Assembly (NCBI GenBank): GCA_030598325.1
Contig: JAUVQE010000003.1
Location: forward strand, 1 to 34,904
DNA from: Nitrospirota bacterium
GTDB lineage: Bacteria; Patescibacteriota; Gracilibacteria; UBA1369; LOWO2-01-FULL-3
DNA length: 34,904 bases
Direction: 5' to 3'
Below, piece after piece: positions 1 to 34,904 of this stretch. The notes beneath the pieces were generated by a model, which was not told the origin of the DNA, did not search any database, and saw only the letters and a program-made list of their open reading frames with translations. Made by a program: the position numbers and the translations under genes. Positions within the stretch are counted from its first letter, which is position 1. Every line of letters begins with the position of its first letter.

Positions 1-86
1 ACAATCACGAAAGAAAACAATGGACAAGAAACAAGATGACTCCTGTTGCATACAGAAATCATCTTCTAACCAAGGTCGAGGGTTAG
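1..86 (+). CDS. IS3-family transposase, C-terminal fragment (partial)
   Basis: Manual translation from position 3 gives NHERKQWTRNKMTPVAYRNHLL..., with TAG at 84-86. Too short for the ORF track. Confidence 0.75.
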   Translation, partial: NHERKQWTRNKMTPVAYRNHLLTKVEG

Positions 87-94
87 GGGGTTCT

Positions 95-123
95 AAACTG
101 TCTACCAAATGGGGTACACATCA
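95..123 (+). repeat. Putative IS3 right terminal inverted repeat
   Basis: TGTC-TACCAAAT-GGGG-TACA-CATCA pattern just after the transposase stop. The left IR is outside the window, so the exact length cannot be confirmed. Confidence 0.7.
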
Positions 124-137
124 CCAAGCAATTGCGA

Positions 138-194
138 GTTTTGCGATCCGCAGCGCAGCCGATTCCGCGTAATCGGCGAAGCAAAGGAGAAAAA
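138..194 (+). repeat. GC-rich imperfect palindromic (REP/MITE-like) element
   Basis: Core stem GCCGATT-ccgcgt-AATCGGC (158-177), extended by GC/GC, TCC/GGA and TTTT/AAAA pairs with purine-rich internal loops. Contains GCGAAGC at 176-182. Confidence 0.45.
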
Positions 195-233
195 TTTCAA
201 GCTTTTTCAGAAAAACCCTATTTCAACAGTTGC

Positions 234-422
234 TTAACGACTCTGCCCAGCTAAGAGTTCGTCCAGGATTTCCTGGTCTGTTTTGGCTTCTTTAATTTCA
301 ATTGGCCTTAGAATGATGACTCTGTCTTCAACTATCAGAGAGAACCAGCCGGTGGTACAGAGACGGTGGTATGATTTTGGGATTGTTATTTGGTGATTGG
401 GTGATATTTTGATGAGTTTCAT
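234..422 (-). CDS. AbrB/MazE/SpoVT-family small DNA-binding protein
   Basis: KISPNHQITIPK...IVEDRVIILRP fits the swapped-hairpin pattern (K-I/V-x-x-x-x-Q-I-T-I-P-K ... I-I-L-x-P). Confidence 0.7.
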   Translation of the reverse strand: MKLIKISPNHQITIPKSYHRLCTTGWFSLIVEDRVIILRPIEIKEAKTDQEILDELLAGQSR

Positions 423-452
423 AGGTGGAGTGGGGTTATTTTTTGGAAATGT

Positions 453-481
453 TCAAAAATTCAAAAATTTTGAAATTTTGA
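453..481. promoter_or_regulatory. 29-bp near-perfect palindrome upstream of the AbrB-like gene
   Basis: TCAAAA-A-TTCAAAA-A-TTTTGAA-A-TTTTGA. Confidence 0.45.
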
Positions 482-495
482 GATTTTCATAAAAA

Positions 496-520
496 GAGGG
501 TAAGGAGGGTAAGAGGGTAG
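496..520. repeat. Three direct repeats of GAGGGTA (candidate operator)
   Basis: GAGGGTA starts at 496, 505 and 513. Confidence 0.55.
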
Positions 521-593
521 CAGGGGGATATAAAATTTTTCTAAATTATTTTGTATTTGAGGATAGATTTGCGGTTTGGGAGGAACGCAACCC

Positions 594-622
594 TTCACAA
601 AAAGGCTAATTTATGGTAAAAT
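594..622 (+). promoter_or_regulatory. Sigma70-type promoter of the pilus operon
   Basis: TTCACA (594-599), 17 bp, then TG-g-TAAAAT (extended -10, 617-622). An A-rich leader without SD runs to ATG 657. Confidence 0.65.
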
Positions 623-656
623 ACAAAGACGATAAAACAAAAATAAACACAAAATA

Positions 657-2381
657 ATGGCAATAAACCAGGAAATTCTGGTAAAAGCACTATTGGAGAA
701 GAAATTGATACAAGAAAAGGCCTTAACCGGCTTTATCAGTCATGCCAAAACTCAAAATAAATCTCTGGAAAGTTTGCTGTTTGAACGTGAAGTAATATCG
801 GATAGTAAATTGGGAGAAGTGGTCGCGGAACTTTATGGCGTTCCATTTATAAAAATCACTGAAAAAACAATATCCGAACCATTACTCAGAATAATTCCTT
901 ATACGTTAGCATCCCATCAATTCGTAATCCCTTTCGAAAGCAACGGAAGCGATCTGCAAATAGCATTAAACAACCCTCACAATTTTGAATTGATGAGTTT
1001 TATTGAAAAAAAGACGGGACTAACAATAATTCCCCATTACGCGACCAAAAAAGACTTAAAAACAGCATTAAAAGTATACAACAGAGACGTTAATCGAAAA
1101 TTTAATACACTACTGAAAAGCGCGTTAAAAGACCCGACAAAAATAGAATCGTTAAAAGACGCGGCCAAAATTTTGGATACAATAATATTCTTTGCGTACC
1201 AAAACAACGCTTCGGACGTTCACATCGAACCGCACAAAGAATTCATATTAGTCAGATACAGAATTGATGGAATTCTTCAAACAATTGCCGAATTACCGAT
1301 GGCGATACTTGAATTGCTCACAACAAGAATAAAAGTTCTGGCAAATATGCGGACAGATGAACACAGGGCGGCGCAAGACGGACGTTTCAAAATTGAACTG
1401 GAAAATATTGAAATAACCCTCCGTGTTTCGATCATTCCAATATATGAAGGAGAAAAAACAGTCCTCAGATTATTGAGTTCCACAAGCCAGGAATTGAATT
1501 TGGAGGCATTGGGTTATTCGGACAGAAATCTAAAAGTAATCCATAATAATATTTTGAAAACAAGTGGATTAATACTGATGACGGGACCGACAGGATCAGG
1601 AAAAACAACCACTCTATACTCAATTTTAAAATTACTTAATTCTCCCGAGGTAAACGTAGCAACAATCGAAGATCCAATCGAATACAGGCTCGAAGGAACA
1701 AATCAAATTCAGGTTAACCCCAAAACAAATTTAACCTTTGCCAAAGGGTTGCGGGCATTACTTCGACAAGATCCGGATATCGTAATGGTGGGGGAAATCC
1801 GTGACGAAGAAACCGCGGACATAGCAATAAACGCGGCATTAACAGGACATATAGTTTTAGCGACACTGCATACAAACGACGCCGCGTCCACCATCCCGAG
1901 AATGCTCGAAATGGGTGCGGAAGCATTTTTATTATCCGCGACAGTAAAAACGATAATCGCCCAAAGGCTGGTCAGAACAATCTGCTCAAAATGCAAAAAA
2001 GCTTACAAAATAAGTAAAGAAAAATTCAACGAACTTGGACAAAAATTTAATTTGGGTAAAAATTTCGATGAAATTTTTCAGGAAATCAGCGAAACAAACC
2101 CCAAATTAAAAGAAACCCTGTCCGGAACCGAAGTAATCATCAGTAAAGGGGAGGGTTGTGCCTCATGTTCGGGAAGCGGATATAAAGGCAGAACTTCAAT
2201 AGCGGAAGTAATGGAAATAACAGAAGATATTAAAACACTCATATTAAAAAACGCTCCACCGAGAGAACTGGAAGATAAAGCAAGAGAACAGGGGATGACC
2301 ACAATATTCGCTGACGGAATTTTAAAAGTTCTTAACGGGGAAACCACATTGGAAGAAGTATTAAGAGTAATGCGTACTTAA
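657..2381 (+). CDS. pilB: Type IV pilus assembly ATPase (PilB/GspE family)
   Basis: ASDVHIEP, Walker A GPTGSGKTT, IEDPIEY, LRQDPDIVMVGEIRD, TGHIVLATLHTND and a tetra-Cys Zn site (CSKC...CASC). Confidence 0.95.
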   Translation: MAINQEILVKALLEKKLIQEKALTGFISHAKTQNKSLESLLFEREVISDSKLGEVVAELYGVPFIKITEKTISEPLLRIIPYTLASHQFVIPFESNGSDLQIALNNPHNFELMSFIEKKTGLTIIPHYATKKDLKTALKVYNRDVNRKFNTLLKSALKDPTKIESLKDAAKILDTIIFFAYQNNASDVHIEPHKEFILVRYRIDGILQTIAELPMAILELLTTRIKVLANMRTDEHRAAQDGRFKIELENIEITLRVSIIPIYEGEKTVLRLLSSTSQELNLEALGYSDRNLKVIHNNILKTSGLILMTGPTGSGKTTTLYSILKLLNSPEVNVATIEDPIEYRLEGTNQIQVNPKTNLTFAKGLRALLRQDPDIVMVGEIRDEETADIAINAALTGHIVLATLHTNDAASTIPRMLEMGAEAFLLSATVKTIIAQRLVRTICSKCKKAYKISKEKFNELGQKFNLGKNFDEIFQEISETNPKLKETLSGTEVIISKGEGCASCSGSGYKGRTSIAEVMEITEDIKTLILKNAPPRELEDKAREQGMTTIFADGILKVLNGETTLEEVLRVMRT

Positions 2382-2390
2382 CCCAAAAAA

Positions 2391-3599
2391 ATGCCAAAAT
2401 TTGAATACGTTATCACAGACGAAACGGGGCGGAAAAAAGAAGGCACAATAACCGCCTCAAATAAGCTAAAGGCGACAGAAAAACTTCGCAGGAAAAACGA
2501 AATAATCATTTCGATAACCGAAAAAAAGAGAGGAAAATTTTTTCTATTCGGAAAACCAAGAATGAGTTTGCAGGAAAAAGTTGTCTTCACGAAAAGTTTG
2601 GCGACAATGATAAAAGTAGGAATAACAGTTACGGAAGCGTTCGAAATAATATTTGATCAGGCTGAAAAAAGAGGATTGAAATCAATGTTTGAAGATATCT
2701 TGGAAAGAATCAAAACAGGGCAATCTTTGGCCAGTTCTTTAAGGAAATACAATAATGTTTTTTCCGATCTTTTCGTGAATATGATCGAAACAGGAGAAGA
2801 AAGTGGAAATTTGGGACGTGTATTACACCGATTGACAATACAGCTTGAAAAAGAATACGAACTTAAAAAAAGGGTATTCAGCGCATTAATCTATCCCGCT
2901 GTTATTATTTCGGTCACCATAATTATGGCGATTGGAATAGTGCTTTTTATAATGCCGAAAATCACAGGAATATTCGAAAAATTCGACATTGATCTACCTT
3001 TACCAACAAGAATACTGATAGGATTTAGTAAATTTTTAACCGAGCAGACATTAATAGCGATTGGTTTGACGGTAGGGATAGTGGGCGGAATAATATTTTT
3101 GGGAAAATTAAAAGCTCTAAAACCTTTCTGGCATACCTTGTCTTTAAAATTACCGGTTTTCGGAGATTTGCTGATTTCCGCGAATGTAGCCCGTTTTTCA
3201 AGAACAATAAATTCACTTCTGCAGTCCGGAGTTCCGGTAGCGGAAGGATTGGGAATGACCGGAAAAATGCTTGATAACACGCTATATAAGACAGTTCTGG
3301 AAGAGGTCAGTGAAAAAATCGTACAGGGAGGAGGCATAGGGGAAAATTTGGAAAAACACAGAAAACTTTTTCCTCAATTGGCCACAAAGATGCTACAAAT
3401 TGGAGAAAAAACGGGAAGCCTGGAAGTTACCACAAAATACATAGCACAACTCTACGAAAAAAATGTTGAAGACAAAACAAGAAATTTATCAGTTCTACTG
3501 GAACCGCTTCTGCTTGTTTTTATGGCGGTAATGGTTGGAGGAATAGCACTTTCGATAATATTGCCAATCTATCAGCTCCCGAACCTTCTCAATAAATAA
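2391..3599 (+). CDS. pilC: Type IV pilus platform protein (PilC/GspF family)
   Basis: Two GspF repeats (GEESGNL, GEKTGSL), ALIYP, LLEPLLL..., three hydrophobic segments; follows pilB. Confidence 0.95.
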   Translation: MPKFEYVITDETGRKKEGTITASNKLKATEKLRRKNEIIISITEKKRGKFFLFGKPRMSLQEKVVFTKSLATMIKVGITVTEAFEIIFDQAEKRGLKSMFEDILERIKTGQSLASSLRKYNNVFSDLFVNMIETGEESGNLGRVLHRLTIQLEKEYELKKRVFSALIYPAVIISVTIIMAIGIVLFIMPKITGIFEKFDIDLPLPTRILIGFSKFLTEQTLIAIGLTVGIVGGIIFLGKLKALKPFWHTLSLKLPVFGDLLISANVARFSRTINSLLQSGVPVAEGLGMTGKMLDNTLYKTVLEEVSEKIVQGGGIGENLEKHRKLFPQLATKMLQIGEKTGSLEVTTKYIAQLYEKNVEDKTRNLSVLLEPLLLVFMAVMVGGIALSIILPIYQLPNLLNK

Positions 3600-3600
3600 T

Positions 3601-4077
3601 ATGAAAATATCAGAAAAAACAAACAGAACACCAAAAGCCTTCACACTCGTTGAAGTAGTCCTCGTTATAATTCTAATCGGAGTATCAGTAGGCTTTTCGA
3701 TTCTCTATCATCAATCCTCCCAGGTGCGGGCGGATATAAACTCACAGGTTGCGCAATTTACGTCATACGTAAGGCTGGCCCACAGCGACGCTTTATCCGG
3801 ACTTGAAGACCAATCGCACGGAATACATTTGGAAACGTCTTCATACACGATCTTCATTGGGAGTTCTTATGACCTCATGGACGAATTCAATTTTGTTATA
3901 GAACTGTCCCCGACAATAACAATAGAAAATATAAGCCTTAACGGAGGAGGAAGCGACATAATATTTACAACCACAGCAGGCGAAACCGCGCAATACGGGA
4001 CGTTGGATTTTGTCTCAACTCAAATTGGAAAAACAATAAATGTAGAAATAACCAAATTTGGAACAGTAACTTATTAA
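3601..4077 (+). CDS. Minor pilin (FimT/FimU/GspH-like)
   Basis: Class III signal KA|FTLVEVVLVIILIG; C-terminal I.F...GE...VEITKFG motif of H-type pseudopilins. Confidence 0.8.
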   Translation: MKISEKTNRTPKAFTLVEVVLVIILIGVSVGFSILYHQSSQVRADINSQVAQFTSYVRLAHSDALSGLEDQSHGIHLETSSYTIFIGSSYDLMDEFNFVIELSPTITIENISLNGGGSDIIFTTTAGETAQYGTLDFVSTQIGKTINVEITKFGTVTY

Positions 4078-4078
4078 T

Positions 4079-5929
4079 ATGAAAAACCGTCATCTAAAAA
4101 AAGGATTCTCAATAATAGAAGTATTGCTGGCAATAACAATCTTCGCAATATTCTCTGCGGGAATTTTTTATCTTTCTTTGGACACCATACAAAGAGACAT
4201 AAAAGTTAATTTAAACACGGAAGCGATTTTATACGCACAAGAAGGATTGGAAGCGGCTCGAAACATCAGAGACAAAAACTATCTTCTTCTGACAAATGGA
4301 GACAAAGGCTTGTTTCTCAACGAAGGAAGTTGGGAATTTGTAATAGCCCCGGAAGATATTGACGGATTTTACAGCAGAACAATCACAATTGAAGACGTTT
4401 ATCGTGACGAAAACGGAGACATTGACGAGGAAGGGTTATATTTCGATTCGGACACAAAAAAAATAACATCCGAAGTGTCATGGCTACAAAAAGGAGTAAT
4501 TCCAAAATCGATTTCGCTAACGTCATACCTGTCAAACTGGACAGGCGATGACTGGATAGAAACAACATGTACGGATTTCGATGCGGGAACATATGAAGGT
4601 ACGGAAACAGGAATTACCGAAAGCCCCCCTGAAGATAATTGCGATATTGTGCTTACAGCCGTTGAAATGGGAAGCGAATATTTCTATTTCGGTAATTTCG
4701 GACACCATGGAAATGATATAATTGTTGAAGGGAATTACATATATCTCGCTACAGAATATTCCAATAAAGGACTGGTAATACTCGATATTTCAGATCTTGA
4801 AAACATTACCACCGCAAGTGAGGTAGATATTGGACACAAAGGAAATCGTTTAACAAAAGCGGGTAATTATGTGTACATGGGAACACAAAATGGTGCTTTG
4901 GGACTGACTGTGGTAAACGCGTCAGATCCCAATAACGCATTTTTATATTTTTCCTGGCCGTTGGGAGGACTGGGTAACCAACCGACCATATCTGGGAGCA
5001 ATCTCTACATGACTGTAAATGAAAGTGGTTCGGGATTACAGATATTCGATGTAAGCGCAGAACAATTGCCAACTCCGTTATTAATAGACAGTTATGACTT
5101 TGACAACGAAGCTTATATTGCCAAAATAAACGGAAATTACGCATATGTAGGGCTTGGTGACGACTCATTGGGACTCAGGGTTATGGATATTTCAGACCCA
5201 TATGATATTACCGAAATAGCGTCTCTTAACGTCGGAGAGGAAGTTAACGCGATAACAATAACAGGAACAATCGCGTTTATTGGGACGGAAGGCAGCAATG
5301 ATTCTTTACAAGTAATAAATATATCCGATCCGGAAAATCCAACAATAGTAACATCACTTGATGTAGGAGGTGAAATAGAAGATTTGGTGATATCGGGTGA
5401 TTATCTATACGCGGCCGTTGATAACCAAAACGCGGGACTGGCGGCAATAAACATATCAAACCCATTCTCGCCGTATCTCGTATACAATCTGGATATTGAA
5501 GGAAAAGGGTCAGGAATTGACGCAAACGAAACGTATGTATTTGTAGCAACCGACACGAAAAACAAAGGCCTTGTAATAATAGGAACAACAGTAGCAAGTG
5601 TTGTGGAAAGCGGAGCATTTACTTCTCAAATTTTTGATACGGGAAGCTCCGACACCAGATATAATTTTATTGAATGGGATCATGAAGAGGTGCCAAGCGC
5701 TTCTGTGAAATTTCAGCTTAGAACCGCTGACTCCGCTGAAAATATAGCAACGGCAACGTGGGTGGGCTCGGACGGAACGGTCGATACCTATTATGAAAAT
5801 CCACGCACAATTATTACACTGGATCCGGGAAAAACCGGAGTAAGATATTTCCAATACAAAACATTTATTGACTCAGACGGAATAACCAGTCCAGCGATCA
5901 GCAGTGTAAGAATTAATTTCACACCATGA
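4079..5929 (+). CDS. Large minor pilin (PilV-like N-terminus) with LVIVD beta-propeller repeats
   Basis: KKG|FSIIEVLL prepilin signal and A..YAQEGLEAARNIRD. Repeats of GNY.Y.....GL...DISDP (GLVILDISD, GLQIFDVS, GLRVMDISDP, SLQVINISDP, GLAAINISNP). Confidence 0.85.
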   Translation: MKNRHLKKGFSIIEVLLAITIFAIFSAGIFYLSLDTIQRDIKVNLNTEAILYAQEGLEAARNIRDKNYLLLTNGDKGLFLNEGSWEFVIAPEDIDGFYSRTITIEDVYRDENGDIDEEGLYFDSDTKKITSEVSWLQKGVIPKSISLTSYLSNWTGDDWIETTCTDFDAGTYEGTETGITESPPEDNCDIVLTAVEMGSEYFYFGNFGHHGNDIIVEGNYIYLATEYSNKGLVILDISDLENITTASEVDIGHKGNRLTKAGNYVYMGTQNGALGLTVVNASDPNNAFLYFSWPLGGLGNQPTISGSNLYMTVNESGSGLQIFDVSAEQLPTPLLIDSYDFDNEAYIAKINGNYAYVGLGDDSLGLRVMDISDPYDITEIASLNVGEEVNAITITGTIAFIGTEGSNDSLQVINISDPENPTIVTSLDVGGEIEDLVISGDYLYAAVDNQNAGLAAINISNPFSPYLVYNLDIEGKGSGIDANETYVFVATDTKNKGLVIIGTTVASVVESGAFTSQIFDTGSSDTRYNFIEWDHEEVPSASVKFQLRTADSAENIATATWVGSDGTVDTYYENPRTIITLDPGKTGVRYFQYKTFIDSDGITSPAISSVRINFTP

Positions 5930-6447
5930 TAAAAAAAATAAATAAAAATAGAGGAACCACTTTAATAGAAATATTATTTTATTTTGTAATAGTTGGAGTA
6001 CTTCTCTTTGTGGCAATGAATTTTGCGATTCAAATACTTAACGTGTCAAAACAGTCGGAAAATGCCCATGAATTACAGGCCAACATAAATTTTGTGTCAC
6101 AGAAAATTGTCTCAACGGTTCAGACAGCAGAAAGCATAGATGACACAAATAGCATATTTGATAATGATCAGGGAAAACTCTCGCTAAATTTATCAGAAGC
6201 GTCAAAAACACCAACATTGTTTTACATTTCCAGTGGAGATGTTTTTATCAAAGAAGGCAGTGACGCAGCGGTCAAAATCAATTCGGAATCAATAAACTGT
6301 TTAAGCCTGAGATTTCAACGCATCACATACGCTAAGACCCCGGATCAGATAATCATAGACGCCGTTTTTGAAGTAAAAAACGTGGAAATAACAAATCTTG
6401 AACAAACATTACCATTTCACACATCAGTATCATTAAGAAAAATATGA
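5926..6447 (+). CDS. Minor pilin (PilW/GspJ-like)
   Basis: NRG|TTLIEILFYFVIVG prepilin signal; ATGA overlap with the upstream gene. Confidence 0.8.
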   Translation: MIKKINKNRGTTLIEILFYFVIVGVLLFVAMNFAIQILNVSKQSENAHELQANINFVSQKIVSTVQTAESIDDTNSIFDNDQGKLSLNLSEASKTPTLFYISSGDVFIKEGSDAAVKINSESINCLSLRFQRITYAKTPDQIIIDAVFEVKNVEITNLEQTLPFHTSVSLRKI

Positions 6448-6857
6448 AAAATATGAAAAGTCTAAAAACATTATCGAATAATAAAGGATCAATCGCATTA
6501 ATCAGCGTATTAGTAATCTGTGCAATAATGATACTGTTTACTGTCAGAATGTCGGAATCCAATATCTCCACCATGTATCAATATTTAAATAATGAATCCA
6601 GCCAAATAATTTATCGTGCGGCAGAGAGTTGCTTGGAAGAATCAATCTTAAGAATTGAAAAAGACACATCCTTTTCAGGAACGACTTTGAATTTAGGTGA
6701 CGCGACTTGTGTTTCAACGGTAACAGGAAGTGATGTTAAAACAATTTCAATTGTAATTAATTACAATTCATACACTCAAAACTATTCCGCGGAAGCGTCT
6801 GTCACAACTGGCGGGAACGCAAATAATATTGAGCTTCAAAAATGGGAGAAAACCTAA
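6444..6857 (+). CDS. Minor pilin (PilX/GspK-like)
   Basis: NKG|SIALISVLVI without Glu5, plus AAESCLEE motif; ATGA overlap. Confidence 0.8.
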   Translation: MKNMKSLKTLSNNKGSIALISVLVICAIMILFTVRMSESNISTMYQYLNNESSQIIYRAAESCLEESILRIEKDTSFSGTTLNLGDATCVSTVTGSDVKTISIVINYNSYTQNYSAEASVTTGGNANNIELQKWEKT

Positions 6858-6869
6858 TAATATAGAGAC

Positions 6870-8525
6870 ATGAGTTTATTTACAAAAAGAATACTGGGGA
6901 TAGATATACATGATTATTCTGTCGAACTTGTAGAAATAAGACAGAAAGGAAAAGAAATGTATCTGGAGGCTTACAACAGGGCTTTACTGGAAACAGACGT
7001 TGTGAAAAACGGCGAAATAAAAAAACCGGAAGAACTTAAAAAAGTTCTAATCGAATTAATAAAAAACGCGAACCCAAAAGCTGTAGAAACAAGAAATACA
7101 GCAGTAATTTTCCCCTCAAGCAAGGTATTAACCCATATTTTTACTTTTCCGGCAAATCTGGACGAAAACGAAATCAAGAAATCAATAGCGTATGAGGCGG
7201 AAACAATAATCCCATTCTCGATAAACGATGTTTATTGGGATTTTATGGTCATAGAAAAAGAAGATGTTTCAAAAAAACACGCATCCCAATATGTATTTTT
7301 TGCATGTGTAAACAAGCAAATAGCGGATGAATATACCGCGGTTCTTGAGTCAATAGGTCTAAATCCACTCTTGTCAGGGATCAATGCGGAAGCACTCAAA
7401 TATGCGATGTGGGAACAAATGAACAAAGATGAAACAAATTTAATTCTGGATATAGAAACTCTTTCAGTTAATTATTTGGTAGTCAAAAATCAAAAAATTC
7501 AATACTTTTTTAGTTCAAACGAAGGAGGCAAAAAACTATTAAGCAAGCTTTCAAAAGAGCTTCAGTCACCGGAAAAAATAATTCTTAACAAAAAAGAACA
7601 AAGAGAATTCAAAAGTATGTCAAACACAGATGAACTAAAAAAATTCATAGGAAAAAACTACAAAAGAGGGAAAGCGATAATAGAAGAATTGGCCGAGAAA
7701 GCAACAAGCATAAAAGTACAAAACATTATCCTTACGGGAGAATTTCTCAATCTCCCCGGTTTTTACGAAGTAGCGAAAACATATTTTCCCGATCAAAAAA
7801 TCCTTATTGGGGATCCCAAAACAAATTTAAAAATAGAGCAGGGGAAATTTATACCCATGGAAACAAGATCAAAAAGCGAAATTCCTTATTCAACACATTT
7901 TGCAAACGCTATCGGAATTGCATTAAGAGCAGTAAACGGGAAAGATGAATCAGGAGGAATAAATCTTTTACCGGGCAGACTAAAAGAAAGCATAACAAAC
8001 AAAAAAAAATCACTAATAATCGCGGCGGCGGTTATACTGATGACGGGAATATCGCTTTTCACAGCAACTTTTTTGTTTTTTATGCACCAAAACTTAATGT
8101 ACGACAGATTAAAATTGGAAATCGAAAAATCAACAATTGAAAATATGATATACGGAACAAGATATCAGCAAATACATGAAGAAATAACAGCATTAAATAA
8201 AGAAATAAACGAACTCAACGATATAAACAACACGCTGTTTTCCATGCCAATTACACTTGAAGAAATATTAAAATTAGTACCTGAAGGCGTGGAAGTAAAA
8301 TCAATGGATTTTATTGACGAAGAATTGACAGTTTCAATAACAGGAATAGCAAAGACAAGAGCGAAATTATTAGAAATCCAAGGTAATTTTGAGAACGCAG
8401 AATTTATCGAAGAGGTGATTGCCCCAATTTCAAATTTTGACGAAGAATTACAAATATCATTCGTGATAAAAATAAAATTGAATTTTATTAAACTTGCCAA
8501 ATATGACTCAGGTGCAGATATCTAA
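6870..8525 (+). CDS. pilM: Fused PilM-PilN type IV pilus alignment protein
   Basis: PilM actin-like part (ILGIDIHDYSVELVE, ETIIPFSINDVYWDF, IILTGE, AIGIALR) continues in frame into INLLP, a TM helix, a coiled coil and a PilN-like domain (VSITGIA). Confidence 0.85.
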   Translation: MSLFTKRILGIDIHDYSVELVEIRQKGKEMYLEAYNRALLETDVVKNGEIKKPEELKKVLIELIKNANPKAVETRNTAVIFPSSKVLTHIFTFPANLDENEIKKSIAYEAETIIPFSINDVYWDFMVIEKEDVSKKHASQYVFFACVNKQIADEYTAVLESIGLNPLLSGINAEALKYAMWEQMNKDETNLILDIETLSVNYLVVKNQKIQYFFSSNEGGKKLLSKLSKELQSPEKIILNKKEQREFKSMSNTDELKKFIGKNYKRGKAIIEELAEKATSIKVQNIILTGEFLNLPGFYEVAKTYFPDQKILIGDPKTNLKIEQGKFIPMETRSKSEIPYSTHFANAIGIALRAVNGKDESGGINLLPGRLKESITNKKKSLIIAAAVILMTGISLFTATFLFFMHQNLMYDRLKLEIEKSTIENMIYGTRYQQIHEEITALNKEINELNDINNTLFSMPITLEEILKLVPEGVEVKSMDFIDEELTVSITGIAKTRAKLLEIQGNFENAEFIEEVIAPISNFDEELQISFVIKIKLNFIKLAKYDSGADI

Positions 8526-9072
8526 CAGTTTGAAACGAATACTACTAATAACGCTGGTGCTTATCTTTATAAGTACCTCTACGGTAGTAATTATTGGAGA
8601 ATCAATAAAAAGTTTAGGTAGAGAAATAGAACAATTAAATATATTTCTTGAGGATGCGGAGGAAATTCAACCAAATTTTGAAACAAGCCTGGAAATGTAT
8701 ACCAAAGAGACAAAACAGATAATAAATTTTTTATCCGAACTAAGACCTGATACAGAAAAAGAAATTGTTGATGCGATATCCAAAATAGAAGATGTAGGAA
8801 AAGGGCTGTCTTTAAATATAGAACTGAAACACCTGGAAACCAAATCTATGGAAGTTGAAACAACAGAAAGAGGAGCTCTTAGCTATAGCATTTCTTTTTA
8901 CGGAACGATGACAGATTTAAAAAACTTTACAAAAGAATTGGAAAAGTTAATGTTCTTTATTAAAATTGAAGAAATAAATTTTGAAGATACAAAATTTCTT
9001 GATGGAGGCGAATTAAAAGAAAGTAAAAATATAAATATGAAAATTGTACTTTATACCAAACAATCATCATGA
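8503..9072 (+). CDS. PilO-like pilus assembly protein
   Basis: N-terminal TM, coiled coil, and ISFYGTMTDLKNFTKELEKL..FIKIEEI, typical of PilO; follows pilMN. ATG 8503 preferred over TTG 8494. Confidence 0.7.
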   Translation: MTQVQISNSLKRILLITLVLIFISTSTVVIIGESIKSLGREIEQLNIFLEDAEEIQPNFETSLEMYTKETKQIINFLSELRPDTEKEIVDAISKIEDVGKGLSLNIELKHLETKSMEVETTERGALSYSISFYGTMTDLKNFTKELEKLMFFIKIEEINFEDTKFLDGGELKESKNINMKIVLYTKQSS

Positions 9073-9278
9073 AAATAAAAAACTACAAAAGCTATTTACC
9101 ATTCGGGCTCTCCATGCTACTATTCCTAACAGTAATATTTTGGCTCTTGTCACTATATTTTAATTTAAATGGAAAACTGGAGGAGGAAGCAAAGGTAGAG
9201 ATTAAACTGCCGGTAATAGAATGGAATAAATATATGGAATTACCCAAGCAATACGAGGAAGATAAAGTGGATAGATAA
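9069..9278 (+). CDS. Small single-TM protein of the pilus operon
   Basis: 69 aa with one hydrophobic helix; ATGA overlap with the pilO-like gene. Confidence 0.65.
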   Translation: MKIKNYKSYLPFGLSMLLFLTVIFWLLSLYFNLNGKLEEEAKVEIKLPVIEWNKYMELPKQYEEDKVDR

Positions 9279-9319
9279 CAACTTTCAATTATAAATATAA
9301 CTCATTAACAAACATTCCT

Positions 9320-9760
9320 ATGAGAAACAAAAGAGGTTTCACCCTCGTGGAAGTCTTATTGGTAATTGTGATTATCGCGATTCTTGCAGCAATCGTTATA
9401 GTTGCTATTAATCCAGGAAGACAAATTTCACAAGCAAACAACACTCAACGAAGCAGTGATGTAAAAACTATTCTTGATGCAGTACACGAGTACGCAATCG
9501 ACAATAGAGGAGTATATCCTACCGGAATAACAGCGGTACCTACAGTTATAGGAGACGACGCGCTGGAAATTGACATTTGTTCTTTCCTTGTGCCGACGTA
9601 CATAGCTGCAATGCCTTATGATCCAAATGTCGATGGAGGCGCCTATACAGATTGTACAACGTATTATACCGGCTATACGATATCGCAGGACGCTACCATC
9701 CGTGTCACAGTTGCCGCGCCATCAGCAGAATTAGAGGAAACAATTAGTGTAACGAGATAA
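9320..9760 (+). CDS. Type IV pilin, probable major pilin
   Basis: KRG|FTLVEVLLVIVIIAILAAIVIVAINP, LVPTYIAAMPYDP motif and a Cys pair; last gene before the terminator. Confidence 0.9.
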   Translation: MRNKRGFTLVEVLLVIVIIAILAAIVIVAINPGRQISQANNTQRSSDVKTILDAVHEYAIDNRGVYPTGITAVPTVIGDDALEIDICSFLVPTYIAAMPYDPNVDGGAYTDCTTYYTGYTISQDATIRVTVAAPSAELEETISVTR

Positions 9761-9776
9761 AAGATTATCCAAACTT

Positions 9777-9811
9777 AAGAGTCTCTTCATTAGAAGAGGC
9801 TCTTTTTATTT
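9777..9811 (+). terminator. Intrinsic terminator of the pilus operon
   Basis: AAGAGTCTCTTC-atta-GAAGAGGCTCTT stem (one G-U pair) followed by TTTATTT. Confidence 0.8.
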
Positions 9812-9844
9812 ATACAGCTCGCATTGTAGCTAAAATCAAATTCC

Positions 9845-11068
9845 CTACAAATTCAAAAGATACGCCGCAGCCTCCTCTTTCTGGGAATCATATTCATTCT
9901 CAATATCCTCATCGGTAATCTCTACGATAATATCGGGGATCAAGCCGACATCATCAATATTTCTCCCATCCGGTGTGAACCACTTTGCAATAGTCATTCT
10001 AATACTTGAGCCGTCGGGAAAACTATCAACCTCCTGAACAGTACCTTTCCCAAAACTTTGAGTTCCCATAACAACACCTCTTTCGTGATCCTGAATAGCG
10101 CCCGCGACAATCTCGGAAGCGGAAGCACTACCCGCATTAATCAAAACAACCAAAGGTACATTTAAAATTTTCGGATTACCATCTGTAAACATTGTGTTAT
10201 CCTCTTCCCCCCGCTGTTTCACAACAACAGCTTCAGTATCAGCCGGCAGTAAATATGACAAAAGCTCAATCGCAATATCGAGATATCCGCCACCATTAAA
10301 TCTCAAATCCACAATAAGACCATCGGGCTCGTCCAGGATCATCTCACTCACAGCCTTTCCGAAATTTTCATTAGTTTTGTCATTAAACTGATTAACACTC
10401 AAATATACAATATTTCCATCCAATTTCTCCACAGTAACACTCTCTATATCGATAGTATCTCTCACAATAGAAACATCAAAAGGATCTTTCAAATTTTCAC
10501 GAAGAATAGTCAAAATGACAGTAGTACCTTTTTCTCCACGAATACTCATAATCGCGTCAAAAAGAGTCATTTCACTCGCCAACTCTCCTTCAATCATAAA
10601 AATAATATCACCGGGAAGCAGACCGGCTCTCTCGGCGGGACTATCACGCAAAGGCGAAACAACCACCAAACTATATCCCTCAACCGTCAACTCCGCGCCA
10701 ATTCCCTCAAGTGTTCCCTCAAGACTGGTATTAAAATTCTCACTTTCCTCAGGAGTCATAAAAACCGTATAAGGATCTTCAAGTGAATTTACAAGCCCTT
10801 TTATGGAGCCATAAAGCATATTCTGCTCATCCAACGCCGCTTCATCAACATAATAATTATCCAATTGGTCCAAAACAGTCCAATAAAGTTCAAGGTCAAT
10901 ATCAATATCACTGCTCGAAACATCATTTTCAATATTTCTATCCCGCTCGATATCGACGGAAGCTCCACCCAAAAACCCCTGACTCACAGCCTGCCATCCC
11001 AACACAAAACTAATTGCCGCGACCAAAAAATAAATGAAAAAATAATGTGGACGTCGTTTTTGATACAT
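9845..11068 (-). CDS. S41 family C-terminal processing protease (CtpA-like, with PDZ)
   Basis: N-terminal TM, DPYT, GIGAEL (PDZ), DLRFNGGG, catalytic SASASEI and SFGKG. Confidence 0.93.
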   Translation of the reverse strand: MYQKRRPHYFFIYFLVAAISFVLGWQAVSQGFLGGASVDIERDRNIENDVSSSDIDIDLELYWTVLDQLDNYYVDEAALDEQNMLYGSIKGLVNSLEDPYTVFMTPEESENFNTSLEGTLEGIGAELTVEGYSLVVVSPLRDSPAERAGLLPGDIIFMIEGELASEMTLFDAIMSIRGEKGTTVILTILRENLKDPFDVSIVRDTIDIESVTVEKLDGNIVYLSVNQFNDKTNENFGKAVSEMILDEPDGLIVDLRFNGGGYLDIAIELLSYLLPADTEAVVVKQRGEEDNTMFTDGNPKILNVPLVVLINAGSASASEIVAGAIQDHERGVVMGTQSFGKGTVQEVDSFPDGSSIRMTIAKWFTPDGRNIDDVGLIPDIIVEITDEDIENEYDSQKEEAAAYLLNL

Positions 11069-11074
11069 AAAATT

Positions 11075-11869
11075 TTAAGTAAATTTAATAATTTGTTTAA
11101 TATCTAATGCTTTTTTTGTTTTCTCGTCAATCTCAATAAGAACCGAGCCAAAAACCATTTTCCCTTCGGTCTCGGGTTCATGTTTCGCCGGCATTTGAGT
11201 TAAAAATTTATTGATAATAAGATCCTTTTTTACTCCAATTGAGGAATCATAAGCGCCAACCATTCCGGCATCGGAAATATATGCCGTGCCATTCACAAAA
11301 ATATGAGCATCGGCGGTCGCGACATGTGTGTGGGTGCCGACAACATCGGAAACTTTACCGTCCAGATAAAGGCCAAAAGTGTATTTCTCACTGGTGGCCT
11401 CGGCATGAAAATCCACAATAATTCCGGCAAGATTTTCGTGCGCGGTTTCCTGCAAAATTCTATCTATAACCTTAAAAGGGCTATCCACATGAGGTCTCAT
11501 AAAAACCTGCCCCTGAATATTCACAACAAGAAGCCGATTCATCATTCCGTCTTCAATAATTTCATAACCCCGTCCGGGAGTGTTGGGCGAAGGGTAATTA
11601 GCGGGACGAAGCACAGGAAATTTAGGATCATTCAACTTAAGAACGCCGGACTTATTTCCCCAGACATGATGACCGGAAGTAAAAAAATCGACCCCGGCCT
11701 TCTGCATTTCTTCAATATGTTCCGGAGTAAAACCATTACCGTGACTCAAGTTTTCAGCGTTAGCGATCACAAGATCAGGAGAATATTCTTCCTTCACATC
11801 GGGTAAAATTTTCTTCACAGCTTCCCTTCCCCCTCTTCCAGCAATATCCCCAATAAACAAAATTTTCAT
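11075..11869 (-). CDS. ymdB: YmdB-like metallophosphoesterase (TIGR00282 family)
   Basis: ILFIGDI.G, ANAEN, RPANYP, DFHAEATSEK, GTHTHVATAD. Confidence 0.9.
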   Translation of the reverse strand: MKILFIGDIAGRGGREAVKKILPDVKEEYSPDLVIANAENLSHGNGFTPEHIEEMQKAGVDFFTSGHHVWGNKSGVLKLNDPKFPVLRPANYPSPNTPGRGYEIIEDGMMNRLLVVNIQGQVFMRPHVDSPFKVIDRILQETAHENLAGIIVDFHAEATSEKYTFGLYLDGKVSDVVGTHTHVATADAHIFVNGTAYISDAGMVGAYDSSIGVKKDLIINKFLTQMPAKHEPETEGKMVFGSVLIEIDEKTKKALDIKQIIKFT

Positions 11870-11873
11870 GCTT

Positions 11874-14060
11874 TTATTTTATTACTTTTAACGGAGCAAT
11901 ACTAAGCGCTAATTTTTTTACTCCGACCTTCGGATCTTCAAACGCGACAGTCGCTACACCCCCCACAACGCTAACCACAATACCATTTCCAAACACATTA
12001 TGCGAAACTTTGTCACCCGAAGAAATCTCAATATCAAGCCCTTTATCAAGCTCAACAGGAATAGGCCGATTATCAATATCCGACACCGAAATATGCTGTC
12101 TGGCACTATGCCCGCCAAAATTAGCCTCAATAAATTGCTCATCAATATCAGCTAAAAACTGAGAAGGCGCATTAGCTCGCGACTCTCCATAAAGCATCCT
12201 GCTCCGGGCATGAATCAGATATAGCTTTTCCATGGCCCTTGTCATAGCGACATACATCAGCCTGCGTTCCTCCGCCAATTCACCCGGATCCATCAAGCTT
12301 CTGTTGTGCGGGAAAATTCCCTCTTCCAGGCCGGCAATAAACACATAAGGAAATTCAAGTCCCTTAGCCGAATGAACAGTCATCAAAGTAACCGCGTTGT
12401 CCTCATCGTCCAGGCTGTCGAGATCCGAAATCAGACTGACCTCCTCAAGAAAAATATTCAGACTAACTCCGCTCTCAAGGTCATTATATTTGTGGGCAAC
12501 CGAAATAAGCTCATTAATATTTTCAATTCTCGCCTCACCTTCGACACTCCCATCGTTAATCATTTTCTTGTAACCGGTTTCATCCAAAACAAACTTTATC
12601 ATCCCGCTCGCCGGCGTTTCTTTGTTTTTCTCCTGCAAATTTTTAATCAGTTTGACGAAATCTTCCAGAACTTTGGCTTTACTCTCCGGAATTTCTTCAA
12701 TCTCGTTAGCGAGCAACATGGCGTCAAAAAAAGATAAATTATGTTTGATCGCAAATTCGCGAACGGTATCGAGGGTTTTTGCCCCAAGTTTGCGGGTTGG
12801 GGTGTTTATAATCCGGAAAAGGCTCACGGAATCATTTGGATTTTGAATAACTCGCAGGTACGCGAGAAGATCTTTAATTTCTTTTCTGGAATAAAACTTG
12901 ATTCCACCGACGATTTTGTAAGGAATGCCGTGCCTCATAAAAACTTCCTCGAAAATACGGGACTGGGCGTTTGTGCGGTAAAGCACAACAAAATCTTTAT
13001 AAGCCGGAAATTCGCTTCCAATAAGTATATTCTCGATTTCACAAGCAACCATTTGTCCTTCATGCCTCTCGTTGTCCGTAAGCCAACGACGAACTTTGTC
13101 ACCGCCCTCCCGCTCGGTCCAAAGAACTTTTTCCTTCCTATGCGCGTTTTTCTTTATGACGCAATTCGCGGAATCCAGAATAATTTGAGTAGATCTGTAA
13201 TTTTGTTCCAGCATTACGACTTTCGTTTCCGGATAATCTTTCTCAAAATCGAGAATATTTCGAATAGTCGCGCCCCGCCAACTGTAAATACTCTGATCCA
13301 CATCCCCAATCACACAAATATTTTGATATTTTTCCGCCAAAAGCTTGATAAGCACATATTGCGCCTTATTCGTATCCTGATACTCATCCACGGAAATAAA
13401 TTTAAATTTTTCCTGATATTCATCAAGGATATCGGGAAATTTTTGGAATAATTCCACGGTTTTCATAATAATATCATCAAAATCCAACGCACTACTTCGT
13501 ATCAAAGCCTTTTGGTATAGAGGATAAATTTCCGCGACCTTTTCTGAAAAATAATCATTTGCGTAGCTTCGGAATTCATCGGAACCGATCAGTTGATTCT
13601 TAGCATTCGAAATATGGGCAAGCACCGCCTTCGGATTTACCCGTTTTACATCCAGATTCATATCTTCCATGACTCTTTTTATCAAAATTTGCTGATCAGC
13701 CATGTCGTAAATACCAAAAGAATTTTCATAATCCAAAAGATGAATATGTTTTCGGAGAATTCTTACGCAGATTGCATGAAAAGTTCCGACACTCGGAATA
13801 GAGCCACCATAATTATTATTAAGATCAATAGAAAGCAGTTTCGCGATCCGATTTTTCATCTCATTCGCAGCCTTGTTTGTAAAAGTAACCGCCAGAATAT
13901 TCCAGGGGCTTACTCCCTTTTCCTCAATCAACCAGGCGATTCTATGGGTAAGAGCTCTTGTTTTTCCACTCCCGGCCCCCGCAACAACAAGCAAAGGTCC
14001 GGTAAAATGAGTTACCGCCTTAATCTGTTTATCATTCAAGTTTTCTAAAATTTTGCTCAT
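11874..14060 (-). CDS. pcrA: ATP-dependent DNA helicase PcrA/UvrD
   Basis: AGAGSGKT, TFTNKAA, VDEYQDTN, LEQNYRST, LYRTNAQSR, HSAKGLEF, EERRLMYVAMTRA and a C-terminal Tudor-like domain. Confidence 0.96.
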   Translation of the reverse strand: MSKILENLNDKQIKAVTHFTGPLLVVAGAGSGKTRALTHRIAWLIEEKGVSPWNILAVTFTNKAANEMKNRIAKLLSIDLNNNYGGSIPSVGTFHAICVRILRKHIHLLDYENSFGIYDMADQQILIKRVMEDMNLDVKRVNPKAVLAHISNAKNQLIGSDEFRSYANDYFSEKVAEIYPLYQKALIRSSALDFDDIIMKTVELFQKFPDILDEYQEKFKFISVDEYQDTNKAQYVLIKLLAEKYQNICVIGDVDQSIYSWRGATIRNILDFEKDYPETKVVMLEQNYRSTQIILDSANCVIKKNAHRKEKVLWTEREGGDKVRRWLTDNERHEGQMVACEIENILIGSEFPAYKDFVVLYRTNAQSRIFEEVFMRHGIPYKIVGGIKFYSRKEIKDLLAYLRVIQNPNDSVSLFRIINTPTRKLGAKTLDTVREFAIKHNLSFFDAMLLANEIEEIPESKAKVLEDFVKLIKNLQEKNKETPASGMIKFVLDETGYKKMINDGSVEGEARIENINELISVAHKYNDLESGVSLNIFLEEVSLISDLDSLDDEDNAVTLMTVHSAKGLEFPYVFIAGLEEGIFPHNRSLMDPGELAEERRLMYVAMTRAMEKLYLIHARSRMLYGESRANAPSQFLADIDEQFIEANFGGHSARQHISVSDIDNRPIPVELDKGLDIEISSGDKVSHNVFGNGIVVSVVGGVATVAFEDPKVGVKKLALSIAPLKVIK

Positions 14061-14112
14061 GTGAAATTTATTTGGAGCACTATTATATAGAAAAAAAATA
14101 TAATAACAAACA

Positions 14113-14142
14113 TTGACCTTTTACTTTAATTCTGCTTAAATT
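14113..14142 (+). promoter_or_regulatory. Putative promoter of the zinc-ribbon gene
   Basis: TTGACC (14113-14118), 18 bp, TAAATT (14137-14142); divergent from a pcrA TATAAT at 14087-14082. Confidence 0.5.
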
Positions 14143-14152
14143 CTCCCTCGTA

Positions 14153-14165
14153 TGCTCATTTACAA
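14153..14165 (+). promoter_or_regulatory. boxA-like element
   Basis: TGCTCATTTACAA matches the rrn boxA sequence TGCTCTTTAACAA at 11 of 13 positions, just downstream of the predicted transcription start. Confidence 0.45.
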
Positions 14166-14210
14166 ATAGAAATTTAAAGTTGGGGAAGCAAAACAAAGAA
14201 GGGACCACGA

Positions 14211-14486
14211 ATGGAAACGCAAACGGAAACACGACCGCAAACGCAAACGGAAGTCAGCTTTTGTAACAATTGCGATGACCACAGTAAAATGGGACATCAT
14301 TTCTGCCCCGACTGCGGAAGGAGGACAAACGGAGACAGCAGGGACACAACAACATACTGCCTGAGATGTGTAGGAAAGCTCAAGGCAGTACTGTCTGAAC
14401 GTGTCCTGCAAAAAGAATGTTATTGTCCCAACTGCAGGACAATGACAGACACATTGTTCGAGCCCACCAAGATGCTCGGCTTCTAA
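14211..14486 (+). CDS. Small double zinc-ribbon protein
   Basis: 91 aa with four CxxC motifs (CNNC, CPDC, CLRC, CPNC); purine-rich GAAGGGA upstream; own promoter. Confidence 0.75.
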   Translation: METQTETRPQTQTEVSFCNNCDDHSKMGHHFCPDCGRRTNGDSRDTTTYCLRCVGKLKAVLSERVLQKECYCPNCRTMTDTLFEPTKMLGF

Positions 14487-14513
14487 CAACTTTCCGGCTC
14501 CCCCAAAGCCCTA

Positions 14514-14584
14514 CCCTACGTCAGCTACTAAAATTATTATCAGGATATTCTAAAAATATACTTGAAATATCAGCTGGCGTGGGG
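14514..14584 (+). other. Long RNA stem-loop in the 3' region of the zinc-ribbon gene
   Basis: CCCTACGTCAGCT (14514-14526) pairs with AGCTGGCGTGGGG (14572-14584): 13 bp with two G-U pairs. Inner stem TCAGGATATT/AATATACTTGA. Confidence 0.65.
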
Positions 14585-14619
14585 AAAAACTAAACTTTCT
14601 CAACTTTAGATTTCTATTC

Positions 14620-15636
14620 CTAATACTGGACAACCACTTTGTCCCCGACCTCAGTAAAGCCAAATAGCCATACAGCATTATCATCCCCGATCCTGATACA
14701 GCCATGGCTTACAGGGATGCCTAAATGACTCACAGCCTCCGTCCAGAACCAACCACCATCATTTCCCAGGCTGGGGAGGGCGTGCATCCCGTACCCGCCG
14801 GCTCTAAACATCTGAAAATAAGGCATTATATAGTGTGGAGATTTCGAACCAACGCGAAGTTCCTGCTTCAAACTGATATAGGTCGTTCCAACAGGAGTAG
14901 GAGTAGCCGAAGCACCCGTACTTACCCGAAATTCTCTTATTACGTCCTCACCCAGTTTTACATACATCATCTGTTCGGAAAGATCGACTAAAACAGACCT
15001 TTCCCCATCCAGATTCATATCCATCACGGAACCACTGTCAAAAGCATAAGACAATCTTTTTCTCAAATTCTCAGAACTTTCATCAACATCTCCAACCATA
15101 ATTTCAAAGGAAAACTGCGCGTCATCAATCCACTGAATGCCACTAAGAATAGGAGTAAAATACTCTTTTATTACATCAGGCTCATCCGGAGCTTCCGACC
15201 AAAAAGTAAAAGAAGCAATTTGTCCCGGATCAATTCTCAGCTGATCCATGCCAATTCTGTTCGAGTCTTCCCAGTTTGTTTCCTCGACACCTAAAAGTTC
15301 GGGTGAATAAAAAATACTGTCCCGATCTCGTTCCTTATCGGTTCCCAAATGCATTTCCGGCCCCAGACACTCACTTTCAGCGGAAAACCAGGGCATATTA
15401 CCGGTATTTTTAATAAAAACCTTAACCCGGAAAATTTCTCCCGGTTCAATTTTAAGTTTTCTTCTGACAGCCACAACTTCAGCATCATAAGATTCACCTT
15501 CTTCGGGAAAATTAAACCCGCACACCTCTCTCTCGCCGCTTTCCATATCATCCGCAAAAGCAACAGAACAGCTGATCACGCTAGCGAAAATGACCAAAAC
15601 AATCGGAAATAATCTGAATAATCTACTGAAACGCAT
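14620..15636 (-). CDS. L,D-transpeptidase (YkuD family) with an N-terminal Ig-like domain
   Basis: Signal peptide, IKNTGNMPW Ig-like motif, VDLSEQ, VSTG...TPVG, catalytic HAL...SHGCIR. Confidence 0.9.
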   Translation of the reverse strand: MRFSRLFRLFPIVLVIFASVISCSVAFADDMESGEREVCGFNFPEEGESYDAEVVAVRRKLKIEPGEIFRVKVFIKNTGNMPWFSAESECLGPEMHLGTDKERDRDSIFYSPELLGVEETNWEDSNRIGMDQLRIDPGQIASFTFWSEAPDEPDVIKEYFTPILSGIQWIDDAQFSFEIMVGDVDESSENLRKRLSYAFDSGSVMDMNLDGERSVLVDLSEQMMYVKLGEDVIREFRVSTGASATPTPVGTTYISLKQELRVGSKSPHYIMPYFQMFRAGGYGMHALPSLGNDGGWFWTEAVSHLGIPVSHGCIRIGDDNAVWLFGFTEVGDKVVVQY

Positions 15637-15671
15637 AATTTTTATTTTTATTTTTATCCAATTCTCATATG

Positions 15672-15700
15672 ATTATACCACAAAAAGACAGTAAATTCAA
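15672..15700 (-). promoter_or_regulatory. Sigma70 promoter of the L,D-transpeptidase gene
   Basis: Minus strand TTGAAT, 17 bp, TG-g-TATAAT. Confidence 0.7.
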
Positions 15701-15716
15701 GCACGGAAGACCACTA

Positions 15717-16475
15717 TCAAAACCTTCCAAAATAGTTTACAACAAAACGCTTACTTCCAGGATTCATATATAAAGCAACGGTTTGATTGTTAGGCAGGGC
15801 AAGCCCAATTGTTCCTTCAACACTTTTTAAACTCAAACTATCCGGTTTATTTGGATTATCAAGAGTCACATCGGCAAATAATTTAACTTTTGGAGAAAGA
15901 AGCGCTAAAAACTTAATTCTTGCAGCCATTGCTGTTTTATCAGGAGTTTTTGCGAATTGTCCCAAAAATGCAATTCTCAAATTTCCTTTTTGAAGGGTAT
16001 AACCAAAATACATCTTTTTTTTCTCCTTTTGTTGATAACCCTCTAAGCCCAAAACAGCACCTAATACATTCGCTTCCAGCTTTAATTTATAAAGCTTGGC
16101 ACTCGTTTTTTGTGGCTCAAGCAACATTTCTTGCTGAAATTTTAATTTAAGTATTTTCCCAAGCTTCACTTTAAAAGCTCTTTTCAGCATAAAAGCGTAT
16201 TCCCCTCGCATCTCTAATTTGACTGCAACCGCAATTTTTAATCTCAATTTACGGGGAGTATGGCTTTTAGTAAGAGTATCAACTTCTTCATTATTCCCAC
16301 CAACTCTTCTCAATGCATTTTTTCGTCTGGTTGCATTATTATCTAACCTTTTCTCTCTCTCCTTTATTTGGAGATCATGCTGATCTTGCGATTCCAGCTT
16401 ATTAACAACAACAGCCACTTTTGGTTTACGCTTGGGTTTAACTTTGGGCTTATCTTTTCTTGCTTCTAGTCCCAT
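15717..16475 (-). CDS. Hypothetical Lys/Arg-rich protein with a predicted all-beta C-terminal domain
   Basis: 252-aa ORF starting 1 nt after the upstream stop; no family recognised. Confidence 0.75.
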   Translation of the reverse strand: MGLEARKDKPKVKPKRKPKVAVVVNKLESQDQHDLQIKEREKRLDNNATRRKNALRRVGGNNEEVDTLTKSHTPRKLRLKIAVAVKLEMRGEYAFMLKRAFKVKLGKILKLKFQQEMLLEPQKTSAKLYKLKLEANVLGAVLGLEGYQQKEKKKMYFGYTLQKGNLRIAFLGQFAKTPDKTAMAARIKFLALLSPKVKLFADVTLDNPNKPDSLSLKSVEGTIGLALPNNQTVALYMNPGSKRFVVNYFGRF

Positions 16476-16476
16476 A

Positions 16477-16797
16477 TTATAAATCTTTTAATAATTGATC
16501 AGCTTTTTTAGAGTCTTCTTTTGCCCCCCTATTTTCAATTTTTCCGACAACTCTTCGATAATCCTTATCAATTTCTTCATTACTTTTATCAATATATTTA
16601 TCAAAAATACTTAAAGATACTTCATCGTCTTTTCTTAATTCCTCCCACTTTTCCTCTTCCCATTCAAGAACTTCAATTGCCTTATCGACTTCATCGTCAC
16701 TCAATCCGGCAACCTTATCGATACACAGTTTTTTCTCATTATCCTCAAGAGAATAAGAATCGTTAATTAATTCTTTTAATTTTTCCCGTTTATTCAT
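16477..16797 (-). CDS. Hypothetical acidic helical protein
   Basis: 106-aa D/E/K-rich ORF starting 2 nt after the nrdR stop. Confidence 0.75.
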   Translation of the reverse strand: MNKREKLKELINDSYSLEDNEKKLCIDKVAGLSDDEVDKAIEVLEWEEEKWEELRKDDEVSLSIFDKYIDKSNEEIDKDYRRVVGKIENRGAKEDSKKADQLLKDL

Positions 16798-16799
16798 AG

Positions 16800-17252
16800 T
16801 TAACTTTTATTTGCCAACTTTTGTAATTCTTTCTTAAAGGTATCAATATCCCTGAATTGTCTGTAAACAGAAGCAAAACGAATATAAGCGACCTCATCCA
16901 GACTTTTCAAAGCTTCCATAATTCCTTCCCCGATAGCTTTACTTGGAACTTCTTTCCCCATTCCGGACCATTTTTCTTCCAACTCATTTATAAACTTTGT
17001 GACTTGTTCTTCCGTAACTTTTCGTTTTTCACAAGCTTTCCAGATACCTTTTTCAACCTTCTCACGATCATAACTTTCCCGGGCCCCGTCTTTTTTTACC
17101 ACTAAAAACTTTGTAATTTCGGGCCTCTCAAAAGTGGTAAACCTGTGCTTACAATCCTCACACTCACGACGTCTCCTCACAGCCTTGTGACTATCAGTTT
17201 CTCTGGAATCCAGCACACGAGTATCGTTCTTTTTACATTTAGGACAAATCAT
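16800..17252 (-). CDS. nrdR: Transcriptional repressor NrdR
   Basis: CPKC...TRVLDSR...RRRRECEDC..RFTTFE, ATP cone, LDEVAYIRFASVYR. Confidence 0.97.
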   Translation of the reverse strand: MICPKCKKNDTRVLDSRETDSHKAVRRRRECEDCKHRFTTFERPEITKFLVVKKDGARESYDREKVEKGIWKACEKRKVTEEQVTKFINELEEKWSGMGKEVPSKAIGEGIMEALKSLDEVAYIRFASVYRQFRDIDTFKKELQKLANKS

Positions 17253-17264
17253 ATAAACAATTTA

Positions 17265-18380
17265 TCAAATCTTCTTGAATTCCGCCACCAAATATCCATC
17301 TGTCATTCCTGCGATATAATCCTTTACGGCCACAACAAAATCTTCATCGCCGACAATTCCGGGAAATTTAGAAGGATTTTTCATATAAAACTTAAATAAC
17401 TTTGAAATTTTCTGCTCCCCGGCCTTAACAAAATCATAAACCTTCGGATTCATATAAAAATTATCATACAAAAACTTGCGAAGAACGCCGGTCATCTTGT
17501 CCATTTCAGGGCTGAAATGAGCAAGAACGCCTTTATGTTGAACAACATCCTCAAGAGTTTTAATTTCAGAATTCTTAATGTTCGCCTCGGTCTGAGCGCA
17601 AAAATTTTCAATCATCAATGAAATTATCGTGCTGATTCCGCGGGAAACTTTTACCTCTTCGGATAAATCTTTGCCGTATCTTTTACCAACATCGCTCATC
17701 GCCATTTTCCAGATATCAAACTCAGCAAGCTTTTTAATATTAATCAGCCCGGACCGGAATCCGTCATCAATATCATGATTGGTATACGCAATTTCATCAG
17801 CAATATTAACAACCTGCGCCTCCAAATGCGCAGAAGTTTCAAATTTCTTTTCAGCCTGATCCCAGGAAGTCTGATGCTTAATGAGTCCGTCCAAAACTTC
17901 AAAACTCAAATTCAAACCGTCAAAATTGGGATAAGTCTTCTCCAAAACTTCAACAACCCTCCTGGATTGTTCGTTATGTTCAAAATGCATTCCATGTTCC
18001 TGCATAAGCTTATTAAGCATTTCCTCCCCGCCATGCCCAAACGGTGGATGCCCCAAATCATGCGCCAAAGCTATCGCCTCACACAAATCCTCGTTCAATC
18101 TTAGCCTGCGCGCAATATCACGGCTTATCTGGGCGACCTCAAGAGTGTGGGTTAGTCTGGTTCTGTAATGATCCCCGCTACCGGCGATAAAAACCTGAGT
18201 TTTTTCGTTCAGTCGGCGAAAGGCTTTGCTATGGATAATTCTGTCCTTATCTCTCTGAAAACACATACGTCCATCGTTAGCTTCCCTAGATTTTCGCCCA
18301 ATACTTTCCCCGCTTTTTATAGAATAAGGCGCGAGCCATTTTTTCTCTTTTTCCTCTAATTCTTCACGTGTTAGAGCCAT
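17265..18380 (-). CDS. dgt: dNTP triphosphohydrolase (dGTPase, HD family)
   Basis: FQRDKDRIIHSKAFRRL, RTRLTHTLEV, HDLGHPPFGH.GE, ADEIAY..HDIDD, DYIAGMTD. Confidence 0.95.
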   Translation of the reverse strand: MALTREELEEKEKKWLAPYSIKSGESIGRKSREANDGRMCFQRDKDRIIHSKAFRRLNEKTQVFIAGSGDHYRTRLTHTLEVAQISRDIARRLRLNEDLCEAIALAHDLGHPPFGHGGEEMLNKLMQEHGMHFEHNEQSRRVVEVLEKTYPNFDGLNLSFEVLDGLIKHQTSWDQAEKKFETSAHLEAQVVNIADEIAYTNHDIDDGFRSGLINIKKLAEFDIWKMAMSDVGKRYGKDLSEEVKVSRGISTIISLMIENFCAQTEANIKNSEIKTLEDVVQHKGVLAHFSPEMDKMTGVLRKFLYDNFYMNPKVYDFVKAGEQKISKLFKFYMKNPSKFPGIVGDEDFVVAVKDYIAGMTDGYLVAEFKKI

Positions 18381-18387
18381 AGGACAG

Positions 18388-18416
18388 TTGAAGTTAAAGC
18401 GACTATATGATATACT
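18388..18416 (+). promoter_or_regulatory. Sigma70 promoter of the 18444 gene
   Basis: TTGAAG, 17 bp, TG-a-TATACT. Confidence 0.65.
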
Positions 18417-18443
18417 ATATTAATCTAAAAACAAAAAAACATA

Positions 18444-18812
18444 GTGAAAAACGCACCAAGTCAGAAATCAAATCTTTCAGAAACAGCAAAGGAAGTAAAT
18501 CCATTGCTTATAAAAACGTACAAGGAATTAAGAGATGAAGTAATCGGAGAAAGAAAAGAATATTATAATGAAATGGAGGAGGAATATGGAAAAATAGAAC
18601 CAATTCCCGAAGCGTTGAGACAGGAAAATATGGTGAATCTGGCCAATAAAATAATTCGCGCAGAAGCAACGGAAGAAGAAAAAGTCGATTTTAGAATTCG
18701 TCTGGCGAGAGTAAAAAGTAAAGTTTTTTCAGATCCAGAATTGGATAATGACAAGAAAAAAACAATTGTAGACAATTTTGTCAGAAAATTACAGGACGTT
18801 GTGACCGGATAA
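18444..18812 (+). CDS. Hypothetical charged helical protein
   Basis: 122-aa ORF with a GTG start, flanked by a promoter and a hairpin. Confidence 0.7.
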   Translation: MKNAPSQKSNLSETAKEVNPLLIKTYKELRDEVIGERKEYYNEMEEEYGKIEPIPEALRQENMVNLANKIIRAEATEEEKVDFRIRLARVKSKVFSDPELDNDKKKTIVDNFVRKLQDVVTG

Positions 18813-18838
18813 AACGTATAAAACAAAAAGAATTTATG

Positions 18839-18869
18839 ATAGCCTTGTAGCAGATATAAGGCTATTTTT
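18839..18869 (+). terminator. Inverted repeat with T-tract immediately upstream of the xer gene
   Basis: ATAGCCTTGTA-gcaga-TATAAGGCTAT-TTTT. Confidence 0.55.
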
Positions 18870-19763
18870 ATGAAAATGGATTCCCTCATTCAGGATTTTC
18901 TGGAGTATTGCGAGGTTGCGCAGAACAAATCTGAAAGAACGATAGATAATTACAAAAGATATCTTGGAAGGTTTCAGGAATTTTTGGAAAAAAACATTAG
19001 TCCGTCACAAATTACATTAAAAATCATACAAAACTACAGACTTTACCTAAAACGCCAAGATCTAGGGCAAAAAACTCAAAACTATCATCTGATTTCGCTT
19101 CGCGCATTTCTGAAATACCTTTCAAAAAACGATATTAAAGCGCTCGCTCCGGAAAAAATAGAACTCAGCAAAACAGCGGAAAGAACAGTAGAAGTGCTTT
19201 CTCACGAAGAACTAAAAAGATTATTTTCAGCGATCGATCGCACTTCATCCGCCGGCTATCGCGACGCCGCAATCCTCGAAACACTCTATTCGACAGGCCT
19301 CCGTGTTTCCGAACTTGCCTCTCTAAATCGTGACCAGGTCGATATAAAAAGAAGAGAATTCATGGTCCGGGGAAAAGGCAAAAAGCCACGAATTGTTTTT
19401 TTATCAAAAAAAGCGGCCGAAATTATCCGGTCCTACATGAAAACTCGCGACGACAACTTCAACCCACTCTTTATTAACAGCGGAAAAGGTCAGTCGTCAG
19501 ATATCCTGGACTCAGAAGCCAGGCGCCTCTCCACTGTCTCCATCGAAAAAATCGTCCGAAAGTACGCCCTAAAAGCCGGCATCATCAAAAAAGTAACTCC
19601 ACACACCCTCCGTCACAGCTACGCGACCGAACTCCTGATAAACGGCGCTGACATTCGCTCCGTCCAGGAAATGCTCGGCCACAGTTCAATCACAACCACC
19701 CAAATCTACACCCACGTCACAAACAAAAAGCTCAAAGAGATTCACGATAAGTATCATCGATAA
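18870..19763 (+). CDS. Tyrosine recombinase, XerC/XerD family
   Basis: RDAAILETLYSTGLRVSEL, GKGKK.R, TPHTLRHSYATELL.NGADIR.VQEMLGH.....TQIYTH; catalytic R-K-H-R-H-Y set intact. Confidence 0.95.
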   Translation: MKMDSLIQDFLEYCEVAQNKSERTIDNYKRYLGRFQEFLEKNISPSQITLKIIQNYRLYLKRQDLGQKTQNYHLISLRAFLKYLSKNDIKALAPEKIELSKTAERTVEVLSHEELKRLFSAIDRTSSAGYRDAAILETLYSTGLRVSELASLNRDQVDIKRREFMVRGKGKKPRIVFLSKKAAEIIRSYMKTRDDNFNPLFINSGKGQSSDILDSEARRLSTVSIEKIVRKYALKAGIIKKVTPHTLRHSYATELLINGADIRSVQEMLGHSSITTTQIYTHVTNKKLKEIHDKYHR

Positions 19764-19765
19764 TC

Positions 19766-20524
19766 CTACTTCGCCACAAAACTGGTAGCTCCCAACCACG
19801 CCAAATCAAATATCGCCCTGTTCGTCTCAGCATTATTCGCGCTCTCTATAATCACCCCCATCATCTCATTCCGATCAAAAGAAAGCGTCGAAACCTTATT
19901 ATCATAGATATATTGGGCATTTTTGAACGCAAATTGCTTCGGGTTTACCGCAAAAATCTTAAGTAAATTATTTTCCGCAAGACCAATCAGGTTATTTTCA
20001 AAATATTTTTCATGAAATTCATCATTCGGACATAAAAATCTATGATTTTTCCCTTTCTTCAGCGCTTCCTCATTGTAATTCTCCAAAAAATCGGGATAAA
20101 GCTCGGAAACATACTTAAAGTTAACAAAACCCACAATTTCCCCTTTACATTCCAGCATATCGTCAAAAATCTCTCCTACTCGGGATTTCCCCTCCAAAAA
20201 ACGAACATTTGGCTTAAAACGGCGCGTATTCTGAAGATTAACAAGCTCAGGTACAAGTCTTTTCGCCACCCTGTAGTTATCCTCAGCGCCCTCAAGAATA
20301 GTCGCAGGATCCACGGGAATATAGAAAAGAACCCCATTTTTCTTTGTTTTCCGCAAAAACCCCTTCTTTTCAAGGTTTTCAAGAGTGTTATACGTGGTAA
20401 CTCTGTGAGAACCAGCCTTCTTTGCGATAGTTCCGGCACCTCCGCCACCGATTCCAAGAAGTACGGTATACACATTTGCCTCTTCCCGGGAAAAACCTAA
20501 TTTGTTAAGCTCACTTTTGACCAT
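19766..20524 (-). CDS. TrmB-family HTH transcriptional regulator
   Basis: LGFSREEANVY..LL, R.TTYNTLENL.KKG, P.VRFLEG, IYDNKV, IFDLAW. ATG 20524 preferred over the track start at 20563. Confidence 0.85.
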   Translation of the reverse strand: MVKSELNKLGFSREEANVYTVLLGIGGGGAGTIAKKAGSHRVTTYNTLENLEKKGFLRKTKKNGVLFYIPVDPATILEGAEDNYRVAKRLVPELVNLQNTRRFKPNVRFLEGKSRVGEIFDDMLECKGEIVGFVNFKYVSELYPDFLENYNEEALKKGKNHRFLCPNDEFHEKYFENNLIGLAENNLLKIFAVNPKQFAFKNAQYIYDNKVSTLSFDRNEMMGVIIESANNAETNRAIFDLAWLGATSFVAK

Positions 20525-20546
20525 CCGATTATGGGTTTGTAATAAA

Positions 20547-20574
20547 CTGTAGACGACTATCAACAGATATTATA
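20547..20574 (-). promoter_or_regulatory. -10 box and overlapping imperfect palindrome upstream of the TrmB-like gene
   Basis: Minus-strand TATAAT at 20574-20569; CTGTaGA-N6-TCaACAG at 20547-20566. Confidence 0.4.
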
Positions 20575-20686
20575 TGGTGCTAAACCCTATTTTTAAAGCG
20601 AAAATCCGAAATTTTGCCATTTTCCCGTTTGCAAAATGTAGATTTGTTTTATTGTGGAAATATGACTATCCAATTACTCCGTAAGT

Positions 20687-20695
20687 TGTTATAAT
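20687..20695 (+). promoter_or_regulatory. Extended -10 promoter; probably leaderless ftsE mRNA
   Basis: TG-t-TATAAT ends 6 nt before ATG 20702. Confidence 0.65.
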
Positions 20696-20701
20696 CGACA
20701 T

Positions 20702-21376
20702 ATGATCACCGTTGAAAAAGTCACAAAAGTATATGGGAAAAAAAGAGTACTGGATGATGTCTCCTTCGAAATAAAGGGAGGCGAATTTGTTTCTATAGTG
20801 GGAACTTCAGGAGCGGGAAAAACCACACTGATTCACGCAATGATTGGAGCGGAAGAAGTCGAAAAGGGAAGGATAAATATAGATCGGTACAATGTAACCG
20901 GGCTTTCAAAGTCAAAGATTCAGGAATACAGAAGAAAGATCGGAATAATTTTTCAGGATTACAAACTTTTGCCAAAAAAGACGGTTTTTGAAAATGTTGC
21001 ATTCGCGCTTGAAGTAGCGGGATACGGAAAAAGCTTCATTCAAAGACGAACGGCGGATGTGTTGAAACTTGTAGGACTGGAAGAACAGCGCAACCATTTC
21101 CCAAAACAATTATCAGGAGGGGAAAGACAAAGAACGGCAATAGCAAGAGCTCTGGTCCATGCGCCGGAACTTCTGATCGCGGATGAACCAACAGGAAATC
21201 TCGACCCGGAAAATGCAATCGCGCTCGCAAAATTATTTCTAAAAATAAACAAACACGGGACTACAGTAATAGTCGCGACTCACAACAAGGACATAGTTAG
21301 CGAATTCAACAAAAGAGTCATCACGCTAGACAAAGGGCGGCTGGTAAGCGACAAAGAGCACTCAACTTATAATTAA
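20702..21376 (+). CDS. ftsE: FtsE-like ABC ATPase
   Basis: GTSGAGKT, RRKIGIIFQDYKLL..KTVFENVAFAL, LSGGERQR, ADEPTGNLDP, ATH. Confidence 0.85.
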   Translation: MITVEKVTKVYGKKRVLDDVSFEIKGGEFVSIVGTSGAGKTTLIHAMIGAEEVEKGRINIDRYNVTGLSKSKIQEYRRKIGIIFQDYKLLPKKTVFENVAFALEVAGYGKSFIQRRTADVLKLVGLEEQRNHFPKQLSGGERQRTAIARALVHAPELLIADEPTGNLDPENAIALAKLFLKINKHGTTVIVATHNKDIVSEFNKRVITLDKGRLVSDKEHSTYN

Positions 21377-21381
21377 CAATC

Positions 21382-22389
21382 ATGGCAACATACGAAGAAT
21401 CCGGAGTAAACATAAATCTCGGTGATAAGTGTTCGGCAATCGCGTACTCGGCGGCAAAAAAAACTTTTGCGGGTCGCAAAGGGATGATAGGGGAGCCACT
21501 TACGGATGAAGGCGGTTTTTCCGGAGCGCTCGATATGGGCGATTATTATTTGGTGCAAAACGATGACGGGGTCGGAACAAAGATAAAAATTGCGGAAATG
21601 ATTGGGAAATACGACACTATGGCATACGACTTGATTGCGATGGTTGCCGATGACGCGGTTTGCATGGGAGCTGAAACAATTTCGATCACAAATACTTTAG
21701 ATGTAGATAAAGTAGATGAATCTAAAATTACACCACTGATGGCAGGGCTGGAAAAAGCCGCTTTAGAGCACAAAATCGTAGTTCCGGGAGGAGAAATCGC
21801 GGAACTTGGCGAAATGGTAAATGGATATATTTGGAATGCGACAGCGGTTGGGATTGTTGAAAAAAATAAATTTATAACCGGCGAAAATATCAAAAAAGGA
21901 GACAAATTAATAGGTCTCCACTCAGACGGCCTTCGCTCAAACGGATTTTCACTCGTACGTTACATCCTAAAAAATAAATTTGGAGAAAATTGGCACCGGG
22001 AACGCTTCAGTGATACACAAACTTGGGGCGAAGCGGTTCTTACTCCATCAAAAATTTACTCTTCCGCAATCCTCGAAATGCACGGACGGTACAAAGAAAA
22101 ACCAAAAGTAGACCTAAAAGGGGTCGTCCATGTAACCGGTGGTGGAATTTTTTCAAACACTGATCGGGTTTTAAAGAAAACAGGACTAAAAGGTCAGTTT
22201 ACAAATCTTCCCGAACCCCACGAAATGATGAAAAAACTCATGGAATTCGGAAACGTATCAAAAGAAGAAGCATACAAGACATGGAATATGGGAATTGGAA
22301 TGATTCTCATATCAAACGATGTAGAAGAAATCCGGAAAATCTGCTCAAAGCACAAAATCGAATCTCAGATCATCGGAGAAATCGGTTAA
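21382..22389 (+). CDS. purM: Phosphoribosylformylglycinamidine cyclo-ligase (AIR synthase)
   Basis: TYEESGVNI, DGVGTK, GGEIAE, SDGLRSNGFSL, HVTGGG, WNMGIG. Confidence 0.92.
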   Translation: MATYEESGVNINLGDKCSAIAYSAAKKTFAGRKGMIGEPLTDEGGFSGALDMGDYYLVQNDDGVGTKIKIAEMIGKYDTMAYDLIAMVADDAVCMGAETISITNTLDVDKVDESKITPLMAGLEKAALEHKIVVPGGEIAELGEMVNGYIWNATAVGIVEKNKFITGENIKKGDKLIGLHSDGLRSNGFSLVRYILKNKFGENWHRERFSDTQTWGEAVLTPSKIYSSAILEMHGRYKEKPKVDLKGVVHVTGGGIFSNTDRVLKKTGLKGQFTNLPEPHEMMKKLMEFGNVSKEEAYKTWNMGIGMILISNDVEEIRKICSKHKIESQIIGEIG

Positions 22390-22409
22390 AATAAATCTTC
22401 CCACAAAAC

Positions 22410-24635
22410 CTAAATCAAAGGCTCATCAAATTCAGGCTCCTCCTGATGCCCAAGGTCACCAAATTCCCCAGCTTCATCCCATTTTGAAAGCATTTCCTCG
22501 ACTTTGTCACGAGATTCGCAATAAGTCGCCCTGGAATTTGCAATAATTTCAGGAGCAAAATGATTTCCCGCTTTTACATTCGGACAATCAATAGTCCGCG
22601 CCGAAAACGCCTCACGAATCTCTCCATCCACAGACATTTTGCAATAAAATTCACGGACACCGAGATTTATAATATCCCTCTCTTTGAACACCGGCGTGTA
22701 TTCCTCAGCCAAAATCTTCGCATCATCAGCCCCTACACGGAAACTAATCACGGAACCAACATTACCAAACACCGTTTTTCTCACGAAATCAGACAACTGT
22801 CCCATATACTGATGCGCGATTGTCAAATTCAACCCGTACTTCCGCGCCTCCGACAAAATTTCCGCAAACGTATCCGTAGCAAAATTCTGAAACTCATCCA
22901 CATAACAATAAAAATCACATCTTTTACTTTCTTCCGTATCCGCCCGGGAAAGCGCCGCCTGATACAACTTCGTAATAATCATCGCGCCAAGCAAACCACT
23001 GTTTTCCTCACCAAGTAGCCCTTTCGAGACTTTTATGAAAATAATTTTTTGACCATCCATGATCTCCCGCAAATCAAATTTGCTATCCGGCTGACCAATA
23101 ATATTTCGAATCATATTCGTAGCGACAAACTGCCCAACCTTATTCAAAAGCGGCGTGATCGCCTCCGCATCAAACTTCTCACTCCATCCCGCAAACTCGC
23201 TCACCCAAAAATTCTTTACCACATTATCCTGAATCCGGGAAACAATGGTCTGACGATAGTTTTTATCAGTCAGCATTTTGAGAATAGAGAGGACGGTGGT
23301 ATTTGGACTATCAAGTAGCGCCAGAACCGTATACCTCAGCACATGTTCTAACCTGTCAGTCCAGTTTGAACCAAAAAGCTTCTTGAAAATCTGAATAAAG
23401 CCAATGGTCACCTGCATCTTTTGCGCCTCAGCAACATTTTCCATCGGATTAAAAGAAATCGGGAAATTCAGGTCAGCGGGATCAAAATAAATCACATCTT
23501 TTATACGATCTTTCGGCACATATTTCATGCAATTATCAACCAAATCTCCATGCGGATCCAAAACTCCAACGCCCTTTCCGGCTTCAATATCCTCTTTAAT
23601 CAAAAGTTCAAGCAATTTCGACTTACCGGAACCCGATTTTCCCACTACATAAAGATGCCGGCGCCGATCACTCCTTTTTATTCCAAACTTATCAAAATTG
23701 TTATGATAATTGGTGATACCAAAAACACTCACATCCTTTTCTCCCATTCTCGGTAGATCCTGTGGGGCCTCTGATTTCTTCGCGAGAACATGCACCACAT
23801 GTGGAACCAAATCCGGATTTGGCAAATGATATAAAGTAGCCAGCTCTTTCGGCCCCAGCATATAAGAATTCACCAACTTCCTTCCCCTGTACTCAGCCAA
23901 AAAAGTCTTTTCGTTCAAACGAACCGGTTTAAATTCCTGAACATCGGTCTTATTAAATTGATAAAAACTGTTTATAACGGCCTCAAGCCTCCTCCGGGCT
24001 TCGGCCTTGTCTTTCGAAAAATAAGCCAGACGAATCGTACAATGAAAAGGCTCCACCTTCGCCTTCTCTATAGCAAGCGTATTTCTCACTTTCATCACAC
24101 TATTTTCGTCCTTAATTCTCATTCTGTCACGAAGGGAAAAAACTTTTTTAAAATTATTCCACTTCAGGAAAATCCTGCGCTTAAAATGATGAAAAGCGCT
24201 CTCTTCCCGCGGGTTTATAACAACCTGGCACCAAACCTGATCTCCCGAAGCAATCTTTGAAACAACTGAAAAAAGCCGAATCTGACTATCCTCATCAAAT
24301 TCATCATAAGTTTTAAACGGATAAACATCACCTTTTCTAAGCCTTAACCTTACCCCGCTCATACCCATCTTATTCGAATCATAAGATTGGGTGTAATCGG
24401 AAGTCTCCTTGATTTCACAATCCGGATATGCGGAGTAAAGCAAACCCTCCATCGTTTCATAAAAATTATCCGGAACCGCGAAGAATAAATACGTATACTG
24501 CTCATAACCAAAAAATTCCATTGAAATCGTCACATTCTTAACCGTATTTTGCAAATTCACAAGAAGCTCCTGGAAAATAGTTTCCTTTTTCTTCACACCA
24601 TCTCCTTGTGGCACTACAACTTGAAAATACTTCAT
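22410..24635 (-). CDS. TrwB/TraD/VirD4-like (HerA-FtsK superfamily) ATPase
   Basis: DRRRHLYVVGKSGSGKS, LDPHGDL, FNP, YVDEFQNF, LSEARKY, AHQY..QL, FGNVGS; long N-terminal domain without a clear TM helix. Confidence 0.88.
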   Translation of the reverse strand: MKYFQVVVPQGDGVKKKETIFQELLVNLQNTVKNVTISMEFFGYEQYTYLFFAVPDNFYETMEGLLYSAYPDCEIKETSDYTQSYDSNKMGMSGVRLRLRKGDVYPFKTYDEFDEDSQIRLFSVVSKIASGDQVWCQVVINPREESAFHHFKRRIFLKWNNFKKVFSLRDRMRIKDENSVMKVRNTLAIEKAKVEPFHCTIRLAYFSKDKAEARRRLEAVINSFYQFNKTDVQEFKPVRLNEKTFLAEYRGRKLVNSYMLGPKELATLYHLPNPDLVPHVVHVLAKKSEAPQDLPRMGEKDVSVFGITNYHNNFDKFGIKRSDRRRHLYVVGKSGSGKSKLLELLIKEDIEAGKGVGVLDPHGDLVDNCMKYVPKDRIKDVIYFDPADLNFPISFNPMENVAEAQKMQVTIGFIQIFKKLFGSNWTDRLEHVLRYTVLALLDSPNTTVLSILKMLTDKNYRQTIVSRIQDNVVKNFWVSEFAGWSEKFDAEAITPLLNKVGQFVATNMIRNIIGQPDSKFDLREIMDGQKIIFIKVSKGLLGEENSGLLGAMIITKLYQAALSRADTEESKRCDFYCYVDEFQNFATDTFAEILSEARKYGLNLTIAHQYMGQLSDFVRKTVFGNVGSVISFRVGADDAKILAEEYTPVFKERDIINLGVREFYCKMSVDGEIREAFSARTIDCPNVKAGNHFAPEIIANSRATYCESRDKVEEMLSKWDEAGEFGDLGHQEEPEFDEPLI

Positions 24636-24645
24636 AATTAATCAA

Positions 24646-24654
24646 ATTTTAGCA
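24646..24654 (-). promoter_or_regulatory. Extended -10 promoter of the ATPase gene
   Basis: Minus strand TG-c-TAAAAT ends 10 nt before the ATG. Confidence 0.55.
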
Positions 24655-24683
24655 CACAATTAAAGCACTTTTCTCTTTTTTTG

Positions 24684-26345
24684 TCAATACACAGCCTCAC
24701 GATAGCATTTTTCGCAATAAATATTCCTTCCCTTCTCCGGATCATATGTAGTTTTAATATCACAACCACACTTATCACACTTATTCTCCCATAATTTCCT
24801 AGGATTTTTCGAAGCCAACAACTTCAAGTGTCTACAATCCGGACATCTCTTCGATAAATTTACTCCCATCCTCTTGCATAAATCAAATTCTTCTCTCAAA
24901 AATCTATAGTTCTTTCCACAATCCACACATGCTAATAACTTCCCGACAATATCATCCCCAGCCTTAAGAATAAGATCTGGGACCTCGCACTCACCCTTCT
25001 TATACCCTTTCGGATCCTTTTCCCTCCACTTCCATCCATTTTTCACAACTTCCTCCTCACTCATCGGAAAGTATTCATTGGCAACCGTCTCATTGTACGA
25101 ATACAGAGATAATTCAATCGGTAAAAACTCACCATACTCTCCTGTTTTTAAAACATGCTCTAAGACTTTGCTCCTTAATTCATTATATTCCTCAGCAGAA
25201 TATTTCTTGTTTAATACACAGTTTTCTGACTTTGAATGGATACCATCACATCCAAAACTATCCTTTAAATAAAAACAAGAATACAAATAATCACTATCAA
25301 TACTAGCTATCGTACAAAAAGAAAACCTCAGTCTTTTATTGCTTTCTCCACCTGAACAAAGCTCGTAGCACAACTCAATATCCTTATCATGCATTGCCAA
25401 ATCCATAGAATCCTTTACGTTAACTGCCTCATACATATATTTACAATCTTCCAAATCGAAACAATCATAACAGTCAAAACTATTTTTACAGTTTTGCATA
25501 TAATCACCAGAACAATTTTCACAATTAATTAGATTTCGTGCTTTTTTTGGAACTTTCTCACTAAATTCTATGAATTCTTTAAGCAGTTCTTCTGAATTTT
25601 GCGTTAACTTTCCCGTAACAATCTTTTTGTATTCTTCTTTTGAATATTGGTCGTTCTTAAAACAGTATTGTTTTTTTGAAAGACTCGCACACATAAAACA
25701 ATCACTACATCCAGTCGAGTCAGCCACATATAAACAATCTCTACAATTATTACAATTGATCATATTTTGAGAAGAATAACAGTTCTTACAATTTATAGAT
25801 GAACAAATAAGCTCACAATGATCTATAAAATTACAATCTAGACAATCGTTGGAGTATTGACTCTTTCTACAGTAATAACAATCTTCCAAAAAATAGCTAC
25901 CAGGACTCATATAAGTATTTTTGCAAAAAGCTAATAAGCTATTATAATCTGAATTTTCATTATTCAACTGAAGCAACCCCATCTTTGGGACAACATCAAG
26001 TAATTCTTTATACTGATCAAAAAATGGCCTGGAGAAATCAAAGTCTCGCCCATAATCCATTGCATCCCATTTATCACTCCACCAACAATCAACACAATAA
26101 ACAGGAAAACTTACTTTATCATCAAAAAAAGACACCATGGATTTTTCACATAAGTCACATTTTCTTTTATATAAATAGCGTTCATTTCTGAAAGCTAATC
26201 TCCGTTGTTGCCTGCAATCAGGACAAAGAGTCGGCGGTGGAACTTCATATTTTCTTCCCCCAAATTCAGGAGAAATCTTTTTGAAAAAAGCCAAATCATC
26301 TTCGGCAATCTCAAACTCAGAACCACATTGTTTACAATTATCCAT
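24684..26345 (-). CDS. Cys-rich protein: terminal zinc-ribbon modules around a Cys-repeat core (paralog 2)
   Basis: CKQC..CPDC, CDLC-x17-CVDC, CVDC..CPDC, CDKC-x17-CEKC and central Cys repeats. ATG 26345 (MDNC) overlaps the upstream stop by 8 nt. Confidence 0.85.
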   Translation of the reverse strand: MDNCKQCGSEFEIAEDDLAFFKKISPEFGGRKYEVPPPTLCPDCRQQRRLAFRNERYLYKRKCDLCEKSMVSFFDDKVSFPVYCVDCWWSDKWDAMDYGRDFDFSRPFFDQYKELLDVVPKMGLLQLNNENSDYNSLLAFCKNTYMSPGSYFLEDCYYCRKSQYSNDCLDCNFIDHCELICSSINCKNCYSSQNMINCNNCRDCLYVADSTGCSDCFMCASLSKKQYCFKNDQYSKEEYKKIVTGKLTQNSEELLKEFIEFSEKVPKKARNLINCENCSGDYMQNCKNSFDCYDCFDLEDCKYMYEAVNVKDSMDLAMHDKDIELCYELCSGGESNKRLRFSFCTIASIDSDYLYSCFYLKDSFGCDGIHSKSENCVLNKKYSAEEYNELRSKVLEHVLKTGEYGEFLPIELSLYSYNETVANEYFPMSEEEVVKNGWKWREKDPKGYKKGECEVPDLILKAGDDIVGKLLACVDCGKNYRFLREEFDLCKRMGVNLSKRCPDCRHLKLLASKNPRKLWENKCDKCGCDIKTTYDPEKGRNIYCEKCYREAVY

Positions 26346-27999
26346 AAATGGCTTCGTTATAGCATTTTTCACAATAAACAGTTTCCGGTCGATCCGGTGC
26401 ATATGAAGTTTTTATATCAACTCCACACTTGTCACACTTACGAGTCCAAACTTTATGAGGATTTCGCACCGACAACCGAACTTCGTTTCGAGTTTCAGGA
26501 GCCAATCTAGGAATCGGAATCTTCATTCTACGATAAAACTTCAATTCCTTCTCATTAATTTTATAAGGTCGCCCACTCTTCTCACATACCAAATTTTTAC
26601 TCAAAATATCGTCACCAACATCATCAATCGAATCAGGAATCTTCTCACCATTTTCAATCTCTTTTTCCTCTTCCTCTACCCAATTCAAGCCTGCCTCCGA
26701 AACTTCTTCCCGATTCATGGGAAAGAGATCATTGGCAACCGTTTCATTATAAGCCCACGGCGAAATGTTCATCGGGAAAAATTCACCCCACTCACCGGTA
26801 GACTTCATATGCTCAATAATTCGCGCTCTCATTTCAAAATAATCTTCCTTAGAATACTGTTTATTCAAAATACAATACGAAGCCTTCTTCATATTACTGC
26901 AACCAAAAAGATCATGAGAATTTTGGGCAATAGTATCGCAATAACGAGTGTCGTTTGCATGCCAAACAAATGATCCATAAGCACAATTTACGCCGGAAAT
27001 AGAACCCAACATTTCATAAAACAATTCGCATCCTTCATGTCCAACATGATCACTACTCGCGGCATCTTTGATACCCCAACCCGCAAGATAAACATCCTTC
27101 AAATCTTCAGCCGGTCCGGAAATATCAAAACAGTTATAAGCATTCTTCGCATTCACCAAATTATCACCAAAACTATTTTCAACATTCACCAAATTTGCAA
27201 ACTTATGAGGGAATCCTAATCGAAATTTATCAAACTCAGCCTTCATTCGTTCCACCGCAGAATAACTACCAAAATCATACTCCTTCATCTTCGTTTCATA
27301 CTCCTCTTTCGAATATTTCTTATTAAAAATATGATATTCCTTATTCCTCAGCCCCACACAAAACGCACAATTACTACAAGAACGACAATCAAACAAAAAC
27401 GCGCTATCCCGACAATTCTGCGAATTTCTACAATACTTACTCTCATACATTTTCACACAATCAATCAATTCGTAGCTCAATCTCGATTCCTCAACCCAAT
27501 AAGTGTCGTACAAATCCTGCGAATGAAAACAAAAACCGTCATACATACAATCCTCATTGAAATCCCCTCCAAAAACCAGATAACAATTCTTGTTTGAAGT
27601 CGTAATATTGCAATATTCGCTATTCTCAGCCTTCATATTCATCAAACTAAACCGCGGAACCGCCAACTGCAGCTCATGGAATTGTTCAAAAAAAGGCCGG
27701 TTAAAGTCATAATCACGGCCATATTCCTTTGGATCCCAATCATCACTCCACCAGACATCCTGGGAATAAACTTTATATGGTTTGTCAGAAGAATACAGGG
27801 AAATTATCGGATTACCGGTCAGATCACATTTATCTTTGTAAATTCTCCGCTCATTTCGATGAGCCAAACGTCGGCGCAATCGCTCATCCGGACACAAAGT
27901 CGGCAAAGGGAGCTTCATTCTTCGCAAAAGATCCTGTTCCCATTCAGTAATAACAAAATTTTTCCCGCTTACCCTGCATTTAAGGTTTAAATCAGCCAT
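26338..27999 (-). CDS. Cys-rich protein (paralog 1, partly degenerate zinc ribbons)
   Basis: Colinear with its neighbour: PTLCPD, RNER..YK.KCDL, WWSD.WD...YGRD.DF.RPFF.Q, YSKE.Y, GEF.P...S...YNETVAN, RNP...W...CDKC. ATG 27999 lies 8 nt after a TATAGT box. Confidence 0.85.
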   Translation of the reverse strand: MADLNLKCRVSGKNFVITEWEQDLLRRMKLPLPTLCPDERLRRRLAHRNERRIYKDKCDLTGNPIISLYSSDKPYKVYSQDVWWSDDWDPKEYGRDYDFNRPFFEQFHELQLAVPRFSLMNMKAENSEYCNITTSNKNCYLVFGGDFNEDCMYDGFCFHSQDLYDTYWVEESRLSYELIDCVKMYESKYCRNSQNCRDSAFLFDCRSCSNCAFCVGLRNKEYHIFNKKYSKEEYETKMKEYDFGSYSAVERMKAEFDKFRLGFPHKFANLVNVENSFGDNLVNAKNAYNCFDISGPAEDLKDVYLAGWGIKDAASSDHVGHEGCELFYEMLGSISGVNCAYGSFVWHANDTRYCDTIAQNSHDLFGCSNMKKASYCILNKQYSKEDYFEMRARIIEHMKSTGEWGEFFPMNISPWAYNETVANDLFPMNREEVSEAGLNWVEEEEKEIENGEKIPDSIDDVGDDILSKNLVCEKSGRPYKINEKELKFYRRMKIPIPRLAPETRNEVRLSVRNPHKVWTRKCDKCGVDIKTSYAPDRPETVYCEKCYNEAIYG

Positions 28000-28080
28000 G
28001 GAAAACAACTATACAAGAATTTTAGAAAAACTTTAAGAAAATTTAATAATTTTTTTAAGTTTGTTTGCTAAAAAGGAGAT

Positions 28081-28956
28081 ATGATCAAATCAATTCGAAA
28101 AAACGACACCGACTATCCGGCTCTATTAAGGGAATTACACGAGTCACCGCAAAAACTTTATTACAAAGGAGACCTAAACACTCTCAAAAAAACCTGCATT
28201 AGCATCGTCGGCACGCGCAAATACACAGACTATGGAGAATTTATGACAAACAAAATAATTGAGGAACTCGCGGTTCTCGACATAGCAATTGTATCCGGTT
28301 TAGCCATAGGAATCGACGCAATCGCCCATAAAGCGGCCCTCGAAAACAACATCCCAACAATAGCGGTCTTGGGCAACGGACTTAACAACATTTACCCGAC
28401 AGCAAATCTTAGACTTGCCCAAAAAATCATCCAAAACGGGCTCATTCTCTCCGAATACGAACCGGAAACCCCACCTCTAAAATACAATTTCCCACAAAGA
28501 AACAGAATAGTCAGCGGGCTTTCCATAGCGACAATAGTGATAGAAGCCCCCGAAAAATCGGGAGCGCTGATAACAGCACGCCTCGCACTCGAACAAGGAC
28601 GGGAAATTTTTGTCGTTCCCGGAGACGCGGACAGAAAAAACAGCAAAGGAATAATCCAATTAATTCAAAGCAGTAGCGCATATCCGATCACATCAGGAGA
28701 AGACGTAATAGAAGTCCTAAAAATTCAGCCGCATCTTTTTCCTCCGGCTAAAGCCAAAAATCCGCCCACACTCTACAAATTCACACCGGAAGAAATACAA
28801 ATTCTCTCCTCCATGCAAAAACGCCGCCCAACCACACTCGACCAAATCGCCAAAAAATCCACACTGGCAGTTGAAAAAATCCTCTCCACTCTCTCAATCC
28901 TCGAAATAAAAGGCCTGGTCTCAACAAAAGATGGAAAATATCTCCGCAAGTGCTAA
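28081..28956 (+). CDS. dprA: DNA-processing protein DprA (short form, no N-terminal SAM domain)
   Basis: IVGTR, VSGLAIGIDA.AH, FPQRNRIVSGLS, EAPEKSGALITA, EQGR.IF.VPG and a C-terminal winged helix. Confidence 0.95.
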   Translation: MIKSIRKNDTDYPALLRELHESPQKLYYKGDLNTLKKTCISIVGTRKYTDYGEFMTNKIIEELAVLDIAIVSGLAIGIDAIAHKAALENNIPTIAVLGNGLNNIYPTANLRLAQKIIQNGLILSEYEPETPPLKYNFPQRNRIVSGLSIATIVIEAPEKSGALITARLALEQGREIFVVPGDADRKNSKGIIQLIQSSSAYPITSGEDVIEVLKIQPHLFPPAKAKNPPTLYKFTPEEIQILSSMQKRRPTTLDQIAKKSTLAVEKILSTLSILEIKGLVSTKDGKYLRKC

Positions 28957-28983
28957 AATGTCCTCAGCAAAACATCATCCAGT

Positions 28984-30192
28984 ATGCACAAGATCAGAAC
29001 ACATCACAAACACGAAGAAGGAAAAATCTTCTCCCGATTAATCCTCATAATAGGTTTCGGGATAGGGTTGTCACTTCCAATATTTCCAAACTTTGTAAAA
29101 ACAATCTTAAGTACGGATTCGGCAACAAGCGCCTTTTATTCAACAATGGCGATAGTAATGATGATAACGGCACTGACCAGTACATTTCTCCTGAGAAAAG
29201 TCGAAAGATCCACAATAATAAAAGTAAGTCTCATTATTCTAAGCGCTTCATTTTTTGCCTTAATATTTGTGACGAGAATACAGTCGCTTGCGATTTTAAA
29301 CGCGCTTCAAGTCATTTTTTTACTGTTTGTAGTCATGACACTATCTCTATACGTAAGAGATTTTGCCAAAAGTAGAGACTTAGGCAAAGAAGAAGGAAAA
29401 TTTTTCAAATATCAAAACCTCGGTTACTTCGTCGGGCCGCTTATAGGTGGATTTACAGCGGTATATTTCGGTTATGAAACCGCATTTATATTATCATCCC
29501 TTGCTTTTATGCTCGGGTTTTTATATTTCAGTCATTTGCGTATCGTCCAGAAACATCCCGCAATTGTCGAAGGAAAAAAACAACCGCAATTTAAATTTTT
29601 TGAAAATCTAAAACACTATTTTAGAGAAAAAAACAGACGCAAAGTTTTCATATTCACTTTATTTTTAATGATATGGCTGGGATTTAAAAGGCTCTACATA
29701 CCGCTTTATATAGTGTTTTCCGGATACATAGAAAGCATGACGGGAATTATACTTGCCCTGACTATAGTTCCATTAATTTTAATGGAAGAAAAAACAGGGG
29801 AGTACGCCGATAAGCATGGAGTCAGAAAGCCAATAACACTTGGATTTACAATAATGGCGCTAAGCCTCCTGATAATCTTTTTCAACCCGTATACATTCGT
29901 CAATTTTTTTATTATCGTAGCCGCGCATTTCGGAATGGCGCTGGTGGAGCCGCTACAAGAATATTTTCTTTTTAAAAACATGAAGAAAAAAGACGAAGAT
30001 AATTTATATGGAATATATATGACCGCGGATCCGATAGCACTTTTCCTGACACCGACAATTGGAGCGGTAATACTGATATTTTTCCAGTTCAATCACTTAT
30101 TCCTGTTTTTTGGAATAATTATGGCTATCGCAAGCGGATTTTCGTGGTTTACCCTAAGACAGAAGTTGCCCGATGAACTTCCTCAAGAGTAG
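28984..30192 (+). CDS. MFS transporter
   Basis: About 12 hydrophobic segments, G.F.GPLIGG, GEYADKHGVRK (motif A-like). Overlaps the 3' end of the convergent pilB2 by 44 bp. Confidence 0.88.
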   Translation: MHKIRTHHKHEEGKIFSRLILIIGFGIGLSLPIFPNFVKTILSTDSATSAFYSTMAIVMMITALTSTFLLRKVERSTIIKVSLIILSASFFALIFVTRIQSLAILNALQVIFLLFVVMTLSLYVRDFAKSRDLGKEEGKFFKYQNLGYFVGPLIGGFTAVYFGYETAFILSSLAFMLGFLYFSHLRIVQKHPAIVEGKKQPQFKFFENLKHYFREKNRRKVFIFTLFLMIWLGFKRLYIPLYIVFSGYIESMTGIILALTIVPLILMEEKTGEYADKHGVRKPITLGFTIMALSLLIIFFNPYTFVNFFIIVAAHFGMALVEPLQEYFLFKNMKKKDEDNLYGIYMTADPIALFLTPTIGAVILIFFQFNHLFLFFGIIMAIASGFSWFTLRQKLPDELPQE

Positions 30193-31879
30193 TCAAACCC
30201 TGAGCGACTTTCAAAAAACCATCTTCCCGCAATGTAATAATGCCATCTTTTCTCGCCGCCGCGATTAAATCAACAGAACTAGCGTTATCGAGAATCAACT
30301 GCTTCATTTCTGAAGTAATAGTCACGACTTCGGCAAGAACAAGCCGTCCAAGATAACCGGTGTTGCTACAGGCATCACATCCATGAACTTTGGCGATCTT
30401 ATCGGGGATCTGTGCCTCAATCCCCGGATTAACTTTTTTCAGATTTTCAAATATTTCCGAGAATTCTTTTTCTTCACTTTTGCTAATGGGCTCGGATGTC
30501 ACACATTTCGGGCAAACTTTACGCACCAGGCGCTGGGCGACAATAGTATTAAGAGCGGGCGCCACCATAAAAGACGGAAGCCCCATATTCACAAGACGCG
30601 GAATAGCTTCAAGCGCGCTGTTTGTATGAAGAGTGCTTAAAAGAATATGACCGGTAAGAGATGCCTGCGCCGCGGTTTCAGCGGTTTCAATATCACGAAT
30701 TTCCCCAATCATAACAACATCAGGATCATGCCTTAAAATAGAACGCAGTCCCGTGGCGAAATTATAATCACGGCTTTCATCAACCTGACTTTGAGTGACC
30801 CCTTTCATGTAATATTCGACAGGATCTTCCAGGGTGATAATTTTATTTTCGGGAGTATTCATTATCCCGAGAATTGAATACAAAGTTGTGGATTTACCGC
30901 TTCCGGTAGGACCGGTAACAAGAATCATTCCCTGGGAAATGGTTGAAGCTTTTTGCAATTTTTTTAAAGCCAACCCCTGGAATCCAAGCTCTTCAAGAGT
31001 CAGAGCTTTGCGACCCGAAGGTAAATATCTGCATACAAAAGATTCACCATACGGAGTTGGGATCGACGCGACACGAACAGCGGTTTTATTTTTATTAAAA
31101 ACAAAAACATATCGGCCATCCTGCGGTATTGAAACCACATTAAGCTTCATTTTCGATTGATATTTGATTTGCTCGGCGATTTTGGAATAAATGCCTGCAT
31201 CAATTGTAAAAACCTCATGAAGCACGCCGTCTATACGAAACCTGACAACAACACGCCCTTCCTCCGGCTCATAATGGACGTCGGATGCATGAGTTTTCAT
31301 TGCGGCAACATTTAAAAGGTTTAACCCCTCCTCAGCTGTAATTTCAGAAAGTTTTTTTGGTAAATCTTTTAATTGGGTGATTTCTTTCTCATAAGTTTTG
31401 ATAGCCCCTTCCTCGACTTTCTCAATAATTTCAATTTTTTTATATTTTTGCGTGGATTTATAAAATTTTAAAGCATCATCAATTCCGGCGGATGAAGCCA
31501 AATTTACATTAACTTCATAGCCTTGTTTTTGTAGGGCCTCAATTGTGCTTTTTGTTTCAGGATCTTCAGGTTCTTCTACGGCAACCCTCATTTTTTTCCC
31601 GACTCTGAAAAATGGAATAAGCCGAGCCTTCTGCGCATCCTCATAATCAACCAATTTTAAAAAATCAGCATTAAGCGGAGTTTTTGCAATATTTATATAA
31701 GGCAATTCCAAATCTCCGGCACGCTTCAAAGTGGATTTTTCCTGAAATTCTCTGTTCACCTGGGAAACAGCGGTAGAAGTGGTCACCATTTTTGACGCAG
31801 ACTTTTTGCTTTCAGCAGAACCCTGTGCCTGATCAGCCACTTGCGCTTTGTCACCCGTAGTAAGATCCTGATTTACCAT
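30149..31879 (-). CDS. Second PilB/GspE-family ATPase
   Basis: ASDVHYEP, PQDGR, GPTGSGKSTT, LEDPVEY, LRHDPDVVMIGEIRD, TGHILLSTLHTN, CPKC...CDAC. Confidence 0.93.
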   Translation of the reverse strand: MVNQDLTTGDKAQVADQAQGSAESKKSASKMVTTSTAVSQVNREFQEKSTLKRAGDLELPYINIAKTPLNADFLKLVDYEDAQKARLIPFFRVGKKMRVAVEEPEDPETKSTIEALQKQGYEVNVNLASSAGIDDALKFYKSTQKYKKIEIIEKVEEGAIKTYEKEITQLKDLPKKLSEITAEEGLNLLNVAAMKTHASDVHYEPEEGRVVVRFRIDGVLHEVFTIDAGIYSKIAEQIKYQSKMKLNVVSIPQDGRYVFVFNKNKTAVRVASIPTPYGESFVCRYLPSGRKALTLEELGFQGLALKKLQKASTISQGMILVTGPTGSGKSTTLYSILGIMNTPENKIITLEDPVEYYMKGVTQSQVDESRDYNFATGLRSILRHDPDVVMIGEIRDIETAETAAQASLTGHILLSTLHTNSALEAIPRLVNMGLPSFMVAPALNTIVAQRLVRKVCPKCVTSEPISKSEEKEFSEIFENLKKVNPGIEAQIPDKIAKVHGCDACSNTGYLGRLVLAEVVTITSEMKQLILDNASSVDLIAAARKDGIITLREDGFLKVAQGLTTLEEVHRATSVLG

Positions 31880-31882
31880 AAG

Positions 31883-31913
31883 TTAGATACAAAAATATCT
31901 AAGTATTATAGCA
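31883..31913 (-). promoter_or_regulatory. Extended -10 promoter of pilB2 with an inverted repeat over the start site
   Basis: Minus strand TG-c-TATAAT (31913-31905); TTAGATA-N6-TATCTAA at 31883-31902. Confidence 0.55.
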
Positions 31914-31936
31914 AAAAACGGACGATTTAGCTAGAA

Positions 31937-33184
31937 CTAAGCAACTTTTTTTACAGCATCCACAATCTTCTTTGCTCCATCCTCATCAATCCCATCAACT
32001 TCAGCCAAATCCTTCTTGCCAAGCCCTTTAATCTGTTCCACCAAAGTTAAATTCGCCGTAGATAATTTTTCTACCAATTCCTTATCCAGACCAAGATCTT
32101 CAACTTTTTCAACAACAAGCTTCTTTTCTCCTTTAGGAGTCTTACCTTCATAATCACTAATATCAAGAATATCAATTTCCCAGCCGGTCAAAATAGAAGC
32201 CAATCTAACATTTTGCCCCTGCTTCCCAATGGCAAGAGGCCTTTGATCCGGTTGTACGAAAACCTTAACTCTCTTCAACTTTTCATTCAGCTGAATCACA
32301 GAAGTTTTGGCGGGAGCCAAAGAGGTTTTTATATACTCAGTCATATCCTCTGACCACTGAATAATATCTATTCTTTCACCATTCAGTTCATCCATAATGT
32401 TCTGAACACGAATACCTTTTTGTCCGACACAGGAACCGATTGGGTCAATCTTTTCATCAGTTGAAAGAACAGCGACTTTACATCTGACGCCAGGATCTCT
32501 GGCAATTGACTTAATTTCAACAATCCCGGATTTAATTTCGGGAATCTCAAGTTCCAAAAGCTTTTTGACCAAATTCGGATGAGTTCTCGAAATCATCAAT
32601 TGGGGTCCTTTCGTTGTTTTAATAACTTTATCCAGATAAAGCTTGATCCTTTGTCCGGAATAATATTTTTCCCCGGGGATCTGATGCTCATAAGGAATAT
32701 TTGTGGTCGTTTTATTGTCCAGGTTTATATAAACATTTGTGCCGTCAACTCTGTGAACAATAGCGTTTATAAGCTCATTCTCTCTGTTTTTGAAAGTTTC
32801 ATACAAAACATCTCTTTCAGCGTCCTGAATTTTTTGAATGACGACCTGTTTCGCCGCTTGCGCGGCAATTCTTCCATAATTTGTAGGCGTAACATCAATG
32901 CGAACAGTATCACCGACTTTTGCTTTCTTACTATATTTTTTGGCATCCACTTCACTAATTTCCCTGTCTTCATCTTCAATCTTTTCAACAACTTCTTTAA
33001 CCAAATAAACAGTAGTAACGCCTGAATTTTCATCCAGATCAACGTCTATTTCCTGTTCTTTATTCCCATAATCTTTTCTGTAAGCCGCCCGTAGAGCGGA
33101 TTCGATAGTTTCGATTACAGTTTCCTTTGCGATATTTTTCTCGTCACAAAGTTGACTAATTGCCGCAAAAAATTGTGATTGCAT
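31937..33184 (-). CDS. nusA: Transcription termination/antitermination factor NusA
   Basis: GRIAAQAAKQV, S1 domain, SRTHP, ARDPG.R.K, G.CVGQKG.RV, AIGKQGQNVRLA..LTGW.ID. Confidence 0.97.
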   Translation of the reverse strand: MQSQFFAAISQLCDEKNIAKETVIETIESALRAAYRKDYGNKEQEIDVDLDENSGVTTVYLVKEVVEKIEDEDREISEVDAKKYSKKAKVGDTVRIDVTPTNYGRIAAQAAKQVVIQKIQDAERDVLYETFKNRENELINAIVHRVDGTNVYINLDNKTTTNIPYEHQIPGEKYYSGQRIKLYLDKVIKTTKGPQLMISRTHPNLVKKLLELEIPEIKSGIVEIKSIARDPGVRCKVAVLSTDEKIDPIGSCVGQKGIRVQNIMDELNGERIDIIQWSEDMTEYIKTSLAPAKTSVIQLNEKLKRVKVFVQPDQRPLAIGKQGQNVRLASILTGWEIDILDISDYEGKTPKGEKKLVVEKVEDLGLDKELVEKLSTANLTLVEQIKGLGKKDLAEVDGIDEDGAKKIVDAVKKVA

Positions 33185-33235
33185 AAGTAAAAAATTAATT
33201 ATAAAAAAACTGAATCTTAAATTAATTAAGATCCT

Positions 33236-33724
33236 TTATCCACTACGATCATAACACCGCTCAACAGCCTTGTAAATAGCATCTCTGTTAAGCCCGCGAG
33301 AATACAAAAACCGGTAAGCTTTCATTTTCTGTTCCTGAACCGGATATTTTTTAAACCTTTTTAAACGTTTTGTTAATAATTCATAAGCAATTTTATTCTC
33401 ATCTATCTCCGTTTCTTCCAGGCCCGACTCAATCAATTCCTTCTTCACACCTTTAAACTTAAGATCCCGGGCGATAAGAACCCGTCCCCGGGGCCTAAGC
33501 CTGATGCACTCGGAAATATAATCCTTCACGAACTGCTCATCGTTCAAATATCCAAGATCGACCATTCTCCGGATAACATTTTTTATATCATCCTCGCTTA
33601 TTTCTGCGCGCTTTGTTGAATATTTAGCAAGTTTTTTCTCCATTTCACTCATTGTATATCTTTTTTTGGAAAATATTCTCAAAGCATACCGCAATAATTT
33701 GTCATAACCTTCAGGAAAATTCAT
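33236..33724 (-). CDS. recX: Regulatory protein RecX
   Basis: Directly downstream of recA; AL...S....T..E...KL, GYLNDEQF, L..KGV, FLYSRG. Confidence 0.88.
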   Translation of the reverse strand: MNFPEGYDKLLRYALRIFSKKRYTMSEMEKKLAKYSTKRAEISEDDIKNVIRRMVDLGYLNDEQFVKDYISECIRLRPRGRVLIARDLKFKGVKKELIESGLEETEIDENKIAYELLTKRLKRFKKYPVQEQKMKAYRFLYSRGLNRDAIYKAVERCYDRSG

Positions 33725-33742
33725 TAAAGTATTTTATATTGC

Positions 33743-33776
33743 TACATTCGCGTTCGCTTCGCTACCGCGTTATGTA
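33743..33776 (-). repeat. Imperfect hairpin capped by GCGAAGC between recA and recX
   Basis: Minus strand TACAT-aa-CGCG-gta-GC-GAA-GC-gaa-CGCG-a-ATGTA. Confidence 0.5.
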
Positions 33777-33777
33777 A

Positions 33778-34842
33778 TTAAGCTTCAACCGGCAAGTTCT
33801 CAGCCGGTAATTTCGCCACAACCTTCTTTTTGTCCTCCGGCTTTCCAAAAACCAACGTTTTTACGTCTTTTTCAATCTCTCTAAGCACTCTCTCGTTTTC
33901 CATCAAAAAAGCTTTAACACTTTCTCTGCCCTGGCCGAGCTTTTTATCTTTATAACTGTAGAAAGAGCCGGATTTACGGGTCACATTATATTTGGTGGCC
34001 AAATCAAGAAGATCGCCTTCAAACGAAATCCCTTTATTGTACATAATATCGAATTCAGCAATCTTAAAAGGAGGAGCAATCTTATTTTTCACTATTTTAA
34101 CTTTAACCCGATTACCAACCAGTTCTTTTTCAATGGTTCCGATACCCTCGATTTTGCCAATAGCCCGGATATCCATTCTGACGGACGTATAAAACTTCAA
34201 AGCCCGTCCTCCGGTAGTGGTTTCCGGATTTCCAAACACAATTCCGATCTTCATTCTCAATTGGTTCAAAAAGATAACTGTAGTTTTCGTTTTAGAAACA
34301 AAAGAAGTAAGTTTTCGCAAAGCCTGGCTCATCAATCTGGCCTGAAGCCCCATATGAGCGTCACCCATATCACCTTCGATCTCCGCACGTGGAGTCAAAG
34401 CGGCAACACTATCAACAACGACAACATCAAGAGCGTTGCTTCTCACTAAAGTCTCAAGAATCTCAAGCGCCTGCTCCCCGCTGTCCGGCTGAGAAAGAAG
34501 AAGTTCATCCGTATTGACGCCTATTTTTTTTGCGTATTCGGGATCAAGAGCATGCTCCGCGTCAATAAAGGCAACACTGCCTCCGTTTTTTTGCGCTTCT
34601 GCGAGAATATGGAGACTCAAAGTGGTTTTTCCGGAACTCTCAGGTCCAAAAATCTCCACAACACGTCCACGAGGCACGCCTCCACCCAAAGCTATATCCA
34701 GCGACAATGAACCGGTAGATATTGTTTCAATAGGGGACAGGGCACCATTCCCTAATTTCATAATAGCCCCCTTTCCAAAATTTTTCTCGATTTGAGAAAT
34801 AGCTAATTCAATAGCTTTGTCTTTTTCATTTTTTGCATTCAT
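33778..34842 (-). CDS. recA: Recombinase RecA
   Basis: [59 protein letters not shown] 34842 (MNAKNEK) preferred over the track TTG at 34902. Confidence 0.98.
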
Positions 34843-34872
34843 ATTTATGAGGTTAAAAATATTTGTGTCCCT

Positions 34873-34902
34873 AGTATAGGTGAGCGCACACTCACCTGTC
34901 AA
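34873..34902 (-). promoter_or_regulatory. recA promoter with a palindromic operator in the spacer
   Basis: Minus strand TTGACA (34902-34897), 18 bp, TATACT (34878-34873); AGGTGAG-N6-CTCACCT at 34878-34897. Confidence 0.8.
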
Positions 34903-34904
34903 TA

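Follow-up and report, generated by a model that had tools for sequence, protein, structure and literature searches.

What kind of unit is the short gene that sits alone in a 559-nt spacer of this genome, and does its likeness to an rRNA operon, with a boxA-like motif and complementary flanks, reflect how its transcript is made? The spacer lies between pcrA/uvrD (11874-14060, - strand), the upstream neighbour, and the convergent YkuD L,D-transpeptidase gene ykuD (14620-15636, - strand, stop codon 14620-14622) downstream, and it houses the gene unit around 14211-14486 that we call cassette A. The window, by which we mean the whole stretch of 34,904 nt that was analysed, is contig C41 of the source assembly (G000; 0.92 Mb (916 kb) in 76 contigs, 74% complete). 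Five units were compared, those of the source genome, of three further genomes of the same genus (G001, G002 and G003) and of a metagenome contig (L026), all of them from one genus. Genetic code 25 was rejected because table 11 gives dense long reading frames in which TGA terminates genes, while table 25 adds spurious frames only. No tRNA or tmRNA was found within the window, and no Rfam family reached its gathering score there, the matches around cassette A being miRNA and sRNA families at chance level.

The open reading frame at 14211-14486 (+ strand) is a true gene. Stop-free homologues with 36-44% identity (E 5e-14 to 8e-16) are present in 3/3 of the other genomes of the genus, and the gene adjoins pcrA/uvrD in all five sources, the metagenome contig included, so the zinc-ribbon ORF named in the preliminary description stands as a conserved and syntenic gene. 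Between G000 and L026 the substitutions in the coding sequence number 10, 7 and 22 at codon positions 1, 2 and 3, each position being represented by 74 sites. The product is a hydrophilic protein of 91 amino acids with four CxxC motifs, whose eight cysteines are invariant in the seven zinc-ribbon sequences that were aligned. Against the Pfam double zinc ribbon model DZR (PF12773) it scores 25.6 bits (E 1.4e-5), which is below the curated cutoff of 27.3; PF12773 is nevertheless listed for the protein in the precomputed annotation of the collection. A word-based protein search returned the protein itself and a single 83% relative only, while a profile of the seven sequences gave 1389 matches at E <=0.001 among 1.84 billion representatives. 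The best 150 of these 1389 matches are mainly long proteins with many zinc-ribbon repeats, and among these 150 only P0002 and P0005 stand out as full-length relatives. Judged by these comparisons, the stand-alone double zinc ribbons to which the protein belongs form a narrow family. Its AlphaFold model is poor, with a mean pLDDT of 52.8.

Every sequence string that the preliminary description had named was found in its place, including the promoter, TTGACC-18-TAAATT at 14113-14142 (+ strand), which is indeed promoter-like with 9/12 matching positions. Its -35 element TTGACC occupies 14113-14118 and its -10 element TAAATT 14137-14142, and an alternative -10 element, TTAAAT at 14136-14141, is preceded by TGC and has a spacer of 17. 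The pattern TTGA(C/T)C followed by an A/T-rich -10 region is conserved across the five units, and transcription would be expected to start near 14148-14151. A LexA-type operator, considered on account of a TGTA-N8-TACA dyad in 3/5 units, was judged by eye to be too weak. On the - strand, a 10/12 promoter-like site for pcrA/uvrD is found at 14109-14082, outside the leader of cassette A.

The 5' leader begins with a near-invariant segment at 14150-14164, in which the sole variation among the five units is a C/T at 14155 and from which the boxA-like motif TGCTCATTTACAA extends (14153-14165). Closer to the gene is the SD-like sequence GAAGGGA (14198-14204), 6 nt upstream of the ATG. An A-rich stretch with an AAGGGAC-like motif precedes the start in all five units, and also the second ORF of G003, whose 16S rRNA 3' end reads CATCTCCTTTCT. 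Such sites are scarce in this genome, as had been claimed, and the claim roughly holds: SD-like 4-mers occur at -20 to -4 in 64/761 gene calls, which are crude calls, compared with 122/761 in a control window inside the coding sequence.

Conservation across the unit is strikingly uneven. Mean pairwise identity among the five units is 0.96 in the leader (14150-14189) and 0.95 in the distal part of the trailer (14595-14618), compared with 0.60 in the coding sequence. Between G000 and L026 there are 2 differences in 132 nt of the 3' UTR, compared with 22 at the 74 third codon positions, and DNA contigs from runs X3 and X5 match the leader and the trailer, not the coding sequence, at >=80% likeness. 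In scans of the sequence collection, the leader pattern hit nothing beyond three of the genus's genomes and a single metagenome contig. These substitution patterns indicate that selection in cassette A acts far more strongly on the untranslated frame than on the part that encodes the protein. In G003 this leader and this trailer enclose a tandem pair of zinc-ribbon ORFs, and in G001 the trailer is retained although the downstream neighbour is a gene other than ykuD, which together assign leader and trailer to the zinc-ribbon gene and not to its neighbours. The whole unit is conserved, as its earlier reading as a self-contained cassette would have it.

Our data show that the two conserved flanks are complementary to each other. 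The 5' arm at 14165-14188 pairs with the 3' arm at 14595-14618 (both + strand) over 24 uninterrupted base pairs, three of them G.U, and the 3' arm, which stops 1 nt short of the ykuD stop codon, lies beyond position 14584, where the earlier account of the unit had ended. The duplex energy of leader against trailer was matched by 6/1000 shuffles; because large internal loops blur this statistic, we adopted the longest uninterrupted run instead. When the leader (14143-14210) and the trailer (14487-14625) were shuffled, 0/2000 shuffles reached a run of 24 bp, the longest being 17, and in the whole 916-kb assembly this is the longest helix with arms 120-1500 nt apart. The helix is part of the minimum-energy fold of all five units, and folding of the whole unit gives z = -7.36. 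Across the five units 118/120 cells are paired and 21/24 pairs are invariant, and the two varying pairs stay paired, one going from U.G to C-G in G002 and the other from G-C to G.U in G002 and G003. The arms are placed 23 nt upstream of the ATG and 109 nt downstream of the stop codon, with the conserved promoter-like site 5' of both, and the helix does not overlap the SD-like site.

The preliminary description had already proposed that the ends of this mRNA pair. The idea survives in the 24-bp helix with 14595-14618, while the short pairings it had named are at chance level. The 9/10 match of TTGGGGAAGC (14180-14189) to GCTCCCCCAA (14497-14506) belongs to a leader/proximal-trailer duplex of -16.3 kcal/mol that was equalled in 986/1000 shuffles, and a perfect run of >=7, like that between AAAGTTG (14176-14182) and CAACTTT (14487-14493), was seen in 938/2000 leader-trailer shuffles; both pairings use the leader TTG and so are mutually exclusive. 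What is kept in this region is a C-rich trailer box, GGCTCCCCCAA (14496-14506, + strand), found in all five units, that of G001 having an additional C, and this box is a possible alternative partner of leader positions 14180-14190. Its 10/11 pairing with the leader, invariant on both sides and so with no room for covariation, may represent a second state of the message. A fold using the box is 4.3-5.0 kcal/mol above the minimum in 4/5 units and 11.2 kcal/mol above it in G000, and this pairing, too, does not overlap the SD-like site.

The long 3' stem of the preliminary description fared well. The 71-nt hairpin at 14514-14584 (+ strand) consists of a 13-bp outer stem and an inner stem-loop in the consensus fold, is conserved in the five units with three pairs changed on both sides, and folds in a strand-specific way: z is -4.57 for the + strand, against -1.03 for the - strand. 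In G000 the hairpin lacks a trailing U-run, and no terminator-like site was found on the + strand in 13500-15200. Near the end of ykuD (14620), the - strand of G000 has a weak hairpin with a T-run.

When G000 was scanned for long-range helices without regard to ORFs or SD sites, two further small-ORF loci came to light, with leader-trailer helices that contain few G.U pairs; they are here called cassettes B and C. Segments in which the length minus the number of G.U pairs is >=14 number three in G000, with the segment of cassette A entered by hand because a spurious 109-aa antisense ORF overlaps it, compared with three in five shuffled genome-equivalents, so that the enrichment is modest. Cassette C (contig C61, 1491-1922) encloses a 77-aa ORF for a two-helix membrane protein in a helix of 17 bp plus 8 bp with a 4-nt bulge. 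In four genomes 100/100 cells of this helix are paired, five pairs are changed on both sides, and the covariation score is reached by 1/500 shuffles; its imperfect pairs comprise 7 G.U cells on the ORF strand and 0 A.C. The enclosed ORF has 139 aa in G002 and about 54-77 aa in the others. Cassette B (contig C62, ORF 21555-21818, - strand) encodes 87 aa with the pattern CxxC...H...CC; on the ORF strand its arms form a helix of 13 Watson-Crick pairs, a short substrate for RNase III, and in its relatives a 3' hairpin comes ahead of the 3' arm. For both B and C the DNA-level match to relatives is confined to the flanks, and Rfam gave chance-level miRNA and sRNA matches only, besides a neighbouring tRNA. 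SD-like sites are present in all three cassettes of this SD-poor genome (AAGGAGAGG in B, site GAGGAGGA in C). These observations support the view that cassette A is one of a small class of end-paired small-ORF units in G000. Such a class of small mRNAs had been suggested with a boxA-like motif as one of its marks; the helix and the SD-like site recur at the two additional conserved loci, while no conserved boxA-like motif was found in B or C.

The comparison with rRNA operons proved apt at the level of structure. In the family to which this genus belongs, the 16S leader-trailer stalks are 28 and 30 bp long (two loci analysed of three tried) and start inside boxA, compared with 24 bp in cassette A. 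Three of the four genus genomes have an RNase III gene (the remaining one is 76% complete), which lies next to nusB; NusB itself is found in 4/4, and with genes for RNase J and an RNase Y-like enzyme the decay set is of Gram-positive type. No Rho domain was found in five genomes, one of which is a single contig 97% complete.

On these grounds we think it fairly likely that cassette A is a monocistronic small-protein gene, transcribed from about 14150 to at least 14618, whose untranslated regions form a 24-bp helix around the ORF together with the 3' hairpin, as those of the family's pre-16S rRNA do. A 24-bp helix is a natural substrate of RNase III. Because of this RNase III-type helix, the decay enzymes and the precedent of the hbs mRNA of Bacillus subtilis, we take the cassettes to yield end-closed mRNAs, probably processed by RNase III like pre-16S rRNA, in which the stalk would define and protect the ends. 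The closing helix would be long enough to serve as the substrate, and in a genome where Rho was not found and the hairpin has no U-tail, a cut in the stalk would set both mRNA ends. Once paired, the ends could shield the message against 3' exonucleases and RNase J, although for RNase J this is uncertain, since a start near 14150 leaves a single-stranded 5' tail of 15 nt. The structured leader would make translation depend on the SD-like site, a rare feature in this genome, and it is because of this structure that SD-led initiation is predicted to be needed. After loss of the distal arm the GGCUCCCCCAA box might take over as the partner of the leader, much like the switch of the hok mRNA.

Could the arms act as DNA instead, or owe their complementarity to chance? 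No pair of the closing helix in cassette A has changed on both sides, the two changes seen being one-sided, and the RNA nature of this helix therefore rests on the asymmetry of its G.U pairs, on strand-specific folding and on the analogy with cassette C. The non-Watson-Crick paired cells of the helix are 16 G.U on the + strand and 0 A.C, as are the seven in cassette C on its ORF strand, and this is why we take the closing helix and the 3' hairpin to act as RNA. If the arms bounded a small mobile or recombining cassette as its terminal inverted repeats, or were a pair of sites at which a protein binds, the ORF could be swapped by way of the conserved flanks; this would suit the constant flanks and variable content (the two ORFs of G003, the 139-aa version of cassette C in G002) and an inverted repeat that extends to 29 nt at 83% complementarity. 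Such an origin seems very unlikely to us, given that the pairs are G.U and never A.C, that folding is strand-specific, that cassette A is single copy in G000 with up to 8 mismatches allowed, that it occupies the same locus in all sources and that no transposase or recombinase gene adjoins it. A mobile element of the MITE type, bounded by terminal inverted repeats, was ruled against by the single copy and the shared locus beside pcrA/uvrD in five sources. It is harder still to credit that an A/T-rich spacer became complementary by chance while its flanks were conserved for the sake of opposite-strand signals, a pcrA/uvrD promoter and a ykuD terminator. A promoter-like site and a weak hairpin at the end of ykuD do exist on the - strand and would fit this explanation; however, the former lies outside the leader, the trailer accompanies the zinc-ribbon gene even where another gene stands in the place of ykuD, folding of the - strand is no better than that of shuffles, and no shuffle reached a run of 24 bp.

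Two further explanations accept the RNA and assign it another role. The first takes the leader motif for a functional boxA: NusB/S10 and the remaining Nus factors would load there, and the rRNA antitermination complex would then transcribe and mature the mRNA. The motif matches at 11/13 positions the boxA 13-mer of E. coli, it is invariant in the five units save for the C/T at one position, it immediately precedes the stalk, the position that boxA has in rrn leaders of the family, and NusB is universal in the genus genomes examined; boxA control outside rrn is, moreover, documented for suhB and a ParE-like toxin (PMC5725501). Against this, a match of such quality is expected by chance: at <=2 mismatches the window holds one, compared with 1.77 expected from shuffles, and 83/100 shuffles hold at least one. 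Measured against the consensus GYTCTTTAANA (PMC5725501), GCTCATTTACA deviates in all five units at T5 and A8, both of them fixed positions. The motif also differs from the organism's own boxA. The rrn leaders from four genera of the family read CTTTAACAT(C/T)T, with the core CTTTAACA in 4/4; the 16S leader is not assembled in G000-G003, and for the genus, where just the 3' part of 16S is available in G003, the same core is implied from the trailer, which carries ATGTTAAGG, the complement of C(U/C)UUAACAU. The leader of cassette A has CATTTACA in all five units instead. Since Rho was not found in the five genomes there is also no evident need for antitermination, and cassettes B and C do without the motif. 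We consider a functioning boxA unlikely, and the boxA reading of the preliminary description was not supported; with a chance-level match that departs from both the consensus and the rrn core, the motif is better described as a conserved leader element sited where the rrn boxA sits. Improbable for other reasons is a two-state message of the hok kind, in which the closed RNA is stable and poorly translated until 3' trimming allows the leader GGGGAAGC to re-pair with GGCUCCCCC and changes translation, possibly as a toxin-like module. Both candidate leader partners are invariant, the alternative fold is within reach of the minimum in 4/5 units, the small two-helix membrane protein of cassette C is of the usual type I toxin kind, and the hok mRNA itself uses a tac/fbi stem and 3' maturation (PMC9841398). 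What tells against such a switch is that the zinc-ribbon protein is hydrophilic and no membrane toxin, that cassette A yielded neither a gene nor a promoter for an antisense RNA, that the SD-like site is uncovered in both folds, that the alternative fold is far worse than the minimum in G000, and that the proximal pairing yields no covariation. Identity with a hok-type type I toxin mRNA was rejected on the hydrophilic four-CxxC protein, the lack of an Rfam match and the fact that no antisense RNA gene was recognised.

Returning to the end-closed message with an RNase III-type stalk, its wider meaning lies in repetition. Pairing between the untranslated regions of one mRNA is known in bacteria for a few individual mRNAs, namely hok, icaR and hbs; here end-pairing appears as a repeated design, used for three small-protein genes in one reduced genome, with helices comparable in length to an rRNA stalk. 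If the proposed processing by RNase III is true, these cassettes would show how mRNA ends can be defined in an organism that lacks Rho and has very few SD sites, and how a few messages are picked for SD-led translation, and a long-range helix plus SD around a short ORF would become a sequence-independent signature of small-protein genes in uncultivated bacteria. A much bolder generalisation, which we hold as doubtful, is that the genus, and perhaps many small-genome CPR bacteria and their phages, use framed mRNAs made after the fashion of rRNA, in which an RNase III-cut stalk generates and guards both ends of small-protein messages and replaces terminators where Rho is absent, translation proceeds from a dedicated SD, and a hok-like GGGGAAGC/GGCUCCCCC pairing keeps the 3'-trimmed message closed. 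In its extreme form, the cut stalk may be sealed into a circular mRNA.

How, then, does cassette A compare with systems already described? The boxA-regulated mRNAs such as suhB share with it a boxA-like motif in the 5' UTR no more than 50 nt from the start codon (PMC5725501). The cassette A motif differs from these in missing two fixed positions and in departing from the organism's own rrn boxA, as read from the trailer. The tac/fbi pairing of hok (PMC9841398) is a long-distance 5'/3' interaction that closes and stabilises the full-length mRNA of a small ORF and whose 5' element has alternative partners, all of which is predicted for cassette A too. Unlike hok, cassette A has no Sok-like antisense RNA in view, encodes a soluble zinc ribbon and is not predicted to sequester its SD. 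In the icaR mRNA of Staphylococcus aureus, RNase III is reportedly involved, and a C-rich box is said to act as an anti-SD, the pairing covering the SD and repressing translation. The 3' UTR of icaR pairs with its 5' UTR (PMC3868564), and cassette A resembles it in its predicted UTR-UTR pairing within one mRNA and in a C-rich 3'-UTR box; the SD-like site of cassette A, however, lies outside both the closing helix and the alternative pairing. With the E. coli rrn pre-16S stalk, which is cut by RNase III (PMC10250234), it shares a long product-flanking helix that follows a promoter-proximal leader. It differs in that it encloses a 0.3-kb ORF with an SD-like site and not an rRNA, that the adjacent motif fails the rrn boxA consensus while the rrn stalk starts inside boxA, and that cleavage is here a prediction. 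The B. subtilis hbs mRNA likewise has a small ORF, about 90 codons long and led by an SD, and its 5' and 3' UTRs pair over a long range, as is predicted for cassette A; in hbs this interaction modulates the action or access of ribonucleases (PMC5737220). The decay enzymes are of the same type as well, with genes for RNase J and an RNase Y-like enzyme. The pairing of hbs spans 14 bp and overlaps an RNase Y site (PMC5737220), whereas that of cassette A runs for 24 bp without interruption, is joined by a conserved 3' hairpin and belongs to a design that recurs at three loci.

Within the zinc-ribbon gene of the window, imperfect direct repeats resembling ACGCAAACGGAA (14214-14253) encode a low-complexity N-terminus rich in T, Q and E, whose length and sequence differ in each relative. 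On the minus strand an ORF of 109 aa (14160-14489) overlaps this gene in antisense, and relatives show similar shadow ORFs. Because the codon-position pattern favours the plus frame, the 109-aa ORF is most likely not a gene.

Across the whole source assembly, using crude gene calls, Shine-Dalgarno (SD)-like 4-mers were found ahead of 64 of 761 gene starts compared to 122 of 761 within genes, and since they are rarer before starts than inside genes, this genome apparently avoids initiation led by an SD. The 16S rRNA of G003, a genome of the same genus, ends in CATCTCCTTTCT (locus L016), whereas the usual 16S 3' end is CACCTCCTTTCT; judged by this comparison, its anti-SD is altered. In the rrn operons of two family genera (loci L017 and L018), the 16S leader-trailer helices, or stalks, measure 28 and 30 bp and start within boxA itself, such that boxA would become double-stranded after synthesis of the trailer. 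The RNase III gene adjoins nusB on the same strand, with a gap of about 70 nt, at C16:8380-9218 of the source assembly, and the neighbourhood is alike in G003 and its congener G001. A Rho domain was not found in five family genomes.

Two other small-ORF units of the source assembly, cassettes B and C, also have leader-trailer helices. Cassette B (contig C62:21502-21851, minus strand; locus L027, about 603-952) encodes a basic, Q-rich protein of 87 aa with a CxxC...H...CC pattern, flanked by the arms GTAGGGTAGCAAA and TTTGCTACCCTAC. An additional CCCTAC box upstream could act as a competitor for the 5' arm. Among relatives the ORF diverges fast, the promoters read TTGACT/TTGACA-17-TATAAT/TATAAA, and a 3' hairpin is present. 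Elsewhere in the assembly, an 18-mer, ATAAAAATTTAATGTTTG, is identical at C18:4607-4624, C25:19359-19376 and C69:18629-18646, and its three locations point to an unrelated short repeat family.

Immediately 5' of the cassette C stalk lies GTTCATTAAAA (C61:1479-1489), which matches the published boxA consensus GYTCTTTAANA at 10 of 11 positions; GYTCATT is common to it and the zinc-ribbon cassette's leader motif. This boxA-like sequence is absent from the three relatives checked and is thus probably a chance match. Cassette C itself (contig C61:1491-1922; locus L032, about 492-923) combines a two-helix membrane ORF of 77 aa (1611-1844), a GAGGAGGA site and a long hairpin in the leader, and surrounding them is a 17+8-bp leader-trailer helix that shows five compensatory pairs in a comparison of four genomes; in G002, of the same genus, the enclosed ORF is 139 aa. 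This layout is similar to that of a type I toxin mRNA.
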